64,000 nt of DNA, from the IMG/VR virus record IMGVR_UViG_3300028833_000111, positions 30,801 through 94,800 of that record. One strand, 5' to 3'. Origin of the DNA: a virus. Taxonomy: Duplodnaviria; Caudoviricetes. Position numbers and translations under genes: made by a program. Below, piece after piece: positions 1-64,000 of the stretch (the first letter of the stretch is position 1; the number at the start of each line of letters is the position of its first letter). A model generated the notes under the pieces. It worked only from the letters and a program-made list of their open reading frames with translations, had not been told where the DNA came from and searched no databases.

Positions 1-2
1 CT

Positions 3-1337
3 GGTAACAGAGGTTATCAAACAGTGTTCTGGAACGTTGGTTATTTTGACAAGAATTATTTTGAAGGCGTGTTCAGTGATTTTAGATTCCCAGACGGAAC
101 AGCACCAATTTGGGAAACATTGTCTTGGTTACAGAAGAAATTTATGAAGTGGTTCAATGAGGAAAGAACAAAGTATGTACTTACATTCCCAGTTGAAACA
201 ATGGCAATGCTCACTGATGGACACGATATAGTTGACAAGGAATATGCAGATTTCACAGCCCAAATGTGGGCAGAGGGACATTCATTCTTCTGTTATCTAA
301 GCGATTCACCAGACTCTTTGAGTTCTTGTTGTAGACTTAGAAACTCTCTTAAAGATACAGAGGACGATGAACATAACCACACAACACACCAATTCTCAAT
401 GGGTACAGCATCAGTGGCGACTGGTTCAAAATCAGTTATGACAATTAACCTCAATAGAGTAATTCAAGATGCAGCAAGAAAGTATTTCAACGAGGTTGAG
501 AACAAGGAAATAGAAAATGGAAAACAGATTGATATTAAGTCTGTAAAGGATAAGAAGACCCTCTACAACTACATTTCTAATGGCATAACAGAAATGACAG
601 AAAGAGTACATAAGTATCAGAGAGCATTTAATGAAATAATTAAAGATTTCCTTAACGCTAATATGCTTGATGTTTATAGAGGTGGTTTCATCAGTATGAA
701 AAAACAATATCTTACAATTGGTGTTAATGGATTGACAGACGCAGCAGAGTTCCTTTCAATTGACGCAAACCTTAACGAAGAATACAAGGAATTTGTGAAT
801 TTAGTTCTTGAAACAATTAATGTTTCAAATAAGAAGGACAGAACAAGAGACTGTATGTACAATACAGAGTTCGTACCAGGTGAGAATCTTTCAAACAAGA
901 ACTACAATTGGGATAAGAAAGATGGATATTTTGTTTCTCCAAAACATATAATGTACAGTAGTTATTTCTTCAACCCAGAAGATACAAAGTTATCAATATT
1001 GGATAAGATGAAGTTACACGGAAATGATTATGTTAAGTACCTTGATGGAGGACAAGCAGCACACCTTAATATAAATGAGCATCTTTCATTTGACCAATAC
1101 AGACAATTATTGAAGGTGGCTTCTGAATATGGATGTAGTTATTTCACATTCAATTGCAGAAACACAGTATGTAACGATTGTGGGCATATAAGTAAAGATA
1201 CACTAGATGTTTGCCCTAAGTGCGGAAGTAAGAATCTTGATTATCTAACAAGAATCATAGGATATTTGAAACGTGTTAGTTCATTTAATGAGCCAAGACA
1301 AGTTGAGGCTGAAATGAGATATTATAATAAGGAATAA
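3..1337 (+). CDS. nrdD: Anaerobic (class III) ribonucleoside-triphosphate reductase, 5'-truncated by the window
   Basis: C-terminal glycyl-radical motif RIIGYL, Zn site CNDC...CPKC, finger loop SCCRL, TIGVNG and PGE motifs; frame is open to the window edge. Confidence 0.95.
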   Translation, partial: GNRGYQTVFWNVGYFDKNYFEGVFSDFRFPDGTAPIWETLSWLQKKFMKWFNEERTKYVLTFPVETMAMLTDGHDIVDKEYADFTAQMWAEGHSFFCYLSDSPDSLSSCCRLRNSLKDTEDDEHNHTTHQFSMGTASVATGSKSVMTINLNRVIQDAARKYFNEVENKEIENGKQIDIKSVKDKKTLYNYISNGITEMTERVHKYQRAFNEIIKDFLNANMLDVYRGGFISMKKQYLTIGVNGLTDAAEFLSIDANLNEEYKEFVNLVLETINVSNKKDRTRDCMYNTEFVPGENLSNKNYNWDKKDGYFVSPKHIMYSSYFFNPEDTKLSILDKMKLHGNDYVKYLDGGQAAHLNINEHLSFDQYRQLLKVASEYGCSYFTFNCRNTVCNDCGHISKDTLDVCPKCGSKNLDYLTRIIGYLKRVSSFNEPRQVEAEMRYYNKE

Positions 1338-1339
1338 GC

Positions 1340-1363
1340 AAAGGGTACAAAAAGTACCCTTTT
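1340..1363 (+). terminator. Intrinsic terminator or processing hairpin after nrdD
   Basis: AAAGGGTAC-AAAAA-GTACCCTTTT. Confidence 0.55.
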
Positions 1364-1373
1364 ATTTACAAAT

Positions 1374-1592
1374 ATGATACAGATTTTTAGAAAAGAAGGC
1401 TGGAAGTTAAACGAAAACGATAAAGTAGTAAATGCCATTTTAAAAAGGTGTGAATTGAATGAAGGGGTTTGCCCTTGTCACCATAACAGTGAAGAGTATG
1501 AAGGAAAAGACTTGCATTGCCCTTGCACTGATTACACAATTAAAAATAACTGCGAATGCGGATTGTATATAAAAGAGGAAAATAAGTTATGA
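1374..1592 (+). CDS. Ferredoxin:thioredoxin reductase catalytic-subunit-like protein
   Basis: CPC...CPC...CECGLY, the CPC/CPC/CxC 4Fe-4S plus disulfide signature of FTR catalytic chains. Confidence 0.85.
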   Translation: MIQIFRKEGWKLNENDKVVNAILKRCELNEGVCPCHHNSEEYEGKDLHCPCTDYTIKNNCECGLYIKEENKL

Positions 1593-1864
1593 TAAAGAAG
1601 GTACTTAAAATGTCAGCCACCTGGTGCGGTCCATGTAGAGCATATCACAATACTTTTGAAAATGTAAGCAAAATAGAAAAGTACAAAGATATTGAATTTA
1701 AGGAATTGGATGCAGAAGAAAACGAAGATGAATTTGTTAAATACAAAATAAGAGCAGTTCCTACTACTATTTTACTAGATGAAAATGACAAAGTGGTTTC
1801 TACCGTAAGTGGAAACATACCACAACAAGCGTTAACTAATTTTATAGATTCTAATAATGGTTAA
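1589..1864 (+). CDS. trxA: Thioredoxin
   Basis: WCGPC active site, cis-Pro motif AVPT, 91 aa. Confidence 0.92.
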   Translation: MIKKVLKMSATWCGPCRAYHNTFENVSKIEKYKDIEFKELDAEENEDEFVKYKIRAVPTTILLDENDKVVSTVSGNIPQQALTNFIDSNNG

Positions 1865-2348
1865 GTATCACGATGCAATGGTGGTATTTGAAGAAATACC
1901 AAACGAAATTACATTAGCCATCAACATAACAAATTGCCCTTGTAAGTGTCCTGGATGCCATTCAAAGTTCTTATGGAGCGATATAGGCACAGAACTTACA
2001 GAGGAAGAACTTGAAAAACTACTTAAAGAAAATGATGGCATAACTTGCGTTTGCTTTATGGGTGGTGATGCCACGCCACAGGAGATATGTGATTTGGCTG
2101 AGAAAACTAAGAAAGCACACGAAAATTTGAAAATAGGATGGTATAGTGGAAGAGATAATTATTATAAAAATATAGATTTCAGTTGGTTCGATTATATTAA
2201 ACTAGGACATTACGATGATGAGCTAGGAGCATTGAATAAGAAGACAACTAATCAGAAATTATACAAACTGACCCACATAAAATTAGATGGTGGGATTAAA
2301 GAGATTGACTTTAAAGACATAACAAGTATGTTTTGGAAAAAGGGCTAG
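1857..2348 (+). CDS. nrdG: Anaerobic RNR activating protein (radical SAM)
   Basis: CPCKCPGCH (CxxxCxxC), FMGGD, YIKLGHY, TNQ motifs; adjacent to nrdD. Confidence 0.92.
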   Translation: MVKYHDAMVVFEEIPNEITLAINITNCPCKCPGCHSKFLWSDIGTELTEEELEKLLKENDGITCVCFMGGDATPQEICDLAEKTKKAHENLKIGWYSGRDNYYKNIDFSWFDYIKLGHYDDELGALNKKTTNQKLYKLTHIKLDGGIKEIDFKDITSMFWKKG

Positions 2349-2365
2349 TGATAGCCCTTTTTTTT
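2340..2365 (+). terminator. Intrinsic terminator
   Basis: AAGGGCTA-GTGA-TAGCCCTT followed by a T-run. Confidence 0.8.
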
Positions 2366-2424
2366 GTTTACATAAACCAGTAAAAAGTTATTTTTTAGAT
2401 AATTATATAGTAAAAATTACTGTA

Positions 2425-2814
2425 ATGGCTAAGAGACAATTCTTTAATATAAAATATCCTTTTACCACTAATGATTATCAGAATTTTTTTGTTGACGTTA
2501 ATATGTCAGAAAAAGATAAGGTTAGAAGTCAGATAATGCATGTGGTATTCACACCTAAAGGACAGAGAATAAGAAATCCAGAGTTTGGAACTGACCTTAT
2601 TAAATATATTTTCAGTCCAAATGATAAAGAGGCATGGGAAGGTGTTAAAAATGAGATAATTACAGCAGTACAAAGATATGTGCCAGGGTGCGTTATGAAT
2701 AACGTTAGAGTGGTTCAAAGCGATGATGAGAGGGCAGAGATATTTGTTAGAATGGATTATTCTGTAAAACAAGGAAATAAAATAACAAATGACAGTATAA
2801 TAACACAATTATAA
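2425..2814 (+). CDS. Baseplate wedge subunit, gp25/gpW-like
   Basis: TPKGQRIRNPEFGTDL motif, 129 aa, precedes a gp6-like gene. Confidence 0.85.
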   Translation: MAKRQFFNIKYPFTTNDYQNFFVDVNMSEKDKVRSQIMHVVFTPKGQRIRNPEFGTDLIKYIFSPNDKEAWEGVKNEIITAVQRYVPGCVMNNVRVVQSDDERAEIFVRMDYSVKQGNKITNDSIITQL

Positions 2815-4832
2815 TGGAAAAAAAGATAAATTTTTTATCAAGGACATTTGATGATTATAAATCAGAGTTAATAAGTTTTAGTAATAAATATTATCCTGAA
2901 TTAGCAGACAGTTATAATGACTCAAGCGTTGGTGCTTGGTTCATTGAACTTGTTGCAGCAGTAAGTGATAACTTGTCGTATCATATAGATAGAATGTACC
3001 AAGAAACTAATGTTAATAGTGCTAAATTAAAAAGTACTGTTCTTAACATTGCAAGGTCAAATGGTTTAAATGTTCCTGGTCCAAAGGCAAGTATGTGTGA
3101 AGTGAAATTATCTTGTACTTTGCCTGTTGGTGATGATGATTCTGGAAGTATATCACATCCTAATTGGTCTTTTGCACCTATAGTTAAAAAGAGTACTATA
3201 GTATCTGCTGGTAATCTCAACTTCCAACTTTATGAAGATGTTGATTTTGGCGAACAATTTAATAAAGACGGATATTCAAATAGAACTTTTTCTCCATTAA
3301 AAGATAGTAATGGAGTAATAACAGCATATACAGTGTCAAAAACCACTTTGGCAATAAATGGTAGCACAAGAATATATAAGAAGGTTATTCTTAAACAAGA
3401 CTTGAAGCCATTTATGGAAATTATTCTTCCTGAGAAAAATGTCATGAATATTGAGTCAATAATTTTTAAAGAAACATCAAACTTTAATAAAGACCCTGAG
3501 CTTCAAGAATTTTATATAGACTCAGAACAATATAAAATGACAGAAGAAGCAGCAGAAACATTCAGATTTTTTGAAGTTGACTCATTAGCTGAGCAGTATA
3601 GATTTGCCACTGAAACAAAAATAGATAATGGAGTTTTAAAAGATTATTTTAATCCTGAATTATATGATGATTATACTGAAAGTGGCGATGATGATAGTGG
3701 TACTACGAGAACAACTAGATATTATAGAGGCAAATGGAAGCCAATAACTCAGAAATTTATTACTGAATATACAGATAATGGATATATGAAGATTATCTTT
3801 GGTAGTGGAGTTCTTTATGATGAATTGCCAGAAGTTAAGGAAAAATTTTCTGAAAGAATGTTGTCACAAATCATTAACAATGATATGTTAGGTGTTTTAC
3901 CTAGAGAAGGATGGACGATGTTTATACTTTATAGAGTTGGCGGCGGCATATCAAGTAATGTAGGAGAAGGTGCTATTAATTCTATTACTCTTACTGTAGC
4001 AGAATTTAAACAGAGAGTATCAAATGATGAAAATGCAGCATCAATAAGAGGACAAGTATTAAATTCATTATCAGTTACTAATACAAGCCCAGCTGTAGCA
4101 GGTAAAGATGCCCCAACAACAGAAGAAATAAAATACTTAACAAAATATAATAATTCTTCACAAGAAAGATGCGTTACAGTTAAGGATTATAAATACAGAC
4201 TGATGATGATGCCTCCTAAGTATGGAGCACCTTATAGAGCTGCTGTTATCGAAGAAAACAATAAGATAAACATTAGTATGCTAGGCCTTAATGCAGATGG
4301 GAGATTATCAAAAGCGTTACCTGAAACGTTAGTTGAAAACATAGAAGAATATTTGTCTCATTATAAGACTATAAGTGATTATATTGAAGGAAAAAGCGGA
4401 AGAATATACAATATAGGTTTCTCTATTGATTTATTTGTAAGTAAAACTTATGATAACCCTACGGTATTAACAAACGTTATTGAGAAGATAAAAGATTATA
4501 TGTCTGTTGAAAAGCATGATATGGGAGAAGATATATTCTTAGGAGACCTTGAAAAAGAAATAATGTTGGTTGATGGAGTTATATCAATAATTAATTTTGA
4601 AGTGTATAGTCTTTATAATGGTAAATATAGTTCTGACAGGTGCCCTTATCCTGAAGCAGATTTAACTGGCACTTGCGCTACAAAAGTTTCAAACGTATTT
4701 AAAATTGATGATGCTGCTGATTCTTTCAAAATAGATTTAGATGCTATAGACCATGTATTATATTCTGATTATAATAGTATGTTTGAAATATATTCTGATT
4801 CTGACATACAACTTAGGTCAAAATTAATTTAA
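2814..4832 (+). CDS. Baseplate wedge subunit, T4 gp6/baseplate J-like
   Basis: N-terminal RTFDDYK...; IIFGSG, YRVGGG...N and AGKD...EEIK...ERCVTVKDY motifs. Confidence 0.85.
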   Translation: MEKKINFLSRTFDDYKSELISFSNKYYPELADSYNDSSVGAWFIELVAAVSDNLSYHIDRMYQETNVNSAKLKSTVLNIARSNGLNVPGPKASMCEVKLSCTLPVGDDDSGSISHPNWSFAPIVKKSTIVSAGNLNFQLYEDVDFGEQFNKDGYSNRTFSPLKDSNGVITAYTVSKTTLAINGSTRIYKKVILKQDLKPFMEIILPEKNVMNIESIIFKETSNFNKDPELQEFYIDSEQYKMTEEAAETFRFFEVDSLAEQYRFATETKIDNGVLKDYFNPELYDDYTESGDDDSGTTRTTRYYRGKWKPITQKFITEYTDNGYMKIIFGSGVLYDELPEVKEKFSERMLSQIINNDMLGVLPREGWTMFILYRVGGGISSNVGEGAINSITLTVAEFKQRVSNDENAASIRGQVLNSLSVTNTSPAVAGKDAPTTEEIKYLTKYNNSSQERCVTVKDYKYRLMMMPPKYGAPYRAAVIEENNKINISMLGLNADGRLSKALPETLVENIEEYLSHYKTISDYIEGKSGRIYNIGFSIDLFVSKTYDNPTVLTNVIEKIKDYMSVEKHDMGEDIFLGDLEKEIMLVDGVISIINFEVYSLYNGKYSSDRCPYPEADLTGTCATKVSNVFKIDDAADSFKIDLDAIDHVLYSDYNSMFEIYSDSDIQLRSKLI

Positions 4833-4837
4833 ATGCT

Positions 4838-5068
4838 ATGAATAATTGTAATTGTAAAAAAATAAATAATTTTAATGAATTTGGGAGTGCTATAAGCGAA
4901 ACAATGGAAAGGAAAAAATTAAGCGTATGGGAAAAAACAAAAGTATGCTGGACGTTTTTCCTTTTCTATTTTCTATTTACCACTTCTTCTATAAAAAATT
5001 TTATGCTTAATGATAAATTAGAGCCTAAGATACCTTCTTGGTTTTATAAAAAAATTAAACAGCATTAA
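4838..5068 (+). CDS. Small hypothetical protein with hydrophobic segment
   Basis: 76-aa ORF translationally coupled in the baseplate operon; CNC near the N-terminus. Confidence 0.55.
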   Translation: MNNCNCKKINNFNEFGSAISETMERKKLSVWEKTKVCWTFFLFYFLFTTSSIKNFMLNDKLEPKIPSWFYKKIKQH

Positions 5069-8000
5069 TGGAACAAAGTTACAGAATAAAAGCAAATGTT
5101 GGCAAAGACCAAGTTTTAAATGTAAATTTAAAACAAGATATTGATATATATGAAATATTGTCTCTTAAATTAAATCAAGAGAACATTTATAAGTTATACC
5201 CTGACGGCAATAAAAATAGTTCTATGAATGGAGTTATTGTTGGTAGGGTTCTTGCTAATGAAGCATTTGGAGTTCCAAACGTTAAGGTAACTGTGTTTAT
5301 ACCAATTTCTGATGTTGACGCTTTAAGACAAGATATAAGAGCAATTTATCCTTATAACTCAGTTACTGATGCTAATAGTGAAAATGTAAAATTTAACACG
5401 TTACCAAATTATAAAAAATTTGAAAAACATCAAGAAGTTGGTTCATTCCCTAAAAAGCAGCTTGTATTGGATGAAGATTCAGTTTTGGAAGTATATGACA
5501 AATATTACAAATTCACAACAGTCACAAATAAAGCAGGTGATTACATGATATTTGGTATACCTACAGGCGAACAGATAATTCATGTTGATGTTGATTTATC
5601 TGATATTGGCGTTTTATCTCAAGAGCCAAGAGATTTTATATATAAGGGATATTCAAGAGACCTATTTGAAAGCCCTACTCAGTTTAAAAAGAGTACAAAT
5701 TTAGATAGTTTACCACAAATACAAAATCAAACAGCTACAGTTACTGTTTATCCATTATGGGGAGATAAAAATGCAGGAGAAATAGCAATAACAAGAAAAG
5801 ATATAAATTTGCAATATACATTTGAGCCTACTTGTGTTTTTATTGGCTCTGTTATTACAGATAACAATCCAAATACAGTTAGTTATAATTGTATTCCAGA
5901 TAGAAATGTAGGAGAAGCAGGGCAAATGTCTGCAAGTAAGGGTAATATAGAAATGATAAGAAAAACCGTCAATGATACAGTTGAAGAATATAAAGTTAAA
6001 GGAACTGAGTTAATTGATGGCGATGGAGTATGGTGTTATCAAATACCTATGAATCTTGATTATGTAGGAATGGATGAAATAGGAAATATTATAGCAACAG
6101 ATAACCCAAAAAAAGGTATACCCACTAGGTCAAGAGTCAGATTTAGAGTAACAATTGATGAAAAAGGTAATGATGGTTCATCAAGACATAGGGCTAAATA
6201 TCTAATCCCTAACAATCCTTACATTTATGATGATTTATTAATACCTGCCGTAGAAAAAGACGTTCTTGATACTGATGCAATGTATGAATTCGGTTCAAAA
6301 ACCCCTGAATCTTGTTTTAGAGATTTGTATTGGAATAAAGTATATTCAGTAAAGAATTATATCCCAAGAATACAGATGTCTAAAATAGAAAAATCAGAAA
6401 ATTATATTGCAATTAAAGGGGTTAATAAAAAAGACGCTAGAAATAATAACCCTATACCATATAATAAGATGAACCTTAATTTTAATGTTTCTTCTTTTTA
6501 TCTTACAAGAGCTATAAGTGATAATAACAATATTATTTCAGAATTTTGGGATTATATTAAATCATATTCTAATACGTTTACTAACGATAATATGAGGGAT
6601 GAAATTATAGAAGAAACAGATGCTGTAGGACTTGACTTTTACAATGATTGGTTAAATGGGTGCTTATATTTTCCTTCTTGGCATTGGAGAGTTAAACAAA
6701 AGAAATTAGAAATGAAAGGCAACGAAAACAATTATGATAATGATTTTTGTGAATGCACAAATAATGATGACAAGCAAAAAGCAAGCACTTTATATCTTTA
6801 TAATAATTGTTCTTTGGTTTATGAAAATAACGATATGGTAATAATGACAGGAGGATGGCTAGGAGATGACATAGGAGATAAAATATACAGAAACACTATT
6901 TTTGAAAAAATGTTTACCTCGATACCTTTTGGTAGTAAAAATTTTTATAGTGGAATAATAAAAAAAGTCACAAATAAAGACGGATTAGATGTATTTTATT
7001 ATTCTTTTGGAAATAAACTTGGAAGTTCAAAGCCATCAACAATAACTGATAATGGACATGAATTATATGAGTATGCTAGGCTATTTTCAACAGATTTAAT
7101 ACTTCTTGGAAGTTTAAAAGATTGTGATATTGATGGCGTGCCAAAAATAGTAAATAATTTGCCTTCTACAACGTCAAATATACCTCCATATGGAAGATAT
7201 ATTAAGAATGAAGGAGAAGTAAGCCAAGAAAATAGAGAACAAACAGATTATTCTTATAATGGAATGAATTGGGATGAAACAAGAGATAGTGGAGGCATAA
7301 AATTTGGAGCAGGATTATTTTTTGGCATGACAAAAAAAAGATGGAAGAAAAAAATAAATAAAATTTTAAGGCCATACAGCGACATAAAAACGTGTATTAA
7401 TCTTGAAAGAATAAGCGAATTAGGAACTAATTTGGATGCTGATTATTTAATGATGGTAACAGATTCTGATGGAAATCTTTCAGTTGCTAATGGCGCTAGT
7501 GGATTGATTGATGGCCTTATAACAGAAAAAGAATTAGAAGGTATTGATTTAAGAGCATGGTTTGCAACATTAAATTTCAATAAACTTGTTGGAGTTAAAG
7601 AAAATACAACTACAGGCTATAAAACGTATCTTTTAACTTATTTTTATCCAACTAATTTTGATGGTAGGTTAGGTGATAAAATTGATAGATATAATAAAGC
7701 CGACTCAATAGCTGGTGATTATACTTTTAAACTTACAAAAGACGATAAAAATAGAGATTATCTTGATTTTAGATTTGGCTCTACGTCAGGTAATGTTACC
7801 ATTGAAACAGAAAAAAACACAGATGTGTTTACTGAAAATAATTCTGACATAAATGGAATAAATAACAATAATAATGAACCGCGTGGAGGAAAAAGAGCAA
7901 GAACAAGAGGTGGCACAATTGATAGAGAAGGAGGAAGCCGCGTCAATATGGGTGACGTAGGTGGAGGTGGTACTTCTACCAATTATACTGTCGGAGAAGG

Positions 8001-8214
8001 TTCAGTTACATATACTGTTAACATTGGAAAGTCAAACAGACATTTCTATGGATATAAATTAACTGATAACGTTACACCTTTAATAGAAAATACTTGGAAT
8101 TTTACTAATTACCCTTATGCGTTTCCTTTGTATAATAATTCATTCTATTTTTATTTTGGAATTAACCAAGGTAGTACTGCTATAGATAAATTTTATGAAA
8201 ACTTTTATTCTTAA
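5068..8214 (+). CDS. Large baseplate/tail-region protein with N-terminal carboxypeptidase-regulatory-like beta domain
   Basis: 1048 aa; GRV...GVPNVKV...TNKAGDYMIFGIP pattern; operon context. Confidence 0.65.
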   Translation: MEQSYRIKANVGKDQVLNVNLKQDIDIYEILSLKLNQENIYKLYPDGNKNSSMNGVIVGRVLANEAFGVPNVKVTVFIPISDVDALRQDIRAIYPYNSVTDANSENVKFNTLPNYKKFEKHQEVGSFPKKQLVLDEDSVLEVYDKYYKFTTVTNKAGDYMIFGIPTGEQIIHVDVDLSDIGVLSQEPRDFIYKGYSRDLFESPTQFKKSTNLDSLPQIQNQTATVTVYPLWGDKNAGEIAITRKDINLQYTFEPTCVFIGSVITDNNPNTVSYNCIPDRNVGEAGQMSASKGNIEMIRKTVNDTVEEYKVKGTELIDGDGVWCYQIPMNLDYVGMDEIGNIIATDNPKKGIPTRSRVRFRVTIDEKGNDGSSRHRAKYLIPNNPYIYDDLLIPAVEKDVLDTDAMYEFGSKTPESCFRDLYWNKVYSVKNYIPRIQMSKIEKSENYIAIKGVNKKDARNNNPIPYNKMNLNFNVSSFYLTRAISDNNNIISEFWDYIKSYSNTFTNDNMRDEIIEETDAVGLDFYNDWLNGCLYFPSWHWRVKQKKLEMKGNENNYDNDFCECTNNDDKQKASTLYLYNNCSLVYENNDMVIMTGGWLGDDIGDKIYRNTIFEKMFTSIPFGSKNFYSGIIKKVTNKDGLDVFYYSFGNKLGSSKPSTITDNGHELYEYARLFSTDLILLGSLKDCDIDGVPKIVNNLPSTTSNIPPYGRYIKNEGEVSQENREQTDYSYNGMNWDETRDSGGIKFGAGLFFGMTKKRWKKKINKILRPYSDIKTCINLERISELGTNLDADYLMMVTDSDGNLSVANGASGLIDGLITEKELEGIDLRAWFATLNFNKLVGVKENTTTGYKTYLLTYFYPTNFDGRLGDKIDRYNKADSIAGDYTFKLTKDDKNRDYLDFRFGSTSGNVTIETEKNTDVFTENNSDINGINNNNNEPRGGKRARTRGGTIDREGGSRVNMGDVGGGGTSTNYTVGEGSVTYTVNIGKSNRHFYGYKLTDNVTPLIENTWNFTNYPYAFPLYNNSFYFYFGINQGSTAIDKFYENFYS

Positions 8215-8216
8215 AA

Positions 8217-11200
8217 ATGGAAACAACTAATAAAATATTACTTAATAGTTCAGTAAATAGGAAAAATGTTAATGAAAACATGTCATTAAATGTAAATCTC
8301 TATGGTAATAGGAAATTATTACCTGAAGATAGCATTAATGATTCATTAGATTCATACAATGTTTTTTTAGATGAAAGAAAATCAAGCAATAAGTTTAGGC
8401 TGATTTTAACAATCTATCCTTATTGTTCTAATGTTTTATTTAATCCATTTACTGAAATAGTTAAATATGAAGGAAGTAAAGATGTTAAAGTGCTTAATTA
8501 TGAAAGCCCAATGACTACATCGCAGCTCGAATCATATATAGGTAATCCTGGTTGTATAATAGGAAAAAAGCATGATACAAGTTTTAAATGGAATGTAACT
8601 CAGAGAAGAGAAAAATCAGTACCATCTAATTATGAGGCAATTAGAGATACACAACTATCTAATGCTAATTGTGGATTTGACTATCATTGCGGTATTGATA
8701 TTTTTAATAACCATATAATGAGGAAAAAAACATTTAAAGCAGTTAACTATAATGAAAATAATTCTCCAAAAAGCGTTGGTAACTTTGGAGAAGCTTATAA
8801 AAACGGAAATTATAGAGATGTGCTGGTTAATGAACTAGGAATTCCTCATGTTTATATTGATGGAGATTTTAACACAATTGATGATTATATGAGGGATAGG
8901 GATGGACATATAGTATCTCAGCATTTCCCAAAAATAATGGAAGGTGGCTTTTCTCATCAGAGAACAAGAATTCCAGATGGTACTGAAGCCATAATTGAAA
9001 GAACTATTTTCCCTCTTCATCTTTACCAAGGGTATGACATTTTTTCTTTTAATGAAGCTATAAAAGAAAGATTATTAGACGATAATGGATGGTATGGGTT
9101 TTCAAACCAATCAACCACTAATACTATAAAACTTATTGATACTGATAATGGAGGAAGTATCAGCGCAGTAGGTGATGAATCAGATATAAATAAAACAATT
9201 AATAATAGAATTTATTGCGATTATATAGATTTATATCCTGGTAGAAATTTGTTTTCATTTACTCCAATATATAATAGCTTTAGAAAAAGGCTTGAAAAAA
9301 ATTGGAACTATTGTTTAACATACCCAAGCGAAAGTATAACAAGTATTCCAGGTGGAGGAGAATTTCCATTTTTTAGAACAGATTCAAATGGTAATATTTC
9401 TTTAAAAGTTTATATGTTTGATGAAGGAACAAAAGATGACGATGAGACAGATTTATTAACTGTTTATTCCGTTTGTCAACATGGTTTAAAAGAAGGAGAT
9501 ACTGTTAATATATATAAAGGCAATGAGTTATTTTACGAATCAACTGAAGTATACAAAATAGTAGATAAATACGTTTTCCAAGTCATAAAAGATTCTGGAA
9601 ACATGTCAGATATGTGGGTTGAAGTTGAAGATAGAACAGCACAAGGAACTAGAATTGCTAACCCTGTTGGAGCTAATGATTATATTTCAGGAAAAACAAG
9701 TGGAGGTGTTTATGTTACTAATGGCAAAAGATACCCCATTTGTGAAAGTAATAGGTGTAATATAGACCCTAACGCGCAAGATATTCATTTTAGAAGGGTA
9801 GTCAATGATGTTGAATGTGAATATTACGTTAGAAAATTTTCAAGATTACCTAATTTTAAATTTAAAGATGAAGAAGTAAACGAATACTCATTATATGATG
9901 ATAAATATAAGGAAAAAGTAGGTACAAATAGAAGGAAAAATGAGAATAGAATACCTTTAATAAAAAGGTTTTCAAATCCTACAGACAGCAATAGCGACTT
10001 TGAAAATCACATATCAAAAGTAGGTTTTTCAAATACTGCATATAATGATGATGTTACACAAATTGTTTACACTGATGATATAGATATTTCATACCTAAAA
10101 GACAATTTAGGCAGGCCTTTAAGCGACATATTTCTTACTATTGTTAAAAATAACAAAGGATATAGAGAGTGGTATGGTATAGGCAAAAGTTTACAGCCAG
10201 AAAGCGATTTAGTAGAATATTCGCATTGTTTTGGAAAGGTAAATTCAAGTTTCCTTTTATCTGATTATTTTAGAGAAAATGTAGACAATTCTTTAGCAAT
10301 TCAAGATGTAAGAGATATAACAGCCACGAATAAAAAGGGTATTAAAATGTTTACGTCTACTAATAATGTTTCAGGCGATATTGTTAAAACAAATTCGTTT
10401 AATGATGCAGATGAAATAGATTTTGACAATACTTGGAGCTATTATGGAGATATATGTTGTTATTCTCCATTAGATTGCGATGAACAAATAATACAGACAT
10501 CTATGAATAGATTCAATACTGTTCAAAGAGAACTTTTTAATCTTAATGGAAAGGCATTGGAATACTATAATAAAGGCGTTATTGTATATGATGAAATAAA
10601 AGATACTGAGCACAATTTAATTTATTCTAACTCTGGTGGAGGAGACCCTTATAATTTATTTAAAGACAGAACATTAAAGCACACTAAACAGGTGGCTGTT
10701 GGAAATTCTTTGAATAATCTAATGACAGCAGAAGAAGGATATTATTATCAAGCACATTATAGAATACCTTTGAAGACTGTTTCTAAATCAGTAAAAAGTG
10801 ATAAGGCAATAGAATATGAAATTGAAGATGTAAAAAATACAGAAAAAAGCATAGGAGGAAGAAAAATATTTGAATTCAAAACAAAATATGAAAATGATTT
10901 TGTAAGAAATGATAAATCTGTGCTTTATAAGCGTTCAACAAATGAATATTTCTATTTGTCTGTTTATGAAATTTCATCATCTACAAGATTTACTTGTGTT
11001 ATTAATGATGAAGATTTTAAAACAGTATCATCAATACAAGGGTTATTAAATAAAGATAATATAGATGATTATGTCATTATCAAAAAAAGTGAAGGAGTTC
11101 CTTCTTATGCCAGACTTGTAAAAGATGGTTCTTGCAGATATTATTGGAGAGAAATACTTTCAAATGGTATAGAAGATGACTCTAAGGTTTATCCATTTAC

Positions 11201-11411
11201 AAATGGAGCATTTTATGTAACCCAGCAAATTAATTTCTTTTTGAGAAGACAAGACCCTAAAAAAGAAAATCTTGGAGATAATAAGATGGATATACCAGAT
11301 ATAGAAGATAAATTTGATTATGTGCCAGATGGAGAAGATATAAACAATTATCCTAATTTTATACCTGATGATAAAACTAATTATGAGGAAACAGAAATAG
11401 AAACATGTTAA
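8217..11411 (+). CDS. Large virion structural protein (tail/baseplate region)
   Basis: 1064-aa ORF in tightly coupled structural operon. Confidence 0.55.
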   Translation: METTNKILLNSSVNRKNVNENMSLNVNLYGNRKLLPEDSINDSLDSYNVFLDERKSSNKFRLILTIYPYCSNVLFNPFTEIVKYEGSKDVKVLNYESPMTTSQLESYIGNPGCIIGKKHDTSFKWNVTQRREKSVPSNYEAIRDTQLSNANCGFDYHCGIDIFNNHIMRKKTFKAVNYNENNSPKSVGNFGEAYKNGNYRDVLVNELGIPHVYIDGDFNTIDDYMRDRDGHIVSQHFPKIMEGGFSHQRTRIPDGTEAIIERTIFPLHLYQGYDIFSFNEAIKERLLDDNGWYGFSNQSTTNTIKLIDTDNGGSISAVGDESDINKTINNRIYCDYIDLYPGRNLFSFTPIYNSFRKRLEKNWNYCLTYPSESITSIPGGGEFPFFRTDSNGNISLKVYMFDEGTKDDDETDLLTVYSVCQHGLKEGDTVNIYKGNELFYESTEVYKIVDKYVFQVIKDSGNMSDMWVEVEDRTAQGTRIANPVGANDYISGKTSGGVYVTNGKRYPICESNRCNIDPNAQDIHFRRVVNDVECEYYVRKFSRLPNFKFKDEEVNEYSLYDDKYKEKVGTNRRKNENRIPLIKRFSNPTDSNSDFENHISKVGFSNTAYNDDVTQIVYTDDIDISYLKDNLGRPLSDIFLTIVKNNKGYREWYGIGKSLQPESDLVEYSHCFGKVNSSFLLSDYFRENVDNSLAIQDVRDITATNKKGIKMFTSTNNVSGDIVKTNSFNDADEIDFDNTWSYYGDICCYSPLDCDEQIIQTSMNRFNTVQRELFNLNGKALEYYNKGVIVYDEIKDTEHNLIYSNSGGGDPYNLFKDRTLKHTKQVAVGNSLNNLMTAEEGYYYQAHYRIPLKTVSKSVKSDKAIEYEIEDVKNTEKSIGGRKIFEFKTKYENDFVRNDKSVLYKRSTNEYFYLSVYEISSSTRFTCVINDEDFKTVSSIQGLLNKDNIDDYVIIKKSEGVPSYARLVKDGSCRYYWREILSNGIEDDSKVYPFTNGAFYVTQQINFFLRRQDPKKENLGDNKMDIPDIEDKFDYVPDGEDINNYPNFIPDDKTNYEETEIETC

Positions 11412-14392
11412 AATACAAAGTTAGACCTTCTAAGGAAACCGAATTTATGGATTTCCCTATAAGAGAATTTTATGTATCTCCTGATTTAAACTATATATCA
11501 GGAGTAACTGATTATAATGTTGGCCTTGTTGATGGGGAAGAAGTTGTAATAAGGAGTCCTTATTTAATTGGTGATGAAATTAATACAATAAATGCAAAAA
11601 CTGTGTTTACTCAAGGTAAAGTTGGAGTAAAAATAACTTTACCTGTTTCTTCTATTACAAAAACAATGCGTTTTGATGTTTTAACTGATTCTGATGGATG
11701 CTATTATGTTAATAAAAATAAAAAAAATAGGATAGATTGTAACAATGATAATTATTCAGGTGGATATTTTTTTGAAGAAGTAGAAGAAAAATATGTAGAG
11801 TACAGAGGCGATATTTCTTATTTTTTTCATGGCGAAATAACAGGTTATCTTGTTGGCCATAAGTTTTACCAAGCAAATTATAATGATTCTTTCATTAATA
11901 TTGAAACTTATGTTCCTATAGAAGATGGTAAAATGACTATAGGAGATTATGTATATTATATAGAATTTAGAAAAGAAAATGGAAAACCAGAAATAACACT
12001 TAACAAATATAGTGACCCAATTAAAGGTAATGAATTTATAGGTTTATTAAATGGCTATTCATGCACAACAATGTCAGATACAGATGGTAGTGTTTTTATT
12101 AAAGAATATAAATCTAAAGATTGGAAAAGAGTAACAAATTTCAGTATAATAAAGCATGAAAACCCAAAACTTGAGCCTGATGACGTGATGTATGGGGGTT
12201 ATAGGCATTATGCTACTTATCAAGATGAAAATTATTATCTAAAAGACGTTTATCTTGATAATGACTATGTTGGTTATGGGATTATGATGGGGAATACGTT
12301 TTATGAAAACATTCCTGGCACTGTAGTCGATGATGTTTATGAAGCCCATAAAGATTTAATTTTTACAGATAATACAATTTATTTGCCTGAAACTGATGAA
12401 TATTTAGAAGTTAATAATAGTTTAGTGTCATTTACTGGAGGAGGTAAAATTATGCTATTTATTGATACTACAGAACATTCAGATATAGAAGTTGGTAATT
12501 TTATAATAGCTGAAAGTAACTCTCCTTTATATGTAGAAAAAACAGTAGAAGAAGATGAAAATAGAAAGTATATAACATATTGCAATAATAGATATGACGT
12601 TAAAGAACATATTTGCGATAAAGTTTTAATAGACGGCGTTGAATTTCCTTTAACGTATTTAAATGATGAAAGGACAAGTGCATCAACTATAATAAATGGT
12701 GAGACTTTGTATCTTGAAGTGTCTTCATCTAAAGCAAGGCTAACGAATGATGTTTACTACAAGTCAAACAATTCTGCATCTAATGTTATGGTTGAATATG
12801 GAAAGAATAAAAATTGGTATACAGTAATCGAAAATAGTGGTGTAACAATAAATGATATTAACTATCCATTACAAAAAAGAGAATTCGAAGATGACGAAAG
12901 TAATGAAGTGACATATTCATATTATGTTGAACTTTATGAAATAGTAAAAGAAACATTTGAAGTAGTTGAATTAAATGGTTCAAGCACATATGTATGTTAC
13001 CCTGTTGTTAATATTGATTTATTGACGAATTATGAAGAAGACCAATTCCAAAGGGAAATAACATCAATTGTTGTAGATAATTGGAAATCATTCAATTTTA
13101 CATTAAGAAAAGACACTTTTGGAAAAAATCCATTTACACCAGGAAATGGCTTAGATAATGCATTAAAATCTGAAAAGCCTTATTCTACTTCTGATGCATC
13201 ATTATTGGAAAATAAAATAAAGATACTAAGAGTTCAAAATTATTTGACATTTAAATTTCCTTTATTAAATAAAACTGCTAATAATTTAAATAGGGATGAT
13301 ATTATAAAAAATGATTTTGTTAATGATATAAAAAGGGGCGTTGTTAATGAAGTTGTTGACATGGAGAAAGATGTTTATTATCCGGTTTATAAAACAGATA
13401 AAGGATTTAAGCCAATAAATCAACTTAGGTTTAATCTTCATTTTAGAACAAGAACCCTTGATAATTGGAAAATAATTGAAGATGATAGAGAATTTAAAGA
13501 TACAACTACATTAAATTCTGAAATGTCAAATTGGTTTATTATTGATTATGATTATTATAAAAATGAATTTAAAGGCGAAAAGATTAAGTTACAAAACGCA
13601 TCAGATTTAATTGGTTTGATGAATTTTTCAACAAACGAAGTTAAAAATCAAGCTAAAAAAATTTCAAAATCATTTTTGAGGCTTTCTTATTATAGTACAA
13701 ATGACAAAAAAACACAAGTATTATTAGCCACTTCTACAATTTTTCTTGATGAAAATTATTTGTATAAAAGGTATATAGATTCACATAGAGTTGCAGATTT
13801 GGATTATGTTGATGTTAAGGATATGCAGCTATTAAATCTTTCAGTAGAAGAGGCAATATCACCTGTGATTACAAATTGTAGCGAGGTATATAGTGATGCT
13901 TATCTTAATGATAATTTAAGACTAAGCAGTAGATTTACAGTTAATGACAAATACAATACAAGGACTTCATCAGAAGGATATTACATATATATGTTTAAAG
14001 ATTATGCTAAAAAAATGCGTGAGCAAACAATTTATTTAAGCATAGAATTTAATCATGCAGGAATCGGTAAGACAGTGCAATTCATGTACCCAAGAAAGCC
14101 TATAAGTGGAGATGACGATGGCTTAGGTAGACCTCTTTATTTAGATAGCACTAGTGATGTTAAAACGCTTAAAGAAGGTTTTAAAATTAATGATATTTAT
14201 AAACAAATTTACATTCCAATTAATGTTATATATGATGAAGAAAACAACAAATATGTTTATTATTTACCTGATAGTATAAGGGAAAATGAAAAATTAGGTG
14301 TTGAAGACGAAATAATGGAATTTAATTTGTTTGAAATAAAATACGCTAATGAAGCATTAATAGAAAATTATAATGAAGATAATAAGTACTAA
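11405..14392 (+). CDS. Large virion structural protein
   Basis: 995-aa beta-rich ORF overlapping its neighbours. Confidence 0.55.
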   Translation: MLKYKVRPSKETEFMDFPIREFYVSPDLNYISGVTDYNVGLVDGEEVVIRSPYLIGDEINTINAKTVFTQGKVGVKITLPVSSITKTMRFDVLTDSDGCYYVNKNKKNRIDCNNDNYSGGYFFEEVEEKYVEYRGDISYFFHGEITGYLVGHKFYQANYNDSFINIETYVPIEDGKMTIGDYVYYIEFRKENGKPEITLNKYSDPIKGNEFIGLLNGYSCTTMSDTDGSVFIKEYKSKDWKRVTNFSIIKHENPKLEPDDVMYGGYRHYATYQDENYYLKDVYLDNDYVGYGIMMGNTFYENIPGTVVDDVYEAHKDLIFTDNTIYLPETDEYLEVNNSLVSFTGGGKIMLFIDTTEHSDIEVGNFIIAESNSPLYVEKTVEEDENRKYITYCNNRYDVKEHICDKVLIDGVEFPLTYLNDERTSASTIINGETLYLEVSSSKARLTNDVYYKSNNSASNVMVEYGKNKNWYTVIENSGVTINDINYPLQKREFEDDESNEVTYSYYVELYEIVKETFEVVELNGSSTYVCYPVVNIDLLTNYEEDQFQREITSIVVDNWKSFNFTLRKDTFGKNPFTPGNGLDNALKSEKPYSTSDASLLENKIKILRVQNYLTFKFPLLNKTANNLNRDDIIKNDFVNDIKRGVVNEVVDMEKDVYYPVYKTDKGFKPINQLRFNLHFRTRTLDNWKIIEDDREFKDTTTLNSEMSNWFIIDYDYYKNEFKGEKIKLQNASDLIGLMNFSTNEVKNQAKKISKSFLRLSYYSTNDKKTQVLLATSTIFLDENYLYKRYIDSHRVADLDYVDVKDMQLLNLSVEEAISPVITNCSEVYSDAYLNDNLRLSSRFTVNDKYNTRTSSEGYYIYMFKDYAKKMREQTIYLSIEFNHAGIGKTVQFMYPRKPISGDDDGLGRPLYLDSTSDVKTLKEGFKINDIYKQIYIPINVIYDEENNKYVYYLPDSIRENEKLGVEDEIMEFNLFEIKYANEALIENYNEDNKY

Positions 14393-17282
14393 AATTTCTT
14401 ATGATGATTTAATATCTAAACTTCCAGGTATTATACCTTCAATAGTTAACTATTGGAGTTTACCACAATTATATAATTGTGGAAATTATAATGAAGGGGA
14501 AAAGTATTATAATCATTCATCTGCCGTAAAAAGAGCTTATGAGTTCAATGTTAATGAATCAGAACTAGAATATGGTACTTATTTCGTTGAATTTGATAAG
14601 AAAAACTTAATAGATTTGCCTACAGCTAATTATGGACTAATACCTTCTGATGTTATAATACCAAAAGAAATTGCTGAAAAAATAACAGCAGAAACAGATT
14701 TTTATGTTAACATACCTGATAAAAATGGTGGCTTTTATGATTTGTCTTGGCCAAAAAAGAAGTCAGACCCGCATTATGAAGGTAGAAAAATAATAAGTGG
14801 AGGTACAGAAATAAAAATACTTACATATTATACTCTTAATAAATGGTATGCTTTTTTTAAAGAGTATTACGATAAAATAAAAAGAAAGGATTTCCCTGTA
14901 ACGTATGATTCTGCTGTTGAATTTTATGAAAAGGAATATAAAGTAAAAAATGCTGATTTAAGAAAAAAATATGAAGAATTAGATGCCATTTGTGAATCAA
15001 GAGGTGGAAAAGAAATGTATGATTGGATTTCAAATAATTGTATTGTTCAATATATTATACCAGAAAACCTTGTAGATGAATGGCACACAACTTATTTGTA
15101 TTTTCCTGATGCGTTAAAATGGTATGAGTGGTTTAAAGAAAGATATGAAAAATATGATAAGGTTTTATATTTAGAAGACTGTAAAGATACAGAAACTTGT
15201 GATGATTGTCTTGAATATTTAAGGCTTGGAGGCGCAGATTTTTTTGCTGGAGAAGACAGAAAAGGAGGATTAAAGGCTTTTATTGAAAATATAACTTTAA
15301 ACCAATCGTATGCTACAAAATCAGCCTCAATAACAATACCAATAACAATAACAAGTTCTATTGATGATTTGGGCGAAATGGCCATTTTATCAAGTGAATG
15401 GAATGAAGAAACTAATTATCATAATACTTTATCAGAAAAAGGATATAGCACTAATGGGCTAAAAGGTGGTACTATGGTTCATAGCGCTTATGAGTTAGAT
15501 GAAAATGGAGATAAGGTTTTATTACCAGATACATATATGATAACAAACGGCTCTAATAAAGGTTATACATATAACGAATTTTACGAAAACGTTTGGACTG
15601 AGAGCAATTGGACACCATACACAGAGTATTATAGGGATGACCTTCATAAAGAAGAATTTTATTCTACTGCATACAAAGATGGAAATACTAAAGTTGAAAT
15701 AACAGGATATACAATTTCCCCAATTAACGGAAAAATGATATATAATCCAATAGATGATGATGTTAAAGAAGAAATAGAAATAAACATAATAGAATCAACT
15801 TGTATTGATGGTATAACTTATAACGTAATTAAAGGAAAATATGTTGAATTATGTTATGACACTGAAAGGTTTGCAAATTTAAAATATAAAAAGCATAAAA
15901 AATTACAAATATTTAAAGATGGTGATTTGGAATATGCTGTTTTAAATGGCAAAAGAAAATATATTGAATTAAATTCTGAAGGTGAAGAAAGAATTTACTT
16001 TTTAAGAGAATCTAATTGTTACGATGAAGGGTGTGTTGTTAAAAACGGAGAATATATTATTTTTGATGAATGCCTTTATTTGGTAGAAAATAAAAAGGTA
16101 ACAATACAAGAAGATGAAGCCAAAAGAATATATTCTATTGTAGATGGGTACTTTAACATAAATGACAATAGATTTTACATATCAGGAAACACTGTTGTTT
16201 TACCTAAAGAATATTCTTATAATGAAGATAGTAATTCATATATTTTTGATTTTAGGGAATTAACTAAAATGGAAATGACTGTTATGAACTTTAAAAAATT
16301 AGTAATAAAAGATGATATACTTACAATATATTATATATATGAAGTTACTGATTGTACAAAAATAAGTGGAAGAACTGACTCTAAAGCAGATTTATTGAGA
16401 AGAAAAGAAATAACAACAGATGATTTGGGAAATGAATTACCTGGTTATTTTAGAAGCATTGTAAGCATAGATGGAGGAAAAGACCAATCAAGATACAACG
16501 TGCCATATGATGAATGCACATTAGATATATTGTATAAAGTTGGAGAAGTATCTGATTTATATCCTAATGAAAATTTATCAACAAATGGAAGCAAATTTTA
16601 TGATGGAAATATTTTAACAAATATTGTTTTTTATTATAAAGACATTTATGGAAAAACTGTTATATCAGTAAACGCTGATAATGATAACGCTTTAGATGCT
16701 ATAAAAAGATGTGAACAATTATATGAAACAAAAAGTAAAACTGATGATACCATAGTTAATGTGCTACTTTGCGATATAACATATTATTTAGGCGCAGTTA
16801 TACAAAAAATAAACGATAACTATAGATTGGCATCAAATTATCATAAAGGCGTTAAATATGTTGATACTGTATATGTTTCAAAATCAGTAGGAACTTATTA
16901 TTTAAACGAAGATAGAAGTTTTACTTTCAATTATTACTTACTAACGCAAGATGTACAAAAATTGCAGATAAGTGATTTTAATGCTGCTGTAGATTGGGAC
17001 ATTTCAACATATTTTGAAATGGTTCCTAGATTATATTATAAAAAAGGGGTTAGTAATGATAACTATGCAGGATGGTATGACAATAATAATATAATCGTAG
17101 CTCCATTATTTAGAAATGAATATAATTTGGCTTCTTCTTATCCTCAAAATGTAGATGCTAATATTTATATAGATAGAGGTATAAGCGCAGCGTTTGAAAA
17201 GCATTTAAAATTGCAAGAGGTTAGAACTATGGAAAGCCTCATGAACCTTCAAAATGGAGGCTTTAAAATAAATGAGTATTAA
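14373..17282 (+). CDS. Large virion structural protein
   Basis: 969-aa ORF; operon context. Confidence 0.55.
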   Translation: MKIISTKISYDDLISKLPGIIPSIVNYWSLPQLYNCGNYNEGEKYYNHSSAVKRAYEFNVNESELEYGTYFVEFDKKNLIDLPTANYGLIPSDVIIPKEIAEKITAETDFYVNIPDKNGGFYDLSWPKKKSDPHYEGRKIISGGTEIKILTYYTLNKWYAFFKEYYDKIKRKDFPVTYDSAVEFYEKEYKVKNADLRKKYEELDAICESRGGKEMYDWISNNCIVQYIIPENLVDEWHTTYLYFPDALKWYEWFKERYEKYDKVLYLEDCKDTETCDDCLEYLRLGGADFFAGEDRKGGLKAFIENITLNQSYATKSASITIPITITSSIDDLGEMAILSSEWNEETNYHNTLSEKGYSTNGLKGGTMVHSAYELDENGDKVLLPDTYMITNGSNKGYTYNEFYENVWTESNWTPYTEYYRDDLHKEEFYSTAYKDGNTKVEITGYTISPINGKMIYNPIDDDVKEEIEINIIESTCIDGITYNVIKGKYVELCYDTERFANLKYKKHKKLQIFKDGDLEYAVLNGKRKYIELNSEGEERIYFLRESNCYDEGCVVKNGEYIIFDECLYLVENKKVTIQEDEAKRIYSIVDGYFNINDNRFYISGNTVVLPKEYSYNEDSNSYIFDFRELTKMEMTVMNFKKLVIKDDILTIYYIYEVTDCTKISGRTDSKADLLRRKEITTDDLGNELPGYFRSIVSIDGGKDQSRYNVPYDECTLDILYKVGEVSDLYPNENLSTNGSKFYDGNILTNIVFYYKDIYGKTVISVNADNDNALDAIKRCEQLYETKSKTDDTIVNVLLCDITYYLGAVIQKINDNYRLASNYHKGVKYVDTVYVSKSVGTYYLNEDRSFTFNYYLLTQDVQKLQISDFNAAVDWDISTYFEMVPRLYYKKGVSNDNYAGWYDNNNIIVAPLFRNEYNLASSYPQNVDANIYIDRGISAAFEKHLKLQEVRTMESLMNLQNGGFKINEY

Positions 17283-17296
17283 AAGTTTTAAAATTA

Positions 17297-18202
17297 ATGA
17301 ATGGTGTATATGGAACAACTGTTCCGGCAAGAATAACTAGTAATGATGTAGATATATTCTATGCTTATCATGAAACAAGGAATAGTGATAGTGTTGAAAA
17401 TGCTGTTTTTACAAAATTACCATCATCAATATTAAGTGATGTAATTTATGACGGAGAAAGCGGCTCAACTGATAATATTCTTGAAGGACTTTATAATTTA
17501 AAATTGCCTTTGCAATATTTTAATAGAAAAGGGTTTTATACTGTATATATAAAGCCAAAAGAAATACCTGCTGTTATTGCTGATGTTAGTACTTTAACAT
17601 CATTCCCAAGCGTTAGAGGCATTATTTTGGACAGCACAGCCGGTGGAATAGATAGCGCATTAACAAATAAGATTACGACAAATAATTCTTTGGTAGGATA
17701 TAGAATTATATATTTAAGCGATAATGGAGACAGAGAAGACTATTTTAGATTGGTGACAAGTAATAATAAGTGTGAGCCTATTATACAGACTTCTAACGAT
17801 TCAAGCAATAAATCATATACATATAGGTATAATGAAAGCTCAACATTATCATTTTTAACGTTAACACCTTCATCTGCTCCTAGTTATAAAGCAAATGCTG
17901 CTCCATTTATAGGAAAGCCAACACAAAGGATTTTGTTGGTAAATACAATGTTTGAGCCTGTAATGTTAGATATTGAAATGACAGAGCATGATTTGAATAC
18001 TATGGCTTACATGCTAGAAGGTTCACAAGTTAGAGACCTTGATAATGGTTTGGTTACTACATTTGATGAAAATAATCAGATTTATCATCAGACAGAACAT
18101 TATACCCTTAAAGATAGTGCAACAGGAAAACCTGTATTTGAAGTTAAAAAGAATAAAGTTGATGGTATAGACTTTACCCAGACAATTGAAGACAAGCTAT
18201 AA
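17297..18202 (+). CDS. Structural protein (baseplate region)
   Basis: 301-aa ORF in operon. Confidence 0.55.
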   Translation: MNGVYGTTVPARITSNDVDIFYAYHETRNSDSVENAVFTKLPSSILSDVIYDGESGSTDNILEGLYNLKLPLQYFNRKGFYTVYIKPKEIPAVIADVSTLTSFPSVRGIILDSTAGGIDSALTNKITTNNSLVGYRIIYLSDNGDREDYFRLVTSNNKCEPIIQTSNDSSNKSYTYRYNESSTLSFLTLTPSSAPSYKANAAPFIGKPTQRILLVNTMFEPVMLDIEMTEHDLNTMAYMLEGSQVRDLDNGLVTTFDENNQIYHQTEHYTLKDSATGKPVFEVKKNKVDGIDFTQTIEDKL

Positions 18203-18204
18203 AA

Positions 18205-21200
18205 ATGGCAAAATACATAAAATCTCATAGTAATTACGTTATAAGAACGAAACATCAAGCTACAAATGATGGTACTATCTTTGAAAGAGATATTACCACC
18301 ATTGGTGGCCGTGACCAATTCGCACGTGGTCAAGTTCCTATATATAAAACTGGTAACTTTGTTATTACCATAAATAATGATAGGAGCGACTACAATAAAA
18401 AGTCAGAAATGGATTGGCAAAGAAATGATGAAGGAGAAATATGGACTCTTAATAATTTAAGAAATTTTGAAAAAGATGAAAAAACATCTGACGATAGAAA
18501 AATTGTTATTAAGAAAGATTATTATGATATTCGTGATTTTGCTTATTATGGTTCTTGTGCTGAATTAATGAGAGGCTCCGTTAACAATATATTAAAAAAT
18601 TATCCCGGAGAACTTTTTATACCTTACGAAACTTTGTATATTGGAGAAGATGGAAGCGTTCAATATACTAAAGAAGCAGCTGATTTAGCGTTTGGTGAAG
18701 GAAATTATAAAATAGAAAGGAGAGGTATAAAAGGCTATTATACTTCCTTTGAAAAAAGAAAATCAAGGATAATAGAGTATGATTGCGATGGAGTCATTGA
18801 AGAGCATGAATTAAAAACAGTATCTCTTTTACTTGACGAAGATGAACTAACAGAGGAAGAGTTAGAAGAACTTGAAATGGGAATACCATATACAAGGGAA
18901 TTCAAATATCTTACTGACGAATTTGGAAATCTTTTAAAAGATGATAATGGAAATATAATAGGAATTAAAAGTCTTTCTCTTATAGATAATCCATTTGGTA
19001 TTAATATACATGATAAATTTGTTCCAGAAGGAGCAAATCCATTAAGGTATTTTGCTGAAGGGGGCATTAATAACTATGTAGGCTATTTAAAGCTAAACGA
19101 TGATGATAAAATTGATATTGATGGAGAGTGGAAGATTGATGCTGAACATGAATATACTATTACAATAGAAAGTATAGTATTAGATGGAATAGGAGAAAAA
19201 GTATTTAGAGAAGAAACATTCAATGCCGATGGTAGTCTTTGCCCAAATGATGAATGTTTAAGCAATTTAAACGTAAACTTGCTTGCTTTTGAGGAAGTTG
19301 AGAAAAAATTTGGATGTATACTTGAATGCTTAGACCCAGGTAAATATATTGGAAGAATAGAATTATGCTTTAGAAAAAATCATTATACATTTAAAACTAC
19401 CCCTGGTTTACAAAGGGATGAAAATGGAGAGCCTATCATAGATTGCTGTGATGGGTCTTTGGAGTTTGATAGTGGTGATGGATTAGATGCAGATACTGAA
19501 ATAGAAGGTAAATATAAAGGAGAAGATACTCAAGTAGATTCTTTCATTGTTGATGACTGTGAATATAGATTAACAATCTATATGTTTATGGGTAATAACA
19601 ACGAAATAAAATATCTAGTTGAAGATGTTGACCAAGCAGGAAACATAGATTTTAATTTTGGTGACGAAGATAGCCCTTGCGTTACTGATGAGGCATCAGC
19701 AATTACTGATTTTGGCGGAAGTTTTTATTGGAAAAACTTTGTTTCAAGAATAAGACCAACAGAAGAAATAATTGATGATTATTTTGATAATCTAGATTTA
19801 TTTGAAAAAACATTGTTAAATAGATATAGTGACCCACTATATACTGCGACATTTGAATTACTGTCAGACAATGATTTTGGAAATTATACATATATAAGAC
19901 AATTCACATTCCCAACTACATATGGAGGATGGAACTTGGGTTCTGCAACAAAAGCATTCACAACATATATAAACTCTTTATCAGAAGTTGGAGAATATTA
20001 TGATTCTAAATACACTGATAACTTATGGCGTTCAATGACGCATGAGTCTATTAAAAACTTTGACTGGACATATACAAGGCATTATACTCCTGGAGAAGAA
20101 GAACCTTATACTGAAGCCGGAACTAAAATTCAAAAAATAATAAGATTATACGGTAGAGAATTCGATGAGGTTAAATCCTTCATAGAGGCTATTGATGACT
20201 TTAACACAATAACTTATGACGATGTAAATAATTTACCTGACTATTTCTTCTCTGATAAACTTGAAGAACAAGGATGGGACGTTAAATTTATACATACTTT
20301 ACATTTATCTGAATATATAAATGGTCATATGTCTGTGCCTGTTGATATACATAGACTATTTAAAGAAAAATATGATGAGGATGGAAATAGGATATGCACA
20401 GAGGACGCAGAGAAAATGAATTATTTCTATGACCATCCACTTAAAGGCCCTGATACGCATGACATAAATGAAACGTTTAATGTAAATGTTGATGATTTAT
20501 GCGCAACATCTGATTGTTATACAGACTTTGATATAGGGCTACAGGCTTTGCAAACCGATGAAGATATTACTGAATATTTTGAAAGACATAAAATAACTAT
20601 ACAAAGAGTATTCAATACTGAGAAGATAACAGTAGTACCATACAGTTGCTCAAATATTACAACCATTAAGGAAACTAAATATAGTAAAAAATATTTTGAT
20701 AACAATAAATCAATAGTTGATTTTGAATTTGACAAAGAAGAATTAGACCCATGTCTTCTTGATGGCGATTTTGACATGCAATCAATAGTTAAAACAGGTG
20801 AAAATGTTAGAAATGGATACCATAATGATTGCGGCGAAATTATAAGAATTTATTGTGACGAAGAAAAATATACTTCTGATGATGTTAATAATGAATTCAT
20901 GAAAAGACTTTACTTAAATAGCCCTGAAATATGGAGGCATAAGGGAACTATTGAAGGTATGGAAATGCTTTTATCAATGTTTGGACTTAGAAGCAAAAAT
21001 AGAGTATTAACAGATGAAAAGTATTTTGTAAATCAAAAAGACCTTGAAAATGTAGATACTAATATTATATTTGACGTTGATAAAACTGAATTAAATTCTT
21101 GTTCATTATCAAACATAATAAATTTAACAGCAGAAAAAGGAAGTTGCTTAGCTACAACTGATTTGGGTAAAACATATTATAAAAATTATGAAGATAAACT

Positions 21201-22977
21201 TTATAGACTTTATGATTATGATATAAGGGAATACACATTATTCACAACAAGAGAAGATGATGAATGGCTTCCTGAGAAAAATATGTATAAATATGACTGG
21301 ATTAATTCGACAAAACTTGTTACATATGATACTCCATCATACAAAAACGGAGAATATATAGCATATCAAGGTTTGCCTGTTTCATATAGAAACGAAACTG
21401 ACTTTAACGGAAACGAATTAAGACATCTATACCCTCACTTTAACACAAATGGTATTTATGATGGAAATCCATATTATCAGATGGATGGTGGATGGCTGCA
21501 AAAGAAACCGTTTGTATTTGATGTATATAATAATATAATACCTGAAGATTATGAATCAGATAATAGGAAGAATAAAGCGTTATTCACAGAGACAGTTAAA
21601 AACATTAAAACAGTTAAAACGCTTGGTGAGCTGTTGTCTAATCCTTCAATAGCAACGCATAGCGGAGATATTTGTCAAGTGACTGATTTGACAGGTAGAT
21701 ATGCTGTAATAGATGGATATTTGTACCCTCTTTATACAGAGTTTAATGAAAACGAAGCAGAAAGAGGATACAGCTTCTTCTATGTTCCTGTATCTAATCA
21801 TTCAATGTCTGTAGGTAATGAATTATTTACTGATTATGTTGTTGTAAGTAATCCATATTCAGCAGGATATAAAGAAAGAATAGATTTACTAGATGAATAT
21901 TATGAAAATAGAGAAGTAAAAATTTATATCCTACAAAAAGAAGTGGAAGATGAAAACACTAAAGAAAAGAAAAAAGTATACGATATAGATGTATATTCAA
22001 AAGATAACTCTATAAGCACATTTACTATTTTTGAAAATGGTAAATATATGGAAGGCGATAATTATACAAATTATTTCAGACTTAATAATGTTGATTTCTA
22101 TAATGAATTAAGCGTTCTCGGATGGCAACAACTGAAAGATGATGAGTATGAATATTATAGGATTAATACAATAACTGACTATAGAAAAGGTAATAATCCT
22201 CATACTGGTCATATGATGTATGACAACGGTCACAAATATTTGACATACTTCCAAAAGATTTTCAAAACAGTAATAGATGAAGATTTGATAGACTATAGAT
22301 TATATGATGAATATGATGATAAGTATACTTATGAAATAGAAGATTTAGGTTTCACTAACCTTATAGATAGAGATGTTTGCGAACCAGATTATGACAAATT
22401 CTTAAGAGAGGATAGCAAATGCCACTTCTTTGGTAAACTCATTTCAAAAATAGATGAAACATGTAATGATTCAAGAAAGAATATGTCTTGCTTTGAAAAG
22501 AGAGAAAAGGCAAATGCTTCTCAATTTGATAACATTAGCAATGAATGTGTTGTAAGAGACGATTCATATAAATTGACTGACATATTTAGAAAGTCTAAAA
22601 TAGATGATTCTACAGGTAAACTTTTGATTAAAAATCTTAAATATGGAAGCGTTTATGACAGCTTTGGAGAATATGCAGAACATTACAATAGTAAAACTGA
22701 TACTTGGGAAAATGGGTATGATGAAAGTAAGATTGATAACGTAACAGACCAAATTGTAAACACAAAGAGAATTGAAATTGAATTCTTTATAAAGAATAGA
22801 CACGAATATTCTAAAGAGTGGTTAGAAGAAATTAAGTACATAGATTCTGTTATATTACCTTACTTGGAACAAATGATACCTTCTACCGTTATATGGAGAG
22901 TTAAGTATACAACAAGGGATAAGGAAGATTGGTGCGAACCTGACGTTAAGCCTTGCCCAACTGATAATAAAAAATAA
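18205..22977 (+). CDS. Baseplate wedge protein, P2 gpI/T4 gp7-like core with large insertions
   Basis: 1590 aa; IWRHKGTIEGMEMLLSMFG resembles the KGT motif of gpI/gp7-like proteins; ends with YLEQMIPS. Confidence 0.65.
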   Translation: MAKYIKSHSNYVIRTKHQATNDGTIFERDITTIGGRDQFARGQVPIYKTGNFVITINNDRSDYNKKSEMDWQRNDEGEIWTLNNLRNFEKDEKTSDDRKIVIKKDYYDIRDFAYYGSCAELMRGSVNNILKNYPGELFIPYETLYIGEDGSVQYTKEAADLAFGEGNYKIERRGIKGYYTSFEKRKSRIIEYDCDGVIEEHELKTVSLLLDEDELTEEELEELEMGIPYTREFKYLTDEFGNLLKDDNGNIIGIKSLSLIDNPFGINIHDKFVPEGANPLRYFAEGGINNYVGYLKLNDDDKIDIDGEWKIDAEHEYTITIESIVLDGIGEKVFREETFNADGSLCPNDECLSNLNVNLLAFEEVEKKFGCILECLDPGKYIGRIELCFRKNHYTFKTTPGLQRDENGEPIIDCCDGSLEFDSGDGLDADTEIEGKYKGEDTQVDSFIVDDCEYRLTIYMFMGNNNEIKYLVEDVDQAGNIDFNFGDEDSPCVTDEASAITDFGGSFYWKNFVSRIRPTEEIIDDYFDNLDLFEKTLLNRYSDPLYTATFELLSDNDFGNYTYIRQFTFPTTYGGWNLGSATKAFTTYINSLSEVGEYYDSKYTDNLWRSMTHESIKNFDWTYTRHYTPGEEEPYTEAGTKIQKIIRLYGREFDEVKSFIEAIDDFNTITYDDVNNLPDYFFSDKLEEQGWDVKFIHTLHLSEYINGHMSVPVDIHRLFKEKYDEDGNRICTEDAEKMNYFYDHPLKGPDTHDINETFNVNVDDLCATSDCYTDFDIGLQALQTDEDITEYFERHKITIQRVFNTEKITVVPYSCSNITTIKETKYSKKYFDNNKSIVDFEFDKEELDPCLLDGDFDMQSIVKTGENVRNGYHNDCGEIIRIYCDEEKYTSDDVNNEFMKRLYLNSPEIWRHKGTIEGMEMLLSMFGLRSKNRVLTDEKYFVNQKDLENVDTNIIFDVDKTELNSCSLSNIINLTAEKGSCLATTDLGKTYYKNYEDKLYRLYDYDIREYTLFTTREDDEWLPEKNMYKYDWINSTKLVTYDTPSYKNGEYIAYQGLPVSYRNETDFNGNELRHLYPHFNTNGIYDGNPYYQMDGGWLQKKPFVFDVYNNIIPEDYESDNRKNKALFTETVKNIKTVKTLGELLSNPSIATHSGDICQVTDLTGRYAVIDGYLYPLYTEFNENEAERGYSFFYVPVSNHSMSVGNELFTDYVVVSNPYSAGYKERIDLLDEYYENREVKIYILQKEVEDENTKEKKKVYDIDVYSKDNSISTFTIFENGKYMEGDNYTNYFRLNNVDFYNELSVLGWQQLKDDEYEYYRINTITDYRKGNNPHTGHMMYDNGHKYLTYFQKIFKTVIDEDLIDYRLYDEYDDKYTYEIEDLGFTNLIDRDVCEPDYDKFLREDSKCHFFGKLISKIDETCNDSRKNMSCFEKREKANASQFDNISNECVVRDDSYKLTDIFRKSKIDDSTGKLLIKNLKYGSVYDSFGEYAEHYNSKTDTWENGYDESKIDNVTDQIVNTKRIEIEFFIKNRHEYSKEWLEEIKYIDSVILPYLEQMIPSTVIWRVKYTTRDKEDWCEPDVKPCPTDNKK

Positions 22978-22986
22978 TTTAAACTG

Positions 22987-23937
22987 ATGAAAAAAGGTAA
23001 AGGTTGGAGAGCTATAATATATGATGCTCCTTGGGCTTTTTTTAAAAAAAATCAACCGGGTGTAATTGTCTCGGAGGATGGTAAATCCTGCGAGACGGTT
23101 GATGATGATAAATCAAGCATAATTATTATTGCATATAAAAATACAGAACAAGTTAAAAGAACAAGGGGACACGTATTTTTTAGGCAAAAAGGAACTGAAT
23201 TATTTGATATTGTTTGTCTAGACCAAAATGCTTCAGTTGTTATTCATCAGTTGGAATTGAGAGTAGATGACGTTACAATTGATGGATGCAGTACTCAAAA
23301 ATATTTAGATTTGAAAGAAGCAATTAAAAATAGAGTCTACTGGGTTGAAGATAGCGTAAGAACACCTTGTACTGATTTCGTTCTTAAAACGCCAACCCAA
23401 ACAACAATATTAGATGAGGGAGAAACTTATCCTATAAAAGTCACTGCTAAAATATACGATAAAGAATATGACGCATCGGCAAACGTTTATGTAACTAATG
23501 CTGATGAAGAATCTGAACCAGTACGTGTTGAAACTATATTCTCAATTGATTGTATTAAGAATTACATTACTAAGAAAACTGGAGGCTCAGTAACTTGTTC
23601 TATTTATCCTAACAACAAAGAAGTTGAATGCAAGGGAAATGTTACATTTAAACTAAATAAAAATGATACTACGTATGTTACATATGAAATAGGATTGGCA
23701 TGTGCTGGAGTAATAAATAAATTCCAAACAACTAAATGTAATGCTATAGAAAGAGAATTTTCTGAGCAAGGAAATTTATTATGGACAGTTGATACCGATA
23801 ATGGAAATGTTAACGTAATAAATCAAGGCCCTCCTTTACAGATTTCAGTTAAAAACGGAGTTTCAAAAGTTAAACTAATAGCCACAGAAACCACATATAA
23901 TATAAGCCAACCAATAACTATAAATTTACCTAATTAA
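22987..23937 (+). CDS. Ig-like/beta-rich putative tail fibre-associated protein
   Basis: N...RTRGHVFFRQ BACON-like segment; Cys-containing. Confidence 0.5.
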   Translation: MKKGKGWRAIIYDAPWAFFKKNQPGVIVSEDGKSCETVDDDKSSIIIIAYKNTEQVKRTRGHVFFRQKGTELFDIVCLDQNASVVIHQLELRVDDVTIDGCSTQKYLDLKEAIKNRVYWVEDSVRTPCTDFVLKTPTQTTILDEGETYPIKVTAKIYDKEYDASANVYVTNADEESEPVRVETIFSIDCIKNYITKKTGGSVTCSIYPNNKEVECKGNVTFKLNKNDTTYVTYEIGLACAGVINKFQTTKCNAIEREFSEQGNLLWTVDTDNGNVNVINQGPPLQISVKNGVSKVKLIATETTYNISQPITINLPN

Positions 23938-23942
23938 AGATT

Positions 23943-24446
23943 ATGTATACATTTAGTGCTACTCTTACAAGCGATTACTCTATAAATGTAGATACAAATA
24001 CATATTGGAGTTGTAAAGTTATTGGGAATTTTATGCTTTCAAAATATGATGGAGAAGGTGGTGAAATTGTTGATATTATAATACCTGAAGATGTAACAAA
24101 TGCCAATGGGACAGTCATTTTTTCTTATGGCGATGAAAGATGCAAATATCCAGATTTGCCTGTATATTTAGCCAATCTTTGCTACATTGATACTGAACCA
24201 AAATATAGAATTTGTAATGATGAAAAAATAATATTCTTTGAATACGAAGAAAATAGAGAAGTCTTTTTTGTTTCAGTTAGATGCTATAATGGATGGAAAG
24301 TAGAATCAACAGATTTAAAATTTATAACCAATAACAATGAAATAATGATTATATCTTCAGGTAAAGACGGGGAAGTAAAAATTATACCTGATAATGATTG
24401 TGGAGGTAAAAATATTGTTAAAATAAAATTAATCAAAAAAAGGTGA
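23943..24446 (+). CDS. BACON-like small structural protein
   Basis: VDTNTYW...LSKYDGEG...GTVIF pattern. Confidence 0.5.
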   Translation: MYTFSATLTSDYSINVDTNTYWSCKVIGNFMLSKYDGEGGEIVDIIIPEDVTNANGTVIFSYGDERCKYPDLPVYLANLCYIDTEPKYRICNDEKIIFFEYEENREVFFVSVRCYNGWKVESTDLKFITNNNEIMIISSGKDGEVKIIPDNDCGGKNIVKIKLIKKR

Positions 24447-24470
24447 TACATTGTAGTATCACCTTTTTTT
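24435..24470. terminator. Bidirectional intrinsic terminator between convergent genes
   Basis: AAAAAAAGGTGATAC-ATTGTA-GTATCACCTTTTTTT. Confidence 0.85.
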
Positions 24471-24474
24471 ACTT

Positions 24475-25500
24475 TTAGTTATATAGATATTCTAAATTTG
24501 TCAACTTTAAATAACAAGTTATTCCTTGAACTTGTACACTTACATCTAATTGTGCTTCTATATAAGTATTATTATATTTGTATTTAGATTGAAGATAGAT
24601 GTTTAATGTTGAATTATCATATTCAACAACCTTAGTAACAGTAAACTCAACTCTATTAGCATAATTACTTCCATCATTATTACAACCCCACCAAACATTA
24701 AGTTGTATGTTTTGTAAAATTCTTAAGCCATAAGGTTCTCCAGTTTCAGAAACTTCTATGCCACTTTTAAGTACCTTTGAAATGCTAATATCGCCGTCCA
24801 ATCTATTTTGATTATTAGCCTCTCCAAAATATACAGACGTAATATCAACTTTTTTAGACCTTTCTGCATTTGAGCAAGCATTATTAGAGCAATCTAAAGT
24901 AAGAAATACATTATCTAATTCATAGCCGGTGCAATATGGATACCAATAGTCAACTTGCCCATCCAAGTCAACAGATATGCCACCTAGTTTATTTTCGTAT
25001 AAATCAAATTTATTCAATCCTTCTAAAGTAAATTCTGCGTTAAATTCTGCGTCAATACACTTTGTTTTTTCAGTTCCATCTAATCTTATTTCTCCATTAC
25101 AATCTATACTTCCTCTAAATGGATTAAATTCATAATTCTTTTTTGATATACTAACTGTAACACTTTCAACATCATACAGTTCTATTGTTGCAACACCATC
25201 TTGTATAGTTCCTTCGGCTACAATTTTACTATCAACATACCAAGTAACTTTAGCACCTTCAACATTTGACCTAATTGTAAATTTACAAGGCACTGGTGGC
25301 TCAGGTCCAGGACCGGGTGGTGGATTATAGCATGATTTAACAGTCAAAGTTGCTTCGCTACTACAATCCGCGTCTTCATAAATTACTTTATAAGTAACAG
25401 GGTTTTCTCCTTTGTTTTCTGGATATTCAAAAGAAAATTCACTAGCTGTAGATGAACATATTACATTATTGTTGCTATCTTTTAATGACCAATTTCCCAT
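24475..25500 (-). CDS. Putative fibre/adhesin protein (Ig-like and PEGA-like domains, Pro linker)
   Basis: PPPGPGPEPPVP linker; IRSNVEGAKV...VSISKKNY PEGA-like pattern. Confidence 0.55.
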   Translation of the reverse strand: MGNWSLKDSNNNVICSSTASEFSFEYPENKGENPVTYKVIYEDADCSSEATLTVKSCYNPPPGPGPEPPVPCKFTIRSNVEGAKVTWYVDSKIVAEGTIQDGVATIELYDVESVTVSISKKNYEFNPFRGSIDCNGEIRLDGTEKTKCIDAEFNAEFTLEGLNKFDLYENKLGGISVDLDGQVDYWYPYCTGYELDNVFLTLDCSNNACSNAERSKKVDITSVYFGEANNQNRLDGDISISKVLKSGIEVSETGEPYGLRILQNIQLNVWWGCNNDGSNYANRVEFTVTKVVEYDNSTLNIYLQSKYKYNNTYIEAQLDVSVQVQGITCYLKLTNLEYLYN

Positions 25501-25512
25501 TATTGTTTATAT

Positions 25513-25530
25513 TTATATTTATAAATATAA
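25513..25530. promoter_or_regulatory. Perfect 18-bp palindrome presenting the putative late-promoter motif on both strands
   Basis: TTATATTTATAAATATAA between divergent genes. Confidence 0.6.
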
Positions 25531-25553
25531 TAATCTAATAAAACATATTGTTT

Positions 25554-26903
25554 ATGTCAAGTTTTGAAGTACATTTATACAACGTTAGTACAGGTAAATA
25601 TGATATATTAATGACAGAGGGAGTAAATAGTGAAACTCTGGAAGTGAAATTTCCAAAAAATGATACAACTCAAGATAGGTCTTACAAAATAGAATATACT
25701 GATGATTATGATTGTCATATTGAAAAAATTATTACAATTCCAGCCGGTACTAATTGCCAGACAAAATATTGCACTTGCGATGATATACAAGATTTAAGAA
25801 AAGAAGAAATAAATCAAGTTACATTATCATCAGCAAAAAATAAAAATTATGTTTTAAAACTTTCAGGCAAGGATTGTACATTATCCTATAATGTTGCTTT
25901 TTTTGATAATATTGATAATAGTCTTGCTAAAGAAGTGACTATGCCTAGTTGGTTAAAAAAACCCGTATTAACGACAACCGGCATTACATTTGAAACAGCT
26001 GAAGAAAATGAAACGAACGTTGAAAAGTATGTTTATGCAAAGATATTAGTTAATGGAGAAGTGTGCGACTACGTTATAAAAATAACTCAAGCAGCAAAAG
26101 AGTGCATATTTAAAGTTCAATTTAATAATACTTGGGCTGAAGACGTAATAATATATGTGGTTAGTGAGGATAAACTAAATCCAGATGGTACTATAAAAAG
26201 TTATGATTATAAATATGAAGTAGGCTTTTCACACACTGAAATAAAGGATTATAAATTAAATCCTGGCGAAAATAGAGATAATTTACGATTAGTGTGTGTT
26301 GCTCCTGGTTGGAAAGTCACAATTAAAAATGACCCTGTTTATGTTCATTGTAATGATTCAACAATATATAGCATAACATTGGAAAAAACTGTATCATTAG
26401 TTGGTATGTACACTAGAAATGATGATACTAAAACTACAACACTTGGAGAATTTAGGCTTAAGGATACAGAACCTTATACAGATAGTTATTTTACTGGCAG
26501 TAGTGACGTTATAGAACACTATATTAAATCAGACGATTTTGAATCAAAATTCGTGTTCCATTTAAAGTGGAATGTTTATGTAGGTTGTAAATGTTACGAA
26601 CCATTCTCTACTTATACAGATGAACCTGTTACAAATCTTGGGCCTATCTATTGTTCTTTTGATATTGGAAAATCTGTAGGAACATTTAAAAATGGAGACA
26701 ATGTTAATTTAAACGGAAGATTTATATGCTATAATCCTTCAGGTGAAGGGCATGTGTCTTATAACTATGAAACTTGTAGTGGCGGACAGGAAACAGATAC
26801 AAGAATAGGATTAGGAACATCATATACTACGGTATCTGAATGGAGACGTGATATAACACTTAACGGCTTAACTATCGTTTTAATAACGCTTTGTCCATTC
26901 TAA
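25554..26903 (+). CDS. BACON-domain putative fibre/adhesin protein
   Basis: MPSWL...ITFETAEEN...IKITQA BACON-like domain; ATG at 25554. Confidence 0.6.
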   Translation: MSSFEVHLYNVSTGKYDILMTEGVNSETLEVKFPKNDTTQDRSYKIEYTDDYDCHIEKIITIPAGTNCQTKYCTCDDIQDLRKEEINQVTLSSAKNKNYVLKLSGKDCTLSYNVAFFDNIDNSLAKEVTMPSWLKKPVLTTTGITFETAEENETNVEKYVYAKILVNGEVCDYVIKITQAAKECIFKVQFNNTWAEDVIIYVVSEDKLNPDGTIKSYDYKYEVGFSHTEIKDYKLNPGENRDNLRLVCVAPGWKVTIKNDPVYVHCNDSTIYSITLEKTVSLVGMYTRNDDTKTTTLGEFRLKDTEPYTDSYFTGSSDVIEHYIKSDDFESKFVFHLKWNVYVGCKCYEPFSTYTDEPVTNLGPIYCSFDIGKSVGTFKNGDNVNLNGRFICYNPSGEGHVSYNYETCSGGQETDTRIGLGTSYTTVSEWRRDITLNGLTIVLITLCPF

Positions 26904-27724
26904 TAATTGATTAATATTTCTTTATCATTATCTATGTCCTCTATTGATTTTATTTCAAAATCGTAGAGGGCATATTCATTTGATAAGTCAACGAATTTAT
27001 GTTCTTTCTTCTCCAAATCCCATACAACAAATCCATGCTGAGTTATTGTCTCTCCAAACGTTTGTTGTATTAATGAACCAGGATATACAATTTTCACGTC
27101 TCCCCTTTTTATTTCTTGCCTTTTATGAATATCTCCCGCTGCAACAAAATCGCATCCTTCAAAAGTATCGCATGATACTCCTGAATCAATTACAGTTCCA
27201 TTATTAAGTGTCGCCCCAACAATTGTTCCATGATAAAGTCCAATAACAGTATTATCAGGAAAGTCTTTTTTTGCTTGGTCAATATTTGGTCTTCTATAAT
27301 CTGCAAATATTGAATATAATGCCCATGTTACATTATCATCATGTATTATACCACTATCATAGCCAAGATATGAATCAAGATGAATTGAGTTTTCAAATTG
27401 TGATGCTGTAAAAATTGCTGTTAATGTGTCTATTCGTGACATATTGCCAACCATTAGGTCATGGTTTCCACTTATCACAACAACCTTTCCAAATTGTTCC
27501 AATTGACGAATCCAAGCTGAAACAAATGCTATTAATTCATTGCTAATGCTGTTTTTAGAATGTACAATATCCCCTGAAACTACAATTCTTATTTCATCGT
27601 AGTTATATCCTTTTATTTCTTCCTTTATTTTTTCATTTAATTCATTAAGTTTTAAAGTGTATTCATCCATTCTAAGGAATGGCCTTATATGAATATCAGC
27701 TAAATGTATAATTTTACGTATCAT
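26900..27724 (-). CDS. Metallophosphoesterase, SbcD/Mre11/gp47-like nuclease
   Basis: DIH, GDIVH, GNHD, YHG, GDIH and YPGS motifs. Confidence 0.85.
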   Translation of the reverse strand: MIRKIIHLADIHIRPFLRMDEYTLKLNELNEKIKEEIKGYNYDEIRIVVSGDIVHSKNSISNELIAFVSAWIRQLEQFGKVVVISGNHDLMVGNMSRIDTLTAIFTASQFENSIHLDSYLGYDSGIIHDDNVTWALYSIFADYRRPNIDQAKKDFPDNTVIGLYHGTIVGATLNNGTVIDSGVSCDTFEGCDFVAAGDIHKRQEIKRGDVKIVYPGSLIQQTFGETITQHGFVVWDLEKKEHKFVDLSNEYALYDFEIKSIEDIDNDKEILINY

Positions 27725-27745
27725 GTTATCTTTTTAACTTTGTTG

Positions 27746-27753
27746 CAAATATA
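27746..27753 (-). promoter_or_regulatory. Bacteroidota housekeeping -7 promoter element (TAnnTTTG)
   Basis: TATATTTG about 22 nt upstream of the SbcD-like start. Confidence 0.7.
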
Positions 27754-27776
27754 CAAAAAAAATATTAGATAGAGAA

Positions 27777-27784
27777 ATATTTAT
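27777..27784 (+). promoter_or_regulatory. Putative phage late promoter ATATTTAT
   Basis: Same motif at 25515, 38021, 43713, 44855, 46479, 58178, 59107, 59637, 61537 and 62209, each 15-40 nt before a start codon. Confidence 0.6.
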
Positions 27785-27804
27785 ATTAAAAAATTATTTT
27801 AAAA

Positions 27805-29277
27805 ATGGAGAATATTTGGACTGCTAGTACCGAGACAAAGTGGATTTCTTTCTGCGAGGTTGGTGATGTTAGTTGGGAAGAATGGCTTCAAAACCGTTGT
27901 ACAGAAATAACAGGAGAAGCAGGCGATAGAATAACAATATATGTATTCGAAGCAACAAGCCCATATGACGAAGAAACAGGCTCTATAAAAATAGTTACAG
28001 ACGATAAAGTTATTGAGAAAGAAATAACACGTTGCGTTCCTAAAATTGATTCATCTGAGGTTTCTATTAATTATACTATAAATGGAAAAGACTGCGATAA
28101 TTGTGTTACCGTAGAACCATGCGAGGGAGGTATATCAAATAATGATAATACAGGAGTAAACATTGAAAATATTGTTTTAACAACTGTATATATATTGGAT
28201 AATGGCTCCAGAATGGAACCTGTTACTGAAAATTTAACATTAAATGATGTTAATGTTACTTTTATTTATAATAATGGTGAAACATCTTTAGTCCTTAAAA
28301 AGAACGATGGAGCAGACAGATTTGTTACTGTTAGAGTAGAATATAAACAAGACATAAGTATTTACAAAGATAAAATAATAAAGCAATTAGGCCTTAGAAA
28401 AAGTGATGGAACTTATAAAGATGACGTTATTACTATAATTAAAGAAGGAGAAAAAAAGGAAACATATAGTAATTTTGATTTTGGGGATGAATGCAAAGTT
28501 ACAAATCCAATTTATTGTGACGCTGGTACTATGGCTTTTAGCCACAAAGGTACTTTAAAAATTTCATATTCTAAATCAACAGGAAAAACTATATGTAATG
28601 ACGAGGTAGAAATTGATAATGGAAATACTGAAACAGTAATGATACCTGATAATATGGTTAGCTATTCTGTAGATAATAACGAGTTTTTTTATTTTACAGA
28701 TGGAAATATACTTAATTGGGTAGCTAATACAGGTACTACAAATTTAAAAGCAACCGTAAAAGCAATACTAACTAAGACAGATGGAAGTACTGAAGAAGTA
28801 ACTAGAGAAATTTCCGTTCCTACAGGTGATTGTGGAAAATGTGCTTATATAATATTCACTTCAGATAGTTCGTCTATACCTTATACTGGTGGAGATATTA
28901 CATTTACATATTATCTTTCATATAGTTCAATTGCAGATGAAACAGAGGCAATAAAAGATTCAAATTTATATGATTGTTTAAGGGGAAGTTTTTTGAATAC
29001 TAGTGGTGATAAGTCTAAATTTAGCATAGGAAATGAAAGTGAAAAATCAACCGGAATATTTACAACGGTAGTTAGTTTTGTAGAAAGCAATAAAAAATGT
29101 GGAGTAGATGGCGATATATTTAAATTTTCTGTTAGCTGTGATGGAGATAAGATATGCACTCCAAAAACAAAAGAAATAACTTTGCCGCAAGACAGAAGAA
29201 GTGAATATACTAGCATTGACCCAAATGGAAATATTACATGTGAAGGAGGAACGTTTAAATTTACTCCAAAGAAATAG
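27805..29277 (+). CDS. Cys-rich Ig/BACON-like putative fibre protein
   Basis: Repeated beta-sandwich-like modules ending I.Q or I.R-C. Confidence 0.55.
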   Translation: MENIWTASTETKWISFCEVGDVSWEEWLQNRCTEITGEAGDRITIYVFEATSPYDEETGSIKIVTDDKVIEKEITRCVPKIDSSEVSINYTINGKDCDNCVTVEPCEGGISNNDNTGVNIENIVLTTVYILDNGSRMEPVTENLTLNDVNVTFIYNNGETSLVLKKNDGADRFVTVRVEYKQDISIYKDKIIKQLGLRKSDGTYKDDVITIIKEGEKKETYSNFDFGDECKVTNPIYCDAGTMAFSHKGTLKISYSKSTGKTICNDEVEIDNGNTETVMIPDNMVSYSVDNNEFFYFTDGNILNWVANTGTTNLKATVKAILTKTDGSTEEVTREISVPTGDCGKCAYIIFTSDSSSIPYTGGDITFTYYLSYSSIADETEAIKDSNLYDCLRGSFLNTSGDKSKFSIGNESEKSTGIFTTVVSFVESNKKCGVDGDIFKFSVSCDGDKICTPKTKEITLPQDRRSEYTSIDPNGNITCEGGTFKFTPKK

Positions 29278-29317
29278 TAATAAATGTTACAATAATAGAT
29301 TTTAAAACAACAATATA

Positions 29318-32300
29318 ATGGGAGAAATAGTAAGGAATGACCTTAGTTGGATAGCAAAAGCTGTAGATAATAATGGAAATAGAATAGATGGAGCAGGAGG
29401 ATGGGTTACAATTAGTCCATCACAAGGCGCTGGTGACTCTAATATTAACATAGAAGTTAAAAACTCTGATAGACGAGCAGATAGCGTTGAAGGCTTTGTT
29501 GAAATAAAATGTACATCTTGTAAAACACTTGAAGGTGATGATATTATAAAGAAAATAAAAGTGTGCAGATGCGCTTGTGATTGCGAAAATTGGACATTTA
29601 ACCAAGTTGTTGATACTGTTAAAGATGAAGGTTTAGCAGCAGGCACTACAATTGCCACTTTTCAAAAGAAAAAACTTGATTGTAATTCTAATCTTATGTC
29701 AGCCACCATTAGAAAAGAGGGAGAAGAAACAGGAACAGCATTAAAAATAGAAAATCAAAGTATTAAGTTAAATTATAATATAAATGCAAATAAAGAATTA
29801 CATACAGTTAATTATATTGTTGATTTAAAGTTTGATGGTGGAGATGACGGAAATACATGTCCTGAATACACCATAACGCAAGATGCCCTTGTATGCGATT
29901 GTAAAAAGGTGTTTGATGAGGCAGAAATAAAAAACAGCCTATGTATATCAACATTTGGTGTTAAAAAGGGGGGAACTATAGGAACTTATACAGTTAAAGA
30001 AGGTAATTGTCCCATTGATTATGCTAAAGCCACTTTAGTGCCAATATATCCTGGTGGTAGTACCTATAATTTACGATTAATAGATGGCGAAATTAAATTG
30101 CCTGCAAGTAGAAATATACTTCCAAATGACGAAAGAGGTGCTAAAATTTTTAAATTTACACTAATGTATGGTCAGGATGCAAACAACAAAGAAACTTGTT
30201 TTGAAAAAGAAATAGTACAACCTGGAGTTGATTGCAATTGTGATGATGTTAAATTTGTTTTTAAATCATCTGCTTTAGTTAAAATTGACGAAGAAACTTA
30301 TCAAATACCGCAAAGTGGTTTAACAGCAAATACATTAATAGGAAATTACAGTTTTGTACAGGGGGCATCATGCAAAGATTGTGATGACTGTATACAGGTG
30401 TTAGTAAAGAAAATTGAGCCCGATGGTACTGAGACAGAGTTAAGTAATTTGAAATTGCTTAACGGAGAGATGCGTTTAACACAAGATATAGGTGAAAACG
30501 AAAATCTATCTCCAATTACTTATGTTTTTTCTCCTAGATATAATTTATCTAAAACAAGTCGTAATTGCGATATAAATGGAGATTTGGCACTTGATTGGCA
30601 AGATTGTACTCCTATAGAAATAACGCAGAAAGAACTAGGTTGCGAATGTAAAAACATAGAAGTAACAAGAATATCTAGTAATTTAGACCCTGTTACTTTA
30701 CCAACTGTTGGAACTCATGGAGATTTTGTTGCTGTAGCCAAGGCAACAGCCGGTATATTTGGAACCAATGGCCAATTAATTAAATCATGTGGTAAATTAT
30801 TTGGATACCAACAAAGTACATTAACTATTAGACCTACTGAAGAAGAAATAGAGCAATATAATGGGTTTGTTTATGAAGAGCACGAAGGAGAACAAAAAAA
30901 TAGTATTTTAAGTGTACCAACAGGACAGACTGATAGTGAAGGAAATTATGCTACTTATTATTTTTATGCAAAGGTTGGAAGCCATCCAGAGATAGATTCT
31001 CCTTTTGGGTTTGCAGGTAATGTATATCTTTTAGCTGATGGCTCTACAGAGGCATTAAAATGCTCCGGAAAAGACTTTGAAATTGTAATAGACCCTGACG
31101 CTTGTGATTGTATAATACCTGATAAGGTTAATAACAAAACAAATCCAATAATTGATAAAGTGCCATGCACTGGTACAACAATTCCTTCACAAACTGTAAG
31201 AAATCCAAAATGTATTATGGAATTTAGAGGAATACATAAAAATATGATTCTTTTAATAACTAAATACACTCATCCTGAAGGTGCAGAAGATTTAATTACT
31301 AATATAACAGTAGGAGATAAAACCTCTAATGGCGAAATGTATGGAACATATCCGAAAAACTATGCAGTCAAAATATATGGAAATGTTGGAGAAGGAAGTC
31401 CTACTGAAGAAAGAAAACTTGGAACTATTGAAGTAACTCCTGTTTGTAATCCTGAGTATGATAGTGAAGGACATTATATAGCAGGTACCGGATGGATTTG
31501 TGAACCTAAAGAATATGAAATAATTCAAGAAAAATGTCCAAATTGTGACTGTGATGAAATTAAAACTAAACTTACAATTGAAAAAGAAGATGAAGAATAT
31601 CAATATAATAGATTATTAATTTCATATAATAAACCATTAAACGAACAATTTGAACATGATGAAAATAATAAAAGATACAAAATTGCAATTAATACTGGAA
31701 TAACAAATTGTCCTGTTATTAAAATTGATGGCCAAGTATTAGATGAAGATGGCGTTGAGTGGAAATATGTTACTTATAAAGATGAATGGGGAGAAGATAA
31801 AAATTGGTTTAAAGTTAGAGTAGAAAAAGAACTAGATTATTGGTCTGGTGGAGAAGTATTTTATCTTGTTTTCTATATGTACACTCATAGAAATACAATA
31901 AAGTTTGATGAATATGAACCTTATCCAGACCCGCCGATGCTTAAATTTATTGTTGGGTATTATGAAAAGGAATCTGGCAATTGGAATGAATGCCAAGATT
32001 TAAGTTTTGAAAGAAAAATTTATGACACTGCATGTGTTTGTAATTTACTGAAAGACCCTTATTTTAATAGCGGTTACTTTACCGATACTTATACTGATTA
32101 TTATAAATATTATTTAAATCCAAATAGTAATAAGTTTACAATAAAGTTAGGAGAAAATGATACAACTAAACAAGTAGAGCTATTTAATGATAATTTAAAA
32201 GGTTGCATAGATTTAATTATAAAAATTAAAGGCGAAAGCGAAGGGGAATATACAGAAAGTACAGAATATACATATATAAAGGATGGCGCAAACTTATTTA

Positions 32301-33769
32301 AAATAGAGATAATCTATGAAAATAAAGTTAAGATAACACTATTTTCCATACTTCAACAAGAATATCGTATAACATTAGATTCTATTGGGGCTGTGATAGT
32401 TCCTAGGCATAAAAATGAAAATGGAGAATACGAAAATTGTGACCCACTTGATGTAATTGTGCAACAAGACGCATGTAATTGTAGCAGATTAGATAAATAT
32501 AGTTTATGCTCTTATGAACACACGTTTAACATTGATATAGATATAAATGATACTACTGGTAAAACTGATGTTTTTAAATATTACAGCGCTCTTAAAGGAT
32601 GTATTAGCATATACATTTTAAACGGAGAAACAAAAATTTATCCTGGCCAATCTTTCGATTATCTTGATGAAAATAATCAAAGGTTGTTTACAGTAACATT
32701 GGAAGATTCTTCAACTGTTAAAATCACTTTAGATAATAAAGATATTATTTTGCCAACTAGTGGTATTGAATTACATGGAGGATTTTATTATGGAGAATCT
32801 GGAAATGAAGAAACAGAATGCTGTACTTTTAAAATTAATGTAAATAAAAGTAATTGTAATTGTGACGATTTTTTCAAAGATATAAAAAATAAAAATAAAA
32901 CTTTATATATAAACGAGACAGGGTGCAATGATGACCATTATATAGAAATATCTGCGCCACCTTGTGATTTAATTCAACTTTATTTGTCTTGTGATGAAAA
33001 TACAGATGAAGGTTGCCATTGTTCTGACATTGATATTGATGGAAATGGTACTGTAGACTCTAACGAAGAATATGTATGTTTATTCACTGAGAATTCGCAG
33101 TTTCCTCCAAAGTATGATTTTGTTCATAGCCTTCCTGGTGCAACAGGAGATTCGCAACAAATAGTATTTAATGACCTTCCAGATGGAGTAGCATCAAGAA
33201 CAGCGCATTTTTATGCTTTTTGGGCTGAAAATGTTATAAATTCTCAAGGAATAGAAGAAGTTAAATTGGTAAGAATAGATAAAAACGGCAATAAAGTCTC
33301 TGAAGGTGGAGTTGGATACTGTGGAATAGATTTCACTGTAACACAAGAACTTCACAAAGATTGTGATTGCTTTAAACAAACAGGTGGCATTAATACATCA
33401 ATAAATTTTAATGAAGAAAAAGTTAGAATAATTAGTGGTGAAGATGGTAATAGGTATCATGTAAATGAGACAACAGAAGCTATAACGTTTGGTTATGTAG
33501 AAGTTCCATATAATGCCAAAGAATGTGTTAAGGTTATTGTTTCCGGAGATACTGGTACACAACCGGTAATTAATAATATTTCTGTTTCTACATATTGCAC
33601 GCCTATTGAAGATGGCACTGGTAAATGTAGATTTGAATTAAAAGCATCATTCGTTAGAAATATTCAAGAATCTGAACAATCAGCCACAATGAACATTTAT
33701 ATAAGATATAAAGATGGTGACTTAATTACTAACGATAAATTTATATTTGTTGTTAATGGCTCAAATTAA
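29318..33769 (+). CDS. Long multi-domain Cys-rich fibre/adhesin with N-terminal BACON-like domain
   Basis: WVTISPSQGAGDSNINIEV...R...GFV; about 10 modules separated by CxC linkers. Confidence 0.65.
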   Translation: MGEIVRNDLSWIAKAVDNNGNRIDGAGGWVTISPSQGAGDSNINIEVKNSDRRADSVEGFVEIKCTSCKTLEGDDIIKKIKVCRCACDCENWTFNQVVDTVKDEGLAAGTTIATFQKKKLDCNSNLMSATIRKEGEETGTALKIENQSIKLNYNINANKELHTVNYIVDLKFDGGDDGNTCPEYTITQDALVCDCKKVFDEAEIKNSLCISTFGVKKGGTIGTYTVKEGNCPIDYAKATLVPIYPGGSTYNLRLIDGEIKLPASRNILPNDERGAKIFKFTLMYGQDANNKETCFEKEIVQPGVDCNCDDVKFVFKSSALVKIDEETYQIPQSGLTANTLIGNYSFVQGASCKDCDDCIQVLVKKIEPDGTETELSNLKLLNGEMRLTQDIGENENLSPITYVFSPRYNLSKTSRNCDINGDLALDWQDCTPIEITQKELGCECKNIEVTRISSNLDPVTLPTVGTHGDFVAVAKATAGIFGTNGQLIKSCGKLFGYQQSTLTIRPTEEEIEQYNGFVYEEHEGEQKNSILSVPTGQTDSEGNYATYYFYAKVGSHPEIDSPFGFAGNVYLLADGSTEALKCSGKDFEIVIDPDACDCIIPDKVNNKTNPIIDKVPCTGTTIPSQTVRNPKCIMEFRGIHKNMILLITKYTHPEGAEDLITNITVGDKTSNGEMYGTYPKNYAVKIYGNVGEGSPTEERKLGTIEVTPVCNPEYDSEGHYIAGTGWICEPKEYEIIQEKCPNCDCDEIKTKLTIEKEDEEYQYNRLLISYNKPLNEQFEHDENNKRYKIAINTGITNCPVIKIDGQVLDEDGVEWKYVTYKDEWGEDKNWFKVRVEKELDYWSGGEVFYLVFYMYTHRNTIKFDEYEPYPDPPMLKFIVGYYEKESGNWNECQDLSFERKIYDTACVCNLLKDPYFNSGYFTDTYTDYYKYYLNPNSNKFTIKLGENDTTKQVELFNDNLKGCIDLIIKIKGESEGEYTESTEYTYIKDGANLFKIEIIYENKVKITLFSILQQEYRITLDSIGAVIVPRHKNENGEYENCDPLDVIVQQDACNCSRLDKYSLCSYEHTFNIDIDINDTTGKTDVFKYYSALKGCISIYILNGETKIYPGQSFDYLDENNQRLFTVTLEDSSTVKITLDNKDIILPTSGIELHGGFYYGESGNEETECCTFKINVNKSNCNCDDFFKDIKNKNKTLYINETGCNDDHYIEISAPPCDLIQLYLSCDENTDEGCHCSDIDIDGNGTVDSNEEYVCLFTENSQFPPKYDFVHSLPGATGDSQQIVFNDLPDGVASRTAHFYAFWAENVINSQGIEEVKLVRIDKNGNKVSEGGVGYCGIDFTVTQELHKDCDCFKQTGGINTSINFNEEKVRIISGEDGNRYHVNETTEAITFGYVEVPYNAKECVKVIVSGDTGTQPVINNISVSTYCTPIEDGTGKCRFELKASFVRNIQESEQSATMNIYIRYKDGDLITNDKFIFVVNGSN

Positions 33770-33784
33770 TTTTTTTTTAGATTT

Positions 33785-34954
33785 ATGGAACAAGATAATA
33801 AATTAAAATGGAAGGCTTACACAAATAGACCTGAGTGGATAAGTATTTATCCAAGTGAAGGCGTTGGTAGCCAACCAGTAGAGATAAAGGTATATTCTGC
33901 ATCATCGTTTACAGAAAGAGATTTAGAAGGCACAGTCACGTTTGAATGCGTTGACTGTGGCCTTACAGAAAAAAAGGTTGTGAAAGTTACAAGATGTAAG
34001 CCTGAAACATGCGGAGAAGGAACAACAACATATGCTTATCAGCAATCTATTATTTACCCAACTACAATTAGTAAGTGTGGCGGAAAAATTAATGTTAGCA
34101 TACCTTATACATCAACTACTAAATATGATATAGAAGGGTGCGTTGATTCTGTAAAAATATCAGAAATAGAAAAAGAATATACAATTTCTCCAAACTTTGA
34201 AGATGTGGAAAAAGAGATTATATTTAATTATCCGTCTGATGATAGTGATTCTAAATGTGTTATAACTGTCACGCAAGAAAAAGGCCCTTGTAAAACATGT
34301 ATATGCACAACAGGCATTATAGAGTCTGCTGATTATATAGATTATAGAGGCACAAATGGTGATGTAAAAATGACTGTTTGTTATTTCACAGAACCTTATT
34401 GCCCAATTTCAAACGTCTCAATTGAAGTTTTAAATGGCGTTTCGTGGCTTCACGATTTAGAATATATTTCTAAAGGAATAGCAGGATTTGTTGATAAAAA
34501 TGATGGAGAAGAAAGGGTAGCAAAAATTAAAGTTACATATAATTATGGGGAAAGTGAAGGATGTGAAGAAACAGTTTCAATTAGTCAAAAAGCAAATCCA
34601 GAAACTCCTACTCCTGAACCTACTCCTTCTGTTTGTCCATTGGCTTTGAATACATCATATATACTTGATAGTGGCCCAGCTTTACATGATAAAGTTATAT
34701 GTCTATATTATCGTAAGAATAAGAATGTTGACTATGATGAAAATTCATTTGAAATAGTTAGTTGCCCAAGTTTTATAACTAATGCACGAATAGAAAAAAG
34801 CGAAACGAACAACGGATGGTATTATTTTGTTGGCGATGTTAATGAATTTCATGGAACTTATAGAGGAATAGATATTGAAATAAGTTATATGACAAATGAA
34901 GGAAAGTGCTACATTAAAGCACATACTTGGCAAAGAGATAAAACTAAAGTATAA
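33785..34954 (+). CDS. BACON-domain protein
   Basis: WISIYPSEGVG...GTVTF; SWL...VDKNDGEERVAKIKV...ISQ; PTPEPTP linker. Confidence 0.7.
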   Translation: MEQDNKLKWKAYTNRPEWISIYPSEGVGSQPVEIKVYSASSFTERDLEGTVTFECVDCGLTEKKVVKVTRCKPETCGEGTTTYAYQQSIIYPTTISKCGGKINVSIPYTSTTKYDIEGCVDSVKISEIEKEYTISPNFEDVEKEIIFNYPSDDSDSKCVITVTQEKGPCKTCICTTGIIESADYIDYRGTNGDVKMTVCYFTEPYCPISNVSIEVLNGVSWLHDLEYISKGIAGFVDKNDGEERVAKIKVTYNYGESEGCEETVSISQKANPETPTPEPTPSVCPLALNTSYILDSGPALHDKVICLYYRKNKNVDYDENSFEIVSCPSFITNARIEKSETNNGWYYFVGDVNEFHGTYRGIDIEISYMTNEGKCYIKAHTWQRDKTKV

Positions 34955-34978
34955 TAATTAAATAAAATATTTGAAACA

Positions 34979-35626
34979 ATGATTATTCTTATTGATAATG
35001 GTCATGGCAGTACAACTGAAAAAAATGGTAAATTCTCTCCAAAGCTTGATGATACAATCAATGTTGGAGAAGAATTCACCAATGGTGGAAGATTCCGTGA
35101 ATGGAAATATAATAGGGTTATATCTCATATGATTGTAGATAAACTGGTATCAATGGGATATGACGCAAGACTTGTTGTTCCTGAGGATAAAGATGTTTCT
35201 TTATCTGAAAGAATACGTAGAATAAACACAATTTGCAATAAAGAAGGTGCAGGTAACGTACTATTAATATCTGTGCATGCAAATGCAGTTGGTGATGGTT
35301 CTCAATGGATGACTGGTAAAGGATGGGAAGCATATACAACAAGAGGAAAAACAAAGTCAGATACTTTGGCTGAATTTCTTTATAAGAGAGCAGATACCAA
35401 TCTTTCTGGAAGAAAGATAAGAGAAGATTGGACTGATGGAGATAGAGACAAGGAAGCAGATTTCTATATTATTAAAAAGGCTTATTGCCCAGCAGTATTG
35501 ACTGAAAATTTCTTCTACGATAACAAAGATGACTTAAAATATTTAACATCAGATGAAGGAGTTCATGGCGTTGTTAGATTACATATTGAAGGTATAATTG
35601 ACTATATTAATTCTCAAAATAAATAA
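34979..35626 (+). CDS. N-acetylmuramoyl-L-alanine amidase (Amidase_3), probable endolysin
   Basis: IDNGHG, E, ISVHAN and PAVLTENFF Zn-amidase motifs. Confidence 0.92.
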   Translation: MIILIDNGHGSTTEKNGKFSPKLDDTINVGEEFTNGGRFREWKYNRVISHMIVDKLVSMGYDARLVVPEDKDVSLSERIRRINTICNKEGAGNVLLISVHANAVGDGSQWMTGKGWEAYTTRGKTKSDTLAEFLYKRADTNLSGRKIREDWTDGDRDKEADFYIIKKAYCPAVLTENFFYDNKDDLKYLTSDEGVHGVVRLHIEGIIDYINSQNK

Positions 35627-35647
35627 TATTTTTAAAATTAGTGAAGT

Positions 35648-35815
35648 ATGTATAGCGAAACAGATATAACATGGTCATCAATTGAAAAATACTATCCATA
35701 TAGTAAGGTTAATTGGTTTGTTGAAAAAAACGGTATACCAAGATATGTTCTGCTTGATGAGAATGGAGAAAAAATCAACATTAATATAGAGGATTGCTTT
35801 AATTTACATGAATAA
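35648..35815 (+). CDS. 55-aa hypothetical protein (absent from ORF track)
   Basis: MYSETDITWSS...CFNLHE*, fills the gap and overlaps the next ATG. Confidence 0.55.
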   Translation: MYSETDITWSSIEKYYPYSKVNWFVEKNGIPRYVLLDENGEKININIEDCFNLHE

Positions 35816-36929
35816 CGAAATAGAACTTTATCATGGCTCTAGAAATGAGTTTCAAGAGTTTGATATGGCACGAATATCAATGACAATGTACGGTTGGGGA
35901 TTCAATTTCACAACCGACCTTGAGTTTGCGCATGATTTTGGAGATAAAATTTATACCATCGAATTACCTGACGATTCAAAATTCCTTGATTTTGAAACAA
36001 CTGAATTGGGTGATGAAATCTTCAAAAAATTCTGTGAAGATATTGAAAGTCATGGCATATCAAGAGATTTTATTGATATGAGTGGTACAGATGGCTCTTT
36101 TAAAGAATCTTTCTGGATGATGGAAACAAACTATGTGAAACTTTTGGGATTATCAAAGGAAGATGCAATGAAAAGACTAACTGCAATAGTTAAATCATTT
36201 GGCTTTGTTGGAAGCAAATATAAAGATATATACGTTATATTTGATAAGGAAAATATGAGAATAAAAAAAGTTAAAAAACTTGATGAGAGTTTTGACTTTA
36301 ATTCAATTTCCAAAAAAATCCTAAAGGAATCATTATCTCAAAGAGCATATCATTTTACAGACTTAGCAAGCCTACATAGGATGATTGATACAGATACAAT
36401 AAAGTTTTCAAAACCTTCTAGAAGAGACATGATGTTGAATATAAAATATGGTAGGAACTTACCATATTATTTATCGACAACAAGAGTTCGTGATTGTAGA
36501 TTTGGCTTTTCTCCTGCTTTTGATGTGAGAATAGAATTGAATACTGATAAATTTAACAATAACTTTGTGTCTAAATCTGTCAGTTTCTTTAAAGGTTCAA
36601 ATAGCGAAAGTTATAAAAACTATTATACAAGACCTGGTGGGTATGCCAAAGATTACGAAAGACAAATTCAACCATATGTTGAAAATGAAGATAGGGTGTT
36701 TTCAAACACAAGCGAGGTACATAATATAGCAAAATATATTACTAGAATAGATATATTATTACCTATTAATGATATTGAATCTTATTTTAACGAGCATAAA
36801 GATATATATAACATGCTTCGTGATATATACAATCATCCAATGGGTTTAAATACTTTCGTATATAATAATAAAAACCAATTTAATAGACAAGGAAGAAACA
36901 TAACAGAACCAATATTACAGGCTTTATAA
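35808..36929 (+). CDS. Protein with two ADP-ribosyltransferase-like domains
   Basis: LYHGS..F..FD...YGWGFNFTTD...A..FG (ART-PolyVal-like); second YHFT...LSTTR...ENEDRV. Confidence 0.55.
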   Translation: MNNEIELYHGSRNEFQEFDMARISMTMYGWGFNFTTDLEFAHDFGDKIYTIELPDDSKFLDFETTELGDEIFKKFCEDIESHGISRDFIDMSGTDGSFKESFWMMETNYVKLLGLSKEDAMKRLTAIVKSFGFVGSKYKDIYVIFDKENMRIKKVKKLDESFDFNSISKKILKESLSQRAYHFTDLASLHRMIDTDTIKFSKPSRRDMMLNIKYGRNLPYYLSTTRVRDCRFGFSPAFDVRIELNTDKFNNNFVSKSVSFFKGSNSESYKNYYTRPGGYAKDYERQIQPYVENEDRVFSNTSEVHNIAKYITRIDILLPINDIESYFNEHKDIYNMLRDIYNHPMGLNTFVYNNKNQFNRQGRNITEPILQAL

Positions 36930-36943
36930 AAAATGAGGAAGTA

Positions 36944-37960
36944 CTACAAAAGTATTTCCTCAATTTTTTTTGCTGACTTTAAATATTCTACAATTCCTCT
37001 ATATCCATATAATTCATATATTTTCGATGGGTCTAATTCTTGTTCAACAGGAATATATCTTATTCTATTATATAAATTTCCATGATTTAATTCCTTATAT
37101 ATTGCTTTTACTGCTTCATAGGCATCACCATCAAGGAATATGTTTATATTAGCGTTAGCATTTTTAATTATATCCCAATACAATTTAAACTCTTTATTTA
37201 TAACTTTTCCCAGCAATGGAACTGAATTTGGAACAACGATATGGTCAAATGGGCCTTCCACTAGCGTTATATCAGCATCCCATTGTAGTTTTTCTTCGTT
37301 AAATATTGTATTCTTTCTTTCAACCTTTGGATTGAAATATTTAACCACATTATCACGATTAAGATAATCTCTTCCAGTCCAATAATTTAAATCGCCATAT
37401 TTGTCATATGAAGGTATATACACTCTATATGATGACATAAAACTATCCTTGTCATACTCTGTATACCCCATGTTAAATTTCTCTATTATATCCCAACCAA
37501 TGCCTCTACCATTTAAATATTCCATTACTTTCTTAGGACAATATTTATCCTTTCTTAATGGTCTAAATGATTTTGGAAGCATTAAATCATCTATTTCAAT
37601 TGATTTAGTGTCAATATTAAATTCATCGTCTGAGAAATTCATTTTATACATTTTACTTTCTCTCAGAGAATGAATTGTTTCTTTGTAACTTTTCAAAAGT
37701 TCCTCATTTCCATATAGTTTTATGAGTTTGAGGATAGAACCACTCATACTTTCTCCTTCATCACAACACGACCAACATCTGAATAACTGTTTTGATAAGT
37801 TAACCTCAAGATTATACTTTCTAGCCTCCTTTTCGCCTTTATTTTCGATACATCTTGGGCATGGGAATTGCAACTGCATATTCTTGCCGTCAAATCCACT
37901 TTTACATTCTCCCAAGAATGATTCCAAAATATTGTATAACTTGTTTAATTCGAGTTCCAT
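36944..37960 (-). CDS. DNA primase-like protein (Zn finger plus TOPRIM)
   Basis: CPRC...CWSC; YWTGR; LVEGPFD; FLDGDA. Confidence 0.85.
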   Translation of the reverse strand: MELELNKLYNILESFLGECKSGFDGKNMQLQFPCPRCIENKGEKEARKYNLEVNLSKQLFRCWSCCDEGESMSGSILKLIKLYGNEELLKSYKETIHSLRESKMYKMNFSDDEFNIDTKSIEIDDLMLPKSFRPLRKDKYCPKKVMEYLNGRGIGWDIIEKFNMGYTEYDKDSFMSSYRVYIPSYDKYGDLNYWTGRDYLNRDNVVKYFNPKVERKNTIFNEEKLQWDADITLVEGPFDHIVVPNSVPLLGKVINKEFKLYWDIIKNANANINIFLDGDAYEAVKAIYKELNHGNLYNRIRYIPVEQELDPSKIYELYGYRGIVEYLKSAKKIEEILL

Positions 37961-37980
37961 AACTTTTTATTATTTGGCCG

Positions 37981-38011
37981 CAAATATACATAAAAAAAAC
38001 GAAAAAACAAA
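37981..38011 (-). promoter_or_regulatory. Bacteroidota-type promoter TTTG-N19-TAnnTTTG
   Basis: TTTG (38011-38008), 19 nt spacer, TATATTTG (37988-37981), upstream of the primase-like gene. Confidence 0.75.
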
Positions 38012-38047
38012 ACGGGACAGATATTTATTTTAAAATATTATTTTGAA

Positions 38048-38326
38048 ATGGATAAGAAAAAAGTAATAAGAGATAGCGATTTGCTTAGAGGAATGGAAAT
38101 GATGCTTGATTATGAGCCTGTAGTTTATGGCTATTCACAGCATTATTATTACACAAATCTTTGCGAGGAATCAGCAGCGATTACAGAGGACACCCACAGA
38201 TTTGATGAGCATTCACTTGATGATACTCAGGGAGAAATGTGGAAGGATATGTCTTTGGATAAAGATAACTTAACCGATTCTCAGGTAGAATACTTGAAAA
38301 AGGCACTTTGGCTTTGGAATTATTAA
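38048..38326 (+). CDS. Hypothetical protein
   Basis: 92-aa ORF after an ATATTTAT motif. Confidence 0.6.
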   Translation: MDKKKVIRDSDLLRGMEMMLDYEPVVYGYSQHYYYTNLCEESAAITEDTHRFDEHSLDDTQGEMWKDMSLDKDNLTDSQVEYLKKALWLWNY

Positions 38327-38329
38327 AAT

Positions 38330-39265
38330 ATGGAAAGAATTAATGAAATTGGAGATACTGAGAAAGGTCAGTACGCATTAGGACGTTTAAGGGCAAGAAA
38401 GTTTAAAAAAGACGGTTTTAAGAAAGGTAATGAAGTAGGAAAATATGCAGAAAAGGCTAGAGAGAAATCTTCATTATCTACAAAGACTGTTGATGGCTGC
38501 AATGATACTTTTTATAGTCCTAGTAAGTATAAGAATCTAACTGATTCTCATGCTAATGGTTGGCATGATGAAATGCATAAGAATGAATCTAAAAATATGA
38601 AAAAAGAAATGAAGTTAACAGAATCAGAGTTAAAAATGGTTATTGAAGGTGCTGTTAGGAACATACTTAAAGAATATGGAGATAAAGAAGCAACTAGAGC
38701 AAAAATGGCTTTAGCAGCAAAAAAGTCATTGAACAAAGGTGATGCTTCAACTTACAATAACGCTATTAATAGTTTAGCAAAACGTGGAAGTTCAAAGAAA
38801 GAAATGTCAGATTTCCAGGATAAATTTGAAAAAACTGATTTCAATGAGCAGCCGACAAATAACATGGTTGGTGAAAACCAAGTAAAGGTAACTGAGACTG
38901 AATTAAAAGATATTATCAGAGAGTCAGTTAAAGGCGTTTTGGCTGAAATTGACTGGAGAACTGTAGCAAATGCAGCAGACCTTGCCGGTAGTCAATCAAT
39001 GAATGACAAATTACCTCAAGGTTTAAGGCGTAAAAGAACTGACCAGTGGCAAAGATTTAAAGGAGATATTAGACCAAGAATAATGAAACAGTATGATTTG
39101 TCAAATGATGAGGTATCTGATGCTATAAAAGGCAAAGGCCCATTTTATAATTCAGCATCTAGAAAAGCATTAAAAAATATGGATAAACTTACTGCTGATT
39201 ATGATAAATTCTATAGAGGTGATAGAGAAAATCACGCAAAGTATGAAAATGGAAAATGGCAATAA
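38330..39265 (+). CDS. Putative internal head protein with two LTESEL..I.E.V..IL.E helices
   Basis: KLTESELKMVIEGAVRNILKE and KVTETELKDIIRESVKGVLAE. Confidence 0.55.
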   Translation: MERINEIGDTEKGQYALGRLRARKFKKDGFKKGNEVGKYAEKAREKSSLSTKTVDGCNDTFYSPSKYKNLTDSHANGWHDEMHKNESKNMKKEMKLTESELKMVIEGAVRNILKEYGDKEATRAKMALAAKKSLNKGDASTYNNAINSLAKRGSSKKEMSDFQDKFEKTDFNEQPTNNMVGENQVKVTETELKDIIRESVKGVLAEIDWRTVANAADLAGSQSMNDKLPQGLRRKRTDQWQRFKGDIRPRIMKQYDLSNDEVSDAIKGKGPFYNSASRKALKNMDKLTADYDKFYRGDRENHAKYENGKWQ

Positions 39266-39270
39266 ATAAT

Positions 39271-39301
39271 AAAAGCGAGACTTATCTGGTCTCGCTTTTT
39301 T
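39271..39301. terminator. Bidirectional terminator
   Basis: AAAAGCGAGAC-TTATCTG-GTCTCGCTTTTTT. Confidence 0.75.
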
Positions 39302-40082
39302 CGTGGTCTACGTAAGTAGTTCTATGAACAGTTTTATTCCAATAATTTACATCATATTCAATAATTGATTGTTCACATACTTCTTCGCCAACGTGCTTTA
39401 TTTCTATATTTGTCACTTTAAAGTCTAGTTCTCCAAATTTCTGTTGGTTGAGATAACCGAGGCAAGCAACATAAGAGTCTGATGCATCAAAGTTCTCTTT
39501 TTTAAGTTCTCCCTTTTTATCGAATACCCATTCAATATTTGGGAATAGTTCGGCAACCTTGCCTTGCATAACTGTTTTCTTATCTACCTCCCAACTATAA
39601 CTTCCAAACAGAACAAACTTGTTGTTTGTGATTTCATTCAATATTTTCTTAAATTCATATTGTTTTCCATCTTTTCCATATTTTCTAATAGCCATAAGTT
39701 CTGGAAAAGAGTATTTTCTTGCATCATAACTTGAAATATACTCAGGAACAATACCAAGAACATTATATATACAATCTGAAATCATTCCATTGAAACGTAA
39801 AAGAGTTCCGCAAGTGTTAATGTTGTTGCTTCTCAAAAGAGGCTCTTCAATAACAGCCTCATCAATTCCTATTCCTTTAAACTTTTCTATAAACTTTTCA
39901 AAAATCTGTTTTTTTAGAAAAAGTTGTTCAATTCCTTTAACTTTGGAAGATACTTTAGGGCTAATATGGGTCAATTCAATTATTTGACCATAATCAGACC
40001 CATCATCTAGCAATAAAGTAACACCTATACAAGCTGTACTTACATCTAATCCTAATAATATCTTTCTTCCTTCTTTATCCAT
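39282..40082 (-). CDS. RuvC-like Holliday junction resolvase
   Basis: LGLDVSTACIG, VIEEP and DASDS acidic catalytic motifs. Confidence 0.75.
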   Translation of the reverse strand: MDKEGRKILLGLDVSTACIGVTLLLDDGSDYGQIIELTHISPKVSSKVKGIEQLFLKKQIFEKFIEKFKGIGIDEAVIEEPLLRSNNINTCGTLLRFNGMISDCIYNVLGIVPEYISSYDARKYSFPELMAIRKYGKDGKQYEFKKILNEITNNKFVLFGSYSWEVDKKTVMQGKVAELFPNIEWVFDKKGELKKENFDASDSYVACLGYLNQQKFGELDFKVTNIEIKHVGEEVCEQSIIEYDVNYWNKTVHRTTYVDHEKSETR

Positions 40083-40208
40083 GTATAATATTATATTAAT
40101 ATATTATTATATTACCCGGAATATATCCGGATTTTTTAAAAAAATATGAAAAATTTAATATTTTTAAATAATAATTAAAAAAAATTATTTTTTTACAGAT
40201 TTTTTTTG

Positions 40209-40216
40209 TATATTTG
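40209..40216 (+). promoter_or_regulatory. Bacteroidota -7 promoter element
   Basis: TATATTTG upstream of the 40234-SbcC-sigma run. Confidence 0.7.
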
Positions 40217-40233
40217 TAGAAACATCATAGAGT

Positions 40234-40584
40234 ATGATTATTGAAATTTCAAGAAGCTTAGAATCTGACATTATGAATTTCGTTAAAGTGAACGAAGTTG
40301 ATGACATAAATGGATTCTTGGCAAACTGCTTACGTGATGGCTTCAATATTGCAAAATATGGAGTTTCACCAAAAGATAATTTTAAAAATGAAAATAAACC
40401 TTTAAAAATAGAAAATTATGAGAATACAGAAGAAAGTAACTCTAAAGGAGTGGAAAAAGAAGAGGGAAAGAGAAAAGGAAGTACAAAAAAACGTTCTTCA
40501 ACCAGCGAAGAAAGCATCAAACCAATTGAAAAAACAGAAGAGTCAATAAAACCAAAGAAAACAATTAGAATAATTAAGAAATAG
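40234..40584 (+). CDS. Hypothetical protein with Lys/Glu-rich tail
   Basis: 116-aa ORF. Confidence 0.6.
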   Translation: MIIEISRSLESDIMNFVKVNEVDDINGFLANCLRDGFNIAKYGVSPKDNFKNENKPLKIENYENTEESNSKGVEKEEGKRKGSTKKRSSTSEESIKPIEKTEESIKPKKTIRIIKK

Positions 40585-40586
40585 TT

Positions 40587-42971
40587 ATGCTTAAAATAAA
40601 AAATAATTCAAGAATTACTTTTCATTGGAAAGTTTCGCCTTATGATTATTCCAAAGATAAAGTAAACAGCATAATCTTGAAAGCAAGTAAGAAGTATTCT
40701 ATTCCAAAAGAGCATATTAGAGTTATTCCAGACTTTACACTTGCAGATGAAAGTGGGTCAGAAATTTCAATTAATAAAGATATTATACAGAACATTCAAG
40801 ACCCAAATTTCCAAGTTAAGTTGTTTAATGATTATCTTAAGTTGAATAATATTGACGGGTATGATTTTGAATTAATTAAAAAAATAGACTCTGAAATAAA
40901 TGCAAAAATTGATTACCAAGTTTACGATAAGTATAGGAGATATACTATCAAGTGGGTACGATGGGATAATTTTCTGTCTTATGGAGCCGACAACTATTTT
41001 GACTTTACAAATCTTAGAGACATTGTTCTGTTAAGTGGTAAGCCAGCAAATCAGAGTGGTAAAACTACATTTGCCATTGATTTGCTGCATTTCCTATTGT
41101 TTGGAAAAACAGAAAAGGCAGAAGTTCAAAGTAAGATATTTAATAAGCACAAACCAGAGGCTTCAAGTGTTATTGTTGAAGGCTGCATTAACATTGATGG
41201 TGAAGACTATATAATTAAGAGGACACTTTCAAGGCCTTCTTTGGATAAGAGAAGCGAGAAAAGTAAGGTTACACAGAAAGTCGAATACTATAAAATAGTA
41301 GGTGATGGAAGAGAGGAACTTGAAGATTATATAGATAACCAACAAGAAGAAAATACAGCTAAAACCAATAAGGTTATTAAAGAAGCATTAGGTAGGGAAA
41401 GTGACTTCGACCTTATTATGTCAATCACTGAGTCAAACCTTGATTCTTTAATTGGAATGAAGGAAACGGAAAGAGGTAGAATACTTTCACGCTGGATTGG
41501 TTTGCTGCCTATTGAAGAAAAGAATATGTACGCAAGAGAAAAATATAATTCTGAAATAAAACCATATCTTTTATCAAATAGGTACAATAGCGAAGCATTA
41601 AAACAAGAGAAAACTGCATTTGAGGTTAGGATAAAGAATAATCAGCAGATAATTGACGAAATCAACAAGGCTAATAAAGAACTGGATAAAGAAATTGAAA
41701 ATCTTGAAAATAATAAGAATATACTTATTCAGTCAAAACAAGCAGTTGATGAGAGTTTGCTTAAAGTAGATATTTCAACACTCAATGCAAGAATTGAAAA
41801 TCTTACAAATGAAGGTCTTAAAAAGAAATACGAAGTAGAAAAGGCTGATGCAAGAATCAAAGAAATAGGTGAAATTGATTTTTCAGTTGAAAAGTTTGAT
41901 AATGCAGTTACAAGTTTGACAAGTTTAGTTGAAAAGCGTGGAACGTTGCTTGCTGAACACAGAAATGTTAGTCACAACTTGGAGCACCTTAAGAAAAGCG
42001 AATATTGTCCAGTGTGTAAAAGGAAACTTGATAACGTGGACAATACAGAGCAAATAAAGGAAACAGAAAAGGAACTTTCAAGAATTGTAGATGAAGGTAA
42101 AAAGGTAAGCAAGGAAATTGAAGAAACTGACAAACTCATTAATTCAATGAAATCTAACAGAGATTTGTATAATGAGAAGTCAAGGCTTACAATGTCAAAT
42201 GCAGCGTTAGAGTTATCAATGTCTAAACTAAGGGAAGCATTGAAAGATGCAAGAAATACTTTGAAGGAGTATAATAAAAACAGTGAGGCAATTGATAATA
42301 ATAACAAACTATCAATACAAATTAACAACAACGAAATTCACTTAAAGGATAAGCGAAATCAGAAGGAAATTAATTTGAGAAACATTCTTAATAGAGAAAA
42401 TGAGATTGAGAATTTCAAGAAGGACATTTCAGATAGAGTTGAAATTTTATCTAAAATGGAAGAAGAGGAAAAATTGATACGAAACTGGAAGATATATCTT
42501 GAAATGGTAGGAAAGAATGGTATTTCTAAGATGGTATTCAGAAAGACATTACCTATTATAAATGCTAAACTATCTCAATTATTAAGTGATGTGTGTGACT
42601 TTGATGTGGAAGTAGGAATTAACGTTAAGAACGATGTAATGTTCTATCTTATTAAAGATGGTGTTAGGTCTGACTTATCAAGTGGAAGCGGATTTGAATT
42701 AACCGCTGCTTCATTAGCATTAAGGTCTGTACTTGCAGAGTTATCAACAATACCACGTAACAGTTTCGTTTTGATGGATGAAATAACTGGACGTGTTGCA
42801 CAAGAGAACTTTGAAAACATCCATAATCTTATAAATAAGATGTTAAAAAATTATGACTTTATATTTATGATAAGTCATTTGGATGCAGTAAAGTCCTGGG
42901 CTACAAGTAATGTTATTGTTGAAAAGGTTGATAATATCAGCAAAATTACTCTTATAAAAAATAATGTTTAG
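40587..42971 (+). CDS. SbcC/Rad50/gp46-like SMC-family ATPase
   Basis: NFLSY, Walker A NQSGKT, coiled coil with CPVC Zn hook, SGSGFE signature, Walker B LMDE, ISH. Confidence 0.9.
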   Translation: MLKIKNNSRITFHWKVSPYDYSKDKVNSIILKASKKYSIPKEHIRVIPDFTLADESGSEISINKDIIQNIQDPNFQVKLFNDYLKLNNIDGYDFELIKKIDSEINAKIDYQVYDKYRRYTIKWVRWDNFLSYGADNYFDFTNLRDIVLLSGKPANQSGKTTFAIDLLHFLLFGKTEKAEVQSKIFNKHKPEASSVIVEGCINIDGEDYIIKRTLSRPSLDKRSEKSKVTQKVEYYKIVGDGREELEDYIDNQQEENTAKTNKVIKEALGRESDFDLIMSITESNLDSLIGMKETERGRILSRWIGLLPIEEKNMYAREKYNSEIKPYLLSNRYNSEALKQEKTAFEVRIKNNQQIIDEINKANKELDKEIENLENNKNILIQSKQAVDESLLKVDISTLNARIENLTNEGLKKKYEVEKADARIKEIGEIDFSVEKFDNAVTSLTSLVEKRGTLLAEHRNVSHNLEHLKKSEYCPVCKRKLDNVDNTEQIKETEKELSRIVDEGKKVSKEIEETDKLINSMKSNRDLYNEKSRLTMSNAALELSMSKLREALKDARNTLKEYNKNSEAIDNNNKLSIQINNNEIHLKDKRNQKEINLRNILNRENEIENFKKDISDRVEILSKMEEEEKLIRNWKIYLEMVGKNGISKMVFRKTLPIINAKLSQLLSDVCDFDVEVGINVKNDVMFYLIKDGVRSDLSSGSGFELTAASLALRSVLAELSTIPRNSFVLMDEITGRVAQENFENIHNLINKMLKNYDFIFMISHLDAVKSWATSNVIVEKVDNISKITLIKNNV

Positions 42972-43713
42972 TAAATTTTTTAACTTAATGGCAAACCAAT
43001 ATGTTAATGATTTTAGCACCACCGTTAAAACCTATTATGATGAGTTGAAAAGATATAAACCAATTACAAGGGCTAGAGAGAAGGAATTAATCTATAAAGC
43101 AAAGAATGGCGATATTAATGCTCAGAATGAGATACTTACTGCTAATCTCAGATTCGTATTTAATATCGCCAGTCGATATAAAGGAAATGGTGCAGCAATT
43201 TCTGATTTAATTTCTGAGGGAAATTTAGGGTTAGTGAAAGCAATTCAAAAGTTTAACCCAGATAAGGATGTTAAGTTTATTTCTTATGCTGTATGGTGGG
43301 TGAGAAACGCAATGCAAGAGTTCATAAAGAAAAGACAAATGACTCTTAGTATTGAGAAAGAAGAGGATTCATTAAACACTGTTATAAATGATAGAACCAT
43401 GAAAGACAGTGAAGACGATTATGTTACAAAAAAAGAAGTGGTTCTTTCAAATGAAGAGGATGAAGAAAAACGTGAATTACAAAAGAATCAAAAAAGAATA
43501 ATTGATAAAATTCTTTCAGTCCTTTCAGAAAGAGAACGATATATAATAGAAGAATATTATGGCATAAGTGGAAAGAAAGAAAAAAACCTGGAAGAAATAG
43601 GCAATGAACTTGGAATCACCAAAGAACGTGTAAGACAAATAAAAATGGTTGGTTTAAACAAATTAAGGTCTGAGATATTGCTTATTGAAGGAGCAGATTT
43701 TATATTTAAATAA
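42964..43713 (+). CDS. Sigma-70 family RNA polymerase sigma factor
   Basis: NLRFV..IA..Y, DLISEGNLGL..A..KF, FISYAVWWVR, LEEIG.ELGITKERVRQI. Confidence 0.92.
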   Translation: MFSKFFNLMANQYVNDFSTTVKTYYDELKRYKPITRAREKELIYKAKNGDINAQNEILTANLRFVFNIASRYKGNGAAISDLISEGNLGLVKAIQKFNPDKDVKFISYAVWWVRNAMQEFIKKRQMTLSIEKEEDSLNTVINDRTMKDSEDDYVTKKEVVLSNEEDEEKRELQKNQKRIIDKILSVLSERERYIIEEYYGISGKKEKNLEEIGNELGITKERVRQIKMVGLNKLRSEILLIEGADFIFK

Positions 43714-43737
43714 TATTTATTATAAATTAATGTTATA

Positions 43738-44193
43738 ATGGCTACTAAAAAAGACGAAATAAAAAAGAAGGTTGCTGAAAAGAGAGAAGAAAAGAAAGCA
43801 GCTAAAAAATCTTCAACGAAGAAACAAACTAAGAAGGTTACAAAGGTTACTGAGGAACAATTGCCAAAAATTGCTGAAGAGGTTAATGAGCCAGCAGTAA
43901 TTGAGACAGTTGACTTAGAAAAGTTTAAAGATGAAAAAGGGGAGTATGACCTAACAAAAGCTACTGATACAGAAGTAAAAAGTGCTTTTAAACAATTGAA
44001 AAGCGATGACAAAATAGTTGTTACAAAAACAGAAGTTATTAATGGCGACCCATCTGTTATTGCTCCAGTTGAAGAAAAGGTTGATGAAGTAGAAGTTGTC
44101 GAAGAGAAAAAAGAAAGTACCGCTAAGAAAATAATAAGAAAGTTTAACCAAAACTTTGGTTATCTTTGGAATGGACAAATGATAGATTTTTAA
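43738..44193 (+). CDS. Lys/Glu-rich hypothetical protein
   Basis: 151 aa, follows an ATATTTAT motif. Confidence 0.6.
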   Translation: MATKKDEIKKKVAEKREEKKAAKKSSTKKQTKKVTKVTEEQLPKIAEEVNEPAVIETVDLEKFKDEKGEYDLTKATDTEVKSAFKQLKSDDKIVVTKTEVINGDPSVIAPVEEKVDEVEVVEEKKESTAKKIIRKFNQNFGYLWNGQMIDF

Positions 44194-44195
44194 AT

Positions 44196-44774
44196 ATGGC
44201 AACAGATTTTACAAAGCAAATGCTTAAAACTATAAGAGAAGGTGTTGAAAGAACAAAAGTTGAAAAGGCAACAGTTAAACCTTTGCCTCTTGAAACCGTT
44301 ATTACGGAAGAAGATAATTTTTTGACACGTGCAAAGATTCTTATGGAAGAAGCAGAAAATCAAAAAAAAAAGTTAAATGAGGATAAAGAATTTAATGATG
44401 ATAAGCATGAAAAATCTTTTCCTATAACTAAGAAAACACCTCAATTCGGTGATGTTAGAGTATCACAAGAGGAATCAATTCTTAAAACAATAGGAGAACA
44501 GGTTAAATTCAATGATGATTCATTATTATATTATCCTGATGCAGATGATTTGGTATTGAACGGTGAAATTCCATCAATGAATACAAGTTTCCAATTCAGA
44601 TTTAATGACCCATCTTCTGAGGGTATTTATATTTGGTCAGAAGGCTTGCAGTTAACAGATTCTAATTCAAGAACACTTGGTAAGATTCGTGACGCATTTT
44701 TAAACTGGAAACAAGGTCTTGTTCAAGATGGTGATTTAATGGATAAATTAAAGAAGGTATCCGAAAGGAACTAA
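44196..44774 (+). CDS. Hypothetical protein, probable head/core protein
   Basis: ATG at 44196; KQMLKTIRE and LNE segments. Confidence 0.55.
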   Translation: MATDFTKQMLKTIREGVERTKVEKATVKPLPLETVITEEDNFLTRAKILMEEAENQKKKLNEDKEFNDDKHEKSFPITKKTPQFGDVRVSQEESILKTIGEQVKFNDDSLLYYPDADDLVLNGEIPSMNTSFQFRFNDPSSEGIYIWSEGLQLTDSNSRTLGKIRDAFLNWKQGLVQDGDLMDKLKKVSERN

Positions 44775-44817
44775 ATTTTTCAACGTTTTAGATTTTTTAT
44801 TTTTGTTATTTTGTTTG

Positions 44818-44843
44818 AAACCCCTACTAGTAGGGGTTTTTTT
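44818..44843 (+). terminator. Intrinsic terminator
   Basis: AAACCCCTA-CTAG-TAGGGGTTTTTTT. Confidence 0.85.
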
Positions 44844-44877
44844 ATGTCTAAAAGATATTTATATAAAAATATTGTCT

Positions 44878-45093
44878 ATGAACGAAAACGAGAAGAAATT
44901 ACAACAAATTATAAGTGAGGAACTTAGTAAATCTGATGTTAATTCTATGATTAGCAGCAAGTTAAACTCTACATTATCTTCTCGTGAATTTAAACAGAAG
45001 GTTAAAGAGTTAAGTTCTGAGGTTGTAAGTGAATTATTCAAGATATTGTGGCAAAGAAATAATTTCTGGAAATCAAGTGTATCAAGAGCATAA
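44878..45093 (+). CDS. Small putative head protein
   Basis: ATG at 44878; LQQIISEEL. Confidence 0.55.
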   Translation: MNENEKKLQQIISEELSKSDVNSMISSKLNSTLSSREFKQKVKELSSEVVSELFKILWQRNNFWKSSVSRA

Positions 45094-45917
45094 TGAAGGT
45101 ATATATAAATGAAAATAAGTTAATTCTTATAAAAGAAAACGAAGAGGAAGAAGTTACCTTTTATAAGTTTTTTACTGAAGTCAAGAATTTTATAAAAGAC
45201 CTACTGGATGACCCTATTAATGCAAAGCCAAGTGGTTTTTTTAAGACTCACGGCATCAGTAAAAGTATTCTCTTGAACAAAATGATGGATAGAGACATTA
45301 TTTCTAAAAAAGAGAATATAGATGAGCCAAATGATGCTGATGGAAATATGAAATCAATGCATTATTTGCAATATAAAGTTCCAAGAAAAAATTTTGAACA
45401 AAAGATTAAAAGACTTTACACATATTTTTTCGAGAATGGTAAAAAAAAGAAAATTGATGAGTCTCTAGAAAACGAAGTAAGACCACAGCAATATGATTCA
45501 GTTGCAACATATGTTTTTTGCAAAGATAAAAAGGGAAATACTTGCATATTAGGAGGAAAAAGAAGAGGATATAATAATGGAGGTTTATATAATGTTCCAA
45601 CTGGACAAGTAGGGGATAAAATTTTTGACGAAACAGTAGTAGATGCTGCTGTTAGAGAAGTTAGAGAAGAAAGTGGCTTGGTTATCGACCAATCTTTGTT
45701 AAACGATATTGGTGATGAAGAGTATGAAAGTCGTTGGGGAATCTGCCTTGGAAAGAATTTTATGGCAGTTTTAGGAGGCACAATAGATGAACATCAACCA
45801 GGAAAAGGAGACGGTGAAAATGAACCATTCCAATGGATTCCAATAGATGCAGTTGGTTGTATGCCTTGGGCATTTGGACAAGATAAAAGAATATATAATA
45901 TAGTAAACACATTATGA
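45093..45917 (+). CDS. Nudix hydrolase fused to an N-terminal head-protein-like segment
   Basis: Nudix box G......DET..DAAVREVREESGL; N-terminus MKVYINENKLILIKE. Confidence 0.8.
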   Translation: MKVYINENKLILIKENEEEEVTFYKFFTEVKNFIKDLLDDPINAKPSGFFKTHGISKSILLNKMMDRDIISKKENIDEPNDADGNMKSMHYLQYKVPRKNFEQKIKRLYTYFFENGKKKKIDESLENEVRPQQYDSVATYVFCKDKKGNTCILGGKRRGYNNGGLYNVPTGQVGDKIFDETVVDAAVREVREESGLVIDQSLLNDIGDEEYESRWGICLGKNFMAVLGGTIDEHQPGKGDGENEPFQWIPIDAVGCMPWAFGQDKRIYNIVNTL

Positions 45918-46318
45918 AACAAGTAATTAAACTTACAGAATCAGATTTACATAGAATTATCAAGGAATCTGTGAAAAAAATATTAAAAGAAGCAACAGCT
46001 GGAGGGGCAGGAGGAGCCAGTGGAGGCCTTATTAATTTTAGTTCAAGCATTGGTAATGGCTCAGGTATGGCAGCTGGCGCAACATCTACTCTAAATGAGC
46101 CAGAAGGTAATGGTAATACTGTTATTCATGGAAAAGGTTTAACAGATAAAAAGAAAAAAAAAAGTGATACAGATATAATTAATCACGGAAGAGATTTATA
46201 TAATGCTACAGGCGATAAGGGTTCTTCAAAAGTTGAAGATAGCAGTTTCTTAGGCCCGGCAATGAAGCGTGGTGGAGGAAAAAATAATTCTACATCAATA
46301 CCAAAACATAGAGTATGA
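45914..46318 (+). CDS. Putative internal head protein, Gly-rich
   Basis: IKLTESDLHRIIKESVKKILKE. Confidence 0.55.
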   Translation: MKQVIKLTESDLHRIIKESVKKILKEATAGGAGGASGGLINFSSSIGNGSGMAAGATSTLNEPEGNGNTVIHGKGLTDKKKKKSDTDIINHGRDLYNATGDKGSSKVEDSSFLGPAMKRGGGKNNSTSIPKHRV

Positions 46319-46488
46319 TAGATTACTATGACGAGCATGGTATTTTAGACAATGTAAAAGTTGTAAATGCTGTAAAAGAAATAGACGAAAAGTTAAAAAC
46401 TGAGACAAATAAAGGCAAAAGAACGCAACTAATGTTCGAACAAATGCTACGTGGATTGTATTTAACACAAATTCAAGGATATTTATAA
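46315..46488 (+). CDS. 57-aa hypothetical protein (absent from ORF track)
   Basis: MIDYYDEHG...QIQGYL*, ATGA overlap with the upstream stop. Confidence 0.55.
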   Translation: MIDYYDEHGILDNVKVVNAVKEIDEKLKTETNKGKRTQLMFEQMLRGLYLTQIQGYL

Positions 46489-46506
46489 TTATAAAAAATC
46501 AAATAT

Positions 46507-47334
46507 ATGGATAGAAAGTATAATGTAGGCGATTTGAGAAGGATTATCAAGGAAAGAGTAGAGTCAAAGAATGAGTTTGAACCAGTCTTTGGCAAAAATG
46601 TACCAAAGGATAACAAGAAAATCAACGACCAGGCCTATCAAGACATTAAGAAAGAGACTGAAGCGTATGACGGAGGTTTGGGTGCAGAAAACAAGAAAGG
46701 TGTTGCTGTAACCCCGGCTAATAACAGAGGTATGTCTGACCTTGATTATGATTCAATATCAAAGCCATTTAAAGAGAAAGTAAAATCCCAGACAAAGGGT
46801 TATACTTCAGCAGAGAATGAGAAGCTCCATAAAGACGAGCCTTTTGGTAATGCTTACTATGATTCAAACAATTTAAGTAAGGACATTGCCGACCACGCTA
46901 AAGAAGCCAAAAAAGAAAAAGATAAGAGTAAGACAGATGGCTTGGTTAGCAGCAAATATAAGAAAGAAACAGAAGAAAACAGCGACACTATGTTTGAATC
47001 AAAGAAAATTAGCAAAATCCAATTTAAGCATACCCAGTTCCTATCAGAAGGGCATATGCTTTCTAAAGTACCTGATGAATTTAAGGTAGAAGGTAAAAGA
47101 TTTATCATGAAAGATACTGCTGATAATGAGTATCTTGTAGAATGGACTGATAAAAAGCCTAATGTTACGAAAAAGTTGAATAAAACTCAGGTTAATGAGG
47201 AAATGAAGAGAATTAAGGCTCTATATGATTATAAGAGCAAGGACTACTTCACAACAACTAACGCTCAATCAAGAGTAAATGAAAATAAAGAGTTTTCGGA
47301 TATGATTAATAAGGCTAGACAGTTGATGAAATAA
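46507..47334 (+). CDS. Putative prohead core/internal protein
   Basis: DLRRIIKE..ES and VNEEMKRIKALYDY. Confidence 0.5.
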   Translation: MDRKYNVGDLRRIIKERVESKNEFEPVFGKNVPKDNKKINDQAYQDIKKETEAYDGGLGAENKKGVAVTPANNRGMSDLDYDSISKPFKEKVKSQTKGYTSAENEKLHKDEPFGNAYYDSNNLSKDIADHAKEAKKEKDKSKTDGLVSSKYKKETEENSDTMFESKKISKIQFKHTQFLSEGHMLSKVPDEFKVEGKRFIMKDTADNEYLVEWTDKKPNVTKKLNKTQVNEEMKRIKALYDYKSKDYFTTTNAQSRVNENKEFSDMINKARQLMK

Positions 47335-47373
47335 TTAACAATAAGGCTTTTTTTAAACGTATTTGAAACTGAA

Positions 47374-48174
47374 ATGAAAAAAAATAGTGAAATGAGTGGA
47401 CAGAACATTATTAACGTTAATGTTCCTGGACCAAGTAGTGATAAGAAAGGTGTTGCAAAATATATTGGCCCATTCAAAGACGCTTTTAATTTTCTTGCAA
47501 ACGCTTCATTTTATTCAATTTTTAAAGTTTCTTGTGTAGCAGTTATCACAGTTACATTTATAATAGCAGCATCAATGTCTTATAAGGCACTTACAAGTGA
47601 TGCGTTTATAGATGCAATTGCTCAAAAAGTAACAAAAGCACAAGATGATAAAGAAAATAAGAATCAAGACATAAGAGACGATAAAGTAACACCAAAAATA
47701 CAGAAAGAAATTGAAGTTCTTTGCTATTCATTAGATGCTGACAGAGTGTTTATTTTTGAAATGCATAATGGAAAAAGAAACTCAACAGGATTGCCTTTTA
47801 GATATGCTGATATGTCTTACGAAGAAGTGAACGATAGTAAACATATCAATAGAGAAGGAATTAATTTCCAGAATGTACCTTTAACACTTTATAAATTTCC
47901 TCATTATGTGGCTGAACATGGATATATGTATGGAGATATTGAAGAAATTGCAAAAATTGACAAAGGATTTGCTGAAGAAATGGCAGCAATTGGAGGAAAA
48001 CACCTTGCAGTTGTATATGTAACAACAAATGGAGTTCCATTAGGATTTATTGGAGTTGCTTTTCATGACACCCCTAAATTTCATAATGAGTATATAAGAG
48101 GAATAATTGAAAGTCATGCAAGAGTAATAACGCCTCTTCTTGATTTGAGACAGCAAATAATATTAAATAACTAA
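47374..48174 (+). CDS. Putative holin (single TM plus GAF-like domain, T4 gpT-like architecture)
   Basis: One hydrophobic segment, then LDADRVFIFEMHNG...GFIGVAF GAF-like pattern. Confidence 0.55.
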   Translation: MKKNSEMSGQNIINVNVPGPSSDKKGVAKYIGPFKDAFNFLANASFYSIFKVSCVAVITVTFIIAASMSYKALTSDAFIDAIAQKVTKAQDDKENKNQDIRDDKVTPKIQKEIEVLCYSLDADRVFIFEMHNGKRNSTGLPFRYADMSYEEVNDSKHINREGINFQNVPLTLYKFPHYVAEHGYMYGDIEEIAKIDKGFAEEMAAIGGKHLAVVYVTTNGVPLGFIGVAFHDTPKFHNEYIRGIIESHARVITPLLDLRQQIILNN

Positions 48175-48175
48175 T

Positions 48176-48856
48176 ATGGGAAACACAGTATCAAGAAAGT
48201 GCCTTGCCATTTTTATGGCGTGTTTGCTAATAATATTAGGTTTGGTGGCGTTTACACATTATAAACTATCTCAAGCAAGTAAAAAAATTGCTGAGATAGA
48301 GTATAAGGATAGTGTAAATAACTATAACAAAATCTATTATGAAACAAGCATTAAGGAACTAAAAAAGAGGAATAGGCAACTATATGATTCTCTTGAGGCT
48401 AGTAGAGACAGGATTGATTATTTAGTACAATTTACTGCAAAGCAGCAATATAGTACTGGTAAAGTAATCATTAAGGAAAAACACGATACTGTTTATAAAG
48501 ATAGTATTAAAGAGCCTAAAACATTTGAATACACAAATGTCAATCCAAACGATACGATGAATTATAAATTAAAAATTAATTCATCAGAAGAACCAAATTG
48601 GTATTCATTGGATATTAAAACATCAACAAAATACACCATTGTTAATAAAGAACTTGAAAATGGACAAAACCATATAACAATTGGTGATGAAGGACATAAT
48701 GCTGACATTAGTGATGTTACAGTTTTTAAAAAGAAAAAGAAAACCTTCTGGGATAGATTTGCAGTCGGGCCATCAGTAACAGCAGGATATGATGTTTGCA
48801 ATAAGCAATGGGGAATAATGGCAGGTGGTTCAATAACTTTCGATTTAACAAAATAA
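48176..48856 (+). CDS. Spanin-like membrane protein
   Basis: N-terminal TM, coiled coil, basic cluster, C-terminal amphipathic beta strands; follows the holin-like gene. Confidence 0.45.
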   Translation: MGNTVSRKCLAIFMACLLIILGLVAFTHYKLSQASKKIAEIEYKDSVNNYNKIYYETSIKELKKRNRQLYDSLEASRDRIDYLVQFTAKQQYSTGKVIIKEKHDTVYKDSIKEPKTFEYTNVNPNDTMNYKLKINSSEEPNWYSLDIKTSTKYTIVNKELENGQNHITIGDEGHNADISDVTVFKKKKKTFWDRFAVGPSVTAGYDVCNKQWGIMAGGSITFDLTK

Positions 48857-48874
48857 GTTTATAAATAACAAATT

Positions 48875-48913
48875 AAATGCTTAATAATACTTTATTATTA
48901 GGCATTTTTTTTT
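48875..48913 (+). terminator. Intrinsic terminator
   Basis: AAATGCTTAATAATA-CTT-TATTATTAGGCATTT followed by a T-run. Confidence 0.7.
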
Positions 48914-48953
48914 ATCTTTTATGTAAAGATAAGATTTTCAAATTATTATAATA

Positions 48954-49406
48954 ATGTTACAGGATGAAATATTGAAATTGGGTGATTACTTTAGAGGAAT
49001 CGAATATTTTAACGATGCTCTTATTGTAAAAGTTAATTTCCCACCTAGGTGGCAGGTTTATCCTTCGATAGATGGCAATATAAAGCCTGCTAAGAGCGAG
49101 AAAAGTGTCGGAGAGTATTACTACTATGGTGATATGAATAAAGTGTCTCTGGATGATATTTTTTCAATTATCAAAGAAACTATAGAAGCAAATAAGGATG
49201 CTGAGTCGAAAATACAACTTCTCAATGATAAGGTGAACGAACTTAAGGAACTTTTCAAAAGAGAGCCATTTGAGAAACTTCTGAGGTTGAAATTCATAAT
49301 AGAAGAGGAAAAAGAAAAGAAGCCAAAGAGAAAATACACCAAGAGAAAGAAAGAAGAGAATGTTGTGGTGGCAGAAGAAACAATAACAGAAGATAAAAGC
49401 GAATAA
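48954..49406 (+). CDS. Hypothetical protein
   Basis: 150-aa ORF. Confidence 0.6.
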   Translation: MLQDEILKLGDYFRGIEYFNDALIVKVNFPPRWQVYPSIDGNIKPAKSEKSVGEYYYYGDMNKVSLDDIFSIIKETIEANKDAESKIQLLNDKVNELKELFKREPFEKLLRLKFIIEEEKEKKPKRKYTKRKKEENVVVAEETITEDKSE

Positions 49407-49408
49407 CT

Positions 49409-49600
49409 ATGGTAGAGTGGATTAAAGTAGAGGATGCGTTGCCAGAACTTAGAAAAATGTATATCTGTTGGACAAAGGCAGATTATGGTAATGGAATTGG
49501 AATAGGTTTTTACGATAAAGAAAAAGGAAAATGGATAATTGCCGACCAGGAAAATGATAACGTTGTTGCGTGGGCAGATTTTAATTATTTTGAAGGATGA
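49409..49600 (+). CDS. DUF551-like small protein
   Basis: WIKVEDALPE...VVAW. Confidence 0.6.
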   Translation: MVEWIKVEDALPELRKMYICWTKADYGNGIGIGFYDKEKGKWIIADQENDNVVAWADFNYFEG

Positions 49601-49953
49601 ATCTAATTATATTTTTCTTATTGGTATACGGCATTTGTAATATAATAGTGTATGCAAATGGCCCATTTCACATATTCATAAATATGCACGCATATTTAAA
49701 AGAACATGAGCACAATATGCTAGAGGAAATGTTCTCTTGTATGATATGCTTGCCAACATGGGTTGGTATGTTTTTGAGTGCTGTTAACCTTATATTTTTC
49801 CCGTATGCTCCATTTACCCCTATGAATATGGTATTGTATGCTGAAAACTTATGGCCTATTGTAATATTCTTTGATGGATTAATTGCATCGGGTGGAAACT
49901 GGTTGATACATACATTCCAAGAAATGATGGAAAGAGTAAATAGTAACGAATAA
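49597..49953 (+). CDS. DUF1360-like membrane protein
   Basis: Three hydrophobic segments, CMICLPTWVG. Confidence 0.55.
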   Translation: MNLIIFFLLVYGICNIIVYANGPFHIFINMHAYLKEHEHNMLEEMFSCMICLPTWVGMFLSAVNLIFFPYAPFTPMNMVLYAENLWPIVIFFDGLIASGGNWLIHTFQEMMERVNSNE

Positions 49954-49957
49954 TAAT

Positions 49958-50215
49958 ATGAGTGGAGATTACGAACTAAATAGAGAGTTAAGAGGTTGGA
50001 AAAACGACAAACTTATGACTGAACGTGCTGTTGAGTCTGAGAAGAATCGCTGGGCTGAAATGCTTAAGGGAGAACTTGGGCAAGACATCAAAGACGTTGT
50101 TAGCGGAAAGAAAAAGGTTAAACTAACCTTCAATGAAGTTTTAAACTATAAGTTAAGATTTTATAAAAATAAGATTAAAAAAATGTTCACGAAAGATGAA
50201 GAGCACATTGTATGA
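49958..50215 (+). CDS. Hypothetical protein
   Basis: ORF in a coupled run. Confidence 0.55.
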   Translation: MSGDYELNRELRGWKNDKLMTERAVESEKNRWAEMLKGELGQDIKDVVSGKKKVKLTFNEVLNYKLRFYKNKIKKMFTKDEEHIV

Positions 50216-50798
50216 GAAAGTTAAGTATGTTGTAGAGAGACTTTTATTTCATGGAAAAAAGTTTGTTGAAGACACAGGAGAAGTTTTTAAGAATAGAATT
50301 GACACAGCAGCAGAAGCAAGTGAGTTGCTAAGAACAACTGCAAGTATAAAAGATTTATATGCCATTAAAGATGCAGTTATAGGAAATCGCTTCAATAATG
50401 GAAAGTTTAACTCCTATATGTCCAGCGATGAGTATACATTATATGATGATTATGGATATAAACTATATTATTTCAATGGAGAAAAGGCTGATTTCATAAA
50501 TGATGAGGAATTACTAAAAGTATCTAAGATTATAGGTGCTGTGAACAAAATAAAAAATAAGGCACGTCCTGTAAATTATGTTTATGCCATAAGAACTAAT
50601 GGAAAATATCAATATTTCTTCCAATTAGATGAAGGTAAAAACGGGTCTGGTGATTTTGTTGATGATGATATGAAAAACGTTATTAAATGCCTTGATGCTA
50701 TGAAGGAAGCAGGAGCGGGTTGGCGTTGTGTTACTGATGTTGTCATTGATGTTCAAGATGATGTTTCAGCTTGGGCAATAACATTTACAATTGAATAA
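50196..50798 (+). CDS. Hypothetical protein
   Basis: 200-aa ORF. Confidence 0.6.
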   Translation: MKSTLYEKVKYVVERLLFHGKKFVEDTGEVFKNRIDTAAEASELLRTTASIKDLYAIKDAVIGNRFNNGKFNSYMSSDEYTLYDDYGYKLYYFNGEKADFINDEELLKVSKIIGAVNKIKNKARPVNYVYAIRTNGKYQYFFQLDEGKNGSGDFVDDDMKNVIKCLDAMKEAGAGWRCVTDVVIDVQDDVSAWAITFTIE

Positions 50799-50800
50799 GT

Positions 50801-51058
50801 ATGGAATATATAGTTGAAGATAATAAATTATTTAGGATTACAGATGAAGGTAAAAAGCAAAAATTAGGCTTTGTCACTGATAATGGTAGAGGCGATGCAA
50901 TTGCAGTATGCATAAGTCCAATAAAAGAAAATTGGATTAAAGAATGCAAAGAATTTGGCTTACCAAAATATGATAAAAATCAGCCAATACCATTTTGGGA
51001 TGATGGCGTTGATATAAAAAGAGCATTTGATGAATATTATGGAGTTATCGCTAAGTAG
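50801..51058 (+). CDS. Hypothetical protein
   Basis: 85-aa ORF. Confidence 0.55.
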   Translation: MEYIVEDNKLFRITDEGKKQKLGFVTDNGRGDAIAVCISPIKENWIKECKEFGLPKYDKNQPIPFWDDGVDIKRAFDEYYGVIAK

Positions 51059-51299
51059 TAATAAAATATTTGAACTAGGTGATTATATATCTAAGTTCTT
51101 ATTAGACAATGGCTTATCAAATGAAAATGATTTGGTAGTAAAAGTAACGAAAGAGCAATTGAAGAAGATTGATGAAGACCTTTATTATAGGAATAAACCT
51201 GAAGGAAAAGAATTTACTCCATCTGATAATGATGTGATTGTAAAATTTGAAAATCTTAATATTATATTTACTGTAGAAGAAGAACAGCGAGAAGAATAG
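51039..51299 (+). CDS. Hypothetical protein
   Basis: ATG at 51039. Confidence 0.55.
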   Translation: MELSLSSNKIFELGDYISKFLLDNGLSNENDLVVKVTKEQLKKIDEDLYYRNKPEGKEFTPSDNDVIVKFENLNIIFTVEEEQREE

Positions 51300-51317
51300 T
51301 TACTTCTCGCTTTTTTT
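51286..51317 (+). terminator. Intrinsic terminator at a convergent junction
   Basis: AGCGAGAAG-AATAGTTA-CTTCTCGCT followed by a T-run. Confidence 0.75.
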
Positions 51318-52002
51318 ATGGTCTAAGACTGTTTCTACGAATTTTTAAATCTGACCAAGATGTTAGGTTTTTAATTTTTTGAAACCAATTTTTCCTAAGT
51401 TTGCTGTGATAAGCATCACCAGCAAATAATACATATTTTAATCTATTCTTTTCAGATTCTTTCTCTAATTCATTAAATAATCTTATACAGTCTGATTCAT
51501 TTTTACACATTACCATTTCAAGTGAAGATGTTCTTGAAATAAGGAGTTTATTCTGATAGACTAGTACTTGCTTGAAGTTATATTTACTTAAATCGTTTGC
51601 TATTAAGTTTTCGTAAATCCAATTGAAGTCTTTTCTCTGAAAAACAGGGTGATAGCCATAAACCCAAAATGTTTCTTCCTTATCATAGTTTTCTCTGTCA
51701 TATATTATCCAGTTTTCATCATTGGTTTCAAAGTTAATTATCTTACCATTTTCGTCTTTCAATTTTGTTGCCTTTGTTTTATCGTCATTTCTCCTAATAA
51801 TATATAATTCGTAGTTGGCATTGACAAGTTTGCCAATGTTTATATATCTTACCGGAAACCTTACATTTTTGTTTTCAGTAATTAATTCGTCAAATTTCTC
51901 ATTTACAAGCATTTCTGAGGCGCAATTATACAGAGTTTTAATCATTTTTCCATTGCTTGTTAAAATAATGTGAAAAATGTTGCGTTTTGGACGTTTACTC
52001 AT
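51316..52002 (-). CDS. Hypothetical basic protein
   Basis: 228-aa ORF. Confidence 0.6.
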   Translation of the reverse strand: MSKRPKRNIFHIILTSNGKMIKTLYNCASEMLVNEKFDELITENKNVRFPVRYINIGKLVNANYELYIIRRNDDKTKATKLKDENGKIINFETNDENWIIYDRENYDKEETFWVYGYHPVFQRKDFNWIYENLIANDLSKYNFKQVLVYQNKLLISRTSSLEMVMCKNESDCIRLFNELEKESEKNRLKYVLFAGDAYHSKLRKNWFQKIKNLTSWSDLKIRRNSLRP

Positions 52003-52052
52003 ATTTTTGACATTTTTTATCTAATTTATTTCTTTTTTTAGATTTTTTTGTG

Positions 52053-52060
52053 TATATTTG
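52053..52060 (+). promoter_or_regulatory. Bacteroidota -7 promoter element
   Basis: TATATTTG upstream of the accessory operon. Confidence 0.65.
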
Positions 52061-52115
52061 TAGTGATTATATAAAATATTTGTTAAATTTCATTAAAATA
52101 AATACTAAAACGAGT

Positions 52116-52580
52116 ATGAAGATATTTGAAACAGCAGCCGACATTGCTGAGTTGGCACAAGACAAGTTCGAAGAGACAGGACTTGCCCAAATGGGTATTG
52201 ATTTAAAGGTTTTGTCAGTCACGAAGGCTAAATCTATCTTAAAGGTGCAGAGAGCAAACGCTACTACACATTTCTTGACGAAGAAGGACGTTGTTCTTAC
52301 GGTCTATGAGGAAGCATTTGATAGACTTTCAGACGAACACAAGAATTTGTTAATGGAGGGAGTAATATCTAACATTTCTTATGACACAGAGAAGGATAAA
52401 CTAAACGTTGACACAGATTTTTCAAGGGAAATCTTTAGAATGAGACGCAAATATCCTAATTATGTTGATATTGCGGAAGAGTCTTACATTGTTATTGAAC
52501 AGATTGAGGACGAAGAAAGACGCAGAAAAGAAGAAGAGCGTTTGGCGAAACGAGAGAAGAAAAATAACAAGAAAAATTAA
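52116..52580 (+). CDS. Hypothetical protein, possibly a degenerate phage metallopeptidase fold
   Basis: ATG at 52116; EEAFDRLSDEHKNLLMEG lacks an HExxH. Confidence 0.5.
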   Translation: MKIFETAADIAELAQDKFEETGLAQMGIDLKVLSVTKAKSILKVQRANATTHFLTKKDVVLTVYEEAFDRLSDEHKNLLMEGVISNISYDTEKDKLNVDTDFSREIFRMRRKYPNYVDIAEESYIVIEQIEDEERRRKEEERLAKREKKNNKKN

Positions 52581-52587
52581 ATATTAA

Positions 52588-53283
52588 ATGAAGGATAAGT
52601 TAATTCACGTATGCTTTGTCATCGACTCAAGTGGTTCGATGGCTGGAAGCGAAAAGGACGTTATTGGCGGTTTCCGCAAGACTATCGAGGAACAAAAGGC
52701 TGTTAAGGATGGTGAATGTATTGTTTCTCTTTATGAGTTTGCCAGTGGCGTAAAACAAGTTTATCTCGGAAAGAAACTTGACGAAGTAAAAGATTTGGAT
52801 TACTTTGTAGGCGGAATGACAAGATTATACGATGGCATCGGAACTGCTGTTGATGATGTTGGTAAGTGGCTTGCTAATATGGATGAGTCAGAGCGTCCTA
52901 GCAAAAACCTCATCGTTATTATAACAGACGGTGGAGAGAACTCTTCAACTGAGTATAATTTGAAAGACGTTAAGGATAGAATTAAGGAGCAGACAAACAA
53001 ATACTCTTGGGATTTTATCTATCTTGGTAATGACCTTTCAGATGCTAAAGATGCAAACGACATCGGTATTAAGTACAGAGGTTTTACATCAAAGAAGAAG
53101 TTCTATAACAACTACGATGTAATTAATACAGGTATTACTGCATATAGATGTGCTGCAAGTGTTGCAGAAGCAAGCCTTGCACTTGATAGTAGTATTGCTA
53201 AGTCTATGACTGCTCTTAATGAAGAATACAAAGAAGATACTGGTATAGACTTAACAAATAGTGCGAGTGCTATTTCAAATTAA
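52588..53283 (+). CDS. von Willebrand factor A domain protein
   Basis: MIDAS motif DSSGS, GMTRLYDGI, IITDGGENSS. Confidence 0.9.
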   Translation: MKDKLIHVCFVIDSSGSMAGSEKDVIGGFRKTIEEQKAVKDGECIVSLYEFASGVKQVYLGKKLDEVKDLDYFVGGMTRLYDGIGTAVDDVGKWLANMDESERPSKNLIVIITDGGENSSTEYNLKDVKDRIKEQTNKYSWDFIYLGNDLSDAKDANDIGIKYRGFTSKKKFYNNYDVINTGITAYRCAASVAEASLALDSSIAKSMTALNEEYKEDTGIDLTNSASAISN

Positions 53284-53297
53284 TACAAGTAAATGAT

Positions 53298-53330
53298 ATG
53301 GGAGTATCTTCGAAAGAAGACTCCCATTTT
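53298..53330 (+). terminator. Hairpin/terminator
   Basis: ATGGGAGT...ACTCCCATTTT. Confidence 0.6.
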
Positions 53331-53339
53331 GGGTTTTAA

Positions 53340-54170
53340 ATGGCTAATTTTGATTTATTCCTGGGTGATTGCATTGAATCAATGGATGTACTAATCAAAC
53401 AAGGTAGAAAGGTTGATTTGACTGTAACTAGCCCACCTTACGATGATATATATGACTACAATGGAACTTTGATTTGGAACAATGATGTTTTCAAAGAGGT
53501 TGCCAAAAAATTGTATGAGATAACAAACGATGGAGGCATTGTTGTATGGGTTGTAAATGACCAAATGAAAAATGGTTCTGAAACTGGCACATCGTTTAAG
53601 CAAGCACTATACTTTATGGAAATTGGATTTAAATTGCACGATACAATGATATATGCGAAGAATAATCCAGTACCAAATGCAAGAACAAGATACCAACAAT
53701 CATTCGAATATATGTTTGTGTTTTCAAAGGGTAAGCCAAAGACAACGAACATATTAAAAGAACCAAGAAGCAACAAATGGAATGATAAAAGATGCTTTAG
53801 AAAAGAAAAGCGTTTTAACAGGGATAAGGATGGGCAATTCTCTGTAAAGAAAGATTTCAGTTTTGATATTAACGAAGAAGTTCCTAGAAGAAATATTTGG
53901 TATTATTCAGTAGGACTTAACGGAAGTACAAAAGATAGAAACGCTTTTAAGCATCCTGCAATTTTTCCGGAAAAGTTGGCGCAAGACCATATATTGAGTT
54001 GGTCTAATGAAGGAGATACTGTGTTTGACCCATTTATGGGTAGCGGAACAACTGGTAAAATGGCACTATTAAATAATAGAGATTTTATTGGGGTAGAAAA
54101 AGTAGAGGAATATTACAATATATCTTTAAAACGTATTTCAGATGCTTACAACAGCAAAAGTGATAATTGA
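53340..54170 (+). CDS. Beta-class N4-cytosine/N6-adenine DNA methyltransferase (orphan)
   Basis: TSPPY before HPAIFP and DPFMGSGTT. Confidence 0.92.
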   Translation: MANFDLFLGDCIESMDVLIKQGRKVDLTVTSPPYDDIYDYNGTLIWNNDVFKEVAKKLYEITNDGGIVVWVVNDQMKNGSETGTSFKQALYFMEIGFKLHDTMIYAKNNPVPNARTRYQQSFEYMFVFSKGKPKTTNILKEPRSNKWNDKRCFRKEKRFNRDKDGQFSVKKDFSFDINEEVPRRNIWYYSVGLNGSTKDRNAFKHPAIFPEKLAQDHILSWSNEGDTVFDPFMGSGTTGKMALLNNRDFIGVEKVEEYYNISLKRISDAYNSKSDN

Positions 54171-54372
54171 CTTAAATAAAAGCATGGTAGACCATTTTGC
54201 TTTTTTAAGGGATGATTGTGATAATAAAAAACTTGTTGATGGATATAAGTCGTTTAAAAAAATTTCATATGCATTAAAAAATATGAATAAAACTCCTGAC
54301 TATAAGACAATAGAATTGCATAAAGCAGCAGAAGATGTCATTGAAAATGTGGCCATTGAACCAAAATATTAG
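54142..54372 (+). CDS. Small hypothetical protein
   Basis: 76 aa, coupled. Confidence 0.5.
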   Translation: MLTTAKVIIDLNKSMVDHFAFLRDDCDNKKLVDGYKSFKKISYALKNMNKTPDYKTIELHKAAEDVIENVAIEPKY

Positions 54373-54375
54373 AAT

Positions 54376-54591
54376 ATGATAAAAAAGGATGATATTATTG
54401 CTTTTATAAAAAAAACATTCGGGGAATGTGAGGTTGATATACTGGTTAACGATGAAACACTTATTAATGAACATAAAAAATTAATTAAATTGTTGCATAC
54501 CTTGTACAATTCTCATAACAATGTATGCGCTAACGAAAGATTTAAAAAACAAGTGAGAATTTGGCGTAAATGCATTAAAATTAACTATTGA
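54376..54591 (+). CDS. Small hypothetical protein
   Basis: 71 aa, coupled. Confidence 0.5.
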   Translation: MIKKDDIIAFIKKTFGECEVDILVNDETLINEHKKLIKLLHTLYNSHNNVCANERFKKQVRIWRKCIKINY

Positions 54592-54592
54592 T

Positions 54593-54832
54593 ATGCTTAC
54601 AAAAGATGATATAAAGAATAGAATAGAAAAATGTAACGAAGGAAGAATAAAAATAGTTTCTATTAGTGATGAAGATTCGTTTGTTAAAAACTTTATAAGG
54701 TTAATAAAGTTGAAAGCGGCACGTTGTAATAGAAAAAAAGTCACTTTTGAAGAAAGACAACAACAGCATAAAGAGTTAGTTAAAACATATGACAAGTTTT
54801 GTAGCACATTTTACGCAGAAGTACTATGGTAG
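54593..54832 (+). CDS. Small hypothetical protein
   Basis: 79 aa, coupled. Confidence 0.5.
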   Translation: MLTKDDIKNRIEKCNEGRIKIVSISDEDSFVKNFIRLIKLKAARCNRKKVTFEERQQQHKELVKTYDKFCSTFYAEVLW

Positions 54833-55323
54833 TAGAAGCACCTAACAGATTAGAGTCATACGATGACTTGGGAATTACTTTTTTCCTAGCGGGAACAATT
54901 GACAATGGCGAATCATTAGATTGGCAGAAAGAAATATCTGATTATTCCAATGAAATAGGTGTTAATGTGTTTAACCCTAGAAGAAATAATTGGGATAAGG
55001 ATGCAGGCTCTAAGGAGATTGTAAGACAGATTGATTGGGAATTGGAGCATATGGAGAAAGCAGATTATATAATAATGAACATATTGGGTAACTCTAAATC
55101 TCCAATTTCTCTCTTGGAACTTGGTCTTCACGCCAGGGACGGAAAACTCATAGTATTCTGTCCAAAAAGTTTTTATAGATACGATAACGTAAGAGTCACT
55201 TGTGAAACTTATGGTGTTAAACTATACAGTATAGAGGATTATAAGAACAATATAGATGAAATAAAACTCTTAATGTTAGAAAAGAAAAATGTTAACAGAA
55301 CAAAACATCAGGAAAATACTTAA
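54826..55323 (+). CDS. Nucleoside 2-deoxyribosyltransferase-like protein
   Basis: FLAGTI...WQ...FNPRR...QIDWE...SPISLLELG. Confidence 0.8.
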   Translation: MVVEAPNRLESYDDLGITFFLAGTIDNGESLDWQKEISDYSNEIGVNVFNPRRNNWDKDAGSKEIVRQIDWELEHMEKADYIIMNILGNSKSPISLLELGLHARDGKLIVFCPKSFYRYDNVRVTCETYGVKLYSIEDYKNNIDEIKLLMLEKKNVNRTKHQENT

Positions 55324-55528
55324 AGATAGGTATTCTTTGGAAGCTGGAAGAATATATGTTGATATTGATGAGTTAATTCATTCTTTCAAAATATTCCATA
55401 AGATGTTAGCAGGCTGGAGTAACGCCAATGAAGAAGGAAAAACATCAATAACTCATAAATACTGTAAAATGCGAGATATGAGTGGTGGTAAAATAAAAGC
55501 AATTAATAAATGCATAGAAATATGGTAA
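55289..55528 (+). CDS. Small hypothetical protein
   Basis: 79 aa, coupled. Confidence 0.5.
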   Translation: MLTEQNIRKILKDRYSLEAGRIYVDIDELIHSFKIFHKMLAGWSNANEEGKTSITHKYCKMRDMSGGKIKAINKCIEIW

Positions 55529-55529
55529 T

Positions 55530-56333
55530 ATGATTGAAACGAATAAAATATATTGTGGTGATGCAACACATGTTTTAGAAAATATAGATACAGAATGTGT
55601 TGACATGATTATAACGTCACCTCCTTATAGTAACCTTAGACATTATGGAAACACTCTAATAGGATGGAATCACGATAAATTCAAAGAAATAGCAAATGAG
55701 CTTAATAGGGTTCTTAAACCAGGAGGTGTTATTGTTTGGGTTGTAGGAGATAAGACTGAGAAAGGCTCAGAATCTTGCATACCATTCAAACAAGCCCTTT
55801 ATTTCAGAGATATTGGTCTTAATCTGAATGACACGATGATTTGGAGAAAGACAAATCCTATGCCAGAGGTTAAACAGCCAAGATACAGACAATGTTTTGA
55901 GTATATGTTTGTTTTCTCAAAGGGTAAGCCTAAGACTTTCAATCCAATAATGAGAAAATGTGTCGAAAGCGGAAAACATTATAGGTCAACTGTTAAGGTG
56001 ATTGGAGGTGAAGAAGGAAGAAAGGACATTGACTACTTTGTAAGCAATGAAACAACTGAGTATAACGTTTGGGATATGTCTGTTGCTCAGAACAAGATTG
56101 TTTACGATTTAGGTGACAAAAAACTAAAGCACCCAGCAGTTTTTCCATATAATATACCTTTCAAACACATAAAGACTTGGACTAATGAGGGTGACTTAGT
56201 TCTTGACCCATTCATAGGTAGTGGAACAACAGCTCTGGCTGCTATGGACTTGAAAAGAAACTATATTGGCATTGATGCTAACGAAGATTATTGCAAAATT
56301 GCAGAAATAAGAATAAGGGCAAATGGAAAGTAA
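55530..56333 (+). CDS. Second beta-class DNA methyltransferase (paralog of 53340)
   Basis: TSPPY, HPAVFP and DPFIGSGTT; shares FEYMFVFSKGKPKT with 53340. Confidence 0.92.
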   Translation: MIETNKIYCGDATHVLENIDTECVDMIITSPPYSNLRHYGNTLIGWNHDKFKEIANELNRVLKPGGVIVWVVGDKTEKGSESCIPFKQALYFRDIGLNLNDTMIWRKTNPMPEVKQPRYRQCFEYMFVFSKGKPKTFNPIMRKCVESGKHYRSTVKVIGGEEGRKDIDYFVSNETTEYNVWDMSVAQNKIVYDLGDKKLKHPAVFPYNIPFKHIKTWTNEGDLVLDPFIGSGTTALAAMDLKRNYIGIDANEDYCKIAEIRIRANGK

Positions 56334-56478
56334 AGTGGTAACGTACAAAAAAATTGAAGAAGCGTTTAAAACTCTTGGTTTGTGTCATGCTAGAAGAACT
56401 AGAATGGTATGTAAAGATTGGAACAGAAGAAAACTATTATTTATGCAAGAAAACGATGAAGAAGGAATATATTATTGA
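56323..56478 (+). CDS. 51-aa hypothetical protein
   Basis: MESKVVTYKK...EEGIYY*, overlaps both neighbours. Confidence 0.4.
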   Translation: MESKVVTYKKIEEAFKTLGLCHARRTRMVCKDWNRRKLLFMQENDEEGIYY

Positions 56479-56590
56479 TAAAAAGGTTAAAACTTTTACA
56501 AAAGCCTATTGTAAGGCAATTAATATGAATAGGTATGGTATCTTTAGTACAATTATGAAAATTGAAGAAAGAATAAAAAGGCATGGTTAA
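56456..56590 (+). CDS. 44-aa hypothetical protein
   Basis: ATG at 56456 within the track ORF 56354-56590. Confidence 0.4.
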   Translation: MKKEYIIDKKVKTFTKAYCKAINMNRYGIFSTIMKIEERIKRHG

Positions 56591-56711
56591 AACATATAGA
56601 AATTTTAAATGGCTGAAATCATTTCGTGAAGATGATTCACATGATATGGTAAAATGTATCTGCTCAATTTGGAATAAACAGCCTTATATGTCAGCAGAGG
56701 AAGAAGAATGA
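56583..56711 (+). CDS. 42-aa hypothetical protein
   Basis: MVKTYRNFKW...AEEEE*, fills the gap. Confidence 0.4.
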   Translation: MVKTYRNFKWLKSFREDDSHDMVKCICSIWNKQPYMSAEEEE

Positions 56712-56732
56712 CAACATTTTTAATTAATAGTT

Positions 56733-56945
56733 ATGAAAAAATTTGAATACGAACAGTATGATTATTCTTTTCTTTATGGCATATTAACCGAAAAACAAAG
56801 GAAAAGTTTACAAGAAGTTTTAAATAGGTTTATAGGTCGCCCAAATACAGAAATGACAAGATATGAGATTAAATATGCTGTTGAGGGATGGCTTAGAATG
56901 AACAATATAGAACTAACTGGAGACATGAAATTAGAACTTGAATAA
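56733..56945 (+). CDS. Hypothetical protein
   Basis: 70-aa ORF. Confidence 0.5.
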   Translation: MKKFEYEQYDYSFLYGILTEKQRKSLQEVLNRFIGRPNTEMTRYEIKYAVEGWLRMNNIELTGDMKLELE

Positions 56946-56946
56946 T

Positions 56947-57477
56947 ATGGCAATAGTAATTAATTTATTTGCGGGTCCAGGTGTTGGCAAAAGTACTACA
57001 GCAGCAAAGGTGTTTGCTGAACTAAAAATGAGAAATGTAAATTGTGAAATGGCACTTGAGTTTGCCAAAGATAAGGTTTGGGAAGAGTCATTTAAGACTA
57101 TGGACGACCAGATTTACATTTTCGGAAAACAATTCCATAAGATATGGCGTTTGAAAGATAAGGTTGACGTAATCATCTGCGATTCGCCTCTACCAATATC
57201 AATTGTGTATGATAAGGAGAATAGCGAAGCATTCCACACCCTTATAATGGAACAATTCAATAAGTTTGAAAATTACAATTTTTTGCTTGAACGTGGAGTT
57301 GCTTATCAGAGTGAGGGTAGAGTTCAAACAGAAGAGGAAGCAAAGGAGGTAGATAAAGCAGTAAAGAATGTTCTGGAGAAATATAAGATTTATCACTATA
57401 TACAGCCTATTGACGGCGCAGCAGATGTTATAGTAAAAATGGTTTTAAAAATTTTAAGCGAAAAGAAAAATGGATAA
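56947..57477 (+). CDS. P-loop nucleoside/nucleotide kinase-like protein (AAA_28/NadR-type)
   Basis: GPGVGKST, EFAK, IICDSP, GRVQT. Confidence 0.8.
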   Translation: MAIVINLFAGPGVGKSTTAAKVFAELKMRNVNCEMALEFAKDKVWEESFKTMDDQIYIFGKQFHKIWRLKDKVDVIICDSPLPISIVYDKENSEAFHTLIMEQFNKFENYNFLLERGVAYQSEGRVQTEEEAKEVDKAVKNVLEKYKIYHYIQPIDGAADVIVKMVLKILSEKKNG

Positions 57478-58141
57478 ATTAGTAAAAGATTTTAGACAGT
57501 TCGCATTTGATAAAACAAATGTAAGGCCATCAGCACTAGATGCCAAAATTAAAGATTCAGCAACTCCGTTTATTCTTGAAGAAAGAAAAATGAATGTTGC
57601 GCAACTTGATGTTTTTTCAAGATTAATGTATGATAGGATTATATTTTTGAGTGGAGAAGTCACGCCAGAGTCTATGGATATAATAACGGCACAATTATTA
57701 TATTTAGATTCAATTGAAGATAGGGATATAAACATTTATATTAATTCAGGAGGCGGAGATTGTTATAGCGGGCTACAATTAATATCTGTCATGGATTTTA
57801 TAAAAAGTAATGTATCTACAACTGTTCTTGGTATTGCAGCATCTATGGCAGCAGTAATAGCATCAAATGGAGAAAAGGGTAAAAGGTTTATATTACCATA
57901 TTCAAGATTTATGATTCATCAACCTTCTAGTTATAACGGATATTCAAAATATACAGATAGTAAAATTGCTTTACAAGAAATGGAATCTGTTAGAAATGAT
58001 TTATATGAAGTACTTGCAAAAAATAGCGGTAAATCAATAGAAGAAACTATACAGTTGTGCGAAAATGGAGATAGGTGGATGAAAGCCAATGAAGCTATAG
58101 ATTTGGGATATGTTGATAAAATAGTTACATCAACAAAATGA
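57470..58141 (+). CDS. clpP: ATP-dependent Clp protease proteolytic subunit
   Basis: DVFSRLMYDRIIFL, YINSGGG, AASMAA (Ser), MIHQP (His), DRWM. Confidence 0.93.
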   Translation: MDKLVKDFRQFAFDKTNVRPSALDAKIKDSATPFILEERKMNVAQLDVFSRLMYDRIIFLSGEVTPESMDIITAQLLYLDSIEDRDINIYINSGGGDCYSGLQLISVMDFIKSNVSTTVLGIAASMAAVIASNGEKGKRFILPYSRFMIHQPSSYNGYSKYTDSKIALQEMESVRNDLYEVLAKNSGKSIEETIQLCENGDRWMKANEAIDLGYVDKIVTSTK

Positions 58142-58199
58142 TTTTTGGTTATAAGTAGTACTTATGGGTTGTTCATAATATTTATTAATAAATGACATT

Positions 58200-59096
58200 A
58201 TGAAGTACTATATTTATGGATTGTATTCTAGTGAAAATGGTATTATTAGGTATATTGGAAAAACTAAAAATAGTATTTTCACTAGATTAAATGAACACAA
58301 ATGTGATGCATTAACTAAAAAATTAAAAAGTCATAAATGTAATTGGATTAGAAAAGTTTATAAAAATGGATATGAAGTTAATGTTAAGTTAATAGAAGAA
58401 GTTAATGAAGATAATTGGCAAGAAAGGGAAATTTTTTGGATAAAAAAGTATAGAGTTGACGGTAATATAGTTAATCAGTTGGATGGAGGTGAAAGTGGAG
58501 GGATGGGAGGAAAACTTTTCCAATATTCATATGAAGAAACGAAAAACTTTATTACTGAAAATAATTTAAAGTTTTGCTCATATTCAGAGTACAAAAAGTT
58601 TTTAAATGATAACAAATCATTCAGTAAACGTTTACCACTTTGTCCTAAAAAAGTCTTTTTAAAAAGAAAAGAATGGGTTAGCTGGGGAGATTTTTTTGGT
58701 AACAAATATGTTAGTGATAAAGAAAAAAATGAAAGATATTTTTCATATGATGATGCTAAAAAAATATTAAAATTAAACAATATTAAAACAAGAAAAGAAT
58801 ATTTTTCTTTTTTAAAAACTGAAAATAGACTTCCGCTTCGTCCCTGGATAGTATATAATAAGAAAGGATGGGTTAGTTGCTATGACTTCTTTTCAAAGAA
58901 AAAGATAAAAAAATGCCATTATGAGGTTTTTAAAAGATATTTAGCAATTATTTTTAAAAAACCCATTTTTATGTCTGAATATGAAATGGCATATCATAGC
59001 GGAAAGTATAGTAAAAAAATACCAGCACATCCGGACAGGGTTTATAAAAAAAAATGGACTGAAATTATAAATGATGTTTTTTATTTAAATAAATGA
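58200..59096 (+). mobile_element. Free-standing GIY-YIG homing endonuclease with C-terminal DNA-binding repeats
   Basis: YIYGL...YIGKT..R..H...ERE..WI...N...GGE; repeated P..P..VY...WVS..DFF units. Confidence 0.8.
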
Positions 59097-59136
59097 GATT
59101 AATACTATATTTATTAAAAAAATGTAATATTTAGAT

Positions 59137-59601
59137 ATGGTATTAAGATTAGTTGAATCTGATTTGCACAGATTAATTTCTTCTACGGTTCAGAAGATTT
59201 TAAAAGAGAATGCTGATAACAATGGACTATTGAGTAGGATAGTTGAACGTTTATCTAGCACAGAAATCCCATCAAACAAAGGAGAAAACTATGTAGATGT
59301 TCCACTTGATGATGAAGGAAATATCATTGCATGCATTGATTACGAGATTGAAGACAATAGATATTTGGTAAGAGGAATGCAAAGCAATGATTATGATGTT
59401 CCTGATGACCCAGATGAAGTTGAGGGAGATTATCAAGTATTCATTACAAGCATAGTTATTGATGAGAATGGTGAGCAGACACCAATCGAAGATAATGGAA
59501 TGGTAGCAAATGCTTTAAAGAGTCTAATTAACCCAGATATGGATGATTTAGAGTATTATGAGGATGATGACCATTCTGGATGGGATGAAAGATGGAGATA
59601 A
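59137..59601 (+). CDS. Putative internal head protein with acidic cargo domain
   Basis: LRLVESDLHRLISSTVQKILKE. Confidence 0.55.
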   Translation: MVLRLVESDLHRLISSTVQKILKENADNNGLLSRIVERLSSTEIPSNKGENYVDVPLDDEGNIIACIDYEIEDNRYLVRGMQSNDYDVPDDPDEVEGDYQVFITSIVIDENGEQTPIEDNGMVANALKSLINPDMDDLEYYEDDDHSGWDERWR

Positions 59602-59654
59602 AATAAGGTAACTATATACAATTAGACCCCTAACAAATATTTATAAAAAAACAT

Positions 59655-60410
59655 ATGGTCAACATAGACAGAATCATAACAGAAGAAATAGAAAAAGCTA
59701 TAAACAAGAATTATGTTTTAGAATATCTTGATAAAATGACTTCTGATGCAATGCGTAGTTTAGGTACTCAAGATAAACCATCAGATTTAGCTAATAGAAC
59801 TTATCGTTATTTAAGAAAAGATACTTGGTATCCTAAAGCTAGTGAGACTGGTCTTCAGAAAAATGATTGGTTGGTACACATCACCGACTTAGCCACTGGT
59901 TATAAAATAATGAAGGAAGGTTTCAAGAGTTCTATTAGAGACTTGAATTTCAGAGCCACTCAAGATTTAGATAATACTGAAGAAATGACGAAAAATGGAC
60001 TTTGTTTTGCTCATGAATTAACTAGGGATGATGATTGGATAGATTATGTTGAAGATGATATGTGCGCCATTGTTTTCCAAGCAAATGGATTTAATGCTTT
60101 TTCTTATTTTGGTGAGATATATGAGGTTATTTTTAATGCCAATTCTGCTCATAATCTTTTAATGATTCTTCCTATGAATAAAAAAGAAGAAGAGAAGTAT
60201 TTGAGGTATAATAATATTCCGATGGAGTCTTTTAAGGGTGTTAAGATTGTGGATAAAAACGGCAAGGTTTTAAGGTATTGCAATGCTACTGATTATTTTG
60301 GCGTTAAGAATGTATATAAAGTTAAAAGTGCTGATAATCCATCAAGTGCAGAAGAATGGCTTAATAATGCGTCTACACAATATAGAAAACATTTTGGTGG
60401 GGTCAAATAG
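59655..60410 (+). CDS. Putative internal head protein, possible ART-like domain
   Basis: IDRIITEEI N-terminus; WLVHITD...IMKEGF...EIYEVIF. Confidence 0.45.
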   Translation: MVNIDRIITEEIEKAINKNYVLEYLDKMTSDAMRSLGTQDKPSDLANRTYRYLRKDTWYPKASETGLQKNDWLVHITDLATGYKIMKEGFKSSIRDLNFRATQDLDNTEEMTKNGLCFAHELTRDDDWIDYVEDDMCAIVFQANGFNAFSYFGEIYEVIFNANSAHNLLMILPMNKKEEEKYLRYNNIPMESFKGVKIVDKNGKVLRYCNATDYFGVKNVYKVKSADNPSSAEEWLNNASTQYRKHFGGVK

Positions 60411-60457
60411 TATATAATTACCTAAAATAATAATTATTATATAAAACATTTAATAAC

Positions 60458-60586
60458 ATGGCATGTGGATGTAAAAACAAAGCAGGAAATGCAAGTACAA
60501 ACGTGGTAAAGCCAGCACCAACACAGGAGGCTAAACCACAAAAGACTTCAAATGGAGCAAGAATAATCAAAAGAGAAATTAGATAG
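60458..60586 (+). CDS. 42-aa basic microprotein (absent from ORF track)
   Basis: MACGCKNKAG...IIKREIR*. Confidence 0.6.
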   Translation: MACGCKNKAGNASTNVVKPAPTQEAKPQKTSNGARIIKREIR

Positions 60587-60588
60587 TT

Positions 60589-60942
60589 ATGATTGATGCA
60601 CCAAAAACAACATTGTTAAATAATATAGATGACTTAGATTTAACCTTTATAGAGGGCGAGAACGAATTGGAATTTGATATTGATGATTATTCGTTCACTG
60701 TTACTTATTCTCTAGAAGAAGATGATTTCTTTACAGAGGATGATGAGGAAATTAAAGGAGGCAAGAAGCTAAAGGTTTTGTCAATAAACGCTTATGATAA
60801 CATTGAGGATGAAGATATTGACGTGAACGTTGACGAAGATATGCAGAAATTATTCTCAGATTATTATAAAAATACGTTAAATGATGAAGAATATGAGCCA
60901 TTAGATGTTAATTTTGGTGAATTTTCTGATTTTATGGACTAA
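60589..60942 (+). CDS. Highly acidic protein
   Basis: About one third Asp/Glu. Confidence 0.6.
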   Translation: MIDAPKTTLLNNIDDLDLTFIEGENELEFDIDDYSFTVTYSLEEDDFFTEDDEEIKGGKKLKVLSINAYDNIEDEDIDVNVDEDMQKLFSDYYKNTLNDEEYEPLDVNFGEFSDFMD

Positions 60943-60946
60943 AAAT

Positions 60947-60977
60947 TTTGTTTTTTGAATTATTTTTTGTACATTTG
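60947..60977 (+). promoter_or_regulatory. Bacteroidota-type promoter for the tRNA-Leu cluster
   Basis: TTTG-N19-TACATTTG. Confidence 0.75.
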
Positions 60978-61035
60978 CAAATGAAATTGGTGAGGTAGAG
61001 CGTTACCTAAGAGACAACAGCCTCACCAAAACTAT

Positions 61036-61117
61036 GGCTCTATGGCGTAATTGGTAGCCGCTCCCGTCTCAAAAGCGGGTGTCGAGAGACGTGTTGGTTC
61101 GAGTCCGACTAGAGCTA
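61036..61117 (+). tRNA. tRNA-Leu(CAA)
   Basis: Acceptor GGCTCTA/TAGAGCT; anticodon arm CCCGT-CTCAAAA-GCGGG; long V arm; T loop TTCGAGT; A73. Confidence 0.92.
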
Positions 61118-61151
61118 CAACCAACCTTGGCAAAAGGTAAAATATAAAACA

Positions 61152-61287
61152 AGGAAGCTTACAGCAAAGTTAAGTTTACACGATGGAAATGCTGGATTAA
61201 TTTCCGTATGGGTTCGAATCCCTTAGAGACTTTAAACGGTCGCTTGGTGAAATGGTAGACACGGCGGTATAATTAAAATTCTTTCCT
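61152..61287 (+). ncRNA. Circularly permuted tRNA-Leu-like RNA (Y RNA/YrlA-like)
   Basis: Order is V arm, T arm (GGGTTCGAATCCC), closed acceptor hairpin AGAGACT-TTAAAC-GGTCGCT, D arm (GTGAAATGGTAGACAC); ends pair as AGGAAG/TTTCCT; no anticodon loop. Confidence 0.7.
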
Positions 61288-61295
61288 AAATAAAT

Positions 61296-61379
61296 GCGCT
61301 TATGGAGTAACTGGTAGCCTCGCAACACTTAGGATGTTGTGCTGAAATATGCGTGTCAGTTCGAGTCTGACTAAGCGCA
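61296..61379 (+). tRNA. tRNA-Leu(TAG)
   Basis: Acceptor GCGCTTA/TAAGCGC; anticodon arm CAACA-CTTAGGA-TGTTG; long V arm; T loop TTCGAGT. Confidence 0.92.
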
Positions 61380-61384
61380 CAAAT

Positions 61385-61528
61385 ATGATTTACAAAGCAG
61401 TAATTAGATGGACTTGGCATCGTATTGGCAATAGTAAAGAAAAATTTGAAAACGTATATGACGCCATAAAAAGGTATAAAGAACTTAAAAAGAACAAACA
61501 AGTTCGTAATTTATCAATAGTTTATTAA
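61385..61528 (+). CDS. 47-aa basic microprotein (absent from ORF track)
   Basis: MIYKAVIRWTW...NLSIVY*, fills the spacer exactly. Confidence 0.45.
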   Translation: MIYKAVIRWTWHRIGNSKEKFENVYDAIKRYKELKKNKQVRNLSIVY

Positions 61529-61551
61529 ATTTAAAAATATTTATAAATAAG

Positions 61552-61590
61552 ATGAAGAATATAGTACGACAACAGCAACAACAGATTTAA
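61552..61590 (+). CDS. Gln-rich leader peptide MKNIVRQQQQQI
   Basis: ATG AAG AAT ATA GTA CGA CAA CAG CAA CAA CAG ATT TAA; upstream of attenuator hairpins and the tRNA-Gln genes. Confidence 0.85.
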   Translation: MKNIVRQQQQQI

Positions 61591-61593
61591 GTC

Positions 61594-61692
61594 GTATCAA
61601 CCATATGGGAACGGTTGATACAGATATTGTATTAGCCTTTCTCAACATATGTAAAAACGTTCCCATTAGTAGAAATACTGATGGGTTTTTTT
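61594..61692 (+). promoter_or_regulatory. Transcription attenuator (protector, antiterminator, terminator)
   Basis: GTATCAACC/GGTTGATAC (61594-602/61613-621); ATGGGAACG/CGTTCCCAT (61605-613/61658-666); CCCATTAGTA-GAAA-TACTGATGGG-T7 (61662-692). Confidence 0.85.
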
Positions 61693-61710
61693 GTAAGTAT
61701 CTGATTTAGA

Positions 61711-61782
61711 TGGAGTATGGTATAACGGTTATTACAAGAGATTTTGGTCCTCTTAATCCCAGTCCGACTCTGGGTGCTCCAA
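61711..61782 (+). tRNA. tRNA-Gln(TTG)
   Basis: Acceptor TGGAGTA/TGCTCCA (U1:A72); anticodon arm AGAGA-TTTTGGT-CCTCT; T arm CCCAG-TCCGACT-CTGGG. Confidence 0.88.
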
Positions 61783-61787
61783 CAAAT

Positions 61788-62024
61788 ATGAGTAAAGGGA
61801 AAAAATTCAATACTCCAAAGAAGTTTTGGAGAAAGATGTTGAAGAAAACAAAAAGACCTTGGTATGCTAGGCAATCATGGAGAAAGACAACTGCCCATGT
61901 ATTAGGAAGAAACCATAGTAAATTTAAATGGTATTTTAGGCAGAAAAAATGGTATAATGACAATTCTATGAAAAGAATGTCAATGAGGTTTCCAATGTCC
62001 CATGAAATATGGGGCTGGGATTAA
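61788..62024 (+). CDS. 78-aa Lys/Arg/Trp-rich protein between the two tRNA-Gln genes
   Basis: ATG at 61788; MSKGKKFNTPKKFWRK...EIWGWD*, fills the spacer exactly. Confidence 0.6.
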   Translation: MSKGKKFNTPKKFWRKMLKKTKRPWYARQSWRKTTAHVLGRNHSKFKWYFRQKKWYNDNSMKRMSMRFPMSHEIWGWD

Positions 62025-62026
62025 AT

Positions 62027-62114
62027 TGGGAGTTGGCCGAGTGGTTTAAGGCGTTGGATTCTGGTCCCAATGTAGATTAATAGTCTACCGCAGGTTCGAA
62101 TCCTGCACTCCTAA
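62027..62114 (+). tRNA. tRNA with Gln anticodon CTG on a class II (Ser-like) long-variable-arm body
   Basis: Acceptor TGGGAGT/ACTCCTA; D arm GCCGAGTGGTTTAAGGC; anticodon arm TTGGA-TTCTGGT-CCCAA; 19-nt V region; T arm GCAGG-TTCGAAT-CCTGC. Confidence 0.88.
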
Positions 62115-62136
62115 CAATGTATTTTTAGCATAATTT

Positions 62137-62170
62137 AACGTTAGATTCTTTTGAATTTAACGTTTTTTTT
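62137..62170 (+). terminator. Terminator ending the tRNA-Gln unit
   Basis: AACGTTAGATTC-TTTT-GAATTTAACGTT followed by a T-run. Confidence 0.7.
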
Positions 62171-62171
62171 G

Positions 62172-62179
62172 TATATTTG
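62172..62179 (+). promoter_or_regulatory. Bacteroidota -7 promoter element
   Basis: TATATTTG with TTTG about 18 nt upstream. Confidence 0.6.
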
Positions 62180-62237
62180 TATTAAGAAGTATTTTTCAAT
62201 TTTATTGCATATTTATTCAAAATAACAATTTAAATTG

Positions 62238-62435
62238 ATGAATATGGAATATTTTGTAGACACAGAAAAAATTAGCCTTGACTATTCTGAGGAAAGGATT
62301 ATGAATGACTTGCCTGCATATAGACTTACTATATACGATAAATTTGGGCATTTTGATGCTGACGTTTATTTGTCTGATGAACAAATAAATGATTTGATAG
62401 ATGGCCTAGATAAAATAAAGCAAAAACAAAATTAG
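62238..62435 (+). CDS. Hypothetical protein
   Basis: 65-aa ORF. Confidence 0.55.
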   Translation: MNMEYFVDTEKISLDYSEERIMNDLPAYRLTIYDKFGHFDADVYLSDEQINDLIDGLDKIKQKQN

Positions 62436-62436
62436 T

Positions 62437-62709
62437 ATGGGAGCATTATTAAGTTTAATTTTACATGCAATCTTATGGTTAATTGTAATTTATTTGCTAT
62501 TTAATGTTGTTAGAAAAGTAGTAGAAGAAAAAAATCCATTAATTGATTCAATTATTGGAATGGCAAAAGTTTTAATCGAAAAAATAAAAAAATGTTATGG
62601 GATTGTTAGACAACGTATTTGTAAAAAAAGCAATGAAATCAATGATGACTCCGGAACAGTTTACAACGGTCCAGAGTTTTATGACAGCAGTTCAGAGTGG
62701 GGAGATTGA
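62437..62709 (+). CDS. Small membrane protein
   Basis: Hydrophobic N-terminus; 113-nt overlap with the next ORF. Confidence 0.5.
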   Translation: MGALLSLILHAILWLIVIYLLFNVVRKVVEEKNPLIDSIIGMAKVLIEKIKKCYGIVRQRICKKSNEINDDSGTVYNGPEFYDSSSEWGD

Positions 62710-62806
62710 CCAAGGAAAACTTGCAAAAGTTGGAGAGAAAGTTTCAAAACTTTCTCCTGAACAAGTTAATTACTTGTTAGATTTAATTGATAAAAGCCTG
62801 AAGTAG
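62597..62806 (+). CDS. Hypothetical protein
   Basis: 69-aa protein-like ORF. Confidence 0.5.
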   Translation: MGLLDNVFVKKAMKSMMTPEQFTTVQSFMTAVQSGEIDQGKLAKVGEKVSKLSPEQVNYLLDLIDKSLK

Positions 62807-62807
62807 T

Positions 62808-63209
62808 ATGACTGCTACTCAGGTTTTTCTTCGTTTCATTAAGGATGAATATACTAACAGCGATGGAACGATTGATATGAAGAAATATAATTTGTGGCGT
62901 AAAGAACTTAGGAGCAATTATATTTCTTGTGAATACGAATATGTATGTGGAAAATTAATAGCAAAGCCCAGGCCAAAAAACTTTATTGATAAATACATAT
63001 CAGCAAATGGGTTTACGCTTGCTGGTTTTGGTGGGCATTTTTTTAATAATAGTCCTTCATCACTTTTCCACATGTATGGACGACGCTATTCAATTAGCAG
63101 AAGTAAGTTCATCAGAAAATGGCGTGATTTTATTTCTAATCACGTAGATGGAAAAATTAATAGCGCATATAGAAGGAAAAACAGTTATACTTTTTCTTGG
63201 AAAGAATGA
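62808..63209 (+). CDS. Hypothetical basic protein
   Basis: 133-aa ORF. Confidence 0.55.
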   Translation: MTATQVFLRFIKDEYTNSDGTIDMKKYNLWRKELRSNYISCEYEYVCGKLIAKPRPKNFIDKYISANGFTLAGFGGHFFNNSPSSLFHMYGRRYSISRSKFIRKWRDFISNHVDGKINSAYRRKNSYTFSWKE

Positions 63210-63580
63210 TACACGTAATTAATATAAAACAAGAAGACCATTCAATGGATGATGGATATTTTTATGTTGCTAGAAGTAAAACAATGAACTCTCCGCTTGG
63301 AAATCCTTTTACATACAATGGCAAAAGAAGCAGTTTGGCTAAACTTTCATTTAAAACAGCAGAAGAAGCCATAGAAGCATATGAAAAGTATTTCGATGCA
63401 ATGTACGGAAAAGACGAAGAGTTCACAAAAGCATTCGATGAAATATACGATTTTTATAAAACAGGAAAAGACGTTTATTTAGGGTGTTTTTGTAAGCCAA
63501 ATCCATGCCATGCTGATGTTATAGCAAAGAAATTACAACAGAAACTTATTAAAGAAAAATTAAAAGAAAGGAAAAAATAA
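63206..63580 (+). CDS. DUF4326 family protein
   Basis: SPLGNPF...LGCFCKPNPCHADVI. Confidence 0.8.
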   Translation: MIHVINIKQEDHSMDDGYFYVARSKTMNSPLGNPFTYNGKRSSLAKLSFKTAEEAIEAYEKYFDAMYGKDEEFTKAFDEIYDFYKTGKDVYLGCFCKPNPCHADVIAKKLQQKLIKEKLKERKK

Positions 63581-63606
63581 ACATATTAATTATAATATAG
63601 AAAACG

Positions 63607-63637
63607 AAATGCAGTGAAACAAATCACTGCATTTTTT
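63607..63637. terminator. Terminator at a convergent junction
   Basis: AAATGCAGTGA-AACAAA-TCACTGCATTTTTT. Confidence 0.7.
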
Positions 63638-63953
63638 ATTTAAAATAGAATGGATTATCTTTTAAAGATTCTATGATAGCCATTTTTTCCTCGCAGATGC
63701 CTCTAAAAGCCTCTGTATCGCTTTCAAACAGTTCAAACCACTCCCCTATAATGTTTGATGAACTAAAGTGATTGTGGAGCATTTTTTCGAGTTTAAATGG
63801 ATGACTTGTTTCAAAGTAATCTTTTATATACAACTCTGATGAACTTCCCGTTTGTAACTGTTTTAGCCTTTTACTGATGTCATTTGACCTGGTAGAACCT
63901 ATTTTAAATTTACCAGGATTATCTTTTTCTCCTATTAAATAAACATATCCCAT
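63636..63953 (-). CDS. GIY-YIG family protein (T5orf172/MUG113-like)
   Basis: YVYLI...FKIGST...RLKQLQTG...LEKMLH...GEWF. Confidence 0.85.
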   Translation of the reverse strand: MGYVYLIGEKDNPGKFKIGSTRSNDISKRLKQLQTGSSSELYIKDYFETSHPFKLEKMLHNHFSSSNIIGEWFELFESDTEAFRGICEEKMAIIESLKDNPFYFK

Positions 63954-64000
63954 ACATATAAAATATAGTATAATTTATTTAATATGCAAGTTTTTATATT

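Follow-up and report, generated by a model that had tools for sequence, protein, structure and literature searches.

Do large phages express their tRNA genes constitutively, to serve codon usage, or switch them on only when a host defence has to be countered? This question is raised by a locus of a family of giant phages (genomes of about 400 kb), in which two tRNA-Gln genes are directly preceded by a conserved mini-gene of 11-12 codons (4-6 of them Gln codons), by RNA hairpins that compete with one another and by a terminator. Leader-peptide attenuation is textbook knowledge for amino-acid biosynthesis and for a few synthetase genes in bacteria. A preliminary description of the locus, made from the letters alone, interpreted it as a Gln attenuator and stated that no leader-peptide attenuator was known for Gln, for tRNA genes or in a phage; our literature search likewise found no description of any of the three. 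Here, the locus is analysed in a 64,000-nt stretch of phage DNA (the window) and in its relatives, whose loci are numbered L and whose complete genomes are numbered G. The attenuator interpretation is partly supported. The reading that we prefer, at a probability of roughly 0.55, is a ribosome-mediated attenuator that senses the decoding speed of Gln codons and gates read-through into the tRNA-Gln genes, with a stall favouring read-through.

The tRNA operon around the leader

The leader is embedded in a tRNA operon with the following features.

60947-60977, plus strand: promoter-like site of the tRNA operon, TTTG-N19-TACATTTG (pattern match)
61036-61118, plus strand: tRNA-Leu(CAA) (ARAGORN, Rfam)
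Within the 61036-61380 unit, plus strand: structured spacer between tRNA-Leu(CAA) and tRNA-Leu(UAG)
61296-61380, plus strand: tRNA-Leu(UAG) (ARAGORN, Rfam)
61711-61783, plus strand: tRNA-Gln(UUG), the first putatively gated gene (ARAGORN, Rfam)
61788-62024, plus strand: basic ORF of 78 aa between the tRNA-Gln genes, outside the conserved core
62027-62115, plus strand: class-II tRNA of 89 nt with anticodon CUG, the second putatively gated gene (ARAGORN, Rfam)
62137-62172, plus strand: operon-end terminator (terminator scan), overlapped by a promoter-like site at 62150-62179

The two boxes of the promoter-like site are presumably -33/-7 boxes of the Bacteroidetes type, judged by the consensus of Bacteroides promoters, and a TAnnTTTG box upstream of tRNA-Leu(CAA) is kept in all relatives, as is the order of the tRNA-Leu genes upstream of the leader. 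The terminator scan predicted no terminator between the tRNA-Leu genes and the leader. Downstream, the succession of tRNA-Gln(UUG), a small ORF and a CUG tRNA that had been read after the leader terminator is confirmed, with tRNA-Gln(UUG) starting at 61711, 18 nt past the T run. In all relatives this gene is the next one after the leader, at 2-8 nt from the U-tract in most of them and at about 50 nt, behind a tRNA remnant, in L006 and L037. With a gap of only 2-8 nt in most relatives, the U-tract and the tRNA leave no space for a promoter, which argues against the independent tRNA promoter that the preliminary description had named as a possible refutation.

The 78-aa ORF, for which no Pfam family was found, is present in the window and in L006 and absent in L007, and other relatives carry different inserts at its place. 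The 5′ half of the CUG-anticodon tRNA matches phage tRNA-Ser genes, and in both its anticodon stem and its acceptor stem relatives differ by compensatory changes; relatives carry a tRNA-Gln(CUG) of 72-75 nt in place of the 89-nt class-II tRNA. More generally, the tRNA-Gln bodies and anticodon loops differ strongly between close relatives, and small ORFs are scattered throughout the operon. In the complete genomes G001 and G002, no other tRNA-Gln was found. The putative gating point would separate the tRNA-Leu part of the operon from the only two tRNA-Gln genes of the phage.

Conservation of the leader as a unit

The element is real. The unit of leader, terminator and tRNA-Gln genes occupies the same position in every related contig that extends that far. 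The comparative sample, found via a neighbouring protein and DNA patterns, consists of 26 distinct leader sequences, which were aligned; the part drawn by the neighbouring protein was obtained independently of leader presence, and every contig of it that reaches the locus contains the unit. All 26 sequences retain the mini-ORF with its Gln run, a first hairpin (H1), the terminator and an H1 loop complementary to the terminator 5′ arm; the flanks, the spacer and the tRNA genes are divergent among the same relatives. Conservation is 0.78 over the leader and 0.86 over its first 72 nt, against 0.67-0.69 for the downstream tRNAs. The 147-nt leader folds with -39.8 kcal/mol, compared with -21.8 ± 3.3 kcal/mol for 200 shuffled sequences (z = -5.45). 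Every coordinate and sequence of the preliminary description was recovered in the window to the base, and the persistence of the Gln run and the helices in relatives, which it had set as a test, is seen in these 26 sequences.

A mini-ORF with a conserved run of Gln codons

61536-61545, plus strand: gene-start-associated motif AATATTTATA, 6 nt 5′ of the leader ATG; promoter or initiation region
61552-61590, plus strand: leader mini-ORF of 12 codons, encoding MKNIVRQQQQQI and followed by a stop (sequence and relatives)

The mini-ORF reads ATG AAG AAT ATA GTA CGA CAA CAG CAA CAA CAG ATT TAA, with the Gln codons at 61570-61584, and thereby agrees with the earlier reading of 12 codons in which five Gln codons of both kinds follow a CGA. 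Nineteen distinct ORF sequences and a stop-loss variant (L020, in which the terminator is also weaker) make up 20 ORF variants in the relatives. All begin with ATG and continue to CGA (ACA in L020) and then to 4-6 Gln codons, among which both CAA and CAG are always present; after the run come one variable codon and, in all but L020, TAA or TAG. Apart from a single CCA (Pro, L021), substitutions in the run are CAA/CAG swaps at third codon positions, and its length differs by whole codons. The N-terminal codons vary freely (K/N/M, N/K/R/M, I/N/Y, V/T/I), and the last codon specifies I, S, N, K, V or F. Within the window, no sign of stop-codon recoding was seen. Neither the window nor the tRNA regions of two complete relatives contain another mini-ORF with a Gln run.

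At least six further genes of the window have the motif (A)ATATTTATA 14-44 nt 5′ of their start, and most relatives have it before the leader. Two relatives, L007 and L058, contain an inserted ORF upstream whose TGA shares bases with the leader ATG (ATGA); the motif is placed before the inserted ORF in L007 and is absent before the leader in L058. Because ATG, frame and stop are kept, the run varies in length by whole codons, and a gene-start motif and, in two relatives, an ATGA overlap accompany the ORF, the leader ORF is probably translated.

Helices competing for the same strands

61565-61570 with 61591-61596, plus strand: helix P0, TACGAC/GTCGTA, enclosing the Gln codons in its loop
61591-61625, plus strand: hairpin H1, core GTATCAACC (61594-61602) with GGTTGATAC (61613-61621) (RNAalifold consensus)
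61606-61644, plus strand: hairpin H2, TGGGAA plus GGTTGATACA with TGTATTAGCC plus TTCTCA

The TACGAC/GTCGTA pairing noticed earlier is present and conserved: 95.5% of the P0 cells are paired in the 26 sequences, a share that drops to 4-50% once the partner is slid. Its changes are from G-C to G.U only, with no significant covariation, and P0 belongs to the minimum free energy (MFE) fold of the free leader. H1 can be extended to 12 bp, beginning directly after the stop codon, so that its extended 5′ arm runs from stop+1 to stop+12. All of its cells (100%) are paired and three pairs show compensatory double changes. Taken together, H1 and the terminator have 99% of cells paired and six pairs with compensatory double changes, a result equalled by none of 500 shuffles.

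The preliminary description had proposed three mutually exclusive helices: a 9-bp 'protector', an antiterminator and a terminator. The first (H1), the last and the complementarity underlying the second are all kept, and the scheme is incomplete in that it lacks a conserved hairpin, H2, which is described first here. In H2, a degenerate copy of the H1 5′ arm takes the 3′ arm of H1 as its partner, which sets the two hairpins in competition for 61613-61621. ATGGGAA is buried in H2, whose outer stem (61606-61611 with 61639-61644) also engages the GGGAA of the putative antiterminator strand. In the alignment, 84.7% of H2 cells are paired, compared with 34-46% when slid, with one-sided, wobble-type changes only. 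When the H1 5′ arm is masked, H2 is the MFE structure in 13 of 14 sequences and is weak and differently arranged in L020, while the L016 clade has the same H2 architecture rebuilt with other letters. In the main clade, the energies of H1 and H2 differ by about 0-5 kcal/mol, and the refolding barrier between them is estimated at 12-15 kcal/mol (findpath). Because the conserved H2 competes for its 3′ arm, H1, which exists and covaries as a helix, is probably not a simple protector, and H2 may have a role in the switch itself.

An invariant strand and the terminator

61605-61612, plus strand: ATGGGAAC, located in the H1 loop, 5′ strand of the H2 outer stem and 5′ strand of the putative antiterminator
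61659-61666, plus strand: GTTCCCAT, 3′ strand of the putative antiterminator, the last five bases forming the foot of the terminator 5′ arm
61662-61692, plus strand: intrinsic terminator, CCCATTAGTA-GAAA-TACTGATGGG (61662-61685) with a 10-bp stem, then T7 (61686-61692) (terminator scan)

The 9-bp antiterminator complementarity, ATGGGAACG (61605-61613) with CGTTCCCAT (61658-61666), is found where it had been placed, and both strands are practically invariant: ATGGGAAC is identical in 24 of the 26 sequences (AAGGGAAC in L020 and L057) and its partner GTTCCCATT in all 26. The overlap of this pairing with H1 is 1 nt only. A proposed extension by GTTGA/TCAAC fell away, as it is not conserved in relatives. 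The terminator, described as a 10-bp hairpin with a GAAA loop and U7, stands as such and was also retrieved by the terminator scan; its stem contains one G.U pair, three upper-stem pairs covary and the foot is invariant. The bases after the terminator GGG that face GTT vary among the sequences (ATT in 11, AAT in 8, AAC in 4, TTT in 3), and GTTCCCATT is constant although GTT is often unpaired in the terminator. The invariant antiterminator strands fit a switch in which a strand is shared. The helix covariation that had been suggested as a check is found for H1 and the terminator and not for the antiterminator, which is inaccessible to covariation because both of its strands are invariant; the antiterminator pairing is a putative one, in which an H-type pseudoknot could bring the H1 loop to the terminator arm.

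An ORF starting at the ATG in the H1 loop (MGTVDTD...) was considered as a conserved gene and rejected: across relatives it is between 4 and 36 codons long and runs in differing frames with respect to the terminator, and L020 and L057 have lost its ATG.

A sensor acting at the RNA level and requiring no translation is quite unlikely in our estimation. It would consist of a trans factor, either a phage or host RNA-binding protein or, in a T-box-like manner, the anticodon loop of tRNA-Gln, which binds the CAA/CAG run in the P0 loop or the GGGAA-bearing H1 loop and shifts the balance between H1, H2 and the antiterminator. The location of the Gln codons in the loop of a conserved helix and the invariance of the H1 loop would suit such a factor, as would the motif ACAACAG, which every leader contains and which about half of the relatives repeat in the loop of the operon's 5′ hairpin. 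An RNA-only element, however, needs neither ATG, frame and stop position nor a gene-start motif or ATGA overlap, all of which are kept, and variation in the run is confined to third codon positions. Furthermore, an Rfam cmscan of 60500-62500 at E ≤ 1 returned only the four tRNAs and three weak unrelated matches, with none to the T-box, to the glutamine riboswitches (glnA RNA, Downstream-peptide motif) or to the His, Trp, Thr, Leu and Phe leader families. The only UGG-bearing strand, in the loop, reads UGGG, whereas a T-box-like contact with the A73-CCA end of tRNA-Gln would need UGGU.

Ribosome position and folding

The H1 5′ arm is left free by a ribosome at Gln codons 1-4 and is exactly the stretch that a ribosome at the stop codon covers. 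The Gln codons precede H1 by 9-24 nt, unlike the control codons of trp and his, which are inside the first helix; because of this position, the effect of a stalled ribosome would be indirect. The folding with a simulated ribosome footprint proposed earlier was carried out as equilibrium and length-wise MFE folding with the footprint masked, in models that allow nested structures only. In the window, the nested path is the same for every ribosome position, from H1 to H2, then to a transient antiterminator and then to the terminator. States are not separated in the main clade, most sequences of which have a high antiterminator probability at any ribosome position in the equilibrium model. They do separate in L016, L017 and L020, where this probability is 0-0.28 for the free leader, 0-0.65 with the ribosome at Gln2 and 0.95-1.0 with it at the last Gln codon or the stop. 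At the length at which GTTCCCAT has emerged, the inner stem of H2 together with the antiterminator is the MFE structure, and in every full-length fold the terminator wins thermodynamically. In the L016 clade, where the stability of H1 exceeds that of H2 by about 7 kcal/mol, the nested model suits the original three-helix scheme better.

These models do not assign a polarity to the switch. In an opposite arrangement, which we regard as unlikely, the leader would be translated and H1 would block the antiterminator; only a ribosome at the last Gln codons or the stop would open H1, and ATGGGAAC, next to the inner stem of H2, would pair with GTTCCCAT as a nested helix. Smooth translation or a late stall would then give read-through and an early stall termination, tying tRNA-Gln to active translation. 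This scheme makes the pseudoknot unnecessary, and the footprint at the stop, the MFE structure at emergence of GTTCCCAT and the high probabilities in L016, L017 and L020 all speak for it; yet in the supposedly permissive state GGGAA is tied up in the conserved outer stem of H2, a pairing that would oppose read-through, and the nested model separates no ribosome states in the main clade. In addition, a ribosome at the stop should leave long before the polymerase covers the 70-95 nt to GTTCCCAT, and it is hard to see what a positive feedback on tRNA-Gln supply would be good for. A polarity in which a stall leads to read-through is the one that we favour; it requires the pseudoknot, which lies outside the nested models.

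The thermodynamic victory of the terminator in all full-length folds and the slight dependence of the main-clade equilibrium models on ribosome position would also be expected of a leader that does not sense Gln at all, such as a constitutive terminator that is partly leaky or an RNA-processing structure setting the tRNA-Leu:tRNA-Gln ratio or the shape of the precursor. The mini-ORF could then be kept, for example, for ribosome loading (transcript protection or unfolding), with the Gln run a by-product of CAA/CAG repeats, and the small ORFs throughout the operon, the relative that tolerates Pro in the run and the one lacking a stop codon fit with this. What makes this explanation improbable is how much it leaves unaccounted for: the 4-6 Gln codons of both kinds in 20 ORF variants before the only tRNA-Gln genes, the invariant ATGGGAAC amid covarying stems and complementary to the terminator foot, and the upkeep of a second hairpin competing for the same strands. 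Moreover, no other tRNA in the main arrays of the two complete genomes has such a leader.

Proposed mechanism

In the attenuator reading, transcripts would start at the operon promoter, and perhaps also at the ATATTTATA motif, and would carry the 12-codon ORF. The 5′ arm of H1 follows directly after its stop codon, and the 3′ arm could alternatively pair downstream to give H2. The choice between the two would be made as the RNA emerges and held for about 1 second, until the polymerase reaches the terminator; it could be held because the two hairpins are near-equal in energy and separated by a high refolding barrier. A ribosome that reaches the stop would cover 12 nt of the H1 5′ arm, so that H2 forms, ATGGGAA is buried, the terminator follows and no tRNA-Gln is made. 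A ribosome held at Gln codons 1-4 would instead break P0 and leave the H1 5′ arm free, allowing H1 to form. With H1 in place, ATGGGAAC would be displayed in its loop and capture GTTCCCAT, probably as an H-type pseudoknot stacked on H1, and transcription would read through into the tRNA-Gln genes. The outcome would be a negative feedback, by which slow decoding of Gln codons yields more phage tRNA-Gln.

A possible, although doubtful, extension is that the element acts homeostatically on a single tRNA species: its five Gln codons would serve as a test gene on which a stalled ribosome signals the loss of usable Gln-tRNA, and replacement tRNA-Gln would be transcribed. Starvation could cause this loss, as could an attack on tRNA-Gln by a nuclease or modifier of the host. 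The rapid exchange of tRNA-Gln bodies, including serine-type class-II scaffolds with Gln anticodons, would be expected if they are escaping a tRNA-targeting defence.

Relation to known regulatory systems

The his attenuator (hisL) of Salmonella and E. coli comprises a short ORF with a run of one amino acid, more than three alternative hairpins and an intrinsic terminator, and the position of the ribosome decides between them. The phage leader resembles it in its codon-run ORF, in more than three alternative hairpins that end in a terminator and in the proposed decision by ribosome position. It differs in that the amino acid is Gln and not His, the targets are tRNA genes and not biosynthetic enzymes, and the system is borne by a phage; here, the control codons also lie upstream of the first competing hairpin, in the P0 loop, the antiterminator strand is in a hairpin loop, and no sequence relation exists (no Rfam leader match). 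With the trp attenuator (trpL; 1:2, 2:3 and 3:4 pairings), it shares mutually exclusive pairings, an antiterminator (putative here) using bases of the terminator 5′ arm and a U-tract terminator immediately 5′ of the first gated gene. In trp, a ribosome at the stop masks segment 2, and in the phage leader it would mask the H1 5′ arm; the latter also has an extra hairpin, H2, and perhaps a pseudoknot, and its polarity is a tentative one.

In E. coli, the synthetase genes pheST are controlled by a leader-peptide attenuator. His leader peptides have been found before hisS paralogues in bacilli (PMC2965389). In these cases, as here, a leader peptide controls a translation component for the same amino acid rather than its biosynthesis; the target there is a synthetase protein gene and here would be the tRNA itself, so that the product feeds directly back on the signal that is read. 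T-box leaders also monitor the state of one tRNA species by a terminator/antiterminator choice, but bind uncharged tRNA directly and need no translation, whereas the phage leader has a conserved translatable ORF, no Rfam match and no UGGN complementary to the tRNA end.

Phage tRNA sets have been proposed as a counter to tRNA-targeting host defences (PMC10264068). The common ground is phage-carried tRNAs, and here the tRNA-Gln bodies differ strongly even between close relatives; that work concerns which tRNAs are carried, and relative to it a cis-acting putative sensor that would switch such tRNAs on is new.

What would be new in this locus is attenuator logic in a virus, for glutamine and with tRNA genes as the output, in a very short feedback loop. 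The element offers a concrete and easily mutated system for the question of constitutive or on-demand phage tRNAs, and synthetic biology could make good use of a 150-nt module that reports the decoding speed of one codon family. In the Bacteroidetes lineage, translation initiation works without Shine-Dalgarno pairing, and if the host assignment suggested by the Bacteroidetes-type promoters holds, ribosome-mediated attenuation would operate there as well.

Distribution of the element

A DNA search of GenBank phages gave only distant tRNA-Leu matches and no relative, pattern scans of IMG/VR gave only two relatives (L006 and L007), and a loop-plus-terminator pattern gave only three unrelated chance matches in 185,579 prokaryotic species genomes. 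Two search handles were discarded: a 251-aa neighbour gene, which is mobile, absent from true relatives and led to loci without the operon (L002, L003), and a tRNA-based pattern, whose matches were ordinary phage tRNA-Ser genes. A Phe leader before the tRNA-Phe genes of E. coli was considered and rejected as a precedent, pheV having only a promoter directly upstream. The search of related phages for leaders with runs of other amino acids before cognate tRNAs, also proposed in the preliminary description, had a divided outcome: in two complete relatives, whose main tRNA arrays comprise 32-34 tRNAs each, no other tRNA of these arrays is preceded by such a leader, and the Gln leader occurs throughout. 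Other mini-ORFs with runs were set aside, their Leu, Ile, Phe, Lys or Ser runs being typical of AT-rich DNA and lying on the wrong strand or within genes. The element is widespread in its family of phages. Relatives of the neighbouring protein are present in many public metagenome assemblies.

The tRNA operon and its relatives

The leader upstream of the two phage tRNA-Gln genes is a real, conserved and strongly structured regulatory element, and judged from sequence conservation it would be, with a probability of roughly 70%, an attenuator of these genes governed by Gln codons, whichever its polarity. The window takes up the last 64 kb, at the 3′ end, of an IMG/VR viral contig 94.8 kb long (CheckV completeness ~30%); its GC content is ~30%, and it contains phage tail, baseplate and nuclease genes. 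Because two near-complete relatives (genomes G001 and G002) measure 401 kb and 317 kb, the source is a jumbo phage. Codon usage in the window favours CAA over CAG 3.6-fold, and among Arg codons CGA is used least.

The leader sits within a four-tRNA operon, ordered as a promoter-like site, a 5′ hairpin, tRNA-Leu(CAA), a structured spacer, tRNA-Leu(UAG), a 47-codon ORF, the leader, tRNA-Gln(UUG), a 78-codon basic ORF, tRNA(CUG) and a final terminator overlapped by the next promoter-like site. The elements under discussion are as follows.

Features of the operon and leader (window positions)
60947-60977: promoter-like site, Bacteroidetes type, TTTG-N19-TAnnTTTG
25510, 27776, 44856, 46480, 59636, 61536: motif (A)ATATTTATA in intergenic regions
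61552-61590: mini-ORF, MKNIVRQQQQQI and stop, with CGA then CAA CAG CAA CAA CAG
61594-61602 with 61613-61621: helix H1
61605-61613 with 61658-61666: antiterminator complement, 9 nt (H1 loop strand with a strand that ends in the foot of the terminator 5′ arm)
61606-61644: hairpin H2; inner stem GGTTGATACA (the H1 3′ arm) with TGTATTAGCC, outer stem TGGGAA with TTCTCA
61662-61685: terminator hairpin, followed by U7
61711-61783: tRNA-Gln(UUG), beginning 18 nt 3′ of the U-tract
62027-62115: CUG-anticodon tRNA

The promoter pattern, a Bacteroidetes-type consensus, has only two matches on the plus strand of the 64 kb, flanking the tRNA operon on either side; the −7 box of the operon site is kept in all relatives, and a terminator scan predicted none between the tRNA-Leu genes and the leader.

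No relatives were found among GenBank phages. An exact-pattern scan of IMG/VR yielded two, L006 and L007, and a pattern scan of JGI metagenomes 19 further loci. Public assemblies contain 87 homologues of the 117-aa acidic protein encoded just 5′ of the operon; contigs fetched for eleven of these form a sample unbiased with respect to the leader. Distinct leader sequences were aligned, 14 at first (A4) and later 26 (A5). In all contigs of sufficient extent that contain the operon, the tRNA order is Leu(CAA), Leu(UAG), spacer, Gln(UUG), Gln(CUG), the second Leu anticodon being AAG in L030; the operon is wholly absent from two loci (L035, L036). A search of 185,579 prokaryote species genomes, at exact-pattern stringency, did not turn up the element. 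The two near-complete relatives carry 32-34 tRNAs, most of them clustered in a single large array at another genomic location, with no further tRNA-Gln and no mini-ORF with a cognate codon run before any other tRNA; a cognate-run leader is not general to the tRNAs of these phages.

Conservation of the leader mini-ORF

The mini-ORF described earlier is present as claimed, and among the relatives it occurs as 19 distinct sequences and one stop-loss variant (L020). All start with ATG and contain 4, 5 or 6 Gln codons, preceded by CGA (ACA in L020) and, L020 excepted, followed by one variable codon (I, S, N, K, V or F) and TAA (TAG once). Length changes by whole codons, and differences within the run are CAA/CAG swaps throughout, bar one CAA to CCA change in L021; both codons, which are those read by the two downstream tRNAs, occur in every variant. 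Codons 2-5 vary freely, as expected if translation and the Gln run alone matter.

Besides lying 6-19 nt 5′ of the leader ATG, the motif (A)ATATTTATA precedes at least six further genes of the window, 14-44 nt from their starts, and may be a phage promoter or translation-initiation element distinct from the TTTG/TAnnTTTG sites. In two relatives (L007, L058), a 50-codon ORF is inserted between motif and leader, and the leader ATG shares bases with its TGA (ATGA), as is usual in translationally coupled genes. As indirect signs, these features are consistent with translation of the mini-ORF. A trans-acting factor binding the CAA/CAG run is a live alternative, in keeping with the occurrence of ACAACAG in every leader and, for about half of the relatives, of the same heptamer within the 5′-hairpin loop of the operon, yet it leaves the features of the mini-ORF unexplained.

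Helices and terminator

H1, the antiterminator complement, the terminator (recovered by a terminator scan), the TACGAC/GTCGTA pair bracketing the Gln codons and both downstream tRNA genes were found as the preliminary description had them; its GTTGA/TCAAC extension of the antiterminator is not conserved in the leader alignment. Folding of the 147-nt leader is more favourable than that of its shuffles by 5.45 standard deviations, and the RNAalifold consensus consists of H1 and the terminator. Over 26 sequences, 99% of cells in these two helices are paired (20-47% in slid controls), with compensatory double changes in six pairs, three per helix; none of 500 shuffles reached the observed values. 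The terminator upper stem covaries (AGTA/TACT, AACA/TGTT, GGCA/TGTT and others) above an invariant foot, CCCAT/ATGGG. P0, the TACGAC/GTCGTA helix, has 95.5% of cells paired and only G-C to G.U changes.

The antiterminator strands behave differently from the covarying stems, by invariance rather than covariation. In the H1 loop, 24 of 26 sequences have ATGGGAAC and the remaining two AAGGGAAC, and GTTCCCATT is identical in all 26. Bases 3′ of the terminator GGG vary (ATT 11, AAT 8, AAC 4, TTT 3), so the terminator often leaves the GTT of GTTCCCAT without a partner; this GTT is nevertheless invariant, as is the matching AAC of the H1 loop. Such invariance would be expected of a strand obliged to fit two partners, and the case for alternative pairing is one of invariance, not covariation. 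Reading the hairpin as a constitutive terminator leaves both the Gln run and these shared invariant strands unexplained. A T-box-like or riboswitch reading is disfavoured, with no Rfam family match and a loop UGGG that does not fit the A73-CCA end of this tRNA-Gln; a second ORF from the H1-loop ATG is not conserved.

A fourth hairpin and the polarity of the proposed switch

The helices of the three-helix scheme originally proposed are present, but minimum free energy (MFE) folds reveal a fourth hairpin, H2, missing from it: in the main clade, the free leader folds into P0, the long H2 and the terminator, rather than H1 and the terminator. The sequence TGTATTAGCC repeats the H1 5′ arm in degenerate form. 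In A4, 84.7% of H2 cells are paired (34-46% in slid controls); its third strand varies only as A/G opposite U, which keeps pairing, and covariation is not significant. In a second group of leaders, the L016 clade, the shared strand GGTTGA becomes GGTTAG with both partners altered to match, and the outer stem is a 9-bp CUAUGGGAA/UUUUCAUAG. When the H1 5′ arm is available for pairing, the H1 and H2 states differ by ~0-5 kcal/mol in the main clade; the direct-path (findpath) barrier between them, 12-15 kcal/mol, is a heuristic upper bound in a nested nearest-neighbour model.

A chain of exclusions would result: P0 against extended H1, H1 against H2, the H2 outer stem against the antiterminator, and the antiterminator against the terminator. 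A ribosome with the stop codon in its A site covers ~12-13 nt downstream, and H1, extendable to 12 bp, has as its 5′ strand exactly the 12 nt after the stop codon. A ribosome at the stop would therefore cover the entire H1 5′ arm, while one waiting at Gln codons 1-4 would cover the P0 5′ strand and leave the H1 arm free, so that ribosome position as the H1 3′ arm emerges would set the choice, held by the barrier while the next 40-70 nt are transcribed. H1 is favoured as the permissive state, because ATGGGAAC is unpaired in it and lies flush against the 3′ arm, with 2-3 nt to its own 5′ side, a geometry that matches an H-type pseudoknot; H2 buries GGGAA, which makes sense only if H2 is the termination state. 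Slow Gln decoding would thus lead to read-through and more tRNA-Gln, the classical polarity with negative feedback.

Nested equilibrium folding, which cannot represent pseudoknots, gives the identical succession of structures at every ribosome position in the window. For transcripts ending just 5′ of the terminator 3′ arm, it predicts a high antiterminator probability in most main-clade sequences in any ribosome state, the antiterminator adjoining the H2 inner stem. In L016, L017 and L020, where H1 is far more stable than H2, the same model keeps the antiterminator off while the RNA is free and switches it on once H1 is opened by a ribosome at the last Gln codon or the stop. The initial scheme, with H1 as protector, thus agrees with the model in these three, but ribosome states are not separated in the main clade. 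Under both schemes, a stall on at least some Gln codons would give read-through; they would differ for early stalls and untranslated RNA. That the leader is a Gln-codon attenuator in which stalling causes read-through is, on this comparative evidence, slightly better than an even bet.

Turnover of the tRNA-Gln genes and precedents

The gated genes turn over much faster than their leader: mean pairwise identity is 0.67 for tRNA-Gln(UUG) and 0.69 for the CUG gene, whereas the leader reaches 0.78 and its first 72 nt 0.86. At least six unrelated scaffolds are represented among the tRNA-Gln(UUG) genes, and in L006 and L037 the 5′ stump of a displaced tRNA-Gln persists between the terminator and the present gene. 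A class-II, serine-type body (88-91 nt) bears the CUG anticodon in the window, L006 and L007 and the UUG anticodon in L032. This turnover would fit, and does not prove, an arms race around tRNA-Gln; phage tRNAs are proposed as a counter to tRNA-targeting defences (PMC10264068), which is context and not evidence.

Neither a Gln leader peptide nor leader-peptide attenuation of tRNA genes, nor an element of this kind in a phage, came up in full-text literature searches. A leader before the E. coli tRNA-Phe genes, a candidate precedent, is absent at pheV. The mechanism class is known, since leader peptides precede synthetase genes (PMC2965389); the amino acid (Gln), the target (tRNA genes) and the carrier (a phage) are new.

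Other features of the operon and its surroundings

The hairpin at 60989-61027, directly 3′ of the operon promoter-like site, has a stem that covaries among relatives (GGTGAGG/CCTCACC vs ATGGGGC/GCCCCAT) and, in about half of them, a loop with 24 conserved nt, closing with GACAACAG, that are similar there to the beginning of the Gln run. Between the tRNA-Leu genes, the conserved structured spacer (61119-61295) has a permuted tRNA-like layout, the T-arm and 3′ acceptor strand preceding the 5′ acceptor strand and a Leu-type D-arm, with a long-range GGAAAG/CTTTCC pairing, compensatory acceptor changes in L006 and no Rfam match. Spacers among the four tRNAs (61385-61528 and 61788-62024; loci L016-L038) are insertion hot spots, holding, according to the relative, unrelated small ORFs (47, 50 and 56-82 aa; no Pfam family for those tested), HNH endonucleases or an LPD23-domain gene.

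No stop-codon recoding or in-frame TAG was seen in window genes, and TAG serves as the stop codon in 7 of 46 long ORFs; a CUA-anticodon tRNA, an amber suppressor, is nevertheless present in the main tRNA array of the near-complete relatives (~15070 of L040 in G001, ~8347 of L043 in G002). A 251-aa gene at 59655-60410 lacks a counterpart in the closest relatives, L006 and L007, and has no family match; with 52-86% identity on the otherwise unrelated contigs L002 and L003, it appears to be a mobile gene.

Follow-up and report, generated by a model that had tools for sequence, protein, structure and literature searches.

A serine-shaped class II tRNA with a glutamine anticodon, probably still a glutamine tRNA, in the tRNA cluster of a jumbo phage

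The class II tRNA encoded at 62027-62114 on the plus strand of the window, by which we mean the whole stretch of 64,000 nucleotides of viral DNA that was analysed, is probably a working glutamine tRNA that reads CAG through its anticodon CUG and combines an acceptor end, an anticodon loop and a T arm of the Gln type with Ser-shaped D and variable arms. An ordinary tRNA-Gln fills the same spot in close relatives of the phage, which makes it most likely that the class II tRNA still inserts glutamine. According to this reading, the transcript would be trimmed and CCA added; the Gln system of the host, reading U35, G36, U1:A72 and G10 and needing no short variable loop, would load the tRNA with glutamine; and CAG would be decoded as glutamine beside a class I tRNA-Gln(UUG) encoded by the same cluster. 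In textbook accounts, a long variable arm is limited in bacteria to the tRNAs for leucine, serine, tyrosine and selenocysteine, and SerRS is thought to recognise its substrates through this arm. A large clade of rumen jumbo phages in which Ser-armed Gln tRNAs are swapped one for one with ordinary ones, Gln identity seemingly being kept, would offer a natural test set for asking how synthetases reject or tolerate a long arm.

The window corresponds to bases 30801-94800 of a single viral contig of 94.8 kb with 31% G+C, which is densely coding and uses the standard code, there being no sign of TAG or TGA recoding in its ORF statistics. Since CheckV estimates its completeness at about 30%, the contig is a fragment of a jumbo phage. 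For the NrdD that it encodes, sequence clusters at 88-92% identity number more than 120; they are found on contigs of up to 425 kb, and many come from ruminant-labelled metagenome sets. The phage therefore belongs to a large clade of rumen or gut jumbo phages. In a search for the host, the class I tRNA-Gln was compared by BLAST with 301 genomes in each of two phyla, one set built around a Chryseobacterium MAG and the other around a Bacillota MAG, and the matches were short and lay outside Gln genes.

From position 1 to the discriminator, A73, the class II tRNA is 88 nt long, CCA not being encoded; ARAGORN calls it as tRNA-Gln(ctg), 89 nt, at 62027-62115 (+). It matches the full Rfam model RF00005 (model positions 1-71) with 50.9 bits and E = 1.7e-9, and is thus above the gathering cut-off of 29 bits across the full cloverleaf; the score is the highest among the four tRNA genes of the window, and the alignment places a 15-nt insertion within the variable region. 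The five-arm cloverleaf is also the minimum-free-energy fold of the molecule (-28.7 kcal/mol, z = -2.0). As read from the plus strand, the acceptor stem TGGGAGT/ACTCCTA (62027-62033 with 62107-62113) contains U1:A72, G2.U71 and G3:C70, and the discriminator at 62114 is an A, as it is in all ten members of the family described below. The D arm (62036-62052) is of the Ser type, with a 3-bp stem, GCC/GGC, in which G10:C25 is invariant, and an 11-nt loop, GAGTGGTTTAA. In the anticodon arm TTGGA-TTCTGGT-CCCAA (62054-62070), the anticodon CTG (62061-62063, also called by ARAGORN) lies in the loop UUCUGGU, with G37 and U38, on a stem with an A31.C39 mismatch; both the loop pattern UU-NUG-GU and the mismatch are common to this tRNA and the adjacent class I tRNA-Gln(UUG). 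The 19-nt variable region T-GTAGATT-AAT-AGTCTAC-C (62071-62089) comprises U44, a 7-bp hairpin in which 62072-62078 pairs with 62082-62088 around the loop AAT, and C48, which forms G15:C48 and is separated from the hairpin by zero unpaired bases. As the arm loop AAT contains no YUG, the idea that the extra arm might mimic a Gln anticodon loop does not hold for this tRNA. The T arm, GCAGG-TTCGAAT-CCTGC, occupies 62090-62106. Every structural detail listed in the initial annotation is present in the sequence, including the loop context of the neighbouring class I tRNA-Gln.

That annotation had described the molecule as Gln elements on a class II scaffold of the tRNA-Ser type, and comparison segment by segment bears this out. 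Outside its own family, the D arm is nearest to the tRNA-Ser(UGA) of a related jumbo phage, G002 (identity 0.88). The acceptor stem together with position 73 is nearest to the class I tRNA-Gln of the window itself (0.87, as against 0.80 for the phage tRNA-Tyr and 0.33 for Ser(UGA)), and the T arm is the same as that of the class I tRNA-Gln(CUG) at locus L134 (identity 1.00). The layout of the variable arm, with one base, the stem and then C48 without a gap, is that of the tRNA-Ser(UGA) of G002; in the phage tRNA-Tyr two unpaired bases precede C48. The Leu genes of the cluster have D loops of the GAATTGGTAGA type, as against the Ser-type loop of the class II Gln tRNA. Given these nearest neighbours and the layout of the arm, 'Gln ends on a Ser body' is an accurate description.

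The gene lies in a tRNA cluster, all members of which are on the plus strand. Upstream are tRNA-Leu(CAA) at 61036-61118 and tRNA-Leu(UAG) at 61296-61380, both found by ARAGORN and Rfam, and their order is unchanged in the syntenic relatives sampled. The Gln unit that follows consists, in order, of a Gln-rich leader ORF of 12 codons (61552-61590, MKNIVRQQQQQI), a terminator-like hairpin with a T run (61662-61695), a 73-nt class I tRNA-Gln with the other Gln anticodon, UUG (61711-61783; ARAGORN and Rfam), an ORF for a basic, Trp-rich protein of 78 aa (61788-62024), the class II tRNA and, directly 3' of the latter, a second terminator-like hairpin with a T run (about 62137-62174), which closes the unit. 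A Pfam search with the 78-aa ORF gave no match; versions of 67-78 aa are present in all eight loci compared, namely the window and seven relatives. In the same eight loci the leader (M..RQQQQ(Q)I) is found upstream of the Gln pair with small sequence differences. The hairpin between the leader and tRNA-Gln(UUG) is kept in relatives, and the terminator after the Gln(CUG) slot is kept both behind the class I allele of L125 and behind the class II allele of G002. The leader ORF and its hairpin with T run occur whatever class of Gln gene follows, both genes being class I in four of the eight loci, and this context supports regulation of Gln tRNA supply in general. The suggestion that a Gln-sensing attenuator speaks for a missense function of the class II tRNA falls away here: because leader and terminator are conserved before ordinary class I pairs, the attenuator is not informative about the class II gene in particular.

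The survey of homologues in related phages that had been proposed as a check yielded ten distinct sequences of the class II Gln design on independent phage or metagenome contigs, with no anticodons other than CUG and UUG. A pattern that combined a D arm with a Gln or stop anticodon loop revealed two further 89-nt genes, both in jumbo phages whose genomes are complete or nearly so: one with the anticodon UUG in G001 (409.5 kb) and one with CUG in G002 (317.5 kb). The latter shows synteny with the window over 56.7-64 kb, where nucleotide identity is 72-85%. Additional members came from a scan of metagenome contigs with this pattern and from look-ups of homologues of ClpP, whose gene lies about 4 kb upstream: L080 and L110 with CUG; L093, L105 and L070/L106/L131/L132 with UUG; and longer UUG forms of 91 nt in L133 and L135 and of 92 nt in L137. 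The presence of CUG in four independent assemblies (the window, G002, L080 and L110) disposes of the concern that the CTG might be an assembly error or a one-off mutation. In an alignment of the ten sequences, 95% of the cells are paired and 17 of the 27 pairs show compensatory changes on both sides, among them six of the seven pairs of the variable-arm stem and one pair of the D stem; none of 500 shuffles attained these values, and slid registers were 30-46% paired, which puts the design well outside what chance would produce. The 7-bp acceptor stem and the 5-bp T stem are both backed by covariation in the family. Invariant throughout are U1:A72, A73, G10:C25, U33, U35, G36, G37, C48 and the T loop. 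G2.U71 occurs in nine of the ten, and pair 3:70 varies (G:C in six, C:G in three, U:A in one). In the eight 89-nt members the arm-loop motif TAATA and also the D loop stay unchanged while the stems drift, and both are only partly kept in the 91- and 92-nt variants. Together, these patterns suggest that the class II Gln tRNAs are under clear purifying selection.

Other searches added no members. A first pattern built on the anticodon arm hit 20 viral loci, none of them inside a tRNA gene, and these were rejected as chance matches; a stricter pattern, built on the variable and T arms, found G001 and G002 again and nothing else. The 133-aa neighbour gene led to no related loci, and the 251-aa neighbour gene led to L021 and L022, which have nothing else in common with the window and are without tRNAs. 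Among cellular genomes (185,579 species representatives), the pattern of D arm and Gln loop gave 28 matches, none of them a tRNA. When the tRNA region was compared with GenBank phages by blastn, only the Leu tRNA was matched, and no similar annotated gene was seen at blastn sensitivity.

Across the clade the cluster retains the order Leu(CAA)-Leu(UAG/UAA)-Gln(UUG)-Gln(CUG), and either Gln slot can be occupied by a gene of class I or of class II. Both Gln genes are class I in L125, L127, L129/L130 and L134. In the window, G002, L080 and L110, Gln(UUG) is class I and Gln(CUG) class II; the reverse holds for L133, L135, L093 and L105, and also for G001, where the class I Gln(CUG) gene lies elsewhere in the genome. 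In L131 and L137, Gln(UUG) is class II and the fetched stretch contains no class I partner. The class II gene is accompanied by a class I Gln gene with the other anticodon in nine of the eleven settings tabulated (the window, G002, L080, L110, L133, L135, L093, L105 and G001), and two class II Gln genes were never found in one locus among those examined. In G001, which is rated 100% complete and for which all 44 tRNA matches were fetched, no Gln tRNA other than the class II one has the anticodon UUG.

The borders of these exchanges are sharp. L125 is the closest relative found (its ClpP is 91% identical), and in the slot of the window's class II gene it has a 74-nt class I tRNA-Gln(CUG) followed by the same terminator; the flanks of window and L125 are near-identical up to the first tRNA base and again from after the last. 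Likewise, L127 and L133 have flanks that are 97% and 89% identical around a 72-nt class I and a 91-nt class II UUG gene, respectively, and the exchange of class falls exactly on the gene borders. L133 and L135 share the 91-nt gene at 100% identity, though the flanks of these two are just 71% and 54% identical, which suggests that it has spread as a gene-sized unit. The class II body thus appears to be a cassette of the size of a gene that is passed between related jumbo phages and takes the exact place of class I Gln genes.

The class II tRNA has the U35 and G36 of bacterial tRNA-Gln (anticodon YUG), and U1:A72 is found in ten of ten members. U35, G36 and the 10-25 pair are contacts of GlnRS, U1:A72 is a mark used by GlnRS, GluRS2 and the GatCAB amidotransferase, and bacterial Ser identity draws support from G73 and the acceptor stem (PMC9976931). 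Other elements of the E. coli Gln set, G2:C71, G3:C70 and G73, are not those of the class II family, which has G2.U71, a variable 3:70 pair and A73, and G37 stands in place of A37; A73 and G37 are also features of the class I Gln genes of the clade. A class I body with a short variable loop is lacking, its place being taken by the 19-nt region with its 7-bp hairpin. The body marks of bacterial tRNA-Ser (a long arm in the Ser orientation, a 3-bp D stem and extra D-loop bases) are all there, and the acceptor marks (G73 and G1:C72/G2:C71) are absent. In G001 and G002, all four tRNA-Ser(UGA/GCU) genes have G1:C72, G2:C71 and G73, and none of these marks occurs in the class II Gln family; a fifth Ser call in G001, a dubious Ser(AGA) from ARAGORN, has C1:G72 and A73. 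As for tyrosine, A73 and U35 are present and the Tyr-type arm and the GUA anticodon are not; the combination of A73, A15:U48 and a Leu-type D loop expected of a bacterial tRNA-Leu is absent as well, the tRNA having G15:C48.

Genes for Glu/Gln-type (PF00749) or class IIa (PF00587) synthetases were found neither in G000, G001 and G002 nor in the window's contig fragment. Their absence rules out a phage-encoded partner synthetase in the complete relatives, and charging would therefore be left to host enzymes. GatCAB rejects tRNA-Glu by the size of its D loop, and the enlarged D loop could hinder charging in hosts that use the indirect route. As to the direct route, section 17 of PMC9976931 describes an E. 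coli amber tRNA-Ser that was turned into a Gln tRNA by changes in two acceptor pairs, 1-72 and 3-70, and GlnRS can therefore use a Ser-shaped body. Of the two options put forward in the initial annotation, that of a Gln-accepting tRNA with a swapped body is the better supported, given the exact replacement of a class I gene (as in L125), the switching between Gln anticodons only and the acceptor end without Ser marks.

The use of CAG in the phage was assessed in an alignment of its NrdD with 29 diverse homologues, each of 55% identity or less. Of the NrdD positions encoded by CAG, position 330 is Q in 26 of 28 homologues and position 224 in 21 of 28, and at position 136 Q is the commonest residue. 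When the CAG columns are pooled, Q accounts for 55%, and Ser and Tyr are both outside the eight commonest residues. A reassignment of CAG was rejected on the grounds that CAG stands at conserved Gln columns. In the contig as a whole CAG makes up 25.6% of Gln codons (181 codons). Compared with relatives that have two class I genes, CAG is not depleted in the phages with a class II CUG gene, nor is CAA in those with a class II UUG gene. With CAG at conserved Gln positions and neither codon depleted, a strong missense decoder would be costly.

These findings bear on the second option of the initial annotation, a Ser- or Leu-charged missense tRNA, which is disfavoured by the acceptor marks, the allelic swaps and the use of CAG. 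In the serine version, the host SerRS would grip the long arm and serylate some or all of the tRNA, and CAG would be read partly as serine, whether as regulated mistranslation or as a bypass when Gln-tRNA is scarce. We regard this as unlikely, even if the D arm and the variable-arm geometry match those of the phage tRNA-Ser(UGA), recognition by SerRS depends chiefly on the long arm and not on the anticodon (PMC9976931), and mischarging occurs with the nev-tRNAs of nematodes, in which a class II body goes with a non-class II anticodon (PMC3333845). All ten members have U1:A72 and A73 and are without the G1:C72 and G73 of their relatives' four tRNA-Ser(UGA/GCU) genes, and the acceptor changes that shifted the amber tRNA-Ser to Gln identity (PMC9976931) are of a like kind. 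Moreover, a class I tRNA-Gln is replaced exactly, the class II gene of G001 is the only reader of CAA that this phage encodes, CAG and CAA stand at conserved Gln positions without being avoided, and the argument from the attenuator fails. There is still less to be said for a dual identity, with charging by both GlnRS and SerRS, by which the phage would deliberately read a fraction of CAG (or of CAA, for the UUG form) as serine at a dose set by the Gln-sensing leader; if true, it would amount to a virus-encoded, regulated ambiguity of a sense codon. If the tRNA were serylated, it would be the first virus-encoded sense-codon missense tRNA. Charging by TyrRS or LeuRS seems very improbable. A73 and U35 are the main determinants of tyrosine and A73 that of leucine (PMC9976931), a class II body is common to both, and the acceptor end is 0.80 identical to that of the phage tRNA-Tyr; but the class II Gln tRNA has zero unpaired bases before C48 where the phage tRNA-Tyr has two, and Leu identity needs A15:U48 and a Leu-specific D loop (PMC9976931), whereas here G15:C48 is combined with a D loop that is not of the Leu type, and in the D arm the cluster's own Leu tRNAs differ greatly from it. 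The population-genetic arguments used against serine apply equally to tyrosine and leucine.

Two further explanations do without a role in decoding. The molecule might not be mainly an adaptor: it could serve as a tRNA-shaped decoy or sponge, with a host anticodon nuclease or some other tRNA-binding defence protein directed against tRNA-Gln as possible targets, or else as a regulatory RNA. The invariant TAATA arm loop and D loop of the 89-nt members, set among drifting stems, could reflect binding of a protein, and the RtcB of the complete relatives makes it plausible that tRNA damage is an issue for the clade. Such a role is nevertheless doubtful in view of the intact translation features (a 7/5 acceptor/T arrangement, the T loop and a 7-nt anticodon loop with U33 and G37), the exchange with ordinary tRNA-Gln at the same slot, the sharing out of the Gln anticodons with a class I partner and, in a complete genome, a class II gene that is the sole UUG Gln tRNA. 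Least credible of all is a neutral chimera or decaying gene, that is, an accidental recombinant of tRNA genes of the array that is tolerated without selection. Recombinants of this kind could well arise, as tRNA fragments or remnants are present in the array (at 61152-61287 in the window, and as the 5' half of a Gln gene in G002) and cassette swaps are frequent in the clade; yet compensatory changes occur in every stem, the design is conserved over ten distinct sequences with three arm lengths, and one allele is 100% identical across diverged backgrounds, which argues for purifying selection and spread.

With glutamine as the preferred identity, the tRNA can be compared with known systems. It belongs to a known but rare kind, that of long-armed tRNAs with an anticodon outside class II. 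Like a canonical class I tRNA-Gln, it has YUG with U33, U1:A72, G10:C25, the loop UU-NUG-GY with G37 and a Gln-like T arm; with the class I Gln genes of its clade it further shares A73, the genomic slot, the flanks and the terminator. It differs from them in that the family has an arm hairpin of 19-22 nt instead of a loop of 4-6 nt, a 3-bp D stem with an 11-nt Ser-type D loop, and G2.U71 in nine of ten members. The tRNA-Ser(UGA) of G002 resembles it in the D arm (0.88), the layout of the variable arm and G15:C48, but not in the Gln anticodon, U1:A72 and A73, acceptor identity being as low as 0.33. The amber tRNA-Ser of Rogers and Soll, as recounted in PMC9976931, also combines a Ser-shaped body with Gln identity conferred by the first and third acceptor pairs and U35; it is, however, a laboratory construct with the anticodon CUA, whereas the phage tRNA is natural, conserved and directed at a sense codon. 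The nev-tRNAs and other noncanonical V-arm-containing tRNAs likewise join a class II shape to anticodons other than those of Leu, Ser and Tyr (PMC3333845; PMC4300185; Hamashima 2016, as cited in PMC5389517), a description that fits the class II Gln tRNA. Unlike the phage family, in which the marks follow the anticodon, these eukaryotic tRNAs retain Leu or Ser marks and are mischarged with leucine in vitro. The allo-tRNAs of bacteria, too, have a long variable arm and anticodons that do not fit serine, and were mined from metagenomes, but their acceptor/T arrangement is 8/4 or 9/3 and their discriminator is as a rule G73 or U73, with Ser or Ala identity (PMC5389517); the tRNA described here is 7/5, with A73 and U1:A72. 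In a preprint on Lak megaphages, 44 of the 75 tRNAs of a 596-kb phage genome are listed with 'unknown or mismatch isotypes' (10.1101/356790). A full-text literature search found no published description of class II Gln tRNAs in phages. To the known kind, the present analysis adds the CUG form, the exact allelic swaps between class I and class II, the sharing of the Gln anticodons and the segment-wise chimera, as well as a wider set of armed isotypes that keep their cognate discriminators.

The latter are encoded by G001 and G002, which also contain class II-shaped tRNAs with Cys, Trp, Thr, Lys, Met and Arg anticodons. Their discriminators are U73 for Cys, G73 for Trp and A73 for Lys, Met and Arg, and the armed tRNA-Thr has U73 together with G1:C72 and C2:G71; the armed non-Gln tRNAs thus retain the discriminator typical of the amino acid of their anticodon. 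This match between discriminator and anticodon argues that the long arm does not redefine identity in these phages. Since arm-bearing tRNAs serve several anticodons in the complete relatives, the armed design seems to be a general strategy of phages and no mere curiosity. Our best guess is that the Ser-shaped body alters recognition by a factor other than a synthetase, which might be a defence nuclease that cuts tRNAs, an enzyme that modifies them or a factor of the phage by which its tRNAs are told from those of the host. The clade would accordingly lend itself to asking whether the arm gives phage tRNAs protection against defences that cut tRNA or labels them as 'self', and its scaffolds might be of use as orthogonal tRNAs for engineering. 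The complete relatives also have genes for the RNA ligase RtcB and for an enzyme of the CCA-adding type, which suggests that tRNA damage and maturation matter to them. These two enzymes, the arming of several isotypes, the kept loop motifs and the spread of the cassette between diverged genomes are observations that bear on the purpose of the body.

The class II design of tRNA-Gln, that is, one with a long variable arm, probably has more than one origin, since an independent class II tRNA-Gln(UUG) of 87 nt, characterized by A1:U72, G2:C71, G3:C70, G73 and A37, is present on contig L092 (2283-2369). This unrelated 4.3-kb contig carries 13 densely arrayed tRNA genes with encoded CCA. On two unrelated viral contigs, ARAGORN called a 96-nt 'tRNA-His(atg)' (L008, 4854-4949; L015, 11430-11525).

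Long arms also occur on other isotypes. The two complete or near-complete jumbo-phage relatives, G001 and G002, encode long-armed tRNAs of 82-97 nt with anticodons for Cys, Met, Arg, Thr, Lys and Trp (L058, 445-529; L059, 636-721 and 3996-4086; L060, 4863-4946, 5113-5195 and 10869-10950; L064, 424-520; L065, 1544-1633 and 2503-2588). Most of these non-Gln tRNAs share a Ser/Tyr-like GAGTGGT D loop, and the discriminator base of every one is that typical for the amino acid of its anticodon. The array of G002 contains a leftover of a class I Gln gene, its 5′ half tgccctatggtgtaatggca, immediately upstream of where Gln(UUG) is called (L067, reverse strand), and tRNA-Leu-like fragments are found within the tRNA array of the window (61152-61287); these pieces look like scars of cassette replacement.

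The surroundings of the Gln tRNA genes were compared in eight loci, namely the window, the syntenic loci L125, L127, L129, L133, L134 and L135, and L067 of G002. In the window, a Gln-rich leader ORF and, after it, a hairpin and a T run (61552-61700) precede the first of the Gln tRNA genes. This arrangement is kept in all eight loci, irrespective of the class of the downstream Gln gene, with leader peptide versions such as MKNIVRQQQQQI, MNNNIRQQQQI and MMNYITRQQQQI. Equally constant (8/8) is a basic, Trp-rich ORF of 67-78 aa between the Gln tRNA genes; the 78-aa version of the window (61788-62024), ending C-terminally in RMSMRFPMSHEIWGWD, had no match in a Pfam search.

Both complete relatives possess an amber-anticodon (CUA) tRNA whose variable region measures 7-8 nt and whose D arm resembles that of class II tRNAs (L059, 12578-12654; L065, 8847-8924), a hint that some portion of their genomes uses a recoded TAG; the window's own contig showed no sign of recoding. 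An 85-nt class II tRNA whose UUA anticodon corresponds to the ochre codon occurs on two metagenome contigs (L078, 924-1008; L114, 281-365). Genes for a CCA-adding-type nucleotidyltransferase and for an RtcB RNA ligase are also present in both complete relatives (G001:C1:107031-107438 and 169434-170654; G002:C1:129251-129670 and 103617-104807).

Among the homologues of phage NrdD, many showed two to four separate matching stretches inside far longer proteins, as expected for inteins. In one relative, an intein lies within the N6/N4 DNA methyltransferase gene adjoining ClpP (L136, 6227-8008).
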